Shown here in pieces: positions 1-64,000 of a stretch of DNA of 64,000 nucleotides. The notes beneath the pieces were generated by a model. That model did not search any database, was not told the DNA's origin, and saw only the letters and a program-made list of their open reading frames with translations. A program made the translations under genes and the position numbers. This DNA comes from an uncultured Thermotogae bacterium (GTDB lineage: Bacteria; Bipolaricaulota; Bipolaricaulia; UBA7950; UBA9294). Within the stretch, counting starts at the first letter, position 1. Each line of letters begins with the position of its first letter. The stretch is taken from contig CAZJLO010000001.1 of assembly GCA_964547105.1 (NCBI GenBank), forward strand, positions 73,134 through 137,133, in the 5' to 3' direction.

Positions 1-1448
1 AGACGGAGGAAGAGGAATTCAAGCAGATCTACGGTCTCCCCGTTCTCGAAATCCCGACGAACCGCCCGCTGATTCGTAGGGCTCTTCCCGACAGAATCTT
101 CCGCACCGAAACGGCGAAGTTCGAAGCGATCGCCGACGAAACGAAGAATCTTCACGAACAAGGACGTCCGGTGTTGATCGGCACGAACTCGATCGAGAAG
201 TCGGAACAGCTTTCCCGTCTGCTCAAGGCGCGCAAGCTGCCCCACACCGTCTTGAACGCCAAACATCACGAGAAAGAGGCGGAGATCGTTCAGGATGCGG
301 GTCAGCCGGGAGCGATCACCGTCGCCACAAACATGGCCGGACGTGGAACGGACATCAAGCTTGGAGGGAACGTCTCCGAGATCGGCGGTCTCCATGTAAT
401 CGGCTGTCAGCGCCATGAGTCTCGCCGCATCGACAATCAGCTGCTGGGGCGCGCCGGAAGGCAAGGCGACCCCGGCTCGTCGCAGTTCTACCTTTCTTTG
501 ACCGATGATCTGCTTCGAATCTTCGGCGGCGATCGGATCGGAGGGTTGCTCGATCGCCTAGGGATGGAAGAAGGGGAAGCAATCGAGCACGAAATGCTGA
601 CCGGGGCAATCCGGCGGGCGCAAAAGCGCGTGGAAGGACGCAATTTCGAGATTCGCAAGCGGCTGATCGATTACGATATGGTCATGGCGAAGCAGCGCGA
701 CGCCATCTACACATTGCGAGACCGACTCCTGCTCCCCCCCCGAGATTCGTCCGAGAAGATCCCGCTTGATGATCTCGATGATCGATTCGATGAGCTGTTC
801 GCAGAATACGCAACTGATCTCGTTTCTCGGTACGCCGACCCGTCGATTCCCGAGGAAGACCGGAATCTGGACGGACTGGGACGCGAGTTGGCATCGGTGA
901 TCGGACAGCTTCCGGCGGGACTGGCGGATGTCTCCCCCGAACAGCTGTCATCGACGCTTCTCGACCAACTCCGCGCGGCGCTTGGCAGACAGAAAGAGAG
1001 ATTGGGGCCCCAATTCCCGTTGATCGCCCGCTATCTGATGCTCGGAGTGATCGATGAGCAGTGGTTGGCGCATCTCTACACCCTCGACGATCTGCGCGAG
1101 GGGATCGGGTGGACCGCATACGGCGGAACCGACCCTCTCGTGACATTCAAACGCGAATCGTTCACCCTGTTCCAGCAGATGCTTGCCCGGGCCAGCGCAA
1201 AGATCGTTCGCCTCGTCCTCAGCGCCCGCCTTGCCCCGACCAAACCGGGGACGCCGAGCGGCGCGCAGCGCAATGTGCAACTTGTGCACGACAGCGCATC
1301 CGCTCTGGGGAATGCGCGGCAACGTGCCAGCCAACCCCCGCACGGCAAGTCGAAACCGGTCACGCACCCGAAGAAGGTTGGACGAAACGATCCCTGTCCA
1401 TGTGGATCGGGAAAGAAGTACAAGAGCTGCTGCGGAAGAGCCGACTGA
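1..1448 (+). CDS. secA: Preprotein translocase ATPase SecA, C-terminal part; the 5' end lies upstream of the window
   Basis: Frame 3 is open from position 3 and reads TEEEEFKQIYGLPVLEIPTNRP...PVLIGTNSIEKSE. It ends with the SecA zinc-binding tail DPCPCGSGKKYKSCCG. Confidence 0.9.
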   Translation, partial: TEEEEFKQIYGLPVLEIPTNRPLIRRALPDRIFRTETAKFEAIADETKNLHEQGRPVLIGTNSIEKSEQLSRLLKARKLPHTVLNAKHHEKEAEIVQDAGQPGAITVATNMAGRGTDIKLGGNVSEIGGLHVIGCQRHESRRIDNQLLGRAGRQGDPGSSQFYLSLTDDLLRIFGGDRIGGLLDRLGMEEGEAIEHEMLTGAIRRAQKRVEGRNFEIRKRLIDYDMVMAKQRDAIYTLRDRLLLPPRDSSEKIPLDDLDDRFDELFAEYATDLVSRYADPSIPEEDRNLDGLGRELASVIGQLPAGLADVSPEQLSSTLLDQLRAALGRQKERLGPQFPLIARYLMLGVIDEQWLAHLYTLDDLREGIGWTAYGGTDPLVTFKRESFTLFQQMLARASAKIVRLVLSARLAPTKPGTPSGAQRNVQLVHDSASALGNARQRASQPPHGKSKPVTHPKKVGRNDPCPCGSGKKYKSCCGRAD

Positions 1449-1547
1449 GCCACCGCCCATGGCGGGAGCGGCTGTCGTCACAGCTTGGCCTTTCGACGCC
1501 GATCGTCTGTCTACCCCTGTCTCGATTCCTTGTCCCGAACCCGCCGG

Positions 1548-2336
1548 CTAGCACACACGCTCAAGCAACAGCTCATCATCGACGACGTGGTGCTGCGCGA
1601 ACATCCCGACCAACTCGCCCACGCTTGTGTCGGCCTTCTCTTCTCCGGCGATGTCGTAGATGATTTCGCCCTTGTGCATCATCACCAGTCGATCGCCAAG
1701 CTCGATCGCTTGCTCCATGTTGTGGGTAACCATCAAGGTTGTCAGCCCAAGCCGCTCAACAAACGCGCAGGTCATCCGCACGATCATCGCGGCGTTGCTT
1801 GGGTCGAGCGCCGCTGTATGTTCATCGAGCAGCAAGACCTCCGGCTGGGCCAGGGTCGCCATCAGAATCGTCAATGCCTGGCGCTCTCCGCCGGAGAGTG
1901 TCGACACATGGCAATCGAGACGATCTTCCATTCCGATGTTCAACACCTCCAGCTGTTCACGAATGCGGTGTCGCATTCGCGATGGGAGGGCGAGTCGCAG
2001 CGTTCGATGGCCTCTCTTCGAAGCCAGCGCAAGGTTCTCCGCCACGGTCATCGACGGAGCCGTTCCGGCCAGCGGATCTTGAACAATACGACCGATCCGC
2101 CGCGCTCGGATGTGAGGCGGCACACCAGTGAGGTTCATGTCTGCCAGCCGGATCGTGCCCGTCGTGGGGGGAAACGTTCCTGCAATGAGGTTTAAGAGCG
2201 TACTCTTGCCTGCACCATTGGAGCCGATGATCGTGAGAAACTCGCCGGAACGAAGATCAAGATCGATCTGCCGGATTGCCACCTTGCGGTCAGCTCCTAT
2301 CTGGAAAACCTTGGAGACATCCTTCAGGCTCAACAT
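1548..2336 (-). CDS. ABC transporter ATP-binding protein (COG1101-like), third gene of the COG2984-type ABC operon
   Basis: Walker A motif GSNGAGKST, ABC signature LSGGERQ and Walker B LLLDE. It overlaps the permease gene by 7 nt. Confidence 0.8.
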   Translation of the reverse strand: MLSLKDVSKVFQIGADRKVAIRQIDLDLRSGEFLTIIGSNGAGKSTLLNLIAGTFPPTTGTIRLADMNLTGVPPHIRARRIGRIVQDPLAGTAPSMTVAENLALASKRGHRTLRLALPSRMRHRIREQLEVLNIGMEDRLDCHVSTLSGGERQALTILMATLAQPEVLLLDEHTAALDPSNAAMIVRMTCAFVERLGLTTLMVTHNMEQAIELGDRLVMMHKGEIIYDIAGEEKADTSVGELVGMFAQHHVVDDELLLERVC

Positions 2337-3229
2337 GCCCGCACCTTCCTCTGCCGACGTTCCCGAAGCGTCGGTGCCACCAGCGCCAGAATCACCAGGA
2401 GAGAGGTTACGAGCTTCATGTCACTCGCTTGGAACCCGATGACGTAGCCGTAGCGCAACGCCAGAACCACCGCCATTCGGTAGATGATCGATCCAACCAG
2501 CACGCCGGCGGTCATCCATCCAATCCGCGAAGATCGGATCAGCGTAGCTCCGATGATAACGGCCGCCAGACCTGTCACGATCGTCCCGGTTCCCATTCCG
2601 ACGTCTGCGAATCCGTTGTACTGCGCCACCAGGGCGCCGGAGAGGGCAACCAATCCGTTGGCAACAGCGACACCGAGAACCTTCATCGTATTGGTGTTGA
2701 CTCCCTGAGCGGTGATCATCGCTTCGCTATCCCCGGTAGCGCGGAGCGCAAATCCGACCTCCGTGCGAAGAAACAGATCCAGCGCAAGCTTGACGCCAAT
2801 CGCCAGAACGGCAATGAAAGTCAGGATCGCCACCGGTCCAAGCCCGGACCAGGCTGCATCGACAAGGCGCGTCACCGTGCCAATGCGAAGCAGGGACAGG
2901 TTCGGCCGTCCCATGATTCGCAGATTGATCGAATACAGCATGATCATCATCAGCACCCCCGACAGAAGGCTGGTGATCTTCAGCTTCGTATGCAGCAATC
3001 CGGTCACTGTTCCTGCCGCCGCTCCGGCGACGAACGCGATAACAAGAACGGAAAACGGATCAAACCCATATTTGGATAAGAGAAGAGAGGCGATGGCCGC
3101 TCCGGTCACGAAGCTTCCGTCGACGGTGAGATCAGGGAAGTCGAGAATGCGATAGGTTAGGAAAATGCCGAGCGCGGCAATTCCGTAGGCCAGACCTTGT
3201 TCGAGTGCGTGTATGAGAAGCGTCTCCAT
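2330..3229 (-). CDS. ABC transporter permease (COG4120-like)
   Basis: 299 aa, polytopic and hydrophobic. It sits between the SBP and ATPase genes on the same strand. Confidence 0.75.
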   Translation of the reverse strand: METLLIHALEQGLAYGIAALGIFLTYRILDFPDLTVDGSFVTGAAIASLLLSKYGFDPFSVLVIAFVAGAAAGTVTGLLHTKLKITSLLSGVLMMIMLYSINLRIMGRPNLSLLRIGTVTRLVDAAWSGLGPVAILTFIAVLAIGVKLALDLFLRTEVGFALRATGDSEAMITAQGVNTNTMKVLGVAVANGLVALSGALVAQYNGFADVGMGTGTIVTGLAAVIIGATLIRSSRIGWMTAGVLVGSIIYRMAVVLALRYGYVIGFQASDMKLVTSLLVILALVAPTLRERRQRKVRAC

Positions 3230-3244
3230 CGCCGATCTCCCGTT

Positions 3245-4243
3245 TTATTCTTCGTTTCTGGTAAAAGACACGCCGCCGTACAACACCGAAGACGCTCGCT
3301 CGACCACCGACGTCGGGAACACGAATCCGATCAACGCCGCTTCGTCGAGGTTCAAGTGAATTCCTGCACCGGAAACGAACGTCACCGGGATCTCATTGGG
3401 GCGTACACCGCCGAGAATCCGCAATACAAGCTCCCCGGCCGTTAGGCCCAGATCGTAGTAGTCGAATCCGACGGCAAGCGTTGCACCGGCAAGGCTAGTC
3501 GGATCGGCGACAAGAAACGGAATCTTCGCTTCTTGTGAGACGGAAAGGACGGAGTCAAGCGCCGAGACGACCGTGTTGTCCGTTGTCACATACAGGGCAT
3601 CAACCCGCCCGATCAACGACTGTGCAGCAATCGGTACGTTTGCCGACGTGTCCGCACTCGCCGCAATCAGCGAGATGCCGAGGGCCTCCGCCGCTTCGCG
3701 TGCCATATTCGTCAGTACCACGGAATTCGCCTCTCCAGGGTTGTAAACGATGCCGATCGATTCGATGTCATCGGACAACGACTGAAGTAGCGCGATGTCA
3801 TCAGCCACATTGATCATGTCCGAGACTCCGGTGACATTCTCATTGCCGCTCGGATCAGTGGCATCGGGAACAAGCTGAGCCCCAACTGGATCGGTGATGG
3901 CTGCGTAGATGACTGGGGTGTCCGTACCGCGGAACACTTCTGCCGCAGCTTGAGCCGTCGCTGTCGCAATCGCAACGACAAAATCCACCCCCTGTGCCTG
4001 GAAATTCTGGGCAACGGAAATCGCCACGGTGTAGTCTCCCTGAGCACTGGCAAGCAGGTACTCCACGTCAACTCCGTCTTCGTATCCGGCGGCCGTCAAC
4101 GCATCGATCGTTCCCTGTTCCACTGCGTCGAGCGCCGGATGTTCCACGATCTTGCAGATTCCAATCTTCAGCGGGGCGGCCACGCCGACGAGCGAGGCAC
4201 AAACCAGCAGCCCCAATATGATCAACAGTCCTTTTCGCTTCAC
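3245..4243 (-). CDS. ABC transporter substrate-binding lipoprotein, COG2984/ABC_sub_bind-like family (TrpX-like)
   Basis: Signal peptide with a cysteine (LLVCASL) followed by KIGICKIVEHPALD, which is typical of the uncharacterised ABC_sub_bind SBP family. Start is GTG, preceded by AAGGAG. Confidence 0.75.
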   Translation of the reverse strand: MKRKGLLIILGLLVCASLVGVAAPLKIGICKIVEHPALDAVEQGTIDALTAAGYEDGVDVEYLLASAQGDYTVAISVAQNFQAQGVDFVVAIATATAQAAAEVFRGTDTPVIYAAITDPVGAQLVPDATDPSGNENVTGVSDMINVADDIALLQSLSDDIESIGIVYNPGEANSVVLTNMAREAAEALGISLIAASADTSANVPIAAQSLIGRVDALYVTTDNTVVSALDSVLSVSQEAKIPFLVADPTSLAGATLAVGFDYYDLGLTAGELVLRILGGVRPNEIPVTFVSGAGIHLNLDEAALIGFVFPTSVVERASSVLYGGVSFTRNEE

Positions 4244-4427
4244 AACAGCTCCTTCGTCTTGTAAGCTATTCCTCCTGCAGCCCTGGTCTCAGGGCTGCTC
4301 CGAAGCACCGCCCGCGGCAGCGATCTTTGCCGGTCCGTTGCGCGGGCGGCGTCTTCCATCGTTGGGTTCCCACACGCTGAAGTCGGCTCACCTCCTTGCT
4401 GTTTGCGTAAATCCATTTCCATCCCCC

Positions 4428-4461
4428 AAAAAGAAAAGACCGCAGGCAAACGCCTGCAGTC
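4428..4461 (-). terminator. Intrinsic terminator-like hairpin plus U-tract inside the leader of the ABC operon (candidate attenuator)
   Basis: On the minus strand the sequence reads GACtGCAGGC-gttt-GCCTGCgGTC, followed directly by TTTTCTTTTT. It lies about 180 nt upstream of the SBP start codon. Confidence 0.5.
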
Positions 4462-4496
4462 GGCAACTGGCTTCTTCGGGACGCGCTTGTTGGTTG

Positions 4497-4601
4497 CTAG
4501 CGCGCCGCGCAGAAGCCAGGGGTAAACCAATACCAGAAATAGAAGCCGGAGCTGATCGCGTGTCGCAATTGGACTCGTTCGCTGCTCCGTGCTTGGTTCA
4601 T
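4497..4601 (-). CDS. Candidate leader peptide of 34 aa, MNQARSSERVQLRHAISSGFYFWYWFTPGFCAAR, with a tandem Trp/aromatic codon run
   Basis: The ATG lies 9 nt after the -10 hexamer, so the mRNA would be leaderless. Codons 20-26 are F Y F W Y W F. The TAG stop lies 35 nt before the terminator hairpin. It is too short to appear on the ORF track. Confidence 0.4.
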   Translation of the reverse strand: MNQARSSERVQLRHAISSGFYFWYWFTPGFCAAR

Positions 4602-4610
4602 CTTGGAGTC

Positions 4611-4639
4611 ACTATAGGCCGACACGGGCGGTCTGTCAA
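4611..4639 (-). promoter_or_regulatory. Sigma-70-type promoter for the leader/ABC operon: -35 TTGACA, 17-nt spacer, -10 TATAGT
   Basis: The minus strand reads TTGACAgaccgcccgtgtcggccTATAGT. Spacing is optimal and it is divergent from the hrcA promoter. Confidence 0.5.
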
Positions 4640-4647
4640 GACCGACA

Positions 4648-4676
4648 TTGACAACAAACCCAACGGAGCCTATCAT
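4648..4676 (+). promoter_or_regulatory. hrcA-grpE-dnaK-dnaJ promoter: -35 TTGACA, 17-nt spacer, -10 TATCAT
   Basis: The sequence reads TTGACAacaaacccaacggagccTATCAT, immediately followed by CIRCE. Confidence 0.55.
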
Positions 4677-4702
4677 TAGCAGACAGTAATCTTGAGTGCT
4701 AA
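4676..4702 (+). promoter_or_regulatory. CIRCE operator (HrcA binding site), TTAGCAGAC-N9-GAGTGCTAA
   Basis: A 9-N9-9 inverted repeat matching the CIRCE consensus TTAGCACTC-N9-GAGTGCTAA with 2 mismatches. It sits directly upstream of hrcA. Confidence 0.8.
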
Positions 4703-4710
4703 ATACGACG

Positions 4711-5761
4711 ATGAACCTACCTGAGAGACAACGGCTGATTCTGAAAGAGATCGTTGATCGGTATATTCGCTACCGAGAACCGGTTTCATCGCGGATGATC
4801 CTCGAGGACTACGGACTGCGGGTGTCGTCAGCCACGGTCCGCAATGACATGAGCGATCTTGAGGAACGCGAGTTCATCCGCAAGCCGTACTCCTCTTCCG
4901 GACGCGTGCCGACCGTGAAGGGCTACCGATTCTTTGTGGAATGGCTTCTCGACCTCTCCGAATTGACACGCAAGGAGCAGCACGCGGTCGTCGAGGCGTA
5001 TGAGACGCCGTATCTCGAAGTGGCAGAGACGATGCAACACACCGCGTTTCTGCTGGCGAGCATCACCGGCTGTGCTGGGTTTGTCATCCCCGCGCGCGCC
5101 AAAGAGACGCAGCTCAACCGCGTCGTGCTGACAAGATTATCAGCGCATTCGGCGCTGTTGGTCGTCATCTCCGACATTGGCGTTGTCAAGCATGGCGTCG
5201 TCCCGATCGAGGGGCGAATCGATCACAATGTGATCGGGCGGGTCACTCAGCTGATCAATGATAGTCTTCACGGCGTTACGTTGGACCGTGTTCTTCAACT
5301 GGCTTCCGAGGATCGTTCGGATGGCTGGTACGAGCCGTCCGTCCGTCAGGCGCTTCGCGTGCTGCGATTCTTGTTGGCGCGCGAACAGCGCCAGCCGCTT
5401 TTTCTTGAGGGACTGGCAAACGTGCTCCCGGAGCTTCGCCTCGTAGAACCCGAGACCGCCCTTGATCGATTCACCGGTCTCATGAGCGCGCTGAAGGATC
5501 CAACGGCCTTTGTGAATGCGGTTCGTTCCTACCGCGAAGGAGATTCCAGCGTGGCAATCGCCATTGGGGATCTCCCGCTGCCGGGAATGGAGGGTTTCAG
5601 TGTGGTCACAGCCGGATACGGACCTCACGACGGCGTTCTTGGGATCATTGCTCCGCTCTGGATGGATTACAGCAAGGCATTGTCCGCGACGAACTACATC
5701 GGCGCGAGGTTGGAGGCATTCTTCCTCGGCGCTCGCGCCCGTCATGCGGAGGAGGAAGTTC

Positions 5762-5787
<26 letters not shown>
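4711..5787 (+). CDS. hrcA: Heat-inducible transcription repressor HrcA
   Basis: MNLPERQRLILKEIVDRYIRYREPVSSRMI...VRNDMSDLEE is a typical HrcA N-terminus. The ORF track starts at a GTG at 4696 inside CIRCE; the ATG at 4711 is preferred. Confidence 0.9.
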
Positions 5788-8238
<2,451 letters not shown>

Positions 8239-8258
8239 GGGAAGGGGAAGCGAACGGC

Positions 8259-9380
8259 GTGGCCAAGACCGATTACTACGAGATCTTGGGGTTGGACCGC
8301 AAGGCGACCCCGGAAGAGATCAAGCGTGCGTACCGCCGCAAGGCAAAGGAACTCCATCCGGACAAGAACCCGGGAAACAAGAGCCGGGCGGAAGAGGAGT
8401 TCAAACGCGTCGCTGAAGCCTACGAAGTCCTCTCCGACCAGGAGAAACGGCTGCAGTATGATCGATACGGTCATGCCGGTCCCGCTCAGGGGTTTACGTT
8501 CGGTGACACGGACTTCCGCCGTGCTCGCCAGGCCTACTCGGAGTTCGGATTTGGCGGTTTTGATGACCTATTTGATCTCTTCTTCCGCCAAGGCGGACGG
8601 ACCGCGTCACGCCGGCCCGCGTCGCGCCAGGGCGAAGACATCGAGTACAAGCTGAGGATCTCTCTGGAAGACGCCGCCACCGGAACCAAGATCAAAGTCA
8701 CCGCGCCACGTCTCGTTCGCTGTGACCGATGCAAAGGGAGCGGCGCCGAGCCTGACACCGCCAAGACAACTTGCCCGACATGTCACGGCCGGGGACAAGT
8801 GGAGTACCGCCAGCAAAGCCTTCTCGGGAGTTTCGTCAACATCCAGACCTGCCCCGAATGCCAAGGAAAGGGGGACGTGACGGCAAACCCATGCCACCGT
8901 TGCCATGGATCCGGCCGGGCAAAAGAGAAGAGCAAGATTTCCGTGACGGTACCGGCCGGCGTTCCAGAGAATTCACGTCTTCGCCTCAAAGGCCAAGGAA
9001 ACGCAGGGATCGATGGCGCCCCTTCTGGCGATCTGTACATCGTGATTGAAATCATCCCTCATCATCAGTTCAAGCGGGACGGACGCAACATTCTCTCGGT
9101 GCTGAAGCTGCACTATCCCCAGGCAGTGCTCGGCGCACGCGTCCCGGTGGAGACACTGTGGGGAGAGGCGACGATCACCGTCCCTCCGGGAACCTCATCC
9201 GGCGCGCTCATCCGCATCAAAGGAAAGGGCATCCCCGACCTGCAGAGCAGCGGTCGAGGAGACCACGTTGTCCGTGTCGAAGTCGTGATCCCAACGCACA
9301 TCACGCCGGCCCAGAAACGCCTCCTGAAAGAACTCTCTGACCTGCTGCCGCCGCTTGACACATCGGGCGACGACTCATAG
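8259..9380 (+). CDS. dnaJ: Molecular chaperone DnaJ
   Basis: J-domain DYYEILGL...HPDKN, a G/F region, and four CxxCxGxG zinc-finger repeats. Confidence 0.95.
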   Translation: MAKTDYYEILGLDRKATPEEIKRAYRRKAKELHPDKNPGNKSRAEEEFKRVAEAYEVLSDQEKRLQYDRYGHAGPAQGFTFGDTDFRRARQAYSEFGFGGFDDLFDLFFRQGGRTASRRPASRQGEDIEYKLRISLEDAATGTKIKVTAPRLVRCDRCKGSGAEPDTAKTTCPTCHGRGQVEYRQQSLLGSFVNIQTCPECQGKGDVTANPCHRCHGSGRAKEKSKISVTVPAGVPENSRLRLKGQGNAGIDGAPSGDLYIVIEIIPHHQFKRDGRNILSVLKLHYPQAVLGARVPVETLWGEATITVPPGTSSGALIRIKGKGIPDLQSSGRGDHVVRVEVVIPTHITPAQKRLLKELSDLLPPLDTSGDDS

Positions 9381-10052
9381 CCGGCAGGCGGAATCTCCGT
9401 CCTCCGCGTCTTCGTCAGGGAACGAAGGCGCCAGGCGCGCCGTGTCGGACTGCTCAAAGAACTCGAGAACGTGCTGTAGCGCCAGTCGGCGATGGCTGAT
9501 CCTGTTCTTCTCAGCAGATCCCATCTCGGCAAGCGTCTCTATCCGCCCTTCGGGAACGAACAGCGGATCGTAGCCGAATCCTCCTGTACCGCGTGGCGTT
9601 TCCAGGATTCGCCCGCGCAACTTCCCTTGCCAGAAGGACTCGTGCTGCTGATCCAAGCGGAGGACAACCCAAGTCACGAATCGAGCTGATCGATCCCGCG
9701 GGCGTCCGTGGGCATCCGGTTCGCCCAATCGCTGCAGCAGCAGCCGGTTGTTGGCGTCGTAGTCGGGGGGTTCACCGGCATAGCGGGCAGATCGAACGCC
9801 GGGTTCTCCACCCAACGCCGGGACCTCAAGCCCTGAATCGTCTGCAAGAACGGCCATACCCGTCAGCTCGCCAATCGCCTGCGCCTTGAGCAGAGCGTTA
9901 GCTAGGAATGTCGAACCGGCTTCGTCGATATCCGGGAAAGGGACGTCGCGGAAAGTCACCAAGACAAGATCGGGAACCGTCGCGAGGATCTCCCGAATTT
10001 CGCGTATCTTCCCGGTGTTCCGGGTAGCAAGCAACACACGGCGTCGGGGCAT
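9375..10052 (-). CDS. rdgB: Non-canonical purine NTP pyrophosphatase (RdgB/HAM1 family)
   Basis: MPRRRVLLATRNTGKIREI...GFGYDPLF. The internal Met start at 10052 is preceded by GGGAGG. The ORF track extends 25 codons further upstream. Confidence 0.8.
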   Translation of the reverse strand: MPRRRVLLATRNTGKIREIREILATVPDLVLVTFRDVPFPDIDEAGSTFLANALLKAQAIGELTGMAVLADDSGLEVPALGGEPGVRSARYAGEPPDYDANNRLLLQRLGEPDAHGRPRDRSARFVTWVVLRLDQQHESFWQGKLRGRILETPRGTGGFGYDPLFVPEGRIETLAEMGSAEKNRISHRRLALQHVLEFFEQSDTARLAPSFPDEDAEDGDSACRL

Positions 10053-10144
10053 TCTTCCTCCCTCATGGTCGTCAATGCGAATCGAATAGCATCGCTGGAG
10101 AAACGCCGGGAAGAGCGAAAGCCGCATGCATCAACAGGCGGTTG

Positions 10145-10366
10145 CTAGAACACGGAGAGAACGAATCCCAGCAGAATGAACAGGGCTGCGAGCACATAGG
10201 TCACAGTGCGCTTGGGATCGCGCGTTTCATCGCGCCCGAACACAGTGCCGGACATCCCCGAACCGAATGCACCGCCAAGCCCGGAGTGTTCGCTCATCTG
10301 CATAAGGACCATTCCGACAAGGGCAAGACAATCCAGAACGAGTACGATCTCAAAAAACAAACGCAT
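10145..10366 (-). CDS. secG: Preprotein translocase subunit SecG
   Basis: 73 aa with two transmembrane segments and a central GGAFGSGMSG motif. Confidence 0.75.
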   Translation of the reverse strand: MRLFFEIVLVLDCLALVGMVLMQMSEHSGLGGAFGSGMSGTVFGRDETRDPKRTVTYVLAALFILLGFVLSVF

Positions 10367-10504
10367 CGAACACCGATCCTTTCACTGCTGGCAATCGTCT
10401 GCGAAGTATACGCAACCTTGTCACCGTTCTCCAACGGCTCGCCACGTCCACGCTGAACCTGGTTGAAGGAGTGCCCGCGTTTCTCGTATCCTTCCACAAA
10501 ACCC

Positions 10505-12121
10505 ATGGAGGGTCTCTTGCGCAAGTTCGTGTTCGTCACCGGTGGTGTCCTCTCCGGCCTCGGCAAGGGGGTCATCACGGCATCGATCGGCCTTCTCCTC
10601 AAGCAATCCGGGTACCGCGTTTCTCTGCAGAAGATCGATCCCTACGTCAATATCGACGCGGGCACGATGAACCCCTACGAGCACGGTGAAGTGTTTGTCA
10701 CCGACGATGGGAAGGAAACGGATCTTGATATCGGCCGCTATGAGCGGTTTCTTGACGAGAGCCTATCTGCCCGCAACTACGCGACAACGGGGCAAGTCTA
10801 CTGGAGCGTCATTCGTCAGGAACGCGCTGGATCGTTCCTCGGCAAGACCGTGCAGGTCATCCCACACATCACGGATGAGATCAAGAAACTGATCCGGAAA
10901 CCACTTGACGATTGTGCCGCCGAGATTGCCGTCGTCGAGATCGGAGGCACGGTCGGCGACATCGAGAGCCTGCCGTTTCTGGAGGCGCTTCGCCAGCTGA
11001 AGGACGAGCTCCCGGCGGAAGATACGTTCTTTGTCCATCTTACTCTGCTTCCGCAGATGTCAAGCACCGACGAACTGAAAACGAAGCCCACTCAGCACAG
11101 CGTGAAGGAGCTTCGGGGGATTGGAATCCAGCCTGATGCCATCGTGGCGCGGGCGGAACGATCCGTCCCGCCTGACGTGCGCAGGAAGATTGCCCTGTTC
11201 TGCGACGTTCCCGAAGCGAATGTCATCGAGGACATCGATCAGTTCTCCATCTATGATGTCCCGCTTGTCGTTCAACGAGAAGGTCTTCATGCAGCAGTGT
11301 CCGCAGGGCTGAAGCTCCCTCCGCGAGCCCCCGATATGGAGCGCTGGAGCCAGCGGGTCGAGAAGTTGCGCTGCCCAACGCAGCGAGTACGGATCGCAAT
11401 CGTCGGCAAGTACATCGAGCTGCGAGATTCGTACATCAGCATTCACGAAGCGCTCATTCACGCCGGTGTTCACAGCGAAGTCGGCATCGATCCCTTGTGG
11501 GTCTCCGCCGAATCTGTTGACGAGCACGGTCCGGACCGCTACTTGTCCGAAGTGGATGGTGTGTTGATCCCTGGCGGGTTCGGAGATCGCGGCATCGACG
11601 GGAAGGTGGAAGCCGTCTCGTACGCTCGCACGAACGATATCCCGTTTTTCGGGATCTGCCTTGGTTTGCAGTGCGCGGCAATCGAGTTCGCGCGCAATCG
11701 CCTTGGCCTAGGCCGCGCCGACAGCGCGGAATTCAACTCCAAGACTCCTCATCCTGTCATCGACTTGATGGAGGCTCAAACCGGGCTTCGAGACAAGGGC
11801 GGGACGATGCGTCTCGGAGCGTATCCCGCGGTTCTCGCATCCGATTCGATCAGTCTCTCTTGCTACAAGACAGCGGAGATCTCGGAACGTCATCGGCATC
11901 GCTATGAGTTCAACCCCGCATACCGTGAGGCGTTTTCCGCTGGGGGATTCCACGTCGCTGGAACATCTCCCGATGGGAGACTGGTCGAGATCCTTGAACT
12001 GCAAGAACATCCATGGTTCGTCGGCGTTCAGTTTCACCCGGAATTCAAGTCTCGATTCGTGAGTCCTCACCCTCTCTTTGTCGGCTTTGTGCAGGCATGT
12101 CTCGCAAGACACTGTCGTTGA
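10505..12121 (+). CDS. pyrG: CTP synthase
   Basis: FVTGGVLSGLGKG at the N-terminus and a glutamine amidotransferase domain with GICLGLQ. The ATG at 10505 is preferred over the track start. Confidence 0.95.
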   Translation: MEGLLRKFVFVTGGVLSGLGKGVITASIGLLLKQSGYRVSLQKIDPYVNIDAGTMNPYEHGEVFVTDDGKETDLDIGRYERFLDESLSARNYATTGQVYWSVIRQERAGSFLGKTVQVIPHITDEIKKLIRKPLDDCAAEIAVVEIGGTVGDIESLPFLEALRQLKDELPAEDTFFVHLTLLPQMSSTDELKTKPTQHSVKELRGIGIQPDAIVARAERSVPPDVRRKIALFCDVPEANVIEDIDQFSIYDVPLVVQREGLHAAVSAGLKLPPRAPDMERWSQRVEKLRCPTQRVRIAIVGKYIELRDSYISIHEALIHAGVHSEVGIDPLWVSAESVDEHGPDRYLSEVDGVLIPGGFGDRGIDGKVEAVSYARTNDIPFFGICLGLQCAAIEFARNRLGLGRADSAEFNSKTPHPVIDLMEAQTGLRDKGGTMRLGAYPAVLASDSISLSCYKTAEISERHRHRYEFNPAYREAFSAGGFHVAGTSPDGRLVEILELQEHPWFVGVQFHPEFKSRFVSPHPLFVGFVQACLARHCR

Positions 12122-12951
12122 CGCTGGCGGCACTGTGCCTTGTCGGCGGACTTGCAGCCGTCGTGCTCGCCCCGGCCGGATCTCCGGAAACGGGCCGTCA
12201 GCCGGTCGCCATCGATGCCCTTCAGCTGGTGGGCTATGATGACTCGGGCACCGTGCGGTGGTCGCTGGACACTCATACGGGATCGCTGATGCAAGCAACA
12301 CAGACCGGAAGTTTCTCCAATCTTGCACTTCGATTTGTGGAACAGGGTGAAACGACGTTGTCGCTGACAGCGGGCCGCGTTGATCTGACATCACAGCGAG
12401 GACTGCTGACTCAATCACCTTCCCTGAGGGCGCTTCGAACGGAGGCTCGAACCCGCGAGTACGCACTGCTCGCCGATCAGATGACGTGGTGGCGAGAAGA
12501 TGAAATGTTGTCCGGATTGGAAGTCTCCGCCACGTTCTCCTCCGGGCAGCTGACGGCTCCGATGATGGAGCTTGATCTGTCGAGCGAGCATTTCTCGTTT
12601 GACGGCGGGATCCTGCTACGCATCGAGCTGGAAAACGGGAAGACCGCCGATGTCTCCGGCGAGATCGCCTCAATCGTCGACGATCAAGTTGTCATCGAGC
12701 GATCGGTCATCGTCGAAATCGGTGCCGACACCTACTCCTGCGAAACCATGACTCTGCAACCGGCGGCGGGCGAAACCGCCGTCTCCTCAATCCTCCTTGA
12801 GGGAGATGTGTCCGCGTCGTTCTCGCAGGGGGAGATCACCGCGGATACACTGCGTGTGACATCGACCGGTTGGGAGGCGGATGGGCAGGTGGTCCTTGAG
12901 TTCGAGCTGGACCTTGATGGGACGCTGTCGAGCCCGGAGAACGATGCTTGA
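12097..12951 (+). CDS. Membrane-anchored LptC/LptA-like (OstA-type beta-jellyroll) protein, tentative
   Basis: Single N-terminal TM segment, then a serine/threonine-rich beta-strand domain. Its stop overlaps the start of the LptB-like ATPase. The start overlaps the pyrG 3' end by 25 nt. Confidence 0.45.
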   Translation: MSRKTLSLTLAALCLVGGLAAVVLAPAGSPETGRQPVAIDALQLVGYDDSGTVRWSLDTHTGSLMQATQTGSFSNLALRFVEQGETTLSLTAGRVDLTSQRGLLTQSPSLRALRTEARTREYALLADQMTWWREDEMLSGLEVSATFSSGQLTAPMMELDLSSEHFSFDGGILLRIELENGKTADVSGEIASIVDDQVVIERSVIVEIGADTYSCETMTLQPAAGETAVSSILLEGDVSASFSQGEITADTLRVTSTGWEADGQVVLEFELDLDGTLSSPENDA

Positions 12952-13657
12952 AGCGGCAAACCTTGTGAAGCACTACCAGCAGCGTTGCGTGGTCGATCAC
13001 CTGTCCCTTCGGGTCGATCGAGGTCAGATCATCGGGCTTCTTGGCCCCAACGGAGCCGGGAAGACCACGACGTTCCGCATGATGGTCGGCTTCATCCGCG
13101 CCGAGACGGGCTCCGTGACACTCGACGGCCGCAACCTCGCATCGCTTCCATTCTATCAGAGATCGCGAATGGGAATCGGCTACCTTCCACAAGAACCGTC
13201 TGTTTTTGTGAAAGCGACCGTGGCCGACAATCTGAACTTCGTTTTGGAGTGGACGCGATCAAGAAGCGAAATGGAACGGGCCCGCCACGAGCTTCTGGAG
13301 GAGTTTTCACTGACATCTCTCGAGTCACACCGGGCTTCCACGCTGTCTTCCGGGGAACGCAGGAGGCTGGAAATCGCGCGCACCCTGGCCACGTCGCCGT
13401 CGTTCATCCTTCTTGACGAACCGTTCTCCGGAATCGATCCGCTGACCATCCATGATCTACAGGGATGCCTCACCCGATTGAAGGAGCAGGCAATCGGCTT
13501 CGTGATCACCGACCACAACGTGCGTGACACGCTGGCCGTGACCGACTACACCTACCTGATCCATGAAGGGAAGATCATCGTCGAAGGGACAGCCGACGAA
13601 CTCGTCACAAATCCTCTTGCACGCCAGTTCTACCTTGGTTCCCGTTTCCGTTTGTAG
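12944..13657 (+). CDS. lptB: LPS export ABC transporter ATP-binding protein LptB-like
   Basis: LEAANLVKHYQQRCVVDHLSL..GLLGPNGAGKTT..LSGGERRRLEIAR. Single ATPase domain with an LptB-type C-terminus. Confidence 0.75.
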   Translation: MLEAANLVKHYQQRCVVDHLSLRVDRGQIIGLLGPNGAGKTTTFRMMVGFIRAETGSVTLDGRNLASLPFYQRSRMGIGYLPQEPSVFVKATVADNLNFVLEWTRSRSEMERARHELLEEFSLTSLESHRASTLSSGERRRLEIARTLATSPSFILLDEPFSGIDPLTIHDLQGCLTRLKEQAIGFVITDHNVRDTLAVTDYTYLIHEGKIIVEGTADELVTNPLARQFYLGSRFRL

Positions 13658-14423
13658 TCCGCCTATACAGGCGCCCAAACACGATCCAGGATCCAAAACC
13701 AATGATGAGGCCAATGCTGACGACTTGCGCGATTCGGAACGGGCCGATCCACAGGCTGTCGGCTCGAACGAAGCTAACGAAGAACCTCACCGTCGAGTAC
13801 AGCAAGAAATACAGCGCCGTAATCAATCCATCTCGATGGCTTCGCTTCCGCAACACAAACCACAGCAGCATGAAGACGATTAGATTCCCGAGCATCTCGT
13901 AGATCATCGTCGGATGGGTCGCCTGGTTCGGAAACGCTCTCCCGGCAGGGGAATCGACAGGAAACTTTATTCCCCACGGAAGAGATGTCGGAAGACCGAA
14001 CGCGTCTCCGTTCATTAGGTTTCCGATCCGCCCGATGGCTTGTCCGAGGATGAGACTTGGCGCCAGCGCGTCGGTGAGGCACCAGAATCGCACCTTGGTT
14101 CGACGCGCAAACAAGAACACGACCAGCACACCGGCGAGAACCCCTCCGTGAATCGCCAATCCCCCTTCCCATATCTTGAGGATGTCAACGGGGTGGCGCA
14201 CATAGTAGCTCCATTGGAACACAACGTAGTACAGCCGTGCTCCGACGATGGCCGCCGGAATCACCCATAGCAGCAAATCGAACAACCGCTCGGTCGGAAG
14301 AGGAATACGCTTCCGCTTCACTTCCATGGCAAGAAGCCACATCCCGATGCAAATCGCAATGACGTACATCAATCCGTAGTAGCGAATCGTGACCGGTCCC
14401 AGCTCGACAAGTATCGGGTGCAT
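13605..14423 (-). CDS. lgt: Prolipoprotein diacylglyceryl transferase
   Basis: Lgt signature GQAIGRIGNLMNGDAFG in a polytopic membrane protein. The internal Met MHPILVELGPV is the preferred start. Confidence 0.85.
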   Translation of the reverse strand: MHPILVELGPVTIRYYGLMYVIAICIGMWLLAMEVKRKRIPLPTERLFDLLLWVIPAAIVGARLYYVVFQWSYYVRHPVDILKIWEGGLAIHGGVLAGVLVVFLFARRTKVRFWCLTDALAPSLILGQAIGRIGNLMNGDAFGLPTSLPWGIKFPVDSPAGRAFPNQATHPTMIYEMLGNLIVFMLLWFVLRKRSHRDGLITALYFLLYSTVRFFVSFVRADSLWIGPFRIAQVVSIGLIIGFGSWIVFGRLYRRTTNGNGNQGRTGVQEDL

Positions 14424-14456
14424 CCCATCCCCCCCAACCGATATGATCCAGAGTAT

Positions 14457-15980
14457 ATGGCGAAGCTTTGGATACGAAAAACCTACCCCTGGCTTGCCGG
14501 AGCCGTGCTGGCGCTTTCCATGCCCAGTGGCCATCTGCCGCTAGGCGGCATGGTCTTCGGTGCCTTGCTGCCGGCACTTCTTCTCCGCGGACGGCGATCC
14601 GGTTTCTTCGCCGGATGGGCGATGGGAATCGCGTTCTTTGCCGTGGATCTGCGCTGGCTTCTAACACTGTGGCAATTCACGCCGATGGTTCTTGCCGGCT
14701 ACATCGCTTTGATTTGCGTCTACGGAATGTCAGTTGCCATCTGGAAAGCCGCCGTGACGATCGCCGAACGACGATGGGGTCCGGCAACAGCCTTTCTGCT
14801 CGTGTCTCCGTTCCTATGGACTTCGATGGAATGGCTGCGGGCGCAAGGATCGATGGGGTTCGGTTTCTCCACGTTGTACTCGGCGCTCTATCGAACACCG
14901 GCGCTGATTCAGGCAGCAAGTGTCTTCGGCCCGTGGTTCGTTTCCACGCTCATCCTTATCGCCAACGGCGGCCTTGCCTTGGCTGCGCGGCGCCGATCAC
15001 TGATCCCGATGCTGATTTCGGCTGCCACGATCGCTGCGGCTGCCGCGTTTTCGATGTTTCCGGTTCCCTCAAGCGATCCACCGCCGGAAACGCTGTCAGT
15101 CGCTGTCATTGGATCGGATGTCAACCAAACCGCCAAACTGGATGGGATGAATCTTCTCGAGCTGCGAGACCGCTATCTCCAGCTTGGCGAGGTCGCCGCG
15201 GAGACTCAGCCCGATCTCATCGTTTTTCCGGAATCGATCCTGCCCGGATACATTTTGCTCGACTCCCGGCTTCTCCCCCAATTCGAAGAGCTTGCGAGGT
15301 CGTCGGAAGCATCGCTGCTGTTCGGCACGGGAGACATCCGTGACGGCGAGATCTACAACGCCGCCGTTCTGCTCGGGAAAGACGGCCGGATCGAGGATCG
15401 CTACGACATGGTTCGCTTGGTGCCGTTTGGGGAGTGGATTCCGGCACGGGGACTTCTCGAACGACTCGGTCTCGGTGACTTGGTCCGCTCGTTCCTGCCG
15501 TTTGATGTCTCACGCGGAATCGGCCCTCTCCCGATCGACGTCTATGGAACCCCTATCTGTTTTGAGTCAAGTTTCCCCGCGGTCTCGCGGGGGTTCGCGG
15601 CCGCTGGAGCGGAGCTTCTGGTCGTGATCACCAACGATGCCTGGTTCTCCCACAGCTCAGAGCTCGAGGCCCACTTCGCTTGCGCTGTGTTCCGTGCCGT
15701 GGAAACGCGGAGATACCTTGCTCAAGCAGCCAACGGCGGGATTTCGGGCGTGATCGATGCGCGAGGTTCGATCCTTGCCGAATCGGATTTGCAGGGCATC
15801 CTTTCCGCCAACGTCGAATTGCGGCAGGAACGATCGTTCTATGTCAGGTGGGGTGAGGTGCCGCTTCTTCTCGGCTGGATCGTAGCGTGGGTTACTTGGG
15901 GAATGGTTCTCAGGGCTCGAGGCCGGTTCGCCAAGAAGCGAAGCGCCGCGAAACCGTTTGAGACGGTCCCGCGGCGCTGA
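14457..15980 (+). CDS. lnt: Apolipoprotein N-acyltransferase
   Basis: N-terminal polytopic membrane domain plus a CN-hydrolase domain (LIVFPESILPGY, ICFESSFP). It is divergent from lgt. Confidence 0.8.
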   Translation: MAKLWIRKTYPWLAGAVLALSMPSGHLPLGGMVFGALLPALLLRGRRSGFFAGWAMGIAFFAVDLRWLLTLWQFTPMVLAGYIALICVYGMSVAIWKAAVTIAERRWGPATAFLLVSPFLWTSMEWLRAQGSMGFGFSTLYSALYRTPALIQAASVFGPWFVSTLILIANGGLALAARRRSLIPMLISAATIAAAAAFSMFPVPSSDPPPETLSVAVIGSDVNQTAKLDGMNLLELRDRYLQLGEVAAETQPDLIVFPESILPGYILLDSRLLPQFEELARSSEASLLFGTGDIRDGEIYNAAVLLGKDGRIEDRYDMVRLVPFGEWIPARGLLERLGLGDLVRSFLPFDVSRGIGPLPIDVYGTPICFESSFPAVSRGFAAAGAELLVVITNDAWFSHSSELEAHFACAVFRAVETRRYLAQAANGGISGVIDARGSILAESDLQGILSANVELRQERSFYVRWGEVPLLLGWIVAWVTWGMVLRARGRFAKKRSAAKPFETVPRR

Positions 15981-16048
15981 TGCAAAGCCCCTGATCCAAG
16001 CCGATGGATGTTCCGGATTGCCTGTCTTGGTTCGACCTCATGCACTCG

Positions 16049-17407
16049 TTAGAAGCCGAATTCCTCCACAGCCGGGAACACATTGTCGCCGGTCGACGTC
16101 AGCTTCGTCACGGATCCATCGCTGAATGACACTTTGTAGAGGTTGTACAAACCACTCGTCTCAACCCGGGCGAACACGAGGCCGCTTCCATCCTCCAACC
16201 AGAACGGGCAAAACTCATCGTCATCGGTTGTGATTCCGGAGAGCGATGAACCAACGATCGCTTCGACGTACGCTTCCAGGGTGACCTCGTTTTCGCCTGC
16301 CACGTCCATCACCCAAATATCAATGGTCGTGCCGAATGCTGTTCGTTCGCTCGAGAACGCAATCTCGGTGCCCGCCGGGCTCCATACCGGCTTCGAGATC
16401 CCTGCCACCGCGGGAAGGCCGACTGCGGTTGCCAGCGAGGCTTCGAACCCTGTCGGGGAAGCATCGCCGTCGCGCCCCGGTCCGTCGAACAACACAGTCG
16501 CCGTCTCGGTCGTGCTGTCCCAAAGCCAGATCGAACTCTCTCCGGTCGCATTCTTGTTCGAGACGAACAGCAGATCATCGCTCGCCGTGGAGTACGACGG
16601 CGCAATCGCCCAGGATGGGCTTTGCGAAGTCAACTTCGCCTGCGACAGGCCTTCGGAGGTCATCGTCCAGATTTCCCAGCTGTCGGTCGAAGCCGGAGCT
16701 GCAACATTGGATGAGAACGCGATCAGCGTTCCGTCCCGCGACCAAGTCGGCTGAATTTCGCTCGATGTCTGCTCCGTCAGTTGATTCTGCCCAAGCGGGC
16801 CTCCCGCCAGGCTGATCGTGAAGATGTCCCAGTCGCCATCCGCGTCCGACGCATAGGCAACTTTGTTTCGGGTCGTCGGCACGAGCGCCGGGAACACTTC
16901 TTCATCCCCCGTGTTCAGGTAGATCGCTCCCTGTTCCGATCCGTCAGATCTCATCTGCCAGATGTCATAGTCCCAGATCGCGCCGCTTCCGTCACGATCT
17001 ACGGAAAACGTGATCATGGCCGGTCCGACCGTCACCGTTCGGCTGACCATCCCGATTCGTCCGTCGTTGTCTGTGACCGTCAGCGTAATCTCGAAGGTCC
17101 CCGCTTCATCGTATTCGTGCGTCGGCGTGTCGGCCACATCCGTGCCGGTATCGGCCGCGGTACCATCACCGTAGTCCAGTTCGTAGCTCACAATCAGGCC
17201 ATCCGGGTCATTTGAGTCCGACAGGTCAAACACATAGACCACCGGTGCTTCCTGATCATCGTCCGATGTAAGGTCGAGGAGGGCAATCGGGGCTTGCCCG
17301 AAAAACCCTCGGCAGGCAGCAATCCCGAAGGCCAACCCGCAAAGCAGCATCGCGACTAGAATGCGACGAATCAAACCCGTTGGCGCTGCTTCTCCAAACG
17401 CAGGCAT
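16049..17407 (-). CDS. Exported lipoprotein with a PKD domain and TolB-like beta-propeller repeats
   Basis: Lipobox-like FGIAAC; PKD motif YELDYGDGT...TLTVTDNDG; repeated WSPAGTEIAF / WSRDGTLIAF blades. Start MPAFGE is preceded by AAGGAGGAG. Confidence 0.7.
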   Translation of the reverse strand: MPAFGEAAPTGLIRRILVAMLLCGLAFGIAACRGFFGQAPIALLDLTSDDDQEAPVVYVFDLSDSNDPDGLIVSYELDYGDGTAADTGTDVADTPTHEYDEAGTFEITLTVTDNDGRIGMVSRTVTVGPAMITFSVDRDGSGAIWDYDIWQMRSDGSEQGAIYLNTGDEEVFPALVPTTRNKVAYASDADGDWDIFTISLAGGPLGQNQLTEQTSSEIQPTWSRDGTLIAFSSNVAAPASTDSWEIWTMTSEGLSQAKLTSQSPSWAIAPSYSTASDDLLFVSNKNATGESSIWLWDSTTETATVLFDGPGRDGDASPTGFEASLATAVGLPAVAGISKPVWSPAGTEIAFSSERTAFGTTIDIWVMDVAGENEVTLEAYVEAIVGSSLSGITTDDDEFCPFWLEDGSGLVFARVETSGLYNLYKVSFSDGSVTKLTSTGDNVFPAVEEFGF

Positions 17408-17603
17408 ATCTCCTCCTTGTTCTTGCACGCGTAGCCTCCCTATGGGCCAATCTGGCAGGAGTCTATCTGGATATCCCGGTTCGGTTGGTGAACGCCGTCC
17501 CGCCTCTCCCGGGGGATTCGTCCTGGCGGAAGGTGACCGATGTCAGAATACGAAACCAATCTCCAAACTCGGTGTATATTGGTCAGCAGGAGGTCAGGCC
17601 GGC

Positions 17604-18164
17604 GTGTACAGGCTGCTCGACGAGGTGAGTCTGTTGCGTGCATCGCTACAGGGAGAGACAGAAGCTTGGGGTGAAATCGTCGCCCGCTATAAGGACGCCG
17701 TGTTCGGATTGTGTTTGGGGTTTCTTCACAATCCAGCGGATGCGGAAGACATCACCCACGACGCATTCATTCGCGCTTACGAAAACCTGCGCCGCTACAA
17801 AATTGACAAGAAGTTCTCGACGTGGATGTTCACCGTTGCATCGAACCTGTGCCGAAACCGGCTCAGACACCGCCGTTATCATCCGGTGATACCGCCGCCG
17901 GATGAGATCGCCGGTGGATCCGATCCTGCTGTTGAGTACGCACGCAATGTCCGCCTAGGACAAGTGAGGAAGGCACTGGACCAACTTCCGTATCTGTATC
18001 GCACGCCGCTCGTGCTCAGATTCTATAATGAGCTTTCGTATAATGAGATTGCCGATATTCTCTCCGTCCCCGAAGGGACCGTGAAAACAAGGATTCATCG
18101 GGCAAAGATCCAGTTGAAGAAAATTATGGAGAAGGATGGCCTGACTGATCATGCACAACGATGA
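17604..18164 (+). CDS. ECF-type RNA polymerase sigma factor (sigma-70 group 4)
   Basis: Region 2 DAEDITHDAFIRAYENL and region 4 LSYNEIADILSVPEGTVKTRIHRAK. GTG start is preceded by AGGAGG. Confidence 0.8.
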   Translation: MYRLLDEVSLLRASLQGETEAWGEIVARYKDAVFGLCLGFLHNPADAEDITHDAFIRAYENLRRYKIDKKFSTWMFTVASNLCRNRLRHRRYHPVIPPPDEIAGGSDPAVEYARNVRLGQVRKALDQLPYLYRTPLVLRFYNELSYNEIADILSVPEGTVKTRIHRAKIQLKKIMEKDGLTDHAQR

Positions 18165-18735
18165 TCTTGAGCACCTGTTGAAAGAGACGTTCGAACATGA
18201 CGTCACCCGCCACAGAGGGCGCCTTGAGCGGCTCGAATCACGTATCTCGGAAGAACTGGAAGGACGGTTGCCCAGACCGGGATTCGGAGATCTGATACGC
18301 GGCCTTGTCGCTCCGAGCAGAGCGGGCCGAGTCGGTCAGTTGGCCGTTCTCGCAGCAACCGCAGCTGTATTTCTCATCGTCGGCGGGCTGTTCCTACCGG
18401 AGTTCTCTCCACAGCCCACCCCGGCTGCGCGTATGGCAGAGACCTTCGATGGCGGGGTAGCTGTTGGAACCACCGTGTTTCTTGTTCCCGCTCCCAATGC
18501 CTCCGAAGTCGTCCTGGTCGGCAGCTTCAACAATTGGGAGGCAACGCCTCTCGCTGATGAAGATCTCGACGGCATCTGGCGGGTTGAGCTCACGCTTGAT
18601 CCCGGCCGCTATGAATACGCGTTCGTGGTTGACGGACAGTGGTGGGGACAGGATCCGGCCGCGGATGAGACAGTACGCAGCTACGGCGGCTACAGCTCCG
18701 TGCGCTACGTCGGGTTGGCAGGAGGCGATGCATGA
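18151..18735 (+). CDS. Membrane-anchored anti-sigma factor candidate with a C-terminal CBM48/AMPK-beta-like glycogen-binding-type domain
   Basis: Overlaps the sigma gene stop. It has a helical N-terminus, one TM segment, then VFLVPAPNASEVVLVGSFNNWEATPL...WRVELTLDPGRYEYAFVVDGQW. Confidence 0.55.
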   Translation: MHNDDLEHLLKETFEHDVTRHRGRLERLESRISEELEGRLPRPGFGDLIRGLVAPSRAGRVGQLAVLAATAAVFLIVGGLFLPEFSPQPTPAARMAETFDGGVAVGTTVFLVPAPNASEVVLVGSFNNWEATPLADEDLDGIWRVELTLDPGRYEYAFVVDGQWWGQDPAADETVRSYGGYSSVRYVGLAGGDA

Positions 18736-19433
18736 TGCTTGGTCAAACCCCGATCATAGCAGCGGTCATTTCTCTGGCGATGTTGCTTGTGCTGCCGGTT
18801 GGGTTGCAGACGTCGGCCCAAAGCTCGCTCGATTCGGTGGAGGATCTTCTGATGGCGGCGTCGATTCCCTCAGCAGAACAGATTCGCGGCGCCTTCCAGC
18901 TTGGGATCTCCGCAAGCATACTCACTGCGGAGGATGCGTTGCTTGTTACCGATCGAATCGTTCAGGCGGCGGGGACTGCGGCAGACAAGGAGGCCATTCT
19001 GCTGGCGCTTGCAACCACTTTGGAGCAGGCTCTCCCAGTTGAACGGCTAATCGACAAGGTCATCGAGGGGATCAGTCGCCGGGTTCCCCTGTCGGCGATT
19101 CGCTTCGAGGTACAGCTTCGGGCGAGCTTGCAGGCGGGCATACGCGATCTTCTCTTCTCCAAGGGAATCTTCGTCGGCAGTCCGAGTTCGGCAGGCGGAA
19201 CAGCTCTCCCTCAGCAGAGGTTCAACCTCCTTGTCATGCATATCTCCGACGCCCTCGGTGATTACCGGGAAGGTGGCGGAAGCCCGCTCGATTACCCGTC
19301 GGTGCACTCGGCCGTAGAACAGCGTCTGACTTACCTTGGTGGATCGGTGATCCTTCTGCAGGATGTCGAGCTGGCCTTGTCGCGCATCGAGCCCGCCGAG
19401 CTTGGCTCAGCCCTTCTCGGAGCTCTCAGGTGA
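18732..19433 (+). CDS. Exported alpha-helical hypothetical protein
   Basis: Signal peptide. ATGA overlap with the upstream anti-sigma gene. Confidence 0.5.
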   Translation: MMLGQTPIIAAVISLAMLLVLPVGLQTSAQSSLDSVEDLLMAASIPSAEQIRGAFQLGISASILTAEDALLVTDRIVQAAGTAADKEAILLALATTLEQALPVERLIDKVIEGISRRVPLSAIRFEVQLRASLQAGIRDLLFSKGIFVGSPSSAGGTALPQQRFNLLVMHISDALGDYREGGGSPLDYPSVHSAVEQRLTYLGGSVILLQDVELALSRIEPAELGSALLGALR

Positions 19434-19510
19434 TGCGTTCCGACGCCAAGATGCCGTCAGGGCTGATTCCGCTTGGACCGGTGAAACGGTCACGTTAAGA
19501 TAGCGGCGCG

Positions 19511-20842
19511 ATGATACCACGACTGCTTGCCGTCGAATGGATGCTTGCTCACGAAGGTCTCGCGCGCGAGGGCTTCTTCGATTCGCCATCGTTCTCCTCG
19601 GTTGATGCCGTCTTGATCGACCCGTTGTCCATTGCCAGTCATTGGGCCACCGTGGGAATCGACGGCTCGGGAGATCGTCGAACGCATCGCGGTCACGATC
19701 TGGGTCTCGGACGAGCGGTATCCTCGGTGATGGCCCGACGGCGGCGGGAGGCATCCGACCTCCTTCTCAAGGCAGGAGGAACGTTGGTTTGCCGTCTTCG
19801 CCCCCGCGGGCGGCCTCTTCACATTCTGTCCGATGACGGACCCTCCGAACGAATCGATCGTTACAGCTGGTTGCCGTCTGTCTCGCACGTCGATCGGCAG
19901 TACCATCTTTCGTTCCCGGCAAACAGCCGCTTCGTCCCTCGCCGTGGCACGGACATCCACCTCGCCGGAACGGATAGCCCGTTTGAGGAATTCCTCAAAC
20001 GGGTGGCCGGGAATCTTGAATACGAGGCGGTTTGTCAGGATCTTCTTGAGACACCGATCGAGCACTTCGCAACCGTGCTTGCCCGCAACCGGATCGGCGA
20101 TGTCATTGCGGTGGAGATCCCGTACGGAGAAGGCCGGCTTGTTCTGGTTCCGCCCACACGCGGCGTGTCCCCTGCATCGGAAGCAACGGCACTGGTCGAG
20201 GCATTGATGAAAGTCGGCACTCGTTCAGGATTCGAAGGCGCACCTGATTGGATCTCTTCCTACGAGACCACGGGAGAACCGGCTCTGCGGGACGAATTGA
20301 CCAGCCTGACCAACCGACGTGACAAACTCAACGCCAAGATCGAGGAAACGCAGAAACGATACGATACAACGACGCTGATGAAACGGCTCCTGTTCGCGCA
20401 AAGCCAAGCGGCTCTCAGGCAGGCGGGAGAGGATGCATGCCGCGCTCTGGGATTCGAACTCGAGACAACTCCGGATGGGCTGATCATCCGCTCCCCCGAG
20501 GGCACTGCGCGGATGATGTTCGCCGCATCGGACAGCGCCGTCGATATCCAGCCGTATCGCCGCTTGCTGAAATTCATCGACCGCGCACGAACGGAAAACA
20601 CGGATCCAAAGAAGGGGATCCTCGTTGTGAACGGGTTCAGACATCTCGATCCCAGGCAACGATCCACCGAATTCACCGAGCCGGTGCGCCGGGGCTGCAA
20701 ATCTCAGGGGTTCTGCCTCATGACGTCGTATGACCTGTTTCGCCTTGCGATACAAGATGGCGATTCAGATGGCCGAGCCGCCGCCGCTCTGCGGAAGAAG
20801 ATTCTGGAAACAGACGGCGTGTTCAAGTTCGCGAAATCGTGA
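19511..20842 (+). CDS. Hypothetical protein of 443 aa with a central coiled coil; its stop overlaps the mraY start
   Basis: Long ORF with ordinary amino-acid composition. GTGA stop/start overlap with mraY. No recognisable catalytic motif. Confidence 0.55.
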   Translation: MIPRLLAVEWMLAHEGLAREGFFDSPSFSSVDAVLIDPLSIASHWATVGIDGSGDRRTHRGHDLGLGRAVSSVMARRRREASDLLLKAGGTLVCRLRPRGRPLHILSDDGPSERIDRYSWLPSVSHVDRQYHLSFPANSRFVPRRGTDIHLAGTDSPFEEFLKRVAGNLEYEAVCQDLLETPIEHFATVLARNRIGDVIAVEIPYGEGRLVLVPPTRGVSPASEATALVEALMKVGTRSGFEGAPDWISSYETTGEPALRDELTSLTNRRDKLNAKIEETQKRYDTTTLMKRLLFAQSQAALRQAGEDACRALGFELETTPDGLIIRSPEGTARMMFAASDSAVDIQPYRRLLKFIDRARTENTDPKKGILVVNGFRHLDPRQRSTEFTEPVRRGCKSQGFCLMTSYDLFRLAIQDGDSDGRAAAALRKKILETDGVFKFAKS

Positions 20843-21837
20843 CCGCCGTCTGGATTTTGGCTCTTGTGGCCGGCGTGGTGTGCGTCGCGATATCCAGCGT
20901 CTTCTCGTGCGTCATGACAAACCATTGCGTCGGCAAACATATCCGCAGGCACGGTCCGCGGTCACACCTCGCCAAAGAAGGCACGCCAACGATGGGCGGT
21001 GGGGTCGTCCTGGTTGTCTGGGGGATGAGCCTCGCCGTGCTGGAAGGAATTGGGCAAGGAGCGACAACCTCTTGGATGCTCTACGCTGCGTCGGCTCTGT
21101 TCGGTGCGATTGGGCTGACCGATGATCTGCTGTCGCAACGCCACCCCGAACAGGCGGCAACCGGATCCGGGATGCGCCCCTGGCAGAAGATCGCTCTTGG
21201 AACCGTTGCCTGGGGCTTCTTGGTCGGACTTTTCCCCGGCCTGCTTCGGACCGAGTACTTCGTCCCGTTTTCGTCGATGTCCGTTCAAATCCCTGATTGG
21301 CTCGCCTTCCCGCTGACGTGGTTTGTGTTCACCGGAACCACGAACAGCATGAATCTGACCGACGGGCTGGACGGTCTTGCCACGGGGGTGGCTGCAATCT
21401 CGATGCTCGGGCTCGTCGTTGCATTCCCCGATTCGACTCCTACCGCAGCCGTTCTCGTGCTCATCGCAATCCTCATCGGGTTCCTTTGGAGCAACGGCTA
21501 TCCATCGAAGCTATTCATGGGGGATGTCGGCTCGTTTGCGTTGGGGGGGGTCCTCGCCGTGCTGACCGTCGACAACGGACTCGTCTTCTTCCTTCCGTTC
21601 TTTGCCGCCGTTCCTTTGCTGGAAGCTCTATCCGTCATCGCTCAAGTTGGGCTGTTCCGAGCAACGGGAATGCGCCTGTTTCGGATGAGTCCGCTGCACC
21701 ATCATTTCGAGGAAACGACATCTGTTCACCGAGCGTTTCTTCTTCCTGCCGTCACGTTGGTCGAGCCGAAAATCACGATGCGTCTCTGGATTGCCCACGC
21801 ACTGTTTGTCGCCCTCGGGGTACTCGCGGCTCGCTAG
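20839..21837 (+). CDS. mraY: Phospho-N-acetylmuramoyl-pentapeptide transferase
   Basis: MraY-specific motifs HLAKEGTPTMGG, NSMNLTDGLDGLA, MGDVGSFALGG and SPLHHHFE. Confidence 0.85.
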   Translation: MTAVWILALVAGVVCVAISSVFSCVMTNHCVGKHIRRHGPRSHLAKEGTPTMGGGVVLVVWGMSLAVLEGIGQGATTSWMLYAASALFGAIGLTDDLLSQRHPEQAATGSGMRPWQKIALGTVAWGFLVGLFPGLLRTEYFVPFSSMSVQIPDWLAFPLTWFVFTGTTNSMNLTDGLDGLATGVAAISMLGLVVAFPDSTPTAAVLVLIAILIGFLWSNGYPSKLFMGDVGSFALGGVLAVLTVDNGLVFFLPFFAAVPLLEALSVIAQVGLFRATGMRLFRMSPLHHHFEETTSVHRAFLLPAVTLVEPKITMRLWIAHALFVALGVLAAR

Positions 21838-21885
21838 CAAACCAAACTCGGCAAGCCCGGAAGCCTACCGAGTGCGTGGACGGTG

Positions 21886-21971
<86 letters not shown>

Positions 21972-22107
21972 GTGGTGAACAGCGGTCAGTTTATGCCCCG
22001 TCGCGGTCGCTGTCAAGATCGAACCGCCCACGTACGCCGGAATCTCGGATGAATATCACGGCAGTGCCCGACGTGCTTCTACCGATCGTTGGCGCCCCGT
22101 GCATCGC

Positions 22108-22136
22108 TTGGCACACCGCGATCCATCTGATAGAAT
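22108..22136 (+). promoter_or_regulatory. Candidate promoter for the crp/fnr-family gene: -35 TTGGCA, 17-nt spacer, -10 TAGAAT
   Basis: TTGGCAcaccgcgatccatctgaTAGAAT, about 105 nt upstream of the start codon. Confidence 0.4.
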
Positions 22137-22242
22137 GAACGGACGTGTGACCTCGCTCAGGTGGTGACCAGGGGTAACTATCGACACGTACCAGATCGCT
22201 CCCGTGTTCGGGGAACCGGAGGACGGTCAAGGGGGGGTAGGG

Positions 22243-22917
22243 ATGGCAGAGCTCAAGGACTTCCGCATCTTCTCCGATCTCAAGGCCAAGGATCTCGAAA
22301 GGCTCAAACAGACAGTTCGCCGGATTGAATGTGGAAAGGGAGAGATCATATTCCACGAAGGGGCGCCTGCTTTCGGCTTCTACCTGATCTTTGAGGGTAT
22401 GGTGAAGCTGGTCAAACGCAGCACGCGCGCCAAGAGTCAGATCCTCAAGATCGCCGGACCGGGAGAGATCCTCGGTGAAACGACCCTGTTCGACAAGGGG
22501 AGTCACAATGCGTATGCCAAGACTCTGGATCCTGTGGTCGTCGGCTTCATCGAGCGAGGAGATTTCTTCCATTTTCTCGAGCGACATCCGAAGACCATCT
22601 TCCGCCTGTACGAGAAACTCTCCGAGGAACTGAAGGCATTTCAGAACAAGCTTGCCGAACGCTCCTACTCGTCGAGCAAGGAGCGACTTGCCCGTCTGAT
22701 TCTCCACCTCGGCAAGAGCGGCGTTGAACTGTCGCGGGCAGAGCTGGCAGAGATGGCCGGCGTTTCTTCAAAGACCGCGATCCGTACGTTGAGCGAGCTC
22801 GAGAATCGCGGGATTATCGCGATGGAGAACCGCCGCATCCGCATCCTGCGCGAAGACTATCTTCAGAAAATCATGGAACCGTTCTCCGTCAATCTTGATC
22901 CCAATCTGATCATCTAG
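22243..22917 (+). CDS. Crp/Fnr-family transcriptional regulator
   Basis: cNMP-binding domain (GEIIFHEGAPAFGFYLIFEGMVKL) plus a C-terminal HTH (RAELAEMAGVSSKTAIRTLSELE). No Fnr-type Cys cluster. Confidence 0.85.
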   Translation: MAELKDFRIFSDLKAKDLERLKQTVRRIECGKGEIIFHEGAPAFGFYLIFEGMVKLVKRSTRAKSQILKIAGPGEILGETTLFDKGSHNAYAKTLDPVVVGFIERGDFFHFLERHPKTIFRLYEKLSEELKAFQNKLAERSYSSSKERLARLILHLGKSGVELSRAELAEMAGVSSKTAIRTLSELENRGIIAMENRRIRILREDYLQKIMEPFSVNLDPNLII

Positions 22918-23023
22918 CGGACTGAAAAACGTCTTCCTCTTAGGTGATCTGTGTCCTGTCGGATACTCACCGATTTCCGTATGGTGCAATTGAAGGCTCG
23001 TCCATCTCTGCCTGAAACGATGT

Positions 23024-24880
23024 TTGAGGAATGAACCATTGACCACACGATCCAACACTGTGGAGAAGGGTATTGTTGTCGCTTCGGCGTACGTCATTGC
23101 GGTGCTCGTACTTGTCGTTCTTCGCATGACCGAGACGTTGCCGATTCCTCTTGTCTTCATCGCGCTCGCGGTACCGCTTGCCCTGGTCGCAGCAAGTGTT
23201 CGACTTCGTGGTTCACTCGTAATCGCCGTTCTCACATCGGCAATCGGCGTTCCTTTCCTGTTGCACTCGGACGGGCTTCTCATCGGTGTGCTGTTCGCCA
23301 CCAACCTCTCTGTGGCTTCGATCATTGGGCTGGCGGTGGGCCGACGCGCCGGAATGCGGGATCGCTGGCGGCATTCTCATACCCTTGATGACCGTCACGA
23401 CGATGAGGTATTCGAAGGCTCGCTGAACGTTCTCCACTTCATCGATCGTGAGGGAACCATCCTCCGCCGGAACGAGTCATCACGTAGCGTTCTCGGGCAC
23501 ATGACAAAGCGGTCGCTGCAATTTTCGGAGTATGTCCACCCGGAAGAGTTGGACCGCATGAAAACCGAATTGATGCGGCTGTTCGAGCGAGGAGAGATCC
23601 GCGACATTAAGACGCGGTTCATGAACGAGCGACGCGAGCAGATTCCTATGGAGCTACGCGCTCAACGGATTTCGGATCGAATGGCTCTCGTCGAGGCGCA
23701 GGATCGCCGCCAAGTGGTTGCGCTGGAGCGGCGCTTGATGGAAGCGGAAGCACGCTACCGGTTTCTCATCGAGGCAGCCGTGGACACGCTTGATTCGGGA
23801 ATCATCATCAGCGATCGCAAACACCATGTCGTTTGGGCGAACGAGACCATCGGGCGGTTCTTCGGGATTGACCGAGATCGATTGATCGGGATCGATTCCA
23901 TGCGAGCATTCGCCCGATTTGTCGGGGTTTTCGAGAACTGCGAAGAAGTCAGTCGTGTCGTCGAGCAAGCGATCGATGCCCGGACGCCAGTCGAATCCTA
24001 TACATGCCGTGTCAAGCCCGGTATGGGACGAGAGGAGCGCGTGTTGGCCTACCGATCGATTCCCGTGGAAACGGAGCGCTATCGTGGCGGACGGATTGAC
24101 CACTTCATCGACATCACCGAGATCAAGCGATTGGAGGAGGGCCTGCTGGAAAAGACGCAGAATCTCCAACGGACACTCCAGAAGCTCGAGGAATTCTCGT
24201 ACGTCGTCTCTCATGACCTCAAAGAACCGCTCCGCACCGTAGAGGCGTTCAGTGGATTCCTCATCGAAGACTACGCAGACAAACTGGATGAAGAGGGCAA
24301 TACGTACCTTCAGACATTGCGCAAGACGTCCGGCCGGATGCGGGCGTTGATCAACGATCTTCTTTCCCTGTCAAGCATCCACATCGATTCGGCTTCCACC
24401 GAGAGAATTCCCGTTTCGAGGCTACTTGAGGAGACGCGCGGGGATCTTGAGATGAGGCTGCGCGGCGTAAACCTCCAGATTGACGAAGATCTTCCTACTG
24501 TGGTTGGGAGCGAGGTACGGATCGGAGAGTTGTTCAGCAACTTGATCGTGAACGCAATCAAGTACAATGATAAGGCTTTGCCCACGTTGCATGTTGGATG
24601 GACCCACAAGGAGAACCGTAACGGTATGTGTACCTTTTTCGTCAAGGACAACGGAATCGGAATAGAAAGCCGATACCGTGAAAGGATCTTCGGCATCTTC
24701 GAGAAGCTGAATCCTCGCAAGGATGTTGAAGGAACAGGCGCTGGTTTGGCGATCTGTAAGCGGATCGTCGAAGAACATGGGGGGGATATCTGGGTGGAAT
24801 CCGAGGTGGGGGTAGGAAGCACGTTCTTCTTCACCCTGCCCAGAGCAACGGCAAGAAGCGAGGTGGAAACCCATGCTTAG
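23024..24880 (+). CDS. Sensor histidine kinase with three TM segments and PAS domains
   Basis: HisKA H-box VVSHDLKEPLRT; HATPase_c motifs NLIVNAIKYN, DNGIGI, GTGAGLAICKRIVEEHGG. The first codon is TTG; the true start is uncertain. Confidence 0.85.
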   Translation: MRNEPLTTRSNTVEKGIVVASAYVIAVLVLVVLRMTETLPIPLVFIALAVPLALVAASVRLRGSLVIAVLTSAIGVPFLLHSDGLLIGVLFATNLSVASIIGLAVGRRAGMRDRWRHSHTLDDRHDDEVFEGSLNVLHFIDREGTILRRNESSRSVLGHMTKRSLQFSEYVHPEELDRMKTELMRLFERGEIRDIKTRFMNERREQIPMELRAQRISDRMALVEAQDRRQVVALERRLMEAEARYRFLIEAAVDTLDSGIIISDRKHHVVWANETIGRFFGIDRDRLIGIDSMRAFARFVGVFENCEEVSRVVEQAIDARTPVESYTCRVKPGMGREERVLAYRSIPVETERYRGGRIDHFIDITEIKRLEEGLLEKTQNLQRTLQKLEEFSYVVSHDLKEPLRTVEAFSGFLIEDYADKLDEEGNTYLQTLRKTSGRMRALINDLLSLSSIHIDSASTERIPVSRLLEETRGDLEMRLRGVNLQIDEDLPTVVGSEVRIGELFSNLIVNAIKYNDKALPTLHVGWTHKENRNGMCTFFVKDNGIGIESRYRERIFGIFEKLNPRKDVEGTGAGLAICKRIVEEHGGDIWVESEVGVGSTFFFTLPRATARSEVETHA

Positions 24881-25307
24881 CCCGGACCGAATGAACGTCC
24901 TGGTTGTCGAGGATAACGAGGACGACGTGATGATCATCAAGCGTGCCATGCGCAAGAGTGAGTTCAAGTGCGACCTTTACTTCGCCTACGATGGCGAGCA
25001 GGCACTGGACTTTCTTCACCGGCAAGGCGAGTTTGATGACGCACCCAAGCCCGACTTGGTCCTTCTCGATCTCAAGCTCCCCAAAGCGAACGGATTCGAA
25101 GTCCTCGCGGTCATCAAACAAGATGAACGTCTGCGGAGGATCCCCGTTATCGTCTTGACGAACTCCGAGCGGGATGAGGACATGGTTCGCGCCTACGACA
25201 GCGGCGCGGCAAGCTACATGACCAAGCCGGTGGATTCCAAGGATTTTGAGCGTCTGATCCAGACGGTTCAGGAGTACTGGCGAATCGCCCGACTTCCGAC
25301 GGAATAA
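24873..25307 (+). CDS. Stand-alone response-regulator receiver (REC-only) protein
   Basis: VLVVEDNEDD...LVLLDLKLP...YMTKP in a 144-aa protein with no output domain. It overlaps the kinase stop. Confidence 0.85.
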   Translation: MLSPDRMNVLVVEDNEDDVMIIKRAMRKSEFKCDLYFAYDGEQALDFLHRQGEFDDAPKPDLVLLDLKLPKANGFEVLAVIKQDERLRRIPVIVLTNSERDEDMVRAYDSGAASYMTKPVDSKDFERLIQTVQEYWRIARLPTE

Positions 25308-25311
25308 TGAC

Positions 25312-26301
25312 CTAGCGGTGGGCGTGGCCGACGAGTACGCCAAGTCCGAGCACGACCGCAAGGGTCAGGCCGATCACAACTGTGACCGCCATCCATTCGG
25401 TCGATGGCGTCGAACCATGGGCGGGAGCGTCGACGAAATCGCCCGCTTCATCCAGGGTTTGCCCGGAAGACGGTTCTGCCGCCGCCGGCTGCTCCGGGGA
25501 ATCGTTGAGAGACTCCTTCAGGCGGACGGCCTCGTTCCGGACAATGCTCCAATCACCCGGAGTAAGCTCGCGAGGTGCTTCCGCCAGTTGGATCAGCCGC
25601 CCGACTGCAGCGACCGCTTCCCCAGGAAGGACACCAGCGGGAGCCTCCCCAAGAAAAGCGAGCGCCTCGATCCACTGGGGATCAAGCCGCGCAGCATCCG
25701 GTGCAGCGAGAAGCCCCTCAGCAATGAACGCGGCCGAGAAGCGTACTTGACCGTCAGCCTCGTCGATTTCCGCCAGAAGAGACTCCACGAGGGCATCAAG
25801 CAACTCTTTGATCTCGAGAATCATCACGAAGAACCCGTCGTCCGCGGCTTCGTTCATGATCGGAAGCAACATCTCCGGATCGGATTCGCTGAGATCGTCA
25901 AGATGCAGAAAAACCTCACGGTACAGATGATCTTCCTCCGTCAACCGCCGACGCAATTCCGTTGACGCGACGATTGGTTCCGCCGGCGGATTCGGCTCCT
26001 CAACAAGCAGTAGCATCAACTGCTCCGCAGCATCTTGCGTCCGGCGCATGACGGACGTCAGACCTTTTGGCACATTCGGCGGCGTCCCCTGGAACAAGTA
26101 CTCGCCGTACGCTTGATGAAGCGCGACACACGGCGCCCAGGAGGCAAGGCAACATCCTCCCGCTTGGCCCCATGCCTCTGCGGATGAAGAGGATGCCACA
26201 CCTCCCACACCGAACATACTGAGGACGCCTATCGCAAACAGGATCCGTATCACGCTGACGACAACTCCTTGGCTCAAGAGCAAGCGTACATCAAGACTCA
26301 T
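25312..26301 (-). CDS. Hypothetical exported and membrane-anchored acidic protein
   Basis: Signal peptide after the internal Met MSLDVRLLL and a C-terminal TM segment VTVVIGLTLAVVLGLGVLV. No known motif. Confidence 0.5.
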   Translation of the reverse strand: MSLDVRLLLSQGVVVSVIRILFAIGVLSMFGVGGVASSSSAEAWGQAGGCCLASWAPCVALHQAYGEYLFQGTPPNVPKGLTSVMRRTQDAAEQLMLLLVEEPNPPAEPIVASTELRRRLTEEDHLYREVFLHLDDLSESDPEMLLPIMNEAADDGFFVMILEIKELLDALVESLLAEIDEADGQVRFSAAFIAEGLLAAPDAARLDPQWIEALAFLGEAPAGVLPGEAVAAVGRLIQLAEAPRELTPGDWSIVRNEAVRLKESLNDSPEQPAAAEPSSGQTLDEAGDFVDAPAHGSTPSTEWMAVTVVIGLTLAVVLGLGVLVGHAHR

Positions 26302-26427
26302 GGTGTTTCGTTCTTGTCGCACATTATCATCTTCCAGTAGAATGCTTTCTAGACCAATCGGTCCGACGGTCCGACAGCTTGGCGCTACCGGATCGTGCGA
26401 CCCGGCAAGGAGCAAAGGAGGCGTCGA

Positions 26428-27603
26428 TTGAAGAAGCTACTCAGCCTGATTGCCATCGCAATGTTAGGTGTGATGGTTGTTTCAGCAATCGGATTCGCGG
26501 AAGGGCAGTTCGCTGTCGTTCTCGATGTAGGCGGGCGAGGCGACTTGTCGTTCAACGACATGGGGTTCCTCGGTGCCGAAGCGGCAGCCGCGGAGTACGA
26601 CATGGAATGGATCGAACTCCAGAGTACAACGGCAGCAGACTACGGCCCGAATCTGCGGAATCTGGCCCGCGCAGAGGAATACGATCTGATCATCGGTGTC
26701 GGATACTTGTTTACCGATGCCATGATTGAGGTCGCGGCCGAGTTCCCGGATCAGAAGTTCGCGATTATCGATGGGTACATCCTGGATACGCCAAACGTCT
26801 TGAGCATCGTCTACGCCGAGTATCAGCCGGCAGCACTGATCGGCGCCCTTGCCGCGATGGCGGGAGCGTACCACGACTACGATGCCGCAGGCGTCGTTCT
26901 GGGGATGGAGATTTCGGTCCTCTACAAGTTCGAGGCTGGTTTCCGGTTCGGGATGGCCTGGGGACTCGACAAGTACGCAGAGGAAACCGGGACGGAAGCT
27001 ACGGTGAATTTCCTGTATGACTACACGGGCTCGTTCGATGACATCGCGCTCGGAAAGACGTCATCCGAAGCGATGCTCGCCCAGGGCGCCGTGGGGATCT
27101 TCAACGTGGCCGGCCCGCTCGGCCTCGGAGACCACGAAGCCGTGGACGAAGCCCATTTGAACGCTGGCACCATGTACGGGCCTCCGTACTACTTCGGTGT
27201 TGACGCAACGCAGGATTACATCGGCAACGGCTACCACGGCATTGCAAGTGCGATGAAGCATGTGGACACCGGTGTCTATGATGCCGTCGTCAGCGTCGCA
27301 ACCGGCACCTACGAAGGCGGCCTGAAGGTGTACGGAATCAACGAAGGCGGCGGATCCATCAGCAACGTGAACGACCTGCTGAATTTCATCCCGTTCGCGA
27401 AGCGACAGGGCGCCGTCACGGTGGATACCTACGAAGTTCTGGCGAACTGGGCTATGAACCGCGCCACGCTCCCCGAGTGGATCTGGGATGCCGTTGACGA
27501 GTTGGAGGCGGGAATCGCTGATGGCTCGATCGAGGTCCCAACCGCGCTTACGTTGGAGCAGATGCGGGCGGTCCGCGCTCAGTACGAACTCGGCGCTCCG
27601 TAG
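26428..27603 (+). CDS. BMP-family (PnrA/Med-like) ABC substrate-binding lipoprotein, nucleoside-type
   Basis: FAVVLDVGGRGDLSFNDMGFLGAE motif. TTG start preceded by AAGGAGG. Confidence 0.8.
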   Translation: MKKLLSLIAIAMLGVMVVSAIGFAEGQFAVVLDVGGRGDLSFNDMGFLGAEAAAAEYDMEWIELQSTTAADYGPNLRNLARAEEYDLIIGVGYLFTDAMIEVAAEFPDQKFAIIDGYILDTPNVLSIVYAEYQPAALIGALAAMAGAYHDYDAAGVVLGMEISVLYKFEAGFRFGMAWGLDKYAEETGTEATVNFLYDYTGSFDDIALGKTSSEAMLAQGAVGIFNVAGPLGLGDHEAVDEAHLNAGTMYGPPYYFGVDATQDYIGNGYHGIASAMKHVDTGVYDAVVSVATGTYEGGLKVYGINEGGGSISNVNDLLNFIPFAKRQGAVTVDTYEVLANWAMNRATLPEWIWDAVDELEAGIADGSIEVPTALTLEQMRAVRAQYELGAP

Positions 27604-27631
27604 GTGGCACGATCTAAGCTCTGCTAAGTCC

Positions 27632-27670
27632 GGGAGAGAGGACCTTAAGGGACTCTCTCCCATCTTTCTG
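27632..27670 (+). terminator. Hairpin GGGAGAGAG...CTCTCTCCC plus a T-rich tail after the SBP gene (partial terminator/attenuator)
   Basis: 9-bp perfect stem followed by ATCTTTCTG. It lies between the SBP and ATPase genes. Confidence 0.3.
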
Positions 27671-27693
27671 GGTCTGCTGGACACCATCGGGAG

Positions 27694-29286
27694 ATGTTGA
27701 TGACTCAAGAAAACAGCTACTACCTACGTGCAGAAGGCATTACCAAGGTCTACTCGGACGGCACCGTCGCACTAAAAGAAGCAACCATCGATATCCATTC
27801 CTATGAGATCATGGGGCTTCTTGGAGAGAACGGTGCCGGGAAAACGACCTTTACGAAGATCCTGTCAGGGCTCCTCCCTCCAACGAGAGGCCGTGTCATC
27901 TCTCCCAGCGGGCCCGTCCGTTTCACATGCCCGCGCGAGGCGTTGGATTTCGGGATTGGCATGGTTCACCAGCACTTCGCCCTTGTCGGAACGTTCACCG
28001 CTACCGAGAACGTCGCACTGAGCCACGAGCGGCCACTCTCGCGGATCCGGCTTACCAAGGCGAAAGAGCGGCTCGAGACGTTGATGGAGCAAAGCGGGCT
28101 TCATGTTCCGCTTGACGTTCCTGTCGAAAAACTGGCTGTGGGCGAGCAGCAACGCGTCGAGATCCTGAAGGTCCTCTCGCGCGATGTCGATTTGCTGATC
28201 CTCGACGAACCCACATCCGTTCTGACCCCCTTGGAAGTCGATGAGCTGTTCGAGCTTCTCACCAAGCTGAAGGAAGCAGGAACTTCGCTGATCTTGATCA
28301 CACACAAGCTCAAGGAAGTTCAGTCGGTTACGGATCGCATTGTCGTCCTTCGCCACGGCGAACTTGTGGGCGATGTCCAAACACAGGCAACAAACACAGA
28401 TAGGCTTGCTCAACTCATGGTAGGGCAGGCAGCGGACGAAGGCATCGACGCGGTGGAACTTCGAACGGATGACATTCCGATCCGAGCCCAGCGCGCGGAA
28501 CCTGATCGATCGGCTCCCAGTGTGCTTCGCGTCGAGAACCTGTTCGTCAAAGGCGACACCGGCGAGGTTGCTGTAGAAGGTGTTTCTCTCGATGTCTATG
28601 GTGGTGAGATCTTCGGAATCGCCGGTGTGGAGGGAAACGGACAGAGCGAGCTCGTCGAATCGCTCACGGGGTTGCGCGTTCCGGTCTCGGGAGAGGCAAC
28701 GGTTAACGGGGAGAACATCCTCGGTGAGGATCCGCGCATCATCTACAAGATGGGCGTGGCTCACATTCCGGAAGATCGCTGGGAGTTGGGCCTTGTCCTT
28801 CCATTCACGCTTGCGGAAAACGCGATCCTCGGAGTCCATCAGTGGGAGGAGTTCAAGGGCCCGCTGGGGTTCTTGAAGTGGCCCACGATTAACCGCCATG
28901 TTCGTGCACTGATGGATCAGTTCGACATCCGTGCCACCGGCCCGGGGGCACCGGCAAAGAGCCTCTCGGGAGGGAATCAGCAGAAACTGATCGTGGGGCG
29001 TGAACTGGCCAAGGATCCGGCGATCATTGTGGCGGCACAGCCCACGCGCGGACTGGATATCGGAGCGGCGAAGTACATTCGAGACTTGCTTGTGGATATG
29101 CGGAACAAGGGGCGTGCGATCTTGTTGGTGTCGGCCGATCTCGACGAGGTTCTTGCTCTGTCGGATCGGATCGCCATCATGTACGAGGGGCGTTTCATGG
29201 CCGTCTGTTCTCCTGGGGAACTCAATCGTCAGAAAATCGGCCTGCTGATGGGCGGCGCTGTCGCCTGTGAGGAGGAAGCAACATGA
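27694..29286 (+). CDS. ABC transporter ATP-binding protein with duplicated ATPase domains (nucleoside/sugar type)
   Basis: Two sets of Walker A/B motifs (GENGAGKTT...LDEPT and LSGGNQQK...) in 530 aa. Confidence 0.85.
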   Translation: MLMTQENSYYLRAEGITKVYSDGTVALKEATIDIHSYEIMGLLGENGAGKTTFTKILSGLLPPTRGRVISPSGPVRFTCPREALDFGIGMVHQHFALVGTFTATENVALSHERPLSRIRLTKAKERLETLMEQSGLHVPLDVPVEKLAVGEQQRVEILKVLSRDVDLLILDEPTSVLTPLEVDELFELLTKLKEAGTSLILITHKLKEVQSVTDRIVVLRHGELVGDVQTQATNTDRLAQLMVGQAADEGIDAVELRTDDIPIRAQRAEPDRSAPSVLRVENLFVKGDTGEVAVEGVSLDVYGGEIFGIAGVEGNGQSELVESLTGLRVPVSGEATVNGENILGEDPRIIYKMGVAHIPEDRWELGLVLPFTLAENAILGVHQWEEFKGPLGFLKWPTINRHVRALMDQFDIRATGPGAPAKSLSGGNQQKLIVGRELAKDPAIIVAAQPTRGLDIGAAKYIRDLLVDMRNKGRAILLVSADLDEVLALSDRIAIMYEGRFMAVCSPGELNRQKIGLLMGGAVACEEEAT

Positions 29287-30446
29287 CGGAGCAACAGGGA
29301 AGATCGGAATCCCGGCTGTTGCGCGGCGCTCACCGGACATTGACAGGTCTTCATCCCGTCTTTGAATCCCTACTCGCCGCTATTGTCGGGCTTCTCATCG
29401 GAGCCTTGCTCATGTATCTCTATGGGTTCAATCCGTGGAGGGCCTACATCGCGCTGTTCCGTGGTGCGTTTGCTGGGTCGTATGAGTTCGCGAGTTCGCT
29501 TTCTCGTGCGACGCCTCTCATCCTCACTGCGTTGACGTTCTCGATCTGCTTGCGGTCCGGGATGTTCAACATCGGCGCCGAAGGGCAAATGATGATTGGA
29601 GCTGTCGCCGCAGTGTGTGTAGCGCTGTTCGCTCTTCCTACCGGCGTCGGCCAAATCGTGGGGTTGATCCTCGCAGCCGCGGCGGGAGCCATTTGGAGTC
29701 TGGTTCCTGCTGCTCTGAAGCTATGGCGAGGGGTTCACGAGGTCATCTCGACGATCATGTTCAACTGGATAGGGCGCTGGCTTGTCCTCTATCTGACCAT
29801 CTACATCCTTGTAGACCCCGCGCGGTCCGAGCGGTCCCTGCAAATCCCGGTTAATGCGCGATTCCCTGTGCTGGTTAGGGGAACGGACCTCTCCTACACC
29901 CTCTTTGTCGCCCTGGCGTTCGCGCTTCTGATCTACTTCCTGCTCTGGCACACAACGACGGGATACGAGGTTCGTGCCGCCGGACTGAACCCCACCGCCG
30001 CACGCTACGGTGGAATCCGGATCAAGCGGACGACGTTTCTTGCGTTCATCCTCGGTGGAATGGCGGCCGGCCTGGCGGGGGCAACCATTGTCATGGGACT
30101 CCGGCCGGCGTACGCAATCTACGGCGGCGGCGGATTGCCCCAGTTGACGAACCTTGGTTTCGACGGAATGGCTGTAGCCATGGTCGGCAGGAACCATCCG
30201 ATCGGGATTCTCGTTTCGGCGCTATTTTTCGGGGGATTGAATGCTGGTGGGCGCGTCATGCAGTTCTATGGTTCGAACCCCGTCCCTCTGGAGATGGTTC
30301 GCATCGTCGAAGGAGCGATTGTGCTTGCCATGTCCATCCCTGAATTGATCCGGATCTTTCCGACGGTCAAACGGGAAGGCGAGAGGTTCATCGGGCTGCT
30401 TCGGCGCACATCGTTGAAGGCCCGCAAAGGAGGGGATTCGGCATGA
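29283..30446 (+). CDS. ABC transporter permease (BMP-system, first permease)
   Basis: Polytopic protein overlapping its neighbours by 4 nt. Confidence 0.8.
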   Translation: MTEQQGRSESRLLRGAHRTLTGLHPVFESLLAAIVGLLIGALLMYLYGFNPWRAYIALFRGAFAGSYEFASSLSRATPLILTALTFSICLRSGMFNIGAEGQMMIGAVAAVCVALFALPTGVGQIVGLILAAAAGAIWSLVPAALKLWRGVHEVISTIMFNWIGRWLVLYLTIYILVDPARSERSLQIPVNARFPVLVRGTDLSYTLFVALAFALLIYFLLWHTTTGYEVRAAGLNPTAARYGGIRIKRTTFLAFILGGMAAGLAGATIVMGLRPAYAIYGGGGLPQLTNLGFDGMAVAMVGRNHPIGILVSALFFGGLNAGGRVMQFYGSNPVPLEMVRIVEGAIVLAMSIPELIRIFPTVKREGERFIGLLRRTSLKARKGGDSA

Positions 30447-31336
30447 GTTGGAATGACATACTGAGCCTGCTAAGAATCTCACTCCACGCCATGGTCCCGA
30501 TCGTGCTCACGGCGGTCGGGGAGATCATTGGGCAAACCGCCGGTCTGTTCAACATCGGACTTGAGGGAATCCTGCTGATCAGCGCGTTCGGGGGAGCACT
30601 CGGTGCCGAGATCGGTGGTCCCGTTGTCGGGTTGGCAATCGGAATGGGCATCGGCGCGGTGATCAGCTTCGTGTTCGGGCTGATCAGCACCTACGGGAAG
30701 GGCACCCAGATGGTGACAGGAATCGGAATAAACCTGTTTGCCATGGGGTTTGTTGCGTTCGGACTGATTGCACTGGGCGCACCGGGATTCCGTGACGTGC
30801 CGAAAGCCGCCGAAGTCGCCAAATGGTCCACACCGATGGGCGCCATGAGTCCTATGATCATCGTCGCTCTGGTGATGCCGTTTGTTATCTACTGGTTCCT
30901 GAAACGGACCCGGGCGGGCCTGATGCTGAAAGCTGTCGGAGAAATGCCGGAAGCTGCAGATGTCGCGGGCATTAACGTCAACGTCGTTCGAATTCTTGCC
31001 GCAACAGCAGGCGGTGTGCTGGCCGGATTGGCTGGGGCCTACATGAGCGTAGCGTGGATGGGTCTGGTCACCAAGGGACTCTCTGCCGGTCGCGGGTTTA
31101 TCGCCTTGGCCTGTGTCGTATTCAGCGGCTTGAATCCGCTCCTGGCACTTCTCGGAGGTTTCATCTTCGGTTTGTTTCAGGCGCTCGCCGAGTGGATCAA
31201 GACACTTCCCTACAAACCGATTCCGAGCCAATTCGTGTCGATGCTCCCCTACATCGTGACGCTCCTTGTCGTGTCAGGGGCTATCGGCCGGGTCCGGTTC
31301 CCGAAAGCACAAGGAGAGCCGTATAAGCGAGAGTAG
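30443..31336 (+). CDS. ABC transporter permease (BMP-system, second permease)
   Basis: Polytopic protein; last gene of the operon. Confidence 0.8.
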   Translation: MSWNDILSLLRISLHAMVPIVLTAVGEIIGQTAGLFNIGLEGILLISAFGGALGAEIGGPVVGLAIGMGIGAVISFVFGLISTYGKGTQMVTGIGINLFAMGFVAFGLIALGAPGFRDVPKAAEVAKWSTPMGAMSPMIIVALVMPFVIYWFLKRTRAGLMLKAVGEMPEAADVAGINVNVVRILAATAGGVLAGLAGAYMSVAWMGLVTKGLSAGRGFIALACVVFSGLNPLLALLGGFIFGLFQALAEWIKTLPYKPIPSQFVSMLPYIVTLLVVSGAIGRVRFPKAQGEPYKRE

Positions 31337-31343
31337 ATCTGCC

Positions 31344-31372
31344 TTGACCAGTACTGTCACGGAGACTATGAT
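31344..31372 (+). promoter_or_regulatory. Candidate promoter of the phosphonate-type ABC operon: -35 TTGACC, 17-nt spacer, -10 TATGAT
   Basis: TTGACCagtactgtcacggagacTATGAT. The CTGTCAC inside the spacer resembles a Pho-box half-site. Confidence 0.4.
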
Positions 31373-31464
31373 GGACCCATGAGGATCTAAGAGAGCAGGC
31401 TCTTTTTCGGGATTCTGTCCATGGTCTGCTCTTGGAGGGCGTGACTGCATCCAGGAGGTGCAAT

Positions 31465-32472
31465 ATGCGGAGAGTGTTGGCTCTAACGCTGGTCGCTGTT
31501 GCAGTATTCGGCATCATCGGATCTGCGCAGCAGCTGGGCACACAGGATTATCCGATCACGTTGTTGCTAGTTCCCTCAACCGAAGCTGCCGTAGTTCAGG
31601 CCGCCGGCGATGCAATCGCCGACGCAATGTATGATATGACCGGGCTGTACATCGAAGCCGTGATGACATCCGATTACCGCGCGTTCATCGAAGCGTTCCG
31701 AACGGCGGAGGGCGATGTCTTCGGTATTCCCACAACAACCCAGTACATCGAGATCTATGCCGAGACGGATGGCGCAGTCGAAGTCGCGTTGGCCTCCTTG
31801 CGCGATGGCTACAACTACTACTTCAGCAGCGTCTACGCCCTGCGAGACAGCGGCATCGAGACGCTTCAAGACCTGAACGGCAAGACCTGGATCTACAACG
31901 ATCCATTCTCGGGATCCGGATACAAGACGCCCATGGTTCTGTTTGAAGAGAACGACATCGTCGTCGGCGGAACGGTCGAGAGCAGCGGCCATACCGCGTC
32001 GATGGTCGCCCTTCTTCAAGGACAAGGCGACTTCTGCACCGGCTATGGCTCCCCTACGCAGGCACCTGATGCCCTCAAAGCGATGGGAATCCGCTGGGAG
32101 TGGGGCGATGATCCGGAATTGATGCTGTGGGATCGCTTCAACAATGCGCTGGTTCGCGAAGAGATCCGCTGGGGAGGCGCTGACCTTCGCCGGGCGGTCG
32201 AGGCAGACTACCCCGACGTGTGGGAACAGGTGGGAGTTGTCGCCGTGGCCGGTCCGTTGGCCAACGACTGCATCGCGTTCTCGGCGGGGTTCCCGGCGGA
32301 GATGAAGGCAACGCTGATCCAGGCGCTTCAGGATCACATCCATTCCCCGGAAGGGCTCGCGATCTGGAACGACCCCAATTTCTACGAGTGGAGCGACATG
32401 GCCCCGATCACGGATGACTTCTACGACGTCAACCGCATCCTGTTGGGCTACGAAGTTCCCGATCGAGACTAG
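31465..32472 (+). CDS. phnD: Phosphonate/phosphite-type ABC substrate-binding protein (PhnD family)
   Basis: Signal peptide; PhnD-like fold markers; operon context with phnC and phnE. ATG preceded by AGGAGG. Confidence 0.8.
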   Translation: MRRVLALTLVAVAVFGIIGSAQQLGTQDYPITLLLVPSTEAAVVQAAGDAIADAMYDMTGLYIEAVMTSDYRAFIEAFRTAEGDVFGIPTTTQYIEIYAETDGAVEVALASLRDGYNYYFSSVYALRDSGIETLQDLNGKTWIYNDPFSGSGYKTPMVLFEENDIVVGGTVESSGHTASMVALLQGQGDFCTGYGSPTQAPDALKAMGIRWEWGDDPELMLWDRFNNALVREEIRWGGADLRRAVEADYPDVWEQVGVVAVAGPLANDCIAFSAGFPAEMKATLIQALQDHIHSPEGLAIWNDPNFYEWSDMAPITDDFYDVNRILLGYEVPDRD

Positions 32473-32481
32473 AGAATTTCA

Positions 32482-32519
32482 GGCGAGGGGCGGAATACCG
32501 TCCCTCGCCGTTTCTTTCT
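32482..32519 (+). terminator. Hairpin GGCGAGGG...CCCTCGCC followed by GTTTCTTTCT between phnD and phnC
   Basis: 8-bp GC-rich stem with a T-rich tail. SBP-distal attenuation is a common arrangement. Confidence 0.35.
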
Positions 32520-32523
32520 ACTC

Positions 32524-33297
32524 ATGGACAAACCACAACTGCAGATCGAGCATCTGACCAAAGTGTATGAGCGAGGCGAAGTTCACGCCTTGAACGATGT
32601 CTCGTTCGAGGTGAACCGCGGCGAGTTTCTCATTCTGATCGGCTTGTCGGGGTCGGGGAAGTCCACGTTCTTGCGCTGTGTCAATCGATTGATCGAACCA
32701 ACATCAGGCAAGGTCTACCTAAACGGCATCGACGTAACGGGCGCCCGTTCTGCGGAGCTGCGGCGGATTCGCCGTCAGATTGGAATGGTGTTCCAGCAGT
32801 TCAATCTCGTGCGACGATCTTCCGTGTTGACCAACGTGCTGGCGGGACGTCTTGGATACGTTCCTCGATGGAGGACGCTGCTCGGGCGATTTCCTCACGA
32901 GGACATCAAGAAGGCGGAGGCGTGTTTGGATCGCGTCGGACTCCGTGAGAAGATGTACACACGCGCCGATCAACTGTCCGGCGGTCAGCAACAACGTGTG
33001 GGAATCGCTCGCGCGTTGATGCAGGATCCCGAGTTGCTGTTCGCTGACGAACCTGTATCCGCCCTCGATCCGGCGACCTCGAATTCTATCCTTCAGTACC
33101 TTGAGCAGATGAACAAGAACGACGGGGTCACCGTCATCTGTGCGCTGCACTTCCTTTCTCTCGCCCGGCGGTATGGCACGCGGATTATCGCCCTCAAGGA
33201 CGGGGAAATCGTTTTCGAAGGATTGCCGGACGAGATCGACGAAGCTCGGTTCAAGGAGATCTACGGCGAAGACGCTGAAGAAGTGGAGATCCGTTAG
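32524..33297 (+). CDS. phnC: Phosphonate ABC transporter ATP-binding protein
   Basis: LIGLSGSGKSTFLRC, LSGGQQQRVGIARAL, LLFADEP. Confidence 0.85.
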   Translation: MDKPQLQIEHLTKVYERGEVHALNDVSFEVNRGEFLILIGLSGSGKSTFLRCVNRLIEPTSGKVYLNGIDVTGARSAELRRIRRQIGMVFQQFNLVRRSSVLTNVLAGRLGYVPRWRTLLGRFPHEDIKKAEACLDRVGLREKMYTRADQLSGGQQQRVGIARALMQDPELLFADEPVSALDPATSNSILQYLEQMNKNDGVTVICALHFLSLARRYGTRIIALKDGEIVFEGLPDEIDEARFKEIYGEDAEEVEIR

Positions 33298-34743
33298 ATG
33301 CACGTGAGGAGCTTTCCCAAGCGTCGATTCATGGCGTTGGCAGTGGATTGGTTGGCGCTGCTCTACGTTTCCTACGGCGTCTACTACCTGATCAACCACT
33401 GGTATCGTGAGTTGGTCACCGTTCGCCCCTCCTATCAAGTTCCGTTTCCACTCTACGCCTGGGTGGCCGCGTTCGTCGGATCGTTCCTTCTCGCCGTGCT
33501 GTGGGAGAACGTCGGAATCTCGCTCGGATTCCGCGCCTTCGGCCTGAGAGTTCGATCCAAGAATGCTCAGCATGTCTCGCTAGGAAGGCGAATCCGACGT
33601 TTCGGACTGGATCTTGCTTCCCTGTGCGGGCTGTTCGCTGTTTCCGGCTTGGCGGCAGCGCCGGTTGTAGGACTGGCGACGTTGTTTCTTGGGATCCGCA
33701 ACGGCTCGGGCATTTCGTTGCTTCCTGGCGTGACGCTGTGGCCGATTTCGGGATGGCCACTCACACTGGGACATTTCGTTGCGACAGCGGCCATTCTCGT
33801 CGTCGCGGGGGCGCTGGCCTACCTATCGGCTCGCGTCATGCTACGGAACGTGTGGATGGTTTCGCGAGATCGCGACAACCTCGTCGATCGCATCGCGAAA
33901 ACGAGTGTCTTCCGCGCCGCCGATCTGGAAGATCTTCAACATCCGAAGTGGTATCGAACATCCTCCGGGTGGATGACAATCCTGCTGATTGGGATGTCCC
34001 TCTACGTCGGCTGGCTGATGACACGGATCAGCATCGCAGCTCTGATCCAGCGCGCCGGCGTGACCGGGTATATCTGGAAGCAGCTGCTACGTCCGGACCT
34101 CAGCCACTTGGTTGCTGCCGAACCCGTGCTGCAGACTTCGCTGCTGGGGGCGCTCCTCGAGACCGTCTTCATGGCGCTTATGGCCACAGTGGCCGGCGTC
34201 GTGTTCGCTTTCCCGTTGAGTTTCCTCGGGGCCCGGAACATCATGGCCACCGGGCCGATCGGCTGGACCATCTACACGATCATGCGCGGCTTCTTCAACA
34301 TCGTGCGCTCTGTGGAGACCCTGATCTGGGGAATTATCTTCGGGGTGTGGGTCGGCTTCGGACCGTTTGCCGGTATGCTCGCCTTGACGGTCCATACGAT
34401 CGCTGCGCTGGGGAAGCTCTACTCCGAACAAGTGGAATCCATTGACCCGGGACCGCTGGAGGCGATCGCCTCCACCGGCGCGCGGCGTTGGCAGGTCGTC
34501 CTGTACGGAGTCATCCCGCAGATCATCCCTTCCTATCTAGCGTTCACATTGTATCGCTGGGACATCAATGTGCGCATGTCTACGGTCATTGGTCTTGTCG
34601 GTGCCGGCGGAATCGGCCGCATGCTGTTCTACTACAAGAACGACGGACGCTGGGGCGAGATGGGCACCGCCGTGCTTCTGATCGTCGCGGTGGTTTGGTT
34701 GATGGACTACACCAGTGCTCGCGTGCGGGAGAAAATCACCTAA
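33298..34743 (+). CDS. phnE: Phosphonate ABC permease PhnE-like with about 250 aa of extra N-terminal membrane domain
   Basis: C-terminal core carries the PhnE EAA loop YSEQVESIDPGPLEAIASTGA. The N-terminal half has about 6 extra TM segments with a WYRTSSG motif. Confidence 0.8.
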   Translation: MHVRSFPKRRFMALAVDWLALLYVSYGVYYLINHWYRELVTVRPSYQVPFPLYAWVAAFVGSFLLAVLWENVGISLGFRAFGLRVRSKNAQHVSLGRRIRRFGLDLASLCGLFAVSGLAAAPVVGLATLFLGIRNGSGISLLPGVTLWPISGWPLTLGHFVATAAILVVAGALAYLSARVMLRNVWMVSRDRDNLVDRIAKTSVFRAADLEDLQHPKWYRTSSGWMTILLIGMSLYVGWLMTRISIAALIQRAGVTGYIWKQLLRPDLSHLVAAEPVLQTSLLGALLETVFMALMATVAGVVFAFPLSFLGARNIMATGPIGWTIYTIMRGFFNIVRSVETLIWGIIFGVWVGFGPFAGMLALTVHTIAALGKLYSEQVESIDPGPLEAIASTGARRWQVVLYGVIPQIIPSYLAFTLYRWDINVRMSTVIGLVGAGGIGRMLFYYKNDGRWGEMGTAVLLIVAVVWLMDYTSARVREKIT

Positions 34744-34746
34744 CCA

Positions 34747-35999
34747 TGGCCAACAAAGAGTACTACGCCGATTTCATCAAGCCCAAGCCGCGCTGGCTTG
34801 CTTCATGGGATACCATCAAGCCGCGAGCTATCGCCTTCGTTACGGACGCAGGATTCGCCGCTCTCCTGTTGCTTGTCGCTTCGTATTTCTTCTCGCGGGT
34901 CATCACGGGAGGACAAGGAAGCTTCCTTGTGATTCCGTGGTGGGCTCTGTTGACCATCGTGATTGAGGTCGCTGTCATCTGGCAGTCATTTGGCGTATCT
35001 GTGGGCATGAGAGCTCTCGGGCTACGCCTTGTTCTTGTAGACCCGCAAGATCAGATAAGTCGAATCGCCCCTCGCTGTCTTCGTGTCCTGGCCTGGCACG
35101 TCTCCATCCCGTTGCTTGTTGGGATGATCTGGCCGTTTGTGTCCCGGGACGCCCGCAGCTTACACGGTCGACTGTCCCACACACAGCTGGTCGGCGTATC
35201 CCCTGAACAGGTCAAGAAGACGGCGTGGTATCGCACGTCATCCGGCCTGGCTACGGTGTTGCTGGGCGTGGTGATTCTTGCCGCGGGGGTATCGATCACG
35301 AAGATCAATCTCAAGACGCTCTTCACCGAGGCCTCGAACAGCGCCTTGGTGTGGAGGGGGCTTTTCTCTCCGGAGTGGTCAGAGTTCGCGGAGGGTCTTG
35401 AGCTGCTGATGGTGACGATTTTTATGGCGTTCATGGCCACGCTGTTTGCGGTAATCGTCGCCGCTCCCTTGAGTTTCTTCGCCGCCCGCAATCTGTTCCG
35501 CGGGAAAATCGGCAGGGTTGTCTATACCTTTCTGCGCGTGGCGACAAGTATCATTCGATCGATTGAGCCGATCGTGTGGGCGATCATCTTCGTGGTGATT
35601 GTGACGCCTAGACGGGCAGCGTTTGCCGGAGTCCTCGCGCTGTTCCTGCATTCCATCGCCGACCTGACCAAGCTGTACTCGGAACGGCTGGAGTCAATCG
35701 ATCCGGGTCCTGTGGAGGCAATCACGGCAACAGGCGGCTCGAAGTCCCAAGTGATCCAATACGGCATTGTCCCACAGATTCTCACGCCGTATCTCTCCTT
35801 TACCCTGTACCGATGGGACATCAACGTCCGTATGGCCACAATCATCGGCGCGTTGGGGGGCGGCGGAATCGGGCAGATGCTGATTCAGTACACCCGCCTC
35901 TGGGATTGGGAACGAGCAGGAATGCTCATCCTGTTGATCATCGCGACGGTCTGGATCATGGACTACGTATCAGGTCGCCTGCGCGCGCATCTCGAATAG
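34747..35999 (+). CDS. phnE: Second PhnE-like permease with a similar N-terminal extension
   Basis: EAA loop YSERLESIDPGPVEAITATGG. Its N-terminal extension is paralogous to that of the first PhnE (AWYRTSSG motif). Confidence 0.8.
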
Positions 36000-36032
36000 C
36001 ACTTCCTCTCATCCGAGAAGCCAAGACCCCAG

Positions 36033-36242
36033 CTACTTCGTGAGTTGATCGAGGTAGGCTTGGATCTCTTCCAAACCGTAGATCGTCTTCATCATCTTGT
36101 AGTCTTCGAGCCACGCATCGGCGATCGTGTCGTCGCGACGGATCTCGACGTCTCCGATGCCGTAGGAACTCATCATGCGATGCGCTTCGTCTTCGATCTG
36201 ACGGTCCTTCACCCGAAACAGGAACCTTGGAAAATCGGACAT
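36033..36242 (-). CDS. Small hypothetical protein of 69 aa
   Basis: Non-Arg-biased composition. ATG preceded by GGGAGG at 5-nt spacing. Confidence 0.45.
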   Translation of the reverse strand: MSDFPRFLFRVKDRQIEDEAHRMMSSYGIGDVEIRRDDTIADAWLEDYKMMKTIYGLEEIQAYLDQLTK

Positions 36243-36320
36243 CGTGCCTCCCTTCGGCGGTGGTGATTATACCGCGAGCTCAGTCGATGCAAATCGGCTC
36301 GCACAGCAGGGGAGGATTCC

Positions 36321-36742
36321 ATGCCCTTGGGGGATGATGTCCGATCTTGTGACCATCCGCAGCTCGTCTCGGCTCTCGGAGGGGAATCCGCCGTCGTGCC
36401 AGTGCGGAGCGATTTCCACGACGCCGCGAGGATGCTCGAATCCGCGTATATCCTTATCCTAACCGCCGAATCGGGCATCGCGCCGGCGGGGATCCTCGTG
36501 TCGATATGGGTGCCGAAGTCGGATCGTCGGCGCGGTTTCTACTTCGTCGATGAGCTGTATGTGTTGCCGGCGTTCCGGCGCCGCGGCATCGCCCGGGCGC
36601 TTGTTCATGATTCTGTCAATCGCGCTAAGCAAGAAGGCTTGGCCGGTGTTCGCCTGTTGGTACGCCCGAGAACCACGTCGCGAGAACACTGTACAAGGCG
36701 TTGGGGTTCTCGGAGGAAGGAGCTCTCTTGTGCCGCGGCTGA
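36321..36742 (+). CDS. GNAT-family N-acetyltransferase with an apparent single-base frameshift near codon 115 (pseudogene or sequencing error)
   Basis: Frame 0 gives FRRRGIARALVHDSVNRAKQEGLAGVRLLV. The expected GNAT C-terminus PENHVARTLYKALGFSEEGALLCRG-stop is in frame +2 from about 36662. Frame 0 instead reads through into pdp. Confidence 0.5.
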
Positions 36743-36779
36743 TTGGCGACGAAGACGATCCAGACTACAATTGCGGGTT

Positions 36780-38111
36780 ATGAACACAGTCGATCTGATT
36801 CGAAAGAAGCGAAACGGCGATCCCCTCTCTCGTGAGGAGATCGAACATATCATCACCCGTTATGTGGCCGGCGAGATCCCCGACTATCAGATCGCGGCGT
36901 GGCTGATGGCCGTGTATTTCCGGTCGATGAACGACGAAGAAACAGCAATCCTGACAGATGTAATGGCCCATTCCGGCGCGATGCTCGATCTGTCAAATGC
37001 CCCAGGCTTCCCTGTGGACAAACACTCCACCGGCGGCGTCGGCGATACGACCACGCTGGTGTTGATCCCTCTTCTCGCCGCCGCCGGCCTGACCGTGGCC
37101 AAGCTTTCCGGACGATCCTTGGGCCACACCGGCGGTACCATCGACAAGCTGGAGTCCATTCCCGGTTTCCGCACGGATCTCTCGCGTGAGGAGTTCCTCA
37201 GCCAGGTGGAACGATTCGGAGTCGCCCTTGCCGATCACACCGAAGACATGGTGCCAGCGGATCGTCTGTTGTACGAACTCCGCGATGTGACATGCACTGT
37301 GGACTCTCTTCCATTGATCGTCGCTTCGATCATGTCCAAGAAGATCGCCGGAGGCGCCAAGGGGATCGTGATCGACGTCAAGACCGGTGAAGGTGCGTTC
37401 CTTACGAAGCTTGAGGATTCCAGGAAGCTCGCGAGAGCGCTGGTATCGATCGGCGCCCATCTCGGCCGGACCATCTCCGCCCTGATTACGGGAATGTCGC
37501 AGCCATTAGGAGCGATGGTCGGAAACGCTCTCGAAGTCCGTGAGGCGATCGACACACTGCGCGGGAAAGGGCCGGAGGACCTCGCCAACCTTTGCTGCCA
37601 GCTCGGGGCGGAACTCGTGATCGCCGCTGGGCAGGCAGGCTCACATCAAGATGCCCTTACCCAGCTTCGCTGCCTCCTTACAGGAGGCGAAGCTCTCGCC
37701 AAATTCCAGGAACTGGTGCAACTTCAAGGTGGCGATCCTCGTGTAGTGGACGATCCGGAGAGGCTTCCATCCGCGTCCAAGACGATCTCCGTCACTGCGG
37801 AGAAATCGGGAGTTGTTGCCAAGCTCAATGCCCTGGATGTCGGGCGTGCCGCGTCTCTCCTTGGAGCCGGCCGGTTCGTCAAGGAGGACCAAATCGACCC
37901 CGCTGTCGGAATCGAGATCCTCGCCAAGATCGGTGATCCCGTATCCGCCGGAGACAAGCTGTCCCTCCTCCATGTCAACGAGGAGGGACACGTCGACGAA
38001 GCGATGGGCCTTATGAGCGGCGCCTACATCATCAGCGATGGACCCGTCGAAGCGCCACCATTGATGATCGATCGGATCGCCGGCGATCAACTCGAATCGG
38101 TCTCGCCCTGA
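36780..38111 (+). CDS. pdp: Pyrimidine-nucleoside (thymidine) phosphorylase
   Basis: MNTVDLIRKKRNGDPLSREEIEHII...HSTGGVGDTTTLVLIPLLAAAGL...GHTGGTIDKLESIPGF. Confidence 0.85.
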   Translation: MNTVDLIRKKRNGDPLSREEIEHIITRYVAGEIPDYQIAAWLMAVYFRSMNDEETAILTDVMAHSGAMLDLSNAPGFPVDKHSTGGVGDTTTLVLIPLLAAAGLTVAKLSGRSLGHTGGTIDKLESIPGFRTDLSREEFLSQVERFGVALADHTEDMVPADRLLYELRDVTCTVDSLPLIVASIMSKKIAGGAKGIVIDVKTGEGAFLTKLEDSRKLARALVSIGAHLGRTISALITGMSQPLGAMVGNALEVREAIDTLRGKGPEDLANLCCQLGAELVIAAGQAGSHQDALTQLRCLLTGGEALAKFQELVQLQGGDPRVVDDPERLPSASKTISVTAEKSGVVAKLNALDVGRAASLLGAGRFVKEDQIDPAVGIEILAKIGDPVSAGDKLSLLHVNEEGHVDEAMGLMSGAYIISDGPVEAPPLMIDRIAGDQLESVSP

Positions 38112-38503
38112 ACCGAAGGCCGAAGGCGAAACCCGTGCGGCAAAAGATCGCGAACGGTCGTTCTCAGAACGTTACCATCCGCCTTCGCCATCAACACGTC
38201 CATATCGGGGGCATGCTCGAACAGGACCTGTCGGCAGGCTCCGCATGGCGAGCTGAGCAACGCCTTGGGACACGAAACGGCAATGCGGATGAAATCATGC
38301 TTGCCTTCGGAGATTGCTTTGAACAGGGCCGTTCGTTCCGCGCAAATCGACAGGCTGTTCACGCCGTTCTCCACATTGGCGCCAGTGAACACCGTTCCGT
38401 CGGAGCAGAGCAGTGCCGCACCAACCGGGAAGCCCGAGTACGGGCAGTACGCCCGCTCGCTCGCCTTGATCGCAAGCGCCATCAGTTCGTGATCTTTGAT
38501 CAT
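38087..38503 (-). CDS. cdd: Cytidine deaminase
   Basis: Zinc-binding motifs CAERTA and PCGACRQ in a roughly 139-aa protein starting MIKDHEL. Confidence 0.85.
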   Translation of the reverse strand: MIKDHELMALAIKASERAYCPYSGFPVGAALLCSDGTVFTGANVENGVNSLSICAERTALFKAISEGKHDFIRIAVSCPKALLSSPCGACRQVLFEHAPDMDVLMAKADGNVLRTTVRDLLPHGFRLRPSVQGETDSS

Positions 38504-38505
38504 CG

Positions 38506-39351
38506 CTAGAACCGGATCACCATCCCTACGCTGCCGCTGAGTCCTCCGACAGACATCAACCACCCGCCGGAGACGGACTGGCTGATCGGAACCGTTCCTT
38601 TAAGCCTCGCGTACAGGCGGAGGAATGGAGGACCGATCCCGATGCCGATGCTTCCATGGACCGCAAACGCGGTCCAACGAAGCGATTCGAGTTGAAGCTC
38701 GGAGATCAGCACGCTGATCGTCTCCTGAAGTGCACCCCCGACAACGGAGATCCCGGACATGATCCGCCCGGAGATCAGCTCCACGCCGACGCCAAGATCG
38801 ATATCGGCAACAAGCAACCCGACCTGTTTGGCGATGTCGGTGGAAAGCACCATCGATCGAACTTCCGGTGCAACCCACAGCGATGCCTCGTCCCAGTCAA
38901 TGACAAGAGGCCAGTCTTCAAGTCCCAAGCCGAGCCCTGCCATTTCCAGAAGCGACACCACAAGCGCTTCACTCAGCCACCCCGCCTCAATTCGGAGCGT
39001 ATCGAGAACGACGAACGGAAGATGGAATTCGATCGCTCCGCCGATGTGGGGAACCGGCACCGCCTGAAGGAGAGCACCCGGCGTTCCTGCTGTCCAGAAG
39101 GGGATCAGAGCGGCAATCTCGTCCCCCACCGCCTCGACCTCCGCCGCAAGCTCTGCGGCGACTTCAGGCGGGAGGCCCTCCGCGATCAGCGCGTCCTCCC
39201 ATGCCGACGCCGCTTGATCGATGACTGAAGGGACCTGTTCCAGCGCCGGCAACACGTTGATCGTGTAGAACGGCACGCCAACACTCACCGCTCCTGACAT
39301 CGCCGAGAGCGAAACCGCGACAACGATCAGCAGACCACCGATCCATCTCAT
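38506..39351 (-). CDS. Exported hypothetical protein
   Basis: Signal peptide. Its stop is 3 nt from the cdd start. No recognised motif. Confidence 0.5.
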   Translation of the reverse strand: MRWIGGLLIVVAVSLSAMSGAVSVGVPFYTINVLPALEQVPSVIDQAASAWEDALIAEGLPPEVAAELAAEVEAVGDEIAALIPFWTAGTPGALLQAVPVPHIGGAIEFHLPFVVLDTLRIEAGWLSEALVVSLLEMAGLGLGLEDWPLVIDWDEASLWVAPEVRSMVLSTDIAKQVGLLVADIDLGVGVELISGRIMSGISVVGGALQETISVLISELQLESLRWTAFAVHGSIGIGIGPPFLRLYARLKGTVPISQSVSGGWLMSVGGLSGSVGMVIRF

Positions 39352-39371
39352 TCGCCGGCACCCGTCGTCGA

Positions 39372-40997
39372 TCATCGCCGATCCCACCCCTCCCATTCGC
39401 GCCGTTTCAACTCGGCACGGCGGATTTTCCCGCTCGTTGTCTTGGGAAGCTCGGTGACATACTCGATTTCTCGCGGATACTTGTACGGAGCGGTGACCGC
39501 TTTCACATGATCTTGCAGTTCCTTGGTGAGATCCTCCGACGCGGCGACTCCTTCGGCAAGGATGACATACGCCTTGACGATTTCTCCGCGATCTCGGTGC
39601 GGAGCGGCCACAGCGGCCGCCTCGACCACGGCACGGTGACTGACGAGCGCGTCCTCGACCTCGAACGGGCCGATCCGGTATCCTGAAGTGAGAATCACGT
39701 CATCCGCGCGACCTTCGAAGAACAGATAGCCGTCCTCATCCACCCGGGCTAGATCCCCAGTGCGGTACCATCCACCGGAAAATGCTTCCAGATCGAGTTC
39801 GGGCGCCTTCCAATACCCGTCGAAGATCGCCGGATTGTCGGGACGCACCGCAATCTCTCCGATCCCTCCACGTGCCACCTGATTTCCTTGTTCATCGATC
39901 AACGTCACACCAGGGCCGGGCGTCGGAAGTCCCATAGCCCCGGGTTTCACCGGCAATCCGGGAATGTTGCAGACAAGACAAACGCTCTCGGTCTGTCCGT
40001 ATCCGTCTCGAATCGTCACGCCAAAGGCCCGCTTGAACGCTTCAATCGGCTCGACATTCAGGGGTTCGCCGGCAGAAAGCGCGTCCTCCAGAACAACGTC
40101 GTATTTCGCCATGTCCGGAAGCTGGGCGAACAAGCGGTACTCCGTCGGTGTCGCGCAGAGTTTGGTCACCTTGTATTTCTCGAGAAGTTGCAGATAGCGT
40201 TCGCCATCAAACCGGCCGTTGTACATGAGCTGCGCGGCACCTGAGGTGAGAGAAACCCCGATCGGACTCCAATACCACTTTGCCCAACCCGGTGCCGTCG
40301 TTGCCCAGATGACGTCGTTCTCATGAGCATCGTACCAGTAGCGCGCCGTGATCCGATGATGGCAGTACATCCAGCGATGTTTGTGAACGACCGGTTTGGG
40401 ATTCCCTGTCGTTCCGCTGGTAAAGTTGATCGTCATCGGGTCGGACGCCGTCAACGGGACCTTCGGCTCGTCAGCCGGCGCCGCCTTCACCAGATCTTCG
40501 AACCGCAGCCATCCTTCCCGGGGCGCATCGCTCCCAATCAGCACAAACGTCTCCAGCGGGCAATCTCCCCTTGCCGCCTCCACCGTCTCCACCGTTGAAA
40601 CATCGGCGACAATCAGCTTGGCGCCGCTCGCCGAAGAGCGATAAGCGATCTCCTTGGCCTTCAGCATCTCGGAGCACGGGACAGCGACACCGCCCGCAAC
40701 AAATGTCCCCAATTGCGCCATGTGCGCTTCAGGGAGCCGTGGCAGTACATGGAGCACGGGGTCTCCCTTGTTCAGCCCAAGCGCAATCAGCGCCGAACCG
40801 AACCGCCGGGTCCCGTCAACCAGTTCCGCGTACGTGACTTGCCGTTCGTTTCCGGAAGCATCTTCCCAAAATACGGCAACCTTCTCTGGATTCCTTGCAG
40901 CGTGCCCCTCCACCACATCAACGATGTTGTAGTCCTGTGGGACGTTCCAGTGGAACTCCGCCAGTTCCCTTTCGTAGTCCGCGCGGGTGTATCGCAT
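39372..40997 (-). CDS. AMP-forming acyl-CoA synthetase (medium/short-chain type)
   Basis: AMP-binding motif FTSGTTGNPKPVVHKH plus the YRTGDLARVDEDGYLFFEGRADD region. The internal Met MRYTRADYE is the preferred start. Confidence 0.85.
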   Translation of the reverse strand: MRYTRADYERELAEFHWNVPQDYNIVDVVEGHAARNPEKVAVFWEDASGNERQVTYAELVDGTRRFGSALIALGLNKGDPVLHVLPRLPEAHMAQLGTFVAGGVAVPCSEMLKAKEIAYRSSASGAKLIVADVSTVETVEAARGDCPLETFVLIGSDAPREGWLRFEDLVKAAPADEPKVPLTASDPMTINFTSGTTGNPKPVVHKHRWMYCHHRITARYWYDAHENDVIWATTAPGWAKWYWSPIGVSLTSGAAQLMYNGRFDGERYLQLLEKYKVTKLCATPTEYRLFAQLPDMAKYDVVLEDALSAGEPLNVEPIEAFKRAFGVTIRDGYGQTESVCLVCNIPGLPVKPGAMGLPTPGPGVTLIDEQGNQVARGGIGEIAVRPDNPAIFDGYWKAPELDLEAFSGGWYRTGDLARVDEDGYLFFEGRADDVILTSGYRIGPFEVEDALVSHRAVVEAAAVAAPHRDRGEIVKAYVILAEGVAASEDLTKELQDHVKAVTAPYKYPREIEYVTELPKTTSGKIRRAELKRREWEGWDRR

Positions 40998-41088
40998 CGT
41001 ATGGGATCCCCTTCCTGCCTTGAGTTTTGAAGTTAACCTCAGATCCTTATAGCATATCATCGAACTCGACGCCAGTGTAGGAGGAACC

Positions 41089-41907
41089 ATGAAGGCAGCC
41101 GTTGTACTGACACCGCCGATGTCGAAACGCCTCATTGCCCGCGGGGTCGCTCGGCACCCGATCGTATCTCAAGCCCTTGCACAAGGGAGAATCCTTGTGA
41201 CCCTCGGCACAACCAACGCCTACATCGCCGAAGAGCTTGCCGGACGCCCGATTGCCCGACAAGCATTCGCTGCCGGGTTTATCGACAATCGCTGGAATAT
41301 CAATGCGAAGCTCGGTTCGTCTCCAACCACTACGGCGACGAGCGGCGAAGACCTCCCTCTCGGCTACGGCGAGATCCTCATCGATCATGGAACGGCCGTG
41401 TCTCCCCCCCCCGATCCGGCCACGTTTCTGCAAACGCTGGGACATGCTCCTGGAGACGTCATCATCAAGGGAGGAAACGCTCTCGATCCGTTCGGAAACG
41501 TCGGCGTCTTGATGGGGCATCCCGGCGGGGGAACGGTGGGGAAGTACTATGCTCTCGCCCTGGCGCGAGGGATCCCTCTGTTGATCCCGATCAGCCTCGC
41601 CAAGATGATCTCAGGCTCCGTCCTCGACCTGGCACTGGAGATGGGACGGGCGAAACTGGATCGGGTGATGGGGCTCCCGTGCGGCTTGCTCCCAATCACG
41701 GGAACCACGATCACCGAGATCGAGGCAATAGAGCTTCTCTACGGAATCGAAGCATTTCACGTTGCCAGCGGCGGGGTGGGGCGGGGCGAGGGAAGCGTAT
41801 CCCTTCTGCTCAAAGGAGAGCAGGAATCTGTCGAGAAAGCGTTTGATGCGATTACCTCGCTTCAACAGCAAGAGGAATCCCCGATCATTCTCGAAGGCCG
41901 CGCTTGA
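41089..41907 (+). CDS. Hypothetical protein of 272 aa, first gene of a yigZ-ruvA-ruvX operon
   Basis: ATG preceded by AGGAGG. Its stop is adjacent to the yigZ start. No recognised family. Confidence 0.5.
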   Translation: MKAAVVLTPPMSKRLIARGVARHPIVSQALAQGRILVTLGTTNAYIAEELAGRPIARQAFAAGFIDNRWNINAKLGSSPTTTATSGEDLPLGYGEILIDHGTAVSPPPDPATFLQTLGHAPGDVIIKGGNALDPFGNVGVLMGHPGGGTVGKYYALALARGIPLLIPISLAKMISGSVLDLALEMGRAKLDRVMGLPCGLLPITGTTITEIEAIELLYGIEAFHVASGGVGRGEGSVSLLLKGEQESVEKAFDAITSLQQQEESPIILEGRA

Positions 41908-41908
41908 G

Positions 41909-42526
41909 ATGGGAGATTCCTATCGCACGATCAAAGGGGAGGCATCGGCACGTCTAAACCGTAACAAATCAAGATTCCTTGCGTTTGTTGTCCCGATATC
42001 GGATGTCGATGCCGCCGAGTCGTACCTTGCTGAGTTGCGTCGCCGCTATCACGATGCGACACACCATTGTTACGCCTTCCGCCTGCTGCAAGATGAGCAC
42101 CCCATTCCGGTCGAGACGTATGATGATGATCGCGAGCCGGCTGGATCGGCAGGATTGCCGATTCTCCAGCAGCTCCGGAAGCCGGATCTACAAGACGTGC
42201 TCGCAGTTGTCGTGCGCTACTTTGGCGGAGTAAAGCTGGGAATCGGCGGACTGGTTCGCGCGTATGGCGACGCGACGGATGCGGCGCTCGGATCAGCGAC
42301 GGTCACGATCGTACAGCGGCACACGGAAGTCGAGGTCCGGTTCCCTCCCCAGATGACATCGGGGATCATGTCGCTGGTTCATCGCACCGGAGCCAAGATT
42401 GTCGGGACATCGTACGATAAGATGTCGATCGTAACCGTGTCGCTTCCGCCGAGTCGCGTAGACGGCTTCGTCGGCGAGCTGAAGAACACGACTTCAGGTC
42501 AAGCGCAATGGGAGGTCAGGCGATGA
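41909..42526 (+). CDS. yigZ: IMPACT/YigZ-family (UPF0029) protein
   Basis: NKSRFLAFVVPI...HHCYAFRL...GSAGLPIL...LAVVVRYFGGVKLGIGGLVRAY are YigZ N-domain signatures. Confidence 0.75.
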   Translation: MGDSYRTIKGEASARLNRNKSRFLAFVVPISDVDAAESYLAELRRRYHDATHHCYAFRLLQDEHPIPVETYDDDREPAGSAGLPILQQLRKPDLQDVLAVVVRYFGGVKLGIGGLVRAYGDATDAALGSATVTIVQRHTEVEVRFPPQMTSGIMSLVHRTGAKIVGTSYDKMSIVTVSLPPSRVDGFVGELKNTTSGQAQWEVRR

Positions 42527-43104
42527 TCGACTCGATCAGCGGGCGCGTCGAACGGCGCGAGGGGGATCACATCGTCATCGACACGGGAGGTCTGGCATTC
42601 GCCGTGACCTGCCCCGCACGCGCCCTTGCCGCCTGGGAGATCGGCCGCCCGATCACCGCTTTCGTACACCTTGTTGTTCGAGATGATGCGATGGAGCTCT
42701 ACGGCTTCGCTTCGATCGCCGAGCGAAGCCTGTTTCGCGCGCTGATCTCGGTTTCTCAAGTGGGTCCGCGTCTTGCCGTTCAGGTTCTATCGAGTCTTTC
42801 CGAGCAGGACCTGGTTCGAGTGATTCGCGCCGGGGACATCGAGCGCCTGACAGCCGTCAAAGGAATCGGGCGCAAGACGGCGCAGCGACTCATCATCGAT
42901 CTGCGCGACAAGCTGACCGATGCCGCACCAATCGCCATCCTGTTCAACGACGTGGAGGAATCAGCCGTTCGCGCACTGACATCGAGATCGCTGGGATTTC
43001 CTCTTCGGGATGCACGTCATGCAGTGGATCAGCTTCGTGGGGAGAATCTTCCCCTCCAAGATCTGGTGCGGCGTGCGCTTGAGTTGCTCGGTGCAGGGGG
43101 ATGA
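42523..43104 (+). CDS. ruvA: Holliday junction branch-migration protein RuvA
   Basis: MIDSISGRVERREGDHIVIDTGGLAFAV is an OB-fold N-terminus. HhH motifs LTAVKGIGRKTAQRLI. About 194 aa. Confidence 0.8.
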   Translation: MIDSISGRVERREGDHIVIDTGGLAFAVTCPARALAAWEIGRPITAFVHLVVRDDAMELYGFASIAERSLFRALISVSQVGPRLAVQVLSSLSEQDLVRVIRAGDIERLTAVKGIGRKTAQRLIIDLRDKLTDAAPIAILFNDVEESAVRALTSRSLGFPLRDARHAVDQLRGENLPLQDLVRRALELLGAGG

Positions 43105-43529
43105 GGTACCTCGGCATTGACTACGGTCGAAAACGGATCGGCCTTGCGCTGAGCGATGAAGACGAGATCCTCGCCAGCCCTCTCCCGCTCTACGAGCGAA
43201 GCCAACCCGGAGCGGAACTGCAGTTCATTGACTCGCTCGCCAAACAGCACAACATCGGCGGGTTCGTGGTGGGCCTGCCCAAGAACATGGACGACTCGCT
43301 CGGTCCGATGGCCCAAGAAGTGATGCGGTTTGCGTCCGAGCTTCGCCAGATCGCCCAATGCCCAGTGATCATGATCGATGAGCGGGGAACGAGCGTCGAA
43401 GCGGAACAGATCCTCGTCATGGCGGATTGGTCGCGGAAGCGGCGGCGAAAAGTGCAAGACAGCGTCGCTGCCGTCTTGATCCTCCAGCGCTATCTTGATC
43501 AGCACCGACCTCCAAGATCCAAATCCTAG
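43101..43529 (+). CDS. ruvX: Holliday junction resolvase-like protein YqgF/RuvX
   Basis: [20 protein letters not shown]...[12 protein letters not shown] in a 142-aa protein. Confidence 0.85.
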
Positions 43530-44749
43530 CCGTCGTCGTTCTGATCGGGATTCCGATCCCGGGCTTGATCCTGATCCGGGATCTGGTCTTGGTCCTGGGT
43601 CTGGCTCCGATCGTGGTTCGATTTCGCAGCGGAATCGGTTGGCCGGGCAACCTTCGAGACAGCTTCGGCTTCAATCGCCGCCTCCAAGAAGCGGTCGATG
43701 TCGCCGTCAAGGACAGCGTCGACATTGGATGTCTCTTCTCCCGTACGGTGATCCTTCACAAGCTGGTAGGGATGAAGAACATACGATCGGATTTGGCTAC
43801 CCCATTCGATATCCATCTGCTTGCCCTGGAGCTGCTCCAGTTTCTCGGCCTTTTGCTGGCGCATCAGTTCGGCAAGCCGCGAGATCAAGACGCGCATCGC
43901 AACTTCCTTATTCTGGTGCTGACTACGTTCATTCTGGCAGGACACGACGATTCCCGTAGGCAAGTGGGTAATCCGAACCGCGGAATCGGTGACATTGACG
44001 TGTTGCCCACCCGCACCCGATGCTCGATACGTGTCGATCCGGAGTTCCTTGGAATCGACCTCGATTTCTTCCGTCTCGGTGACGGGAATGACGCCGACAG
44101 CAGCGAACGACGTATGCCGCCGGTTGGCGGAATCAAACGGAGAGATGCGGACCAGGCGATGGACGCCGCTCTCGTGCTTCAGATTCCCGTAGGCGTAAGC
44201 TCCGCTGATCTCAAGGGTCGCGCTTCGGATTCCCGCCGTATCCCCCGCGCTGACATCAAGCAGCGTGATCTTGACTCCGTTTCGCTCGCTCCAACGCGAG
44301 TACATTCGCAGCAACATCTCCGCCCAATCCTGCGAATCCGTCCCACCAGCACCGGCGTTGATCGAGAAGTAGCAGTCCGAAAGGTCGTATGGCCCCGAGT
44401 AGAGTGTCTCGATACGGAACTTCGACAATGCCCGCTCCGCATCCGCAAGGCGCGTCTCCAATCCGGCAAGCTCAGCCACATCCCCCACCTCGTTCGCCAT
44501 CTCGAACAACACGGACACTTCTTCGAGAATGGTCTCCAAGTTCCGGAACCGCTGCAGCAGCCTGCGAGATCGCTCCATCTTCCGCGCCGCTTCCTGAGAA
44601 CGAGCCCGATGCTCCCAGAAACCGGGTACCGACATCTCTATCTCGAGCTCAGCAATGCGGCGTTCAACTGCCTGAGGATCAAGCGATTCCTCAAGCTTGG
44701 CAAGTTCGTTCCCGAACTGCAGAATTCGTTCCTTATCCACAACCAACAC
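43526..44749 (-). CDS. prfB: Peptide chain release factor 2, single ORF without a programmed frameshift, with an acidic low-complexity C-terminal tail
   Basis: SPF tripeptide, the GGQ motif in [12 protein letters not shown], and [11 protein letters not shown]. The N-terminal region reads LEESLDPQ continuously, so there is no CTT TGA shift site. The tail is [25 protein letters not shown]. Confidence 0.85.
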
Positions 44750-44896
44750 CTCTCAACAAGACGCAAACGATTGGGGAAGATGATTCCCAGTGCATCTCCC
44801 TTTATACGGACAACCGGGTGGCGACTCAAGCCGGCGTTGCCCGTCCGATCTCAATCGGCTACAGTGCCGCGAAGTCAAACAACCTTGGGAGTCCGC

Positions 44897-45778
44897 ATGA
44901 GCGAACCAGAAGGCCGACTGTACGTCGTGTCGCTTCCAATCGGAAACCTCGACGACATTTCATTGCGAGCCCTGCGCACCCTCCGCTCGGTCGACCTCGT
45001 CCTTGCGGAGGACACAAGAACGACATCTCGGGTGTTCGCCCGCTACGGGATTGGGACGAAGTTCGGAAAGAGCGTCTACCAAGGGGTAGAAGACGAACGC
45101 GTCGACGCCGCCATTTCCCTGCTTCGAGAAGGAAGGAAGATCGCCTTGGTTTCCGATGCCGGTACTCCGCTTGTCAGCGATCCCGGATTCCCGCTCGTCC
45201 GCGCCGCCATCGAAAATGGGATCCCGGTCGAGCCGGTGCCGGGAGCATCCGCTGTGCTCACCGCTCTCGTTGCCTCCGGCGCGCCTGTCCATCGTTTTGC
45301 ATTTGACGGCATGCTCCCCCGCAAGGCTTCGGCTCGCCGACTCTACTTCCAACGGATTGCCCGAGACGAACCCCGCACGGTGGTCGTCTACGAATCCCCG
45401 CATCGCCTCCTCGCTACGCTTGAAGACCTCGCTGCGCTGCTCCCCGAACGCTCCATCGTCCTGGCCAGGGAACTCACGAAACGGTACGAGGAGTTCTTGC
45501 GCGGACATCCCCATGTTCTGCTTGAAGAGCTTCAGGCCCGAGAGCGGATTCATGGGGAGTGGGTGATCATTCTGGAGCCGCCCGCGAAAGACCCTCACAG
45601 CAAGGAGCGGGATCCCCGAGTCGGCGACGATGCCGCCGTTGCGGAGCTTGTCGCCCTACTCCATGATGCCGGCATTCCAGCAAAGACATCTTGCCGTATT
45701 CTGAAATCAGCCTTCGGAATCCCTCGAAATGAAGCGTATCGGATGCTCGCCCCGTCCGATGCCGCTAATCGACACTAG
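44897..45778 (+). CDS. rsmI: 16S rRNA (cytidine1402-2'-O)-methyltransferase
   Basis: LYVVSLPIGNLDDISLRALRTL..LAEDTR...VSDAGTP. The upstream 1.3 kb of the 737-aa ORF on the track is antisense to prfB and is discarded. Confidence 0.85.
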   Translation: MSEPEGRLYVVSLPIGNLDDISLRALRTLRSVDLVLAEDTRTTSRVFARYGIGTKFGKSVYQGVEDERVDAAISLLREGRKIALVSDAGTPLVSDPGFPLVRAAIENGIPVEPVPGASAVLTALVASGAPVHRFAFDGMLPRKASARRLYFQRIARDEPRTVVVYESPHRLLATLEDLAALLPERSIVLARELTKRYEEFLRGHPHVLLEELQARERIHGEWVIILEPPAKDPHSKERDPRVGDDAAVAELVALLHDAGIPAKTSCRILKSAFGIPRNEAYRMLAPSDAANRH

Positions 45779-46251
45779 GTGTACTTGTCGGCGACCGACG
45801 TCGCCGCCACAGCATCGGGTTTGATCTTCACGTCAAAACCACTACCGACGATCATCCCCACAACTTCGTTGATCAGTTCTCTTGTGCTGCCGTTTTTCCC
45901 GATATCGACATGGATCTCAAGGTTGAATTGCAGCAAGGTGGAGGACGAAAGGGCACGAAGCAACCGCTGCGCCAGGTCAAAAGAGAGCAACGCTTCCCGC
46001 CAAATCCGATGACGGAGTGAAGGAAACTTGGGCTCTCGCTGCCGACTCCAGAAGTATCGTCCGCCCTTCCCTCGCTTATGCACGACAATCGCCCTGACAA
46101 AGTCGACACTGTCGCCACCGGTCGATGAATCGGTCCCGACAAACACGTCGTAGTCCGCACGAGGGTCACGATGCATCTCGCGCGCGATTTCCTTGACGAC
46201 CTCGCCGAATGTCAGCGTTCCGATATTTGGATTCACGAATTGTTCGGACAT
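45775..46251 (-). CDS. DUF458/YkuK-like (RNase H-like) family protein, tentative
   Basis: 158 aa containing VFVGTDS...VVHKRGKGGRYF. Confidence 0.5.
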   Translation of the reverse strand: MSEQFVNPNIGTLTFGEVVKEIAREMHRDPRADYDVFVGTDSSTGGDSVDFVRAIVVHKRGKGGRYFWSRQREPKFPSLRHRIWREALLSFDLAQRLLRALSSSTLLQFNLEIHVDIGKNGSTRELINEVVGMIVGSGFDVKIKPDAVAATSVADKYT

Positions 46252-46282
46252 TTTTCTATCATAGGGTCAATCCCGGACACGA

Positions 46283-47671
46283 TCAACTTTGGATGGCGGG
46301 CAATCTCACGCGAAAGCATGCCCCGGCTCCCGGAACATTCTCGGCGGTGATCGTGCCGCCGTGCGCCTCGACCCAGTGCCGGGCGATCGCCAGCCCGAGT
46401 CCACTTCCCCCGTGAGCGCGCGATCGAGCCCGATCTCCCCGATACAGCCGCTCGAAAATGTGCGGAAGATCTTCCTCGGGAATCCCCGGCCCGGAGTCGG
46501 TCACGGAGAATTCCACCTGGTCGGGGGTAATCCGCGTAAGGCGGATGTCAATCCGTCCATCCAACGGCGTGACGCGGACCGCGTTGCTGAGGAGGTTGAC
46601 AAGCACTTGACGGATTCTCTTGGAGTCGATTTTCACTTCGGGAAGCTTCGTGTTCCCGCTGACAAGGATGCGAGGTCCCTGATCGAGAGATCCGGAAACC
46701 GTTTCCGCCACCTGATCGACCAGCTCCCTCAGATCCGCCAGCTCGCACGAGATACTCAACTCGCCTGCCTCAGCCAGCGCAAGATCGCGAAGATCATCAA
46801 TCAGTTTCCCAACGTGCAAGGTTTCCTCATAGATCGGGGCAATCGCTTCAACGGTCGGTTCATAGATCCCGTCGAGGATTGCCTCCAGATTGCCCTGGAT
46901 GATGGTCACCGGCGTCCTAAGCTCATGCGCGATATCCGCTGTCATCGTCTGGCGGGCGTTTTCCGATCGATCAAGGTTCTCGATCATCCGATTGAATAAC
47001 ACGCCAAGCCGTCCGAACTCGTCCGTTGCACGCAGAGTGACCGGCTCGGGCAGCTCGCCGCGAGCGATTCTCTCGGTTGCCCTTGATAGGATCCGCAACG
47101 GCGAAAGGACTTGCGAAATCAGCACAAGCGCGATCAGCAACGCCATCCCGGAGGAAATCCCTCCTCCGAGAAGCGCCGATCGCCGTGCCGAGGCGACAAA
47201 CTGCTCTTCCGCCGGATCAAGGAGCGTCCCCAGCTCCCCGAGAGAGAGAACGCCGACCTGATGTCCGTCCACCTCAATCGGAATCGCGCCATGAGTCTCT
47301 TCGGCGCTGAGAAGCGTCCCCAACCGGGCTGAGTCGGTGGAAATGAACACGACTCCTTCTTCGTTGGTCAGCGAGAACGATCCGGGAATGATGCTGATCT
47401 CCTGGACATCGATAATCTGCCCGTTCGCCCGTATGTTGACCGTTGTTTTCAGCCGGGCATCGACCCCGACCCAGCTTCCATAGAGACGGTAGTGCTCGGC
47501 GAGAATCGCGCAGACTTCCTCCGCAACCTGCATCTTGTCATGTTCGCGAAACTCGGCAAACTGCACCGAGATGGATCGAAGGTTGAAGAAATACGCAGTT
47601 GCAACGGAAACAAGGATAACAAGCACAAACGACAATCCTAGCTTGAGGGCAAACGGAAACGTCCGACGCAT
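46283..47671 (-). CDS. Sensor histidine kinase (HAMP-HisKA-HATPase)
   Basis: H-box DIAHELRTPVT; N box LLSNAVRVT; TDSGPGIP and GGSGLGLAIAR motifs. Two TM segments. Confidence 0.85.
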   Translation of the reverse strand: MRRTFPFALKLGLSFVLVILVSVATAYFFNLRSISVQFAEFREHDKMQVAEEVCAILAEHYRLYGSWVGVDARLKTTVNIRANGQIIDVQEISIIPGSFSLTNEEGVVFISTDSARLGTLLSAEETHGAIPIEVDGHQVGVLSLGELGTLLDPAEEQFVASARRSALLGGGISSGMALLIALVLISQVLSPLRILSRATERIARGELPEPVTLRATDEFGRLGVLFNRMIENLDRSENARQTMTADIAHELRTPVTIIQGNLEAILDGIYEPTVEAIAPIYEETLHVGKLIDDLRDLALAEAGELSISCELADLRELVDQVAETVSGSLDQGPRILVSGNTKLPEVKIDSKRIRQVLVNLLSNAVRVTPLDGRIDIRLTRITPDQVEFSVTDSGPGIPEEDLPHIFERLYRGDRARSRAHGGSGLGLAIARHWVEAHGGTITAENVPGAGACFRVRLPAIQS

Positions 47672-47674
47672 CGA

Positions 47675-48358
47675 TCAGCTCTCCCGCGAGAAGCGATAGC
47701 CAACGCCGTGAACGGTTTGAATGAAGCGGGGCTGTTTGGGATCGGGCTCGATTTTCCTCCGCAGATTCTTGACGTGCGTATCGATTGTCCGCGCAAACGC
47801 ATCGTACGTGTATCCTTGCACCTCACGAAGCAATTGCAGCCTGGTAAACACCTGTCCCGGATGCCGAGCCAAGTAGGCAAGAAGATCGAATTCGGTCGGC
47901 GTCAACTCAACCAACCGTCCATCCACATCCACTTCTCTGGTCTTGAGGTCGATTTGAAGGCTCCCAATGACGATTTTCTCTTCCTCCGCCCCGGCTCCAT
48001 CAAGACGCCGAAGAACGGCGCGAATCCTCGCCACAAGCTCGCGAGGGCTGAACGGTTTCACGACGTAGTCATCCGCTCCCAGCTCAAGGCCGACAACACG
48101 ATCCGCCTCGGCTGCTTTCGCCGTCAGCATGATGATCGGAACCCTCGACGTCGATCTGATCCGGCGCGTCACCTCAAGGCCACTCAGCTTAGGAAGCATC
48201 AGATCAAGCACAATAAGGTCCGGCCCCTTCTCCTCAAACGACCGGATTGCCTCCTCGCCGTCAGCCGCCGTGTATGTCTTGAATCCCTCGCGGTCCAAGT
48301 ACGCCTTGACAGTGCGGACGATCATTTCTTCATCGTCGACGATGAGAACTCTTTTCAT
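47675..48358 (-). CDS. OmpR-family response regulator
   Basis: REC domain (LIVDDEEM...LIVLDLMLP) plus a winged-helix domain (VHGVGYRF). Confidence 0.9.
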   Translation of the reverse strand: MKRVLIVDDEEMIVRTVKAYLDREGFKTYTAADGEEAIRSFEEKGPDLIVLDLMLPKLSGLEVTRRIRSTSRVPIIMLTAKAAEADRVVGLELGADDYVVKPFSPRELVARIRAVLRRLDGAGAEEEKIVIGSLQIDLKTREVDVDGRLVELTPTEFDLLAYLARHPGQVFTRLQLLREVQGYTYDAFARTIDTHVKNLRRKIEPDPKQPRFIQTVHGVGYRFSRES

Positions 48359-48490
48359 AACTCCCCATTATAGAGATCTACGCCGCCGACGTCTCGGACC
48401 CGCACGTCCCGACGCGCCTTCATCCCGGATCAGCCGATGCTCTAAGGCTCCATCACGATGAGCCATCATATTCCACGATAGTCGGAAGGC

Positions 48491-49696
48491 GTGAAGAGCA
48501 TGTGGCGATTTGATGGGCAGGCGATGACCGATGATCGGTCGTTGCCTGTCCGAGGCCGCTCAACTACCATAGTTGATGAAACGACATTGGGCTTGGCAAG
48601 CGAGAGCGGAAAAGGAGACCCATTGAAGCGAATCCTCATTGTGTCCACCGAGGCGAATTCCGGGAAGAGCGTGCTGGCGTTGAGCATCGGCAGGTGGCTC
48701 AGGATGCAGGGGATGTCCTTTGCCTACATGAAGCCGATTAGCTACGAAGTCACCTACACATCCGGAGCGCCGCTTGACCGAGACGCGATGGCGATTCGTA
48801 CGCTTCTTGGTTTGCAGGACAACCTCGCCGACATCGCACCTGTTCCGCTTGAAGGTCCGTTTCTTCGCGAGGCAATCGAATCCGGCGACCGGGGTTTTCG
48901 ACAACGAATCACTGACTCGTTCCGTAGAATCACGGCCGATCGCGACGTGGCCCTGATCGAGGGGCGCCACTATCTCGGACTGGGGCTCGGTGCCGGTCTC
49001 AGCGATCTCGACCTCTCCGAACTGCTGGATGCGGATGTCGTCCTGCTGACCCGGTTTGACAGTGAGGAGGCCATCGATCGAATTCTATGTGCCGTTCGGC
49101 TTCTGCTGCCGGAGTCGAATCTGCTGGGGGTCGTCCTGAAAGAGGTCGCTCTCAATGCTCAGCTCGAGGTGGTGAACGAAGTGTTTGTTCCGTTTCTCGC
49201 AGATCGAGGAGCGGAAGTCCTCGGCATCCTCCCCTACGATGTACGGCTGCGATCCGTCCGCGTTCAAGAGATTGCCACGCGCCTCGCCGGAACCATCCTC
49301 ACCCACGTGCCACTGGACCAAGCGGTGAGCCACTTCGTGGTCGGCGCATCAAACCCCGATACGGCACTGCGCCAATTCCGCCGGACTCCCGAACTAGGGG
49401 TGATCACCAGCGGAGATCGTCCCGATCTTCACGAAGCGGCGATGCGGGTTCCAGGGCTCCGATTGTTGATCCTCACGGAGAATCGCCGCCCGCCCCAATC
49501 GACAATCGACGAAGCCAATCAACGCGCTGTTCCCGTTCTGCTCGCCGGTCAAACGACCCTCGCCGTGGCATCCCTCTGCCAGAGCCTGCTTGATCGAACG
49601 TGGATCAAGCCGGGGGAGATTCTCGAGTATGCGATCGAGTCGTTCTTGTCCAATGTGGATATCGAGAGGTTGGTTGAGAAGGCCGTCGACCGCTAG
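48491..49696 (+). CDS. Phosphotransacetylase N-terminal-domain-like protein (BioD-like P-loop plus DRTGG domain), lacking the catalytic Pta domain
   Basis: ILIVSTEANSGKSVLALSIGRWL is a CobQ/BioD-like P-loop. ITSGDRPDL matches the DRTGG motif. The first codon is GTG and the start is uncertain. Confidence 0.55.
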   Translation: MKSMWRFDGQAMTDDRSLPVRGRSTTIVDETTLGLASESGKGDPLKRILIVSTEANSGKSVLALSIGRWLRMQGMSFAYMKPISYEVTYTSGAPLDRDAMAIRTLLGLQDNLADIAPVPLEGPFLREAIESGDRGFRQRITDSFRRITADRDVALIEGRHYLGLGLGAGLSDLDLSELLDADVVLLTRFDSEEAIDRILCAVRLLLPESNLLGVVLKEVALNAQLEVVNEVFVPFLADRGAEVLGILPYDVRLRSVRVQEIATRLAGTILTHVPLDQAVSHFVVGASNPDTALRQFRRTPELGVITSGDRPDLHEAAMRVPGLRLLILTENRRPPQSTIDEANQRAVPVLLAGQTTLAVASLCQSLLDRTWIKPGEILEYAIESFLSNVDIERLVEKAVDR

Positions 49697-57817: not shown

Positions 57818-59239
57818 ATGACCGCACGTGCCTCGCGACTCTCACATGAAATCCTGCACGGCCCGATTCTGGCTTCGTTGCTTCGCCTTGCGTGGCCTGT
57901 GATGTTGTCCAATCTGTTTCAGACGCTCTACAACTTCGTGGATCGTTTCTGGCTTGCCCGGTCGAGCACGGTGGCCATTGCCGGCCTTCAGCTTGCCTGG
58001 CCGCTCATCTTCCTTGTCATTTCGTTGGGGGCAGGGTTGACCGTCGCTGGAACGGCCCTTGTCGCACAGTACACCGGCGCCCAACGCCGCGACCAAGCGA
58101 ATCTTGCTGCAGGACAAGTTCTGAGCTTCACGTTGGGCCTGTCGGTTGTCCTTGCCATAATCGGGAGCTTCATCGCAAGGCCGATTCTCGGTCTAATGGG
58201 CGCGGAGCCCGAGTTGATGGCTGCATCGTCGTCCTACTTGCGGATCATCTACGCTGGCATCCCGCTCACCTTTGGAACATTCATCGTTACGTCGCTTCTG
58301 AATGGAGCCGGCGACACGCTGACGCCGATGATCCTGATGAGCATTTCGGTCGTCACGAACATCATTCTCGATCCGCTGTTCATCTTTGGGTGGGGACCCT
58401 TCCCGGCGTGGGGGATCTCCGGCGCTGCCGTCGCCACGCTGATCGCACGGGGATTGATCACCGTGATCGGATTCGGCCTCCTGTTCTCCGGGAGAGCCGG
58501 GCTGCACATCCGCCGCCAGCATCTTCGCCCTTGTTGGAGCATGATCCGGCACATTCTGTCCATCGGCGGCTTGGCGTCGATCGGTCAGACGGGGACGGCT
58601 TTGGGGTTCAGCATCATGAACGGAGCACTCGCGCGGATCGGAACCTCGGTGTTGGGCGCGTTCGGAATCGGCAATTCCTTCATCTCCCTCGTGCTGATGC
58701 CGTCAATGGGATTGGGGCAAGCAACCGCCACGATGGTCGGACAGAACCTTGGTGCGACGCAGCCCAAGCGGGCACGTCGAAGCGCATGGACCGGCATGGT
58801 CCTGTCGTCGATCATCCTGTCTGTCGCCGCAGTGTTTGTGATCGTCTTCCGCAGCCATCTCATCCGTTTCTTCACCGCCGACCCCGATGTCATCCGCCTT
58901 GGAACGAACATGCTGCTGTTGGTCGGATTCGCCTTCCCGTTCATGGGAATCATCGAAGTCGTCCGCGGAACCTACCAGGGGTCCGGCCACACGGCGTACT
59001 CGATGGGATTCGATCTATTCCGCCTCTGGGTACTTAGGGTTCCATTGGTGTACATCCTTGCCTTCACGCTCGGGATGGCTGCCAACGGCATATGGTGGGC
59101 GATGCTTGCATCGAATTTCGGAACGGCTCTCGTCTCCTTGTTGTTCTTCATGACCGGGAATTGGGAGAAACGCGTTGTTCGGCCGTCCGGAGGCCGTTTG
59201 GAGGCCGACATGGAAGCAACGGCCGAGCAAGAGACATGA
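57818..59239 (+). CDS. MATE-family efflux transporter
   Basis: 12-TM protein with MATE repeats (LAWPVMLSNLFQTLYNFVDRFWLAR...; second half GLASIGQTGTALGF...). Confidence 0.85.
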   Translation: MTARASRLSHEILHGPILASLLRLAWPVMLSNLFQTLYNFVDRFWLARSSTVAIAGLQLAWPLIFLVISLGAGLTVAGTALVAQYTGAQRRDQANLAAGQVLSFTLGLSVVLAIIGSFIARPILGLMGAEPELMAASSSYLRIIYAGIPLTFGTFIVTSLLNGAGDTLTPMILMSISVVTNIILDPLFIFGWGPFPAWGISGAAVATLIARGLITVIGFGLLFSGRAGLHIRRQHLRPCWSMIRHILSIGGLASIGQTGTALGFSIMNGALARIGTSVLGAFGIGNSFISLVLMPSMGLGQATATMVGQNLGATQPKRARRSAWTGMVLSSIILSVAAVFVIVFRSHLIRFFTADPDVIRLGTNMLLLVGFAFPFMGIIEVVRGTYQGSGHTAYSMGFDLFRLWVLRVPLVYILAFTLGMAANGIWWAMLASNFGTALVSLLFFMTGNWEKRVVRPSGGRLEADMEATAEQET

Positions 59240-59314
59240 TATCTCGACCGCCTTGCAATCGACCCAGACTGCACCTACCCTTTCGCCGACTTCATGAATC
59301 GAAAGGGGGAGAGG

Positions 59315-60610
59315 ATGCCGACAATCACCATCAACCATGCGCGGGAACACATCGGCGAACAGGTCAAGATCCAGGGGTGGCTGTACAACAAGCGATCAAG
59401 CGGCAAGATCCTCTTCCTCCAAGTTCGCGATGGAACCGGCGTGATCCAGGCGGTTGTATCCGCAGTGGACACTCCGGCGCTGTTTGACCAGGCGGAGGGG
59501 TTGACTCGGGAGACCTCGCTCGTCATCCGCGGGACCGTACGAGCAGATGACCGCGCTCCTACGGGGTGTGAACTGCAACCGACGACGATTGACGTGATTC
59601 ACTCGCCTGATGTCCCATTCCCAATCGAGCTGAAGGAGCACACGCCCGGATTCCTCATGGATCAACGTCACCTTTGGATCCGAACCGGACGACAGGTTCC
59701 GATCCTTCGGATTCGCGACGCGGTGTTCCGTGCGTTTCGACAGTTCTTCTTCGAACGCGGGTTCGTCGCCACGGAAGCTCCGATTCTGACCGGAACCTCG
59801 GTAGAAGGGACGACAACGCTGTTCGAACTTGACTACTTCGGTGACAAGGCCTACCTGTCGCAGAGCGGCCAACTCTACCTTGAGGCCACCGCCATGGCGC
59901 TGGGAAACGTCTATTGGATCGGCCCTGCATTCCGAGCCGAGAAGTCGAAAACGCGAAAGCATATCACCGAGTTCTGGATCGCCGAGGCGGAGATGGCATT
60001 TTGCGACCATGAGGCCAACTTGGAGATTCAGGAGCAGCTCGTCTCGTACATCGTGGACTTCGTCACCGCTGAAAAAGGACAGGAGCTTCGACAGCTGGAT
60101 CGCGATCCCGCTCTGCTTCGCGCCCAGGGCAAGCTGCCATTCCCGCGAATCGATTACGCGGAAGCGGTGAAGCGGCTCGGCGAAGCCGGCCACGACATCG
60201 TGTTCGGAGACGATTTCGGTGCCCCACATGAAGCGACGCTTGCCGGCATGTTCGGAACGCCGGTGTTTGTGGAGCGGTTCCCCGCCGCGATGAAGCCATT
60301 CTACATGAAGCGCGACCCCAACGACGAAACACGCGTGCTCGGAGCGGATCTTATCGCTCCCGAGGGCTATGGAGAGATCATTGGGGGCAGCCAGCGCGAG
60401 GACTGCTATGACACCTTGGTCGCTCATATGGAAGAACAGAAGCTTCCGCTGGATGCCTATCAGTGGTACCTCGACCTCCGCCGGTTCGGCTCCGTTCCCC
60501 ACGCCGGATTCGGTATGGGAATGGAGCGGGTTGTGACGTGGCTATGTGGCGCGGCTCACATCCGGGAAGCGATCCCGTTCGCAAGGCAAATTCATCGGCT
60601 TTACCCGTAG
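59315..60610 (+). CDS. asnS: Asparagine--tRNA ligase
   Basis: Class II aaRS motifs (FRAEKSKTRKHITEFWIAEAEMAF, GGSQRE, GFGMGMERVV) with an OB-fold N-terminus, in 432 aa. ATG preceded by GGGGGAGAGG. Confidence 0.9.
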   Translation: MPTITINHAREHIGEQVKIQGWLYNKRSSGKILFLQVRDGTGVIQAVVSAVDTPALFDQAEGLTRETSLVIRGTVRADDRAPTGCELQPTTIDVIHSPDVPFPIELKEHTPGFLMDQRHLWIRTGRQVPILRIRDAVFRAFRQFFFERGFVATEAPILTGTSVEGTTTLFELDYFGDKAYLSQSGQLYLEATAMALGNVYWIGPAFRAEKSKTRKHITEFWIAEAEMAFCDHEANLEIQEQLVSYIVDFVTAEKGQELRQLDRDPALLRAQGKLPFPRIDYAEAVKRLGEAGHDIVFGDDFGAPHEATLAGMFGTPVFVERFPAAMKPFYMKRDPNDETRVLGADLIAPEGYGEIIGGSQREDCYDTLVAHMEEQKLPLDAYQWYLDLRRFGSVPHAGFGMGMERVVTWLCGAAHIREAIPFARQIHRLYP

Positions 60611-60936
60611 AGCTTCACCCCGAGCAGGACTGCCAGGCGGGCGGAAGCTCGGCTCTTGAAACCGGCTCCGAGGGTGGAGCCAGGCGAAGAGTCGTGAGTT
60701 CAAACACGTTTCCCTGAAGGAGAATCTCGCGAGGTACCGGCCAAACGCGCGCAGGGGAGTCCACAGGACCAAGGTCAAGATCCCGAGCGGCTGATTCCAT
60801 TCCTCTGCCCGCTCATTCGATCCGCGACGACCGGTCCAGCCTGCTTGCCGATTTGGTATTGGTGAACGCACTCCGTCTGCCGGGCGCACCAGTCTGGTGC
60901 TGATCTTCACGAGAAATCCGCTCCTTGATCCTCTCT

Positions 60937-63045
60937 TCACCCACCATCCGAGAAGCGGTCTTCAACGCGAATGAGAATGTCGACAGCGGCCGCACGATCG
61001 GCTGAAGCGATCATCGGGTTCACGTCGATCTCCGCGATCGTGGGGATCTCCAACGACAGCATCCCAATGCGAACGAGTGTCTCCGCCAGTCGATCCAGAT
61101 CGACGGCGGCCTGGCCGCGAAACGCCTTAAGAAGAGGGAATGCCCTGATCGATCGGATCATCCGCATCGCTTGCTCAAACGCAATCGGAGCAATGCCGAA
61201 CGCAACGTCTTTGAGAACCTCGACCAGCGTCCCTCCGATGCCGAACATCAGCACCGGACCGAAGACCGGATCCCGCTCCATTCCAAGGATCAATTCCCGC
61301 CCGGCGAGCATCTCCTGGATGAGGATCCGCGCTTGCGAGAACTGTTCGCGTTCTGCAAGTGACGATAGCGCATCGAATCCGGCGGCCAAGGATCGATCGT
61401 CGTTGATTCCGGGAACGACGGCTCCATGCTCGAACCGGTGAAATAGCTCCGGAGCGTCCAATTTGAGCACCACAGGGTAGTGCGCCTGCGACACAAACGA
61501 CTCTGCCTGTTCGAGATCGGCGACATAGGCGTGTCGGCAGACATCGATCCCGTACTCGTTGAGAATTGCTGCTCCCTCTTCAAAGGTGAGTCCGCGCCGT
61601 TGCTCGTCCACCGCCCGTCTGGCAATCTCGACGACCCTGTGATGCTTCCGTATCACCGGGGGTGTATGAGGGTTCGGCACTCTGCGCGCGGCCTCAACCA
61701 ACAATCGGGCAGCATCGACTGCCGATTCGGGCGTGATGAATGAGGCAATCCCGCGCGGTCTCAGGTGCGACGAGAACGAGGTCGCTTCGTCACTCCAGCT
61801 CATCGGGCAGGCAACGATCGGAACCTCGGGCGTGGCCGCCGAAGCGGCAAGAATCGCATCGGCGACATCCCGCGGAGATTCGCTGAGTACAATCGGCGGC
61901 CGGAAGATGACGATTGCCAGATCGGCGTGCGGGAGGACCGTCCGAAGTGTTCGTTCGTAGTCATCCGCACCCGCGGTGGCAATCATGTCGACGGGATTTC
62001 CAACCCCGGCCGCCGCAGGCAAGAATCCGCGCAATTCGGCCTGCGTGTCCGGGCCAAGTTCAATCACTTCGAGTCCCGCCCTCTCGCATGCGTCCGCAGC
62101 AAGAATCCCTGCGCCACCTGCATTGGTGAGGATGACGGCTCGGCTCCCTCGGGGTGACGGTTGTGTCCCCAACACGCGAAGCGCCGTTAGCGCTTCGTCC
62201 ACCGTCGAAACCCGCACGGCCCCCGATTGGCGAAGCAGCGCGTCAACAACCACATCCGAGCTGGCAAGCGATCCCGTGTGCGATGCCACGGCCGCCGCGC
62301 CGGCTTCGGTTCGTCCCGCCTTGAGAACCACAATGGGTTTGGATTGGCTGATCGCCTCCACCAACGTCCGAAATGCCGTTGGGTTCGCGAAGCTCTCAAG
62401 GTAGAGGAAGATCACACGGACTTCCTCTCTTGAGGATAGATACTCAAGGAAGTCGTTCTCCGACAGCCCGGCACGATTCCCGAGATTCACGAACATGGAT
62501 ACACCAAGTCCGACTTGCTCGAACAGCTCAAGAAGCGTTTCCCCAAGCGATCCGCTCTGCGAAACAAACGCCACGCCGCCGGGGGTCGGGAACCAGCGCG
62601 AGAACGAAGCATTCATCGAGCTCTCGGGAGCACTGTTGATGAGCCCCATGCAATTCGGGCCGACAATGTTGAGTCCGTGACGTTCCGCCAGCTCCTCCAA
62701 CGCCCGTTCTTGGGCGGCTCCTTCAGCTCCGGCCTCTTTGAACCCTGCGGTGATGATCACAAGATTGCGGATCCCTCGAATTCCGCACTGCTCAACAACG
62801 CGGTGAACGAAACCCCGAGGAACCGCGACCACGGCCATGTCGGTCTCCGGAAGCTCATCCACATCCCGATAGCAGTGCAAACCTTCCACTTCACGGTGCT
62901 TCGGATTCACCGGGTAGATCGTTCCTTGATAGCCATGTCGAATGAGATTGCGGAGGATTTCGCCTCCGACGGAGCCCGCTCGCCCGCTCGCGCCGATCAC
63001 GGCAACTGACGACGGTGCGAGCAATCGTCCAAGATCTCTAGCCAC
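60937..63045 (-). CDS. ADP-forming acetyl-CoA synthetase / acyl-CoA synthetase (NDP-forming), fused alpha-beta
   Basis: CoA-binding N-terminus VAVIGASGRAGSVGGEILRNL, the succinyl-CoA-synthetase-like ligase domain and an ATP-grasp C-terminus, in 702 aa. Confidence 0.85.
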   Translation of the reverse strand: MARDLGRLLAPSSVAVIGASGRAGSVGGEILRNLIRHGYQGTIYPVNPKHREVEGLHCYRDVDELPETDMAVVAVPRGFVHRVVEQCGIRGIRNLVIITAGFKEAGAEGAAQERALEELAERHGLNIVGPNCMGLINSAPESSMNASFSRWFPTPGGVAFVSQSGSLGETLLELFEQVGLGVSMFVNLGNRAGLSENDFLEYLSSREEVRVIFLYLESFANPTAFRTLVEAISQSKPIVVLKAGRTEAGAAAVASHTGSLASSDVVVDALLRQSGAVRVSTVDEALTALRVLGTQPSPRGSRAVILTNAGGAGILAADACERAGLEVIELGPDTQAELRGFLPAAAGVGNPVDMIATAGADDYERTLRTVLPHADLAIVIFRPPIVLSESPRDVADAILAASAATPEVPIVACPMSWSDEATSFSSHLRPRGIASFITPESAVDAARLLVEAARRVPNPHTPPVIRKHHRVVEIARRAVDEQRRGLTFEEGAAILNEYGIDVCRHAYVADLEQAESFVSQAHYPVVLKLDAPELFHRFEHGAVVPGINDDRSLAAGFDALSSLAEREQFSQARILIQEMLAGRELILGMERDPVFGPVLMFGIGGTLVEVLKDVAFGIAPIAFEQAMRMIRSIRAFPLLKAFRGQAAVDLDRLAETLVRIGMLSLEIPTIAEIDVNPMIASADRAAAVDILIRVEDRFSDGG

Positions 63046-63592
63046 GTCGCGTCATCCCCCAAGCGATCACGGCTGCAAGACCCAGTGCAATGACAACGTC
63101 GCCGACACTGAATGCAGTCGATCCGGGGAGCCACGCCGGGAGGTACAGCCGATCCCCGAGAAGATTGAGGCGTGTCGCGCCATCGGCCATTCGGATCACG
63201 TTGCCGACGACGCCTTCCTCAACCAGGAGATCGGCGATGGCACCATCGCCGGCCAGACGAAGTGCTTCAGGCAGTGATGGCATGTACCCACCATTCATCC
63301 CTATGACCAACACGTTGAGCGCTGCACCCGTACCGGCAATTAGCAGCGGATAGCAGCGCGTGTTCAAGAGAATGAATAGAAACAGCAACCCGTACGAAAC
63401 GAAATGCAGCGGCTCTGTTGCATACGGAAGCAGTGCTTTGGAAGAGAACAACGGAAAGATGAGAAGCTGGATCACAAGCGCCCCAACAACCAATCCAAGA
63501 AATCGAAGCCGAATCAGCCGTAAATTGGAGAGGCATCCCCGTAATGCATACCCCAGCAGAAGCCCCACGAGTACCCCGATGAGTATCAGCAT
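63038..63592 (-). CDS. Hypothetical polytopic membrane protein (DUF5317-like), between the HD-GYP and ACD genes
   Basis: 184 aa, mostly hydrophobic. Its stop overlaps the ACD start by 8 nt. Confidence 0.5.
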   Translation of the reverse strand: MLILIGVLVGLLLGYALRGCLSNLRLIRLRFLGLVVGALVIQLLIFPLFSSKALLPYATEPLHFVSYGLLFLFILLNTRCYPLLIAGTGAALNVLVIGMNGGYMPSLPEALRLAGDGAIADLLVEEGVVGNVIRMADGATRLNLLGDRLYLPAWLPGSTAFSVGDVVIALGLAAVIAWGMTRRG

Positions 63593-63603
63593 GGCAGGAC
63601 AGT

Positions 63604-64000
63604 CTACATGGCGCAGGATGCGTTCTCAACGGCAGGAGCGGTTTCTTCATCCTCCAGCTCAAGATACGAAACCAAGGCATCCACCACTGTCGGATCAAGG
63701 TCCTTCCCCTTCATCTCAAGGAGGATGTCCTTCGCTCTCTTCGAAGAGAACGCTTTCCGATACGGGCGGTCCGTGACCAGCGCATCATAGACATCAGCGA
63801 CACAGATGATTCTCGAGATCAGGGGGATCGCCTCACCGGACAATCCGCTCGGATAGCCCGTGCCGTCCCAGTGTTCATGTTCGTGCCGAACGGCGTCGGC
63901 CACCGGCGCGTAGATCTCCAAGCCTTCGATCAATTCAGCGCTAATGACTGGGTGCCGCTTCATCTCAACCCATTCTTCGGGTGTCAGCGGCCCAACCTTG
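63604..64000 (-). CDS. HD-GYP domain protein, C-terminal part (the gene continues beyond the window end)
   Basis: HHEHWDGTGYPSGL and DVYDALVTDRPYRKAF motifs. The frame is open to position 64000. Confidence 0.75.
   Translation of the reverse strand, partial: KVGPLTPEEWVEMKRHPVISAELIEGLEIYAPVADAVRHEHEHWDGTGYPSGLSGEAIPLISRIICVADVYDALVTDRPYRKAFSSKRAKDILLEMKGKDLDPTVVDALVSYLELEDEETAPAVENASCAM

Follow-up and report, generated by a model that had tools for sequence, protein, structure and literature searches.

What controls a TrpXYZ-family ABC transporter in a bacterium that is not a Firmicute? The question is raised by a 64,000-nucleotide stretch of DNA (hereafter the window; G+C content 58-59%), in which such an operon lies divergent from hrcA. 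An initial annotation, made from the letters alone, had read the sequence ahead of the operon as a Trp-codon attenuator. The leader-peptide module that it placed before a PF04392 operon in a non-Firmicute is real: it belongs to the candidate phylum Bipolaricaulota and has 38 relatives, and the divergence from hrcA was also confirmed. In 38 distinct Bipolaricaulota-type leaders, a promoter, a leaderless short ORF, an aromatic codon cluster, a hairpin (H2) and an intrinsic terminator (T) lie upstream of orthologous PF04392 genes; the transporters at these loci share 50-90% identity. We consider it very probable that the module is an aromatic-sensing leader-peptide regulator of T.

The transporter operon

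The operon consists of three genes:

1548..2336, minus strand: ABC ATPase (PF00005, E = 3.5e-29)
2330..3229, minus strand: permease (PF02653, E = 1.7e-26)
3245..4243, minus strand: TrpX-like substrate-binding protein (PF04392, E = 4e-72)

The family assignment of the binding protein, on which the annotation depended, was thus borne out, and its operon partners are those of an ABC importer. Among its homologues are 3LKV, 6HNI and 3LFT, structures of proteins that bind Phe, Tyr and Trp. Specificity residues in PF04392 proteins are Ala/Gln for Trp, Glu/Tyr for Tyr and Ala/Tyr for Phe, and the window's protein carries Asp247 and Tyr262. Orthologues from Atribacterota (loci L010 and L016), which are preceded by a T-box with UGG at the specifier position, share this Asp/Tyr pair, so the two-residue rule does not decide the substrate. 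The leader provides independent regulatory evidence for aromatic-amino-acid import by this PF04392 clade.

A predicted leaderless short ORF with clustered aromatic codons

Upstream of the binding-protein gene, the following elements were located:

4611..4639, minus strand: sigma-70-type promoter of the leader, matching the consensus at 11 of 12 positions, its place relative to the ORF kept in most of 39 related leaders
4497..4601, minus strand: leaderless leader-peptide ORF of 34 codons plus TAG, its ATG 9 nt past the -10 box and without a Shine-Dalgarno sequence
4523..4600, minus strand: 5' domain P1 of the minimum-free-energy fold, for which the evidence is weaker than for H2 or T
4524..4544, minus strand: aromatic codon cluster F20-Y-F-W23-Y-W25-F26, the presumed stalling site
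4467..4519, minus strand: hairpin H2 (-30.7 kcal/mol), supported by a cognate-arm test and compensatory changes
4462..4466, minus strand: single-stranded spacer UUGCC, 5 nt, between H2 and T
4428..4461, minus strand: intrinsic terminator T, whose 10-bp stem (4461-4438; -18.3 kcal/mol) leads into UUUUCUUUUU (4437-4428)

The promoter, its spacing, the ATG and the 34-codon ORF (MNQARSSERVQLRHAISSGFYFWYWFTPGFCAAR) had all been described before and were found on the minus strand, the earlier start-codon coordinates being off by 1-2 nt. TTGACA (4639-4634) and TATAGT (4616-4611) are separated by 17 nt, the ATG occupies 4601-4599, and the ORF ends with the TAG at 4499-4497. Promoter-like sites of this quality numbered 2 in the 1.1-kb region, compared with 0.4 expected from shuffles. 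A transcript from this promoter would begin 1-3 nt ahead of the ATG, and the leader peptide would therefore be made from a leaderless mRNA. The ORF of the relatives has 22-34 codons, and in the leaders that were read the start codon follows the -10 box by 6-10 nt, with L009 being ambiguous.

As proposed, two Trp codons (W23, 4535-4533; W25, 4529-4527) stand amid Phe and Tyr codons, making up the FYFWYWF segment towards the end of the ORF. The six reading frames of the 64-kb window together contain two segments with at least six aromatics in seven residues, compared with ~0.05 per shuffle. The second occurrence (~51,995, plus strand) was discarded; it lies antisense to a 212-residue ORF and in no small-ORF module. 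No further leader-like module was found in the window or in the fetched loci.

Conservation of the small ORF and its aromatic codons, which the annotation had named as a check, was found in the 38 distinct relatives. Every leader has 4-7 aromatics in a 7-residue window and at least one Trp. From column -4 to column +1, aromatic residues occupy 28, 22, 36, 37, 37 and 30 of the 38 sequences, so that columns -2, -1 and 0 are aromatic in 36-37 leaders and the flanking columns are variable. Only the aromatic cluster, with its core Y-W-F, and the geometry are conserved across leaders, not the remaining peptide. Both aromatic-to-aromatic exchanges (e.g. TGG to TAC) and synonymous ones (TAT/TAC, TTT/TTC) were seen. 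The first Trp codon is replaced by Tyr in the nearest relatives, L081 and L082, whose transporter is 89% identical, and by Gly elsewhere. Sensing of Trp specifically, as first suggested, does not agree with this pattern; what is kept is the aromatic Y-W-F cluster.

That amino-acid character is conserved rather than exact codons could also point to an arrest peptide like TnaC or SecM, acting as a nascent chain. Its aromatic segment would sense a free aromatic amino acid from within the tunnel, with stalling at or near the stop codon, and the cluster, 2-10 residues from the C-terminus, would indeed be inside the tunnel at termination. TnaC has a W-x3-D-x7-P pattern at a set spacing to its stop codon, with Rho-dependent termination downstream. 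The leaders, however, have neither this pattern nor a conserved Asp or Pro, nor any conserved residue beyond the aromatic cluster. Their last residues differ (A, S, I, V, R, N, C or P), and anywhere from 2 to 10 codons separate the cluster from the stop codon. Moreover, the element under control is an intrinsic terminator rather than a Rho site, and a ribosome arrested at the stop codon would keep H2 open, with no obvious effect on T. We regard an arrest peptide as very unlikely.

Two conserved hairpins downstream of the aromatic codons

H2 comprises 53 nt and begins 10 nt after the first base of W25; codons 28-34 lie in its 5' arm and the stop codon in its loop. The initial annotation had pointed out a 9-nt complement, CTGGCTTCT (4519-4511) with AGAAGCCAG (4475-4467), and a GC hairpin nested between the two. 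Both are present and form a single inverted repeat with 21-nt arms that are 86% complementary. The canonical terminator hairpin and tract that it described were also recovered at 4461-4428, the stem of T reading GACTGCAGGC-GTTT-GCCTGCGGTC (4461-4438), followed by TTTTCTTTTT. The leader as a whole folds at -75.3 kcal/mol (z = -3.9), and none of 200 shuffles was as stable.

RNAalifold on a MAFFT alignment recovered T only, H2 being too variable in sequence to align. We therefore examined H2 by projecting the window's hairpin onto the alignment and by folding each sequence separately. In T, 98% of the alignment cells are paired, compensatory changes occur in 6 of 10 pairs, and the test of cognate against non-cognate arms gave p = 4e-8. 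The basal part of H2 shows compensatory changes in 11 of 12 pairs, and its cognate arms pair at -31.8 kcal/mol, compared with -18.4 kcal/mol for non-cognate arms (p = 6e-8). Covariation in a sequence-only alignment also supports H2 and T: 0 of 500 shuffles reached the observed score, and paired cells amounted to 75%, versus 41-48% in slid controls. Across the leaders the median stability is -31.4 kcal/mol for H2 and -18.2 kcal/mol for T, which is below -15 kcal/mol in 31 of 38.

The spacings are also confined to narrow ranges. H2 follows the last Trp codon by 6-12 nt, most often 9, and the spacer between H2 and T has 1-4 nt in 31 of the 38 leaders, 5 nt in six (the window among them) and 7 nt in one, 3 nt being the commonest length. 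Within P1, the W25-F26 codons (4530-4523) are paired with what are predicted to be the first transcribed nucleotides (4600-4593), and in the relatives GAAGC(AGG) pairs with (CCU)GCUUC of Gly-Phe codons. Here cognate pairing reached -12.7 kcal/mol, against -10.3 kcal/mol for non-cognate pairing (p = 1.5e-4).

Linkage of the terminator to the transporter gene

A promoter, a short ORF and a strong terminator look self-contained, and T is separated from the transporter start by 184 nt in the window. The three could form an independent small gene or small RNA, the transporter then having a promoter of its own. In Sinorhizobium, a terminated trp attenuator RNA is reported to act in trans (PMC6614838), which would suit such a unit. 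The compact loci L007-L009 argue against it. There, the ribosome-binding site and start codon of the transporter come no more than about 10 nt after the U-tract, and T must be regulatory because it adjoins this ribosome-binding site, leaving no space for another promoter. A search of the window's minus strand from T to the transporter gene revealed no promoter-like site. The aromatic codons are the only conserved part of the peptide, and the linkage to an aromatic-amino-acid transporter holds over the 38 leaders. An independent unit is, in our judgement, highly improbable.

Absence of an overlapping antiterminator

Alternative pairings competing with the terminator had been put forward as the switch. 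This part of the annotation was not supported by our results: H2 and T have no nucleotide in common, and no upstream partner of the 5' arm of T performed better than shuffled or non-cognate controls. The segment pairings r1:r4, r2:r4, r3:r4, r3:r5 and loop:r4 all failed to rise above shuffles or non-cognate partners. With E. coli trpL as positive control, the same test recovered the 2:3 antiterminator at -15.6 kcal/mol. The second copy of GGCTTCT reported ahead of the Trp codons is present in the window (4547-4541) but is not kept in the close relative L083, which has GGCTTTG. The 1:3 alternative in which this copy (GGCUUCU) would pair with AGAAGCC is accordingly lost in L083, r1:r3 did no better than controls, and we rejected it. 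We also rejected a pseudoknot of GCAAC in the H2 loop with GUUGC in the spacer; the window's match is missing from its nearest relative, L081.

These leaders could nevertheless be canonical attenuators in which an antiterminator overlapping T was missed, whether a pseudoknot, a set of non-canonical pairs or a short stretch by which H2 reaches into the base of T. Pseudoknots are invisible to RNAfold, and in the B. subtilis trp leader the overlap between antiterminator and terminator amounts to no more than a few nucleotides. Leaders of the L094 type have an extended lower T stem (GGAGAGGC with GCCUCC) that, as read from the sequences, can borrow the last two G residues of H2. The window, in contrast, has a 5-nt gap and no such extension. 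Likewise, the r1:r4, r2:r4, r3:r4 and loop:r4 tests yielded nothing above shuffled or non-cognate pairings, the sole loop-spacer match is the one absent in L081, and in snapshots of the stalled state at least 5 nt of the 5' arm of T are sequestered in just 4 of the 38 leaders. A canonical attenuator is therefore unlikely. The lack of an overlapping antiterminator, the trait that defines attenuators in textbooks, means that programs relying on such overlap to find attenuators would miss elements of this kind.

Ribosome position and the proposed mechanism

The annotation had recommended comparing the free leader with ribosome-masked states. When the ribosome footprint was masked at the Trp codons, H2 stayed folded in our models, and when it was masked at the stop codon, H2 was lost; in this modelling H2 is the sole element whose folding depends on ribosome position. 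T, on the other hand, folds at equilibrium in every modelled ribosome state, and for this reason thermodynamics requires no regulation. With the footprint boundary set at A-site +13, a few basal pairs of H2 open and the modelled spacer lengthens to 5-9 nt. This "effective spacer" was discarded as a discriminator of the stalled and stop states, its median being 6 nt in both. The two states differ in the size and stability of the upstream structure.

On balance we lean towards ribosome-mediated transcription attenuation: the leader would sense how much charged Trp, Tyr and Phe tRNA is available and control an aromatic-amino-acid ABC importer, with H2 acting as a steric block of T. With plentiful aromatic aminoacyl-tRNAs, the ribosome would enter the 5' arm of H2 and halt at the stop codon, which lies in the H2 loop or, in short leaders, at its base. 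H2 would be held open, the RNA just upstream of T would be single-stranded, T would fold, and the transcript would end after ~175 nt. A ribosome stalled on the aromatic codons would instead have its front edge at the foot of H2, which would fold once made. H2 and the stalled ribosome, 1-5 nt upstream of T, would then block T sterically in a "tug-of-war", allowing read-through into the transporter genes.

The steps of this scheme differ in strength. Stalling probably leads to read-through. Equally, the importer is probably switched on under starvation, by analogy with the UGG T-boxes of the Atribacterota orthologues and with Streptococcus suis, where trpXYZ is induced at low Trp (PMC9382623). 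Steric coupling of H2 to T is a tentative proposal. Still more cautiously, we suggest that the stalled ribosome and the entrance hairpin form one bulky block, which would stop completion of the T stem in the polymerase exit channel. The functional core may then be two conserved spacings, one of 6-12 nt between the last Trp codon and H2 and one of 1-5 nt between H2 and T.

The nearest precedent for the steric step is the tug-of-war (TOW) riboswitch of Bushhouse, Fu and Lucks, which accounts for ~10% of natural ZTP riboswitches and has spacers < 5 nt and terminators below -15 kcal/mol (bioRxiv 10.64898/2026.06.17.733018). As in the window leader, the upstream structure and the terminator do not overlap in sequence. 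The signal there is a ligand that stabilises the aptamer, whereas in our leader a ribosome would give it by its position, either melting the hairpin or abutting it. TOW is described in that preprint only for riboswitch aptamers, not for leader-peptide attenuators (bioRxiv 10.64898/2026.06.17.733018), and no ribosome-gated tug-of-war attenuator was described in the literature searched. In that study simple hairpins did little to strong terminators, and with E. coli polymerase termination was already favoured at spacers of 3-4 nt (bioRxiv 10.64898/2026.06.17.733018). The window's 5-nt spacer and its T of -18.3 kcal/mol speak against the steric step, and we assume that the extra bulk of the stalled ribosome helps to block T. 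If the steric reading is true, overlap-free tug-of-war antitermination also works in translation-coupled regulation; the 38 natural variants, with their defined spacings, make the idea directly testable.

The modelled states also allow the opposite logic. In that case stalling, with H2 folded and T insulated, would lead to efficient termination, and smooth translation would open H2 and free its purine-rich 3' arm to disturb T. The importer would be on when aromatic amino acids abound, for example for catabolism; induction by tryptophan through a leader peptide exists in tnaC. At least 5 nt of the 5' arm of T are sequestered in 30 of 38 stop-state and 27 of 38 ribosome-free snapshots, compared with 4 of 38 stalled ones. 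These pairings are weak, however: in 36 of 38 leaders the whole stop-state snapshot is no more stable than about -3 to -13 kcal/mol. They are no better than controls (r3:r4 z = +0.1; -7.0 vs -7.7 kcal/mol). T is 2-3 times more stable and nucleates locally. In addition, the orthologous transporters lie behind UGG T-boxes, a type of switch that turns on under starvation, and S. suis trpXYZ responds to low Trp in the same sense. We consider inverted control decidedly unlikely and retain read-through upon stalling as the preferred direction. A further candidate, frameshifting at hungry codons that would carry the ribosome through T, was rejected; the alternative frames stop inside H2 in most leaders.

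Relation to known leaders

The annotation's suggestion of a different regulatory solution for the same transporter is supported by the neighbouring phylum, in which orthologues use a UGG-specifier T-box. In the window itself, Rfam searches of positions 3900-5000 gave no relevant leader, T-box or riboswitch match at E up to 10, and over the whole window only a tRNA, and no T-box, reached the gathering threshold. The Trp T-box upstream of trpXYZ in Firmicutes and Atribacterota resembles our leader in several respects. It serves the same transporter family from the same 5' UTR position, its output is read-through of an intrinsic terminator, and the signal is presumably the same, i.e. shortage of charged tRNA. 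Unlike the window leader, it senses uncharged tRNA directly by RNA-RNA contacts, with no need for translation. That T-boxes and leader peptides replace one another in evolution is well documented (PMC2965389), and at the present locus, compared between neighbouring phyla, a leader peptide has cleanly taken the place of a T-box.

Among leader peptides, E. coli trpL (with pheL and hisL) likewise has a short ORF with clustered regulatory codons, then an intrinsic terminator and genes for the same amino acid. It would share with the window leader a hairpin that folds only upon stalling, and 5' pairing that may limit re-initiation. In trpL, however, the 2:3 antiterminator shares region 3 with the 3:4 terminator, whereas H2 and T share nothing. 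The window's ORF also differs from trpL in being leaderless and without a Shine-Dalgarno sequence, in its mixed aromatic codons in place of Trp-Trp, and in its target, an importer rather than biosynthesis.

A mixed aromatic run (Phe-Tyr-Phe) is found in the aroR leader upstream of aroF in Corynebacterium glutamicum, which acts by ribosome stalling (PMC11802643). aroR is comparable to the window leader in its peptide and in controlling an aromatic-amino-acid gene. It belongs to another phylum, its target is a DAHP synthase and not a transporter, and Trp codons are not mentioned for it, whereas Trp is the most conserved residue here. Leaderless leader peptides like the window's ORF have been predicted in Deinococcus deserti, with 14 attenuator peptides, one of them for trpEGD (PMC4007540). 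These belong to other phyla and other genes (tRNA synthetases, biosynthesis), and no transporter case or non-overlapping geometry was reported there. The Bipolaricaulota leaders would widen the known range of amino-acid-sensing leader peptides, adding an uncultured, deep-branching phylum and, as target, a transporter instead of a biosynthetic operon. Leaderless leader peptides are further known from mycobacteria, as poly-Cys short ORFs.

Sequence between the terminator and the transporter gene

Two features lie between T and the transporter gene:

4391..4397, minus strand: stand-alone Shine-Dalgarno-like AAGGAGG(UG), downstream of T
4244..4427, minus strand: rest of the 5' UTR, in which two or three GC-rich hairpins precede the ribosome-binding site of the transporter

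Of the 38 leaders scanned, 34 have a Shine-Dalgarno-like match within the first 60 nt past T. A second small ORF behind this motif was considered and rejected, its frames and peptides not being conserved. In L007-L009, the purine-rich Shine-Dalgarno sequence at the position of AAGGAGG(UG) is the transporter's own ribosome-binding site. The remaining 5' UTR measures ~130-195 nt in 28 leaders and is optional, since it is missing in the compact loci. In the window, a 96-codon ORF in another frame (4530-4240) runs through this region and ends on the transporter's GTGA.

Leader features and operon context

Reading the minus strand of window positions 4100-4900, we found all the sequence elements listed in the initial annotation. 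These are:

4639-4634 and 4616-4611, minus strand: leader promoter, TTGACA and TATAGT separated by 17 nt, 11 of 12 consensus positions matched
4601-4599, minus strand: leader start codon ATG, 9 nt past the -10 hexamer and without a Shine-Dalgarno (SD) sequence
Stop codon TAG at 4499-4497, minus strand: leader ORF of 34 codons, MNQARSSERVQLRHAISSGFYFWYWFTPGFCAAR
4547-4541, minus strand: second GGCTTCT copy
4535-4533 and 4529-4527, minus strand: leader Trp codons
4519-4499 with 4487-4467, minus strand: hairpin H2, an inverted repeat with 21-nt arms (CTGGCTTCT pairs with AGAAGCCAG) and a GC hairpin nested within
4461-4438, minus strand: terminator T, a 10-bp stem followed by TTTTCTTTTT

The fold energy of the leader is -75.3 kcal/mol (z = -3.9 versus shuffles), and an Rfam search around it with E values up to 10 returned no family match. 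The genes 3' of the leader encode the substrate-binding protein, whose proposed PF04392 membership was confirmed (E = 4e-72), a PF02653 protein and an ABC ATPase; hrcA and grpE are divergent. The window has a G+C content of 58-59%. Among named sequences, those closest to the binding protein come from 'Candidatus Bipolaricaulota bacterium' (P0002; 90% identity), and an identical protein was found on metagenome scaffolds. Species representatives with orthologues are metagenome-assembled genomes labelled Bipolaricaulota (a candidate phylum), Acetothermia or 'uncultured Thermotogae'.

The hrcA promoter on the plus strand (TTGACA 4648-4653, 17 nt, TATCAT 4671-4676; side region 4648-4711) stands back-to-back with the leader promoter, the -35 hexamers being separated by 8 nt. 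A CIRCE-like inverted repeat (TTAGCAGAC-N9-GAGTGCTAA, 4676-4702) lies 3' of it, and the real hrcA start is probably ATG 4711, not the ORF-called GTG 4696. The CIRCE-hrcA neighbour also occurs upstream of many related leaders, including those of the fetched loci L001, L004-L006, L081, L087, L097, L099, L107 and L108. Elsewhere in the window, ARAGORN predicts a 99-nt tRNA-Cys (GCA) at 26851-26949 (plus strand), where the Rfam tRNA model is silent at its gathering threshold; this is either an unusually long tRNA (intron or long variable arm) or a false positive.

Conservation of the leader

Relatives of the binding protein were traced in species genomes and metagenomes, and their surrounding loci fetched. 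The module was present upstream of the transporter gene in all nine Bipolaricaulota-type genome loci and in 29 metagenome loci, giving 38 distinct leaders, window included. Its order is a sigma-70-like promoter, a start codon, an ORF of 22-34 codons, an aromatic cluster, a large hairpin and a terminator. The start codon lies 6-10 nt past the -10 box in the leaders read (ambiguous in the compact locus L009). Both the small ORF and its aromatic codons were kept across the 38 leaders. Outside the cluster the peptides are without conservation, which, together with a variable distance from cluster to stop codon, makes a TnaC-like arrest peptide very unlikely.

With the last Trp codon as anchor, positions -4 to +1 are aromatic in 28, 22, 36, 37, 37 and 30 of the 38 leaders, with F, Y, W, Y, W and F as modal residues. 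In L081 and L082, the nearest relatives (transporter 89% identical), the cluster is FYFYYWF, a TGG having become TAC; variants elsewhere are FYGYWF, FFRFFWT, SFYYWFS, FCWYLF and TYFGWYFYFV. Such residue swaps, together with synonymous changes among leaders (e.g. TAT/TAC, TTT/TTC), argue that selection kept the amino-acid class of the cluster, aromatic residues, and not its RNA sequence. The Trp sensor of the initial annotation should thus read as an aromatic sensor with a Y-W-F core, given the TGG to TAC change and the mixed aromatic columns. The duplicated GGCTTCT that it had pointed out is not kept (GGCTTTG in L083).

The leader ORFs of the compact loci L007 (~2844-2855) and L009 (~2846-2857) contain AAGGAGGUGAUC, a perfect complement of the anti-SD that is read in frame as K-E-V-I, lies ~25-30 nt 5' of the aromatic codons and resembles the H2 3' arm; L008 has a close variant, GGGGAGGUGAUG (~2359-2368; G-E-V-M). 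It could be a classical 'region 1' pairing with the H2 5' arm, or a ribosome pause site. The sole other stretch of the window with at least six aromatics in seven residues, FPYWFWY (~51,985-52,005, plus strand), was rejected as a second leader: it is antisense to a 212-residue ORF (51649-52287, minus strand), has no promoter, small ORF or terminator nearby, and appears to be chance.

Secondary structure and search for an antiterminator

On a sequence-only MAFFT alignment T is 98% paired, with changes on both sides in 6 of 10 pairs and a median free energy of -18.2 kcal/mol over the 38 leaders. H2 occurs in every leader (29-62 nt, about -19 to -43 kcal/mol), and its arms pair better with cognate than with non-cognate partners, i.e. 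arms from the same versus different leaders (-31.8 versus -18.4 kcal/mol, p = 6e-8). It is too variable for full alignment, and we projected the H2 of the window onto the alignment for covariation: 11 of 12 basal pairs show compensatory changes, and the score of 0.333 (0.09-0.17 in slid controls) was reached by none of 500 shuffles. P1, a less strongly supported pairing at the 5' end, links the first transcript nucleotides with Gly-Phe or Trp-Phe codons (cognate -12.7 versus non-cognate -10.3 kcal/mol, p = 1.5e-4).

Classical attenuation relies on an antiterminator that overlaps the terminator in sequence. We searched for one by comparing duplex energies with shuffles, by comparing them with non-cognate partners, which control for purine-rich or pyrimidine-rich composition, and by folding snapshots, i.e. 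transcripts ending at the T loop in which the nucleotides under the ribosome were masked. Among all landmark segment pairs, H2 (z = -5.2) and T (z = -5.5) stood out from shuffles and P1 did so weakly; non-cognate partners gave the same outcome. Placing the ribosome on the Trp codons left 5 nt or more of the T 5' arm sequestered in only 4 of the 38 leaders. In the positive control, E. coli trpL, the 2:3 antiterminator was recovered with the ribosome at the Trp codons (-15.6 kcal/mol) and lost with the ribosome at the stop codon. The pairings named in the initial annotation are therefore real, but by all three tests they do not compete with T; it is unlikely that an antiterminator overlapping T was missed.

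H2 begins 6-12 nt (mode 9) past the first base of the last Trp codon. By toeprint and helicase distances, the front edge of the ribosome reaches that point with this codon in the A site. The stop codon lies within the H2 loop in long leaders, window included, and at the H2 5' base in short ones, so a ribosome finishing the peptide must open H2. The spacer between H2 and T is 1-5 nt in 37 of 38 leaders (mode 3 nt; 5 nt, UUGCC, in the window). In the compact loci L007-L009 the transporter ribosome-binding site and start codon lie within ~10 nt of the U-tract, and the transporter there can thus be transcribed only by read-through of T. This arrangement points to T as a regulatory terminator; an independent small gene or small RNA is excluded by the compact loci and seems extremely improbable.

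In apical H2 (window 4488-4500), UAG triplets and CUAG palindromes are abundant across the 38 leaders, and stops close all three frames within H2 in ~21 of them. This may keep any ribosome, frameshifted ones included, from the terminator.

Direction of regulation and substrate

Two Atribacterota orthologues (L010 and L016, 47-50% identical) are preceded at the corresponding site by a T-box; in both, the cmscan alignment places UGG (context GAA-UGG-purine) at the specifier, which is assigned here from the general architecture of T-box stem I. They bear out the leader peptide as an alternative to the T-box for a TrpXYZ-type transporter. An FMN riboswitch ~1.2 kb further upstream fronts the neighbouring gene (T-box and FMN-riboswitch loci: L010 1263-1404, 2734-2961; L016 1338-1489, 2674-2882). 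T-boxes and leader peptides are known to have been exchanged for one another (PMC2965389), and the Trp uptake system trpXYZ of S. suis is induced by low Trp via a T-box (PMC9382623). Because of the UGG-specifier T-boxes and the S. suis precedent, we favour by analogy the standard logic, in which starvation would switch the operon on. The snapshot numbers lean toward the inverted logic, but they reflect pairings that do not exceed random expectation, and the orthologues with T-boxes speak against it, which leaves it quite improbable.

The three PF04392 proteins with solved structures have Phe (3LKV), Tyr (6HNI) and Trp (3LFT) as ligands (PMC6816091), and the window protein matches them with E = 2.5e-60, 1.2e-46 and 7.8e-44, respectively. 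Its two reputed specificity residues, Asp247 and Tyr262, are nearest to the Tyr binder and are the same in the Atribacterota proteins behind T-boxes. The mixed make-up of the leader hints that the specificity is broad within the aromatic class, or that all three amino acids are sensed.

Proposed mechanism

In our models H2 is the sole element whose folding depends on ribosome position. Since both of its spacings, to the aromatic codons and to T, are also conserved, the simplest functional inference is that folded H2 would oppose T. With the ribosome stalled or absent, H2 would fold and allow read-through; a ribosome reaching the stop codon would lead to termination. The recently described 'tug-of-war' architecture offers a physical basis for this; its authors explain it by two structures competing sterically for the exit channel of the polymerase, and ~10% of natural ZTP riboswitches show it, having spacers below 5 nt and terminators more stable than -15 kcal/mol (bioRxiv 10.64898/2026.06.17.733018). 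As caveats, strong terminators were little affected by simple hairpins in that study, and with E. coli polymerase 3-4 nt spacers already favoured termination. The Bipolaricaulota leaders largely fit its spacer and terminator-energy numbers, the 5-nt spacer of the window lying at the limit. As the hairpin ends meet at the base, folded H2 would set the T 5' arm a few nt from the surface of the stalled 70S, and H2 with the ribosome would form a block much bulkier than a hairpin alone, which would explain the conservation of both spacings. The stalled and stop states cannot be told apart by the modelled spacer, but only by how large and how stable the structure upstream is.

Strong comparative evidence from 38 leaders thus supports the leader-peptide attenuator ahead of a TrpXYZ-type transporter put forward in the initial annotation; its pairing mechanism is not supported. 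Since the element resembles attenuators, lacks the overlap and has, by and large, the sequence-level features of the tug-of-war architecture, we would class it as a departure within a known kind, one that would work like classical leader-peptide attenuators but without their defining overlapping antiterminator. Mixed aromatic codons (Phe-Tyr-Phe) occur in the leader peptide of C. glutamicum aroR (PMC11802643), and leaderless leader peptides in Deinococcus deserti (PMC4007540); our literature search brought up no publication about an attenuator from Bipolaricaulota or Acetothermia.

The region between T and the transporter gene

An SD-like motif, usually AAGGAGG(UG), occurs shortly past T (window 4391-4397, minus strand; 0-45 nt after T in relatives), with a match within the first 60 nt in 34 of 38 leaders scanned. 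A second small ORF behind it was rejected, as start codon, frame and peptide are all unconserved. A purine-rich SD takes this place in L007-L009, where it is the real ribosome-binding site of the transporter. The motif may be a relic, may serve as a standby or stabiliser site for the 30S subunit, or may pair with the pyrimidine-rich H2 5' arm.

The stretch from T to the transporter (window 4244-4427, minus strand) is ~130-195 nt long in 28 leaders (L001-L003, L005 and L081-L108 listed), with a T-to-start distance of exactly 160 nt in nine, and is missing from the compact loci. It has two or three very stable GC-rich hairpins of lineage-specific sequence, a conserved (C)AAGGAUAC motif directly before the transporter ribosome-binding site and no Rfam match, and may act as a further element for regulation or stabilisation.

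In another frame, a 96-codon ORF (window 4240-4530, minus strand) begins within the aromatic codons, spans H2, T and the entire 5' UTR, and ends at a TGA overlapping the transporter GTG (GTGA). The frame is open in L081 and closed in L083 and most other leaders; we therefore rejected a frameshift model with passage through T in this frame, and the ORF is probably a by-product of high G+C.
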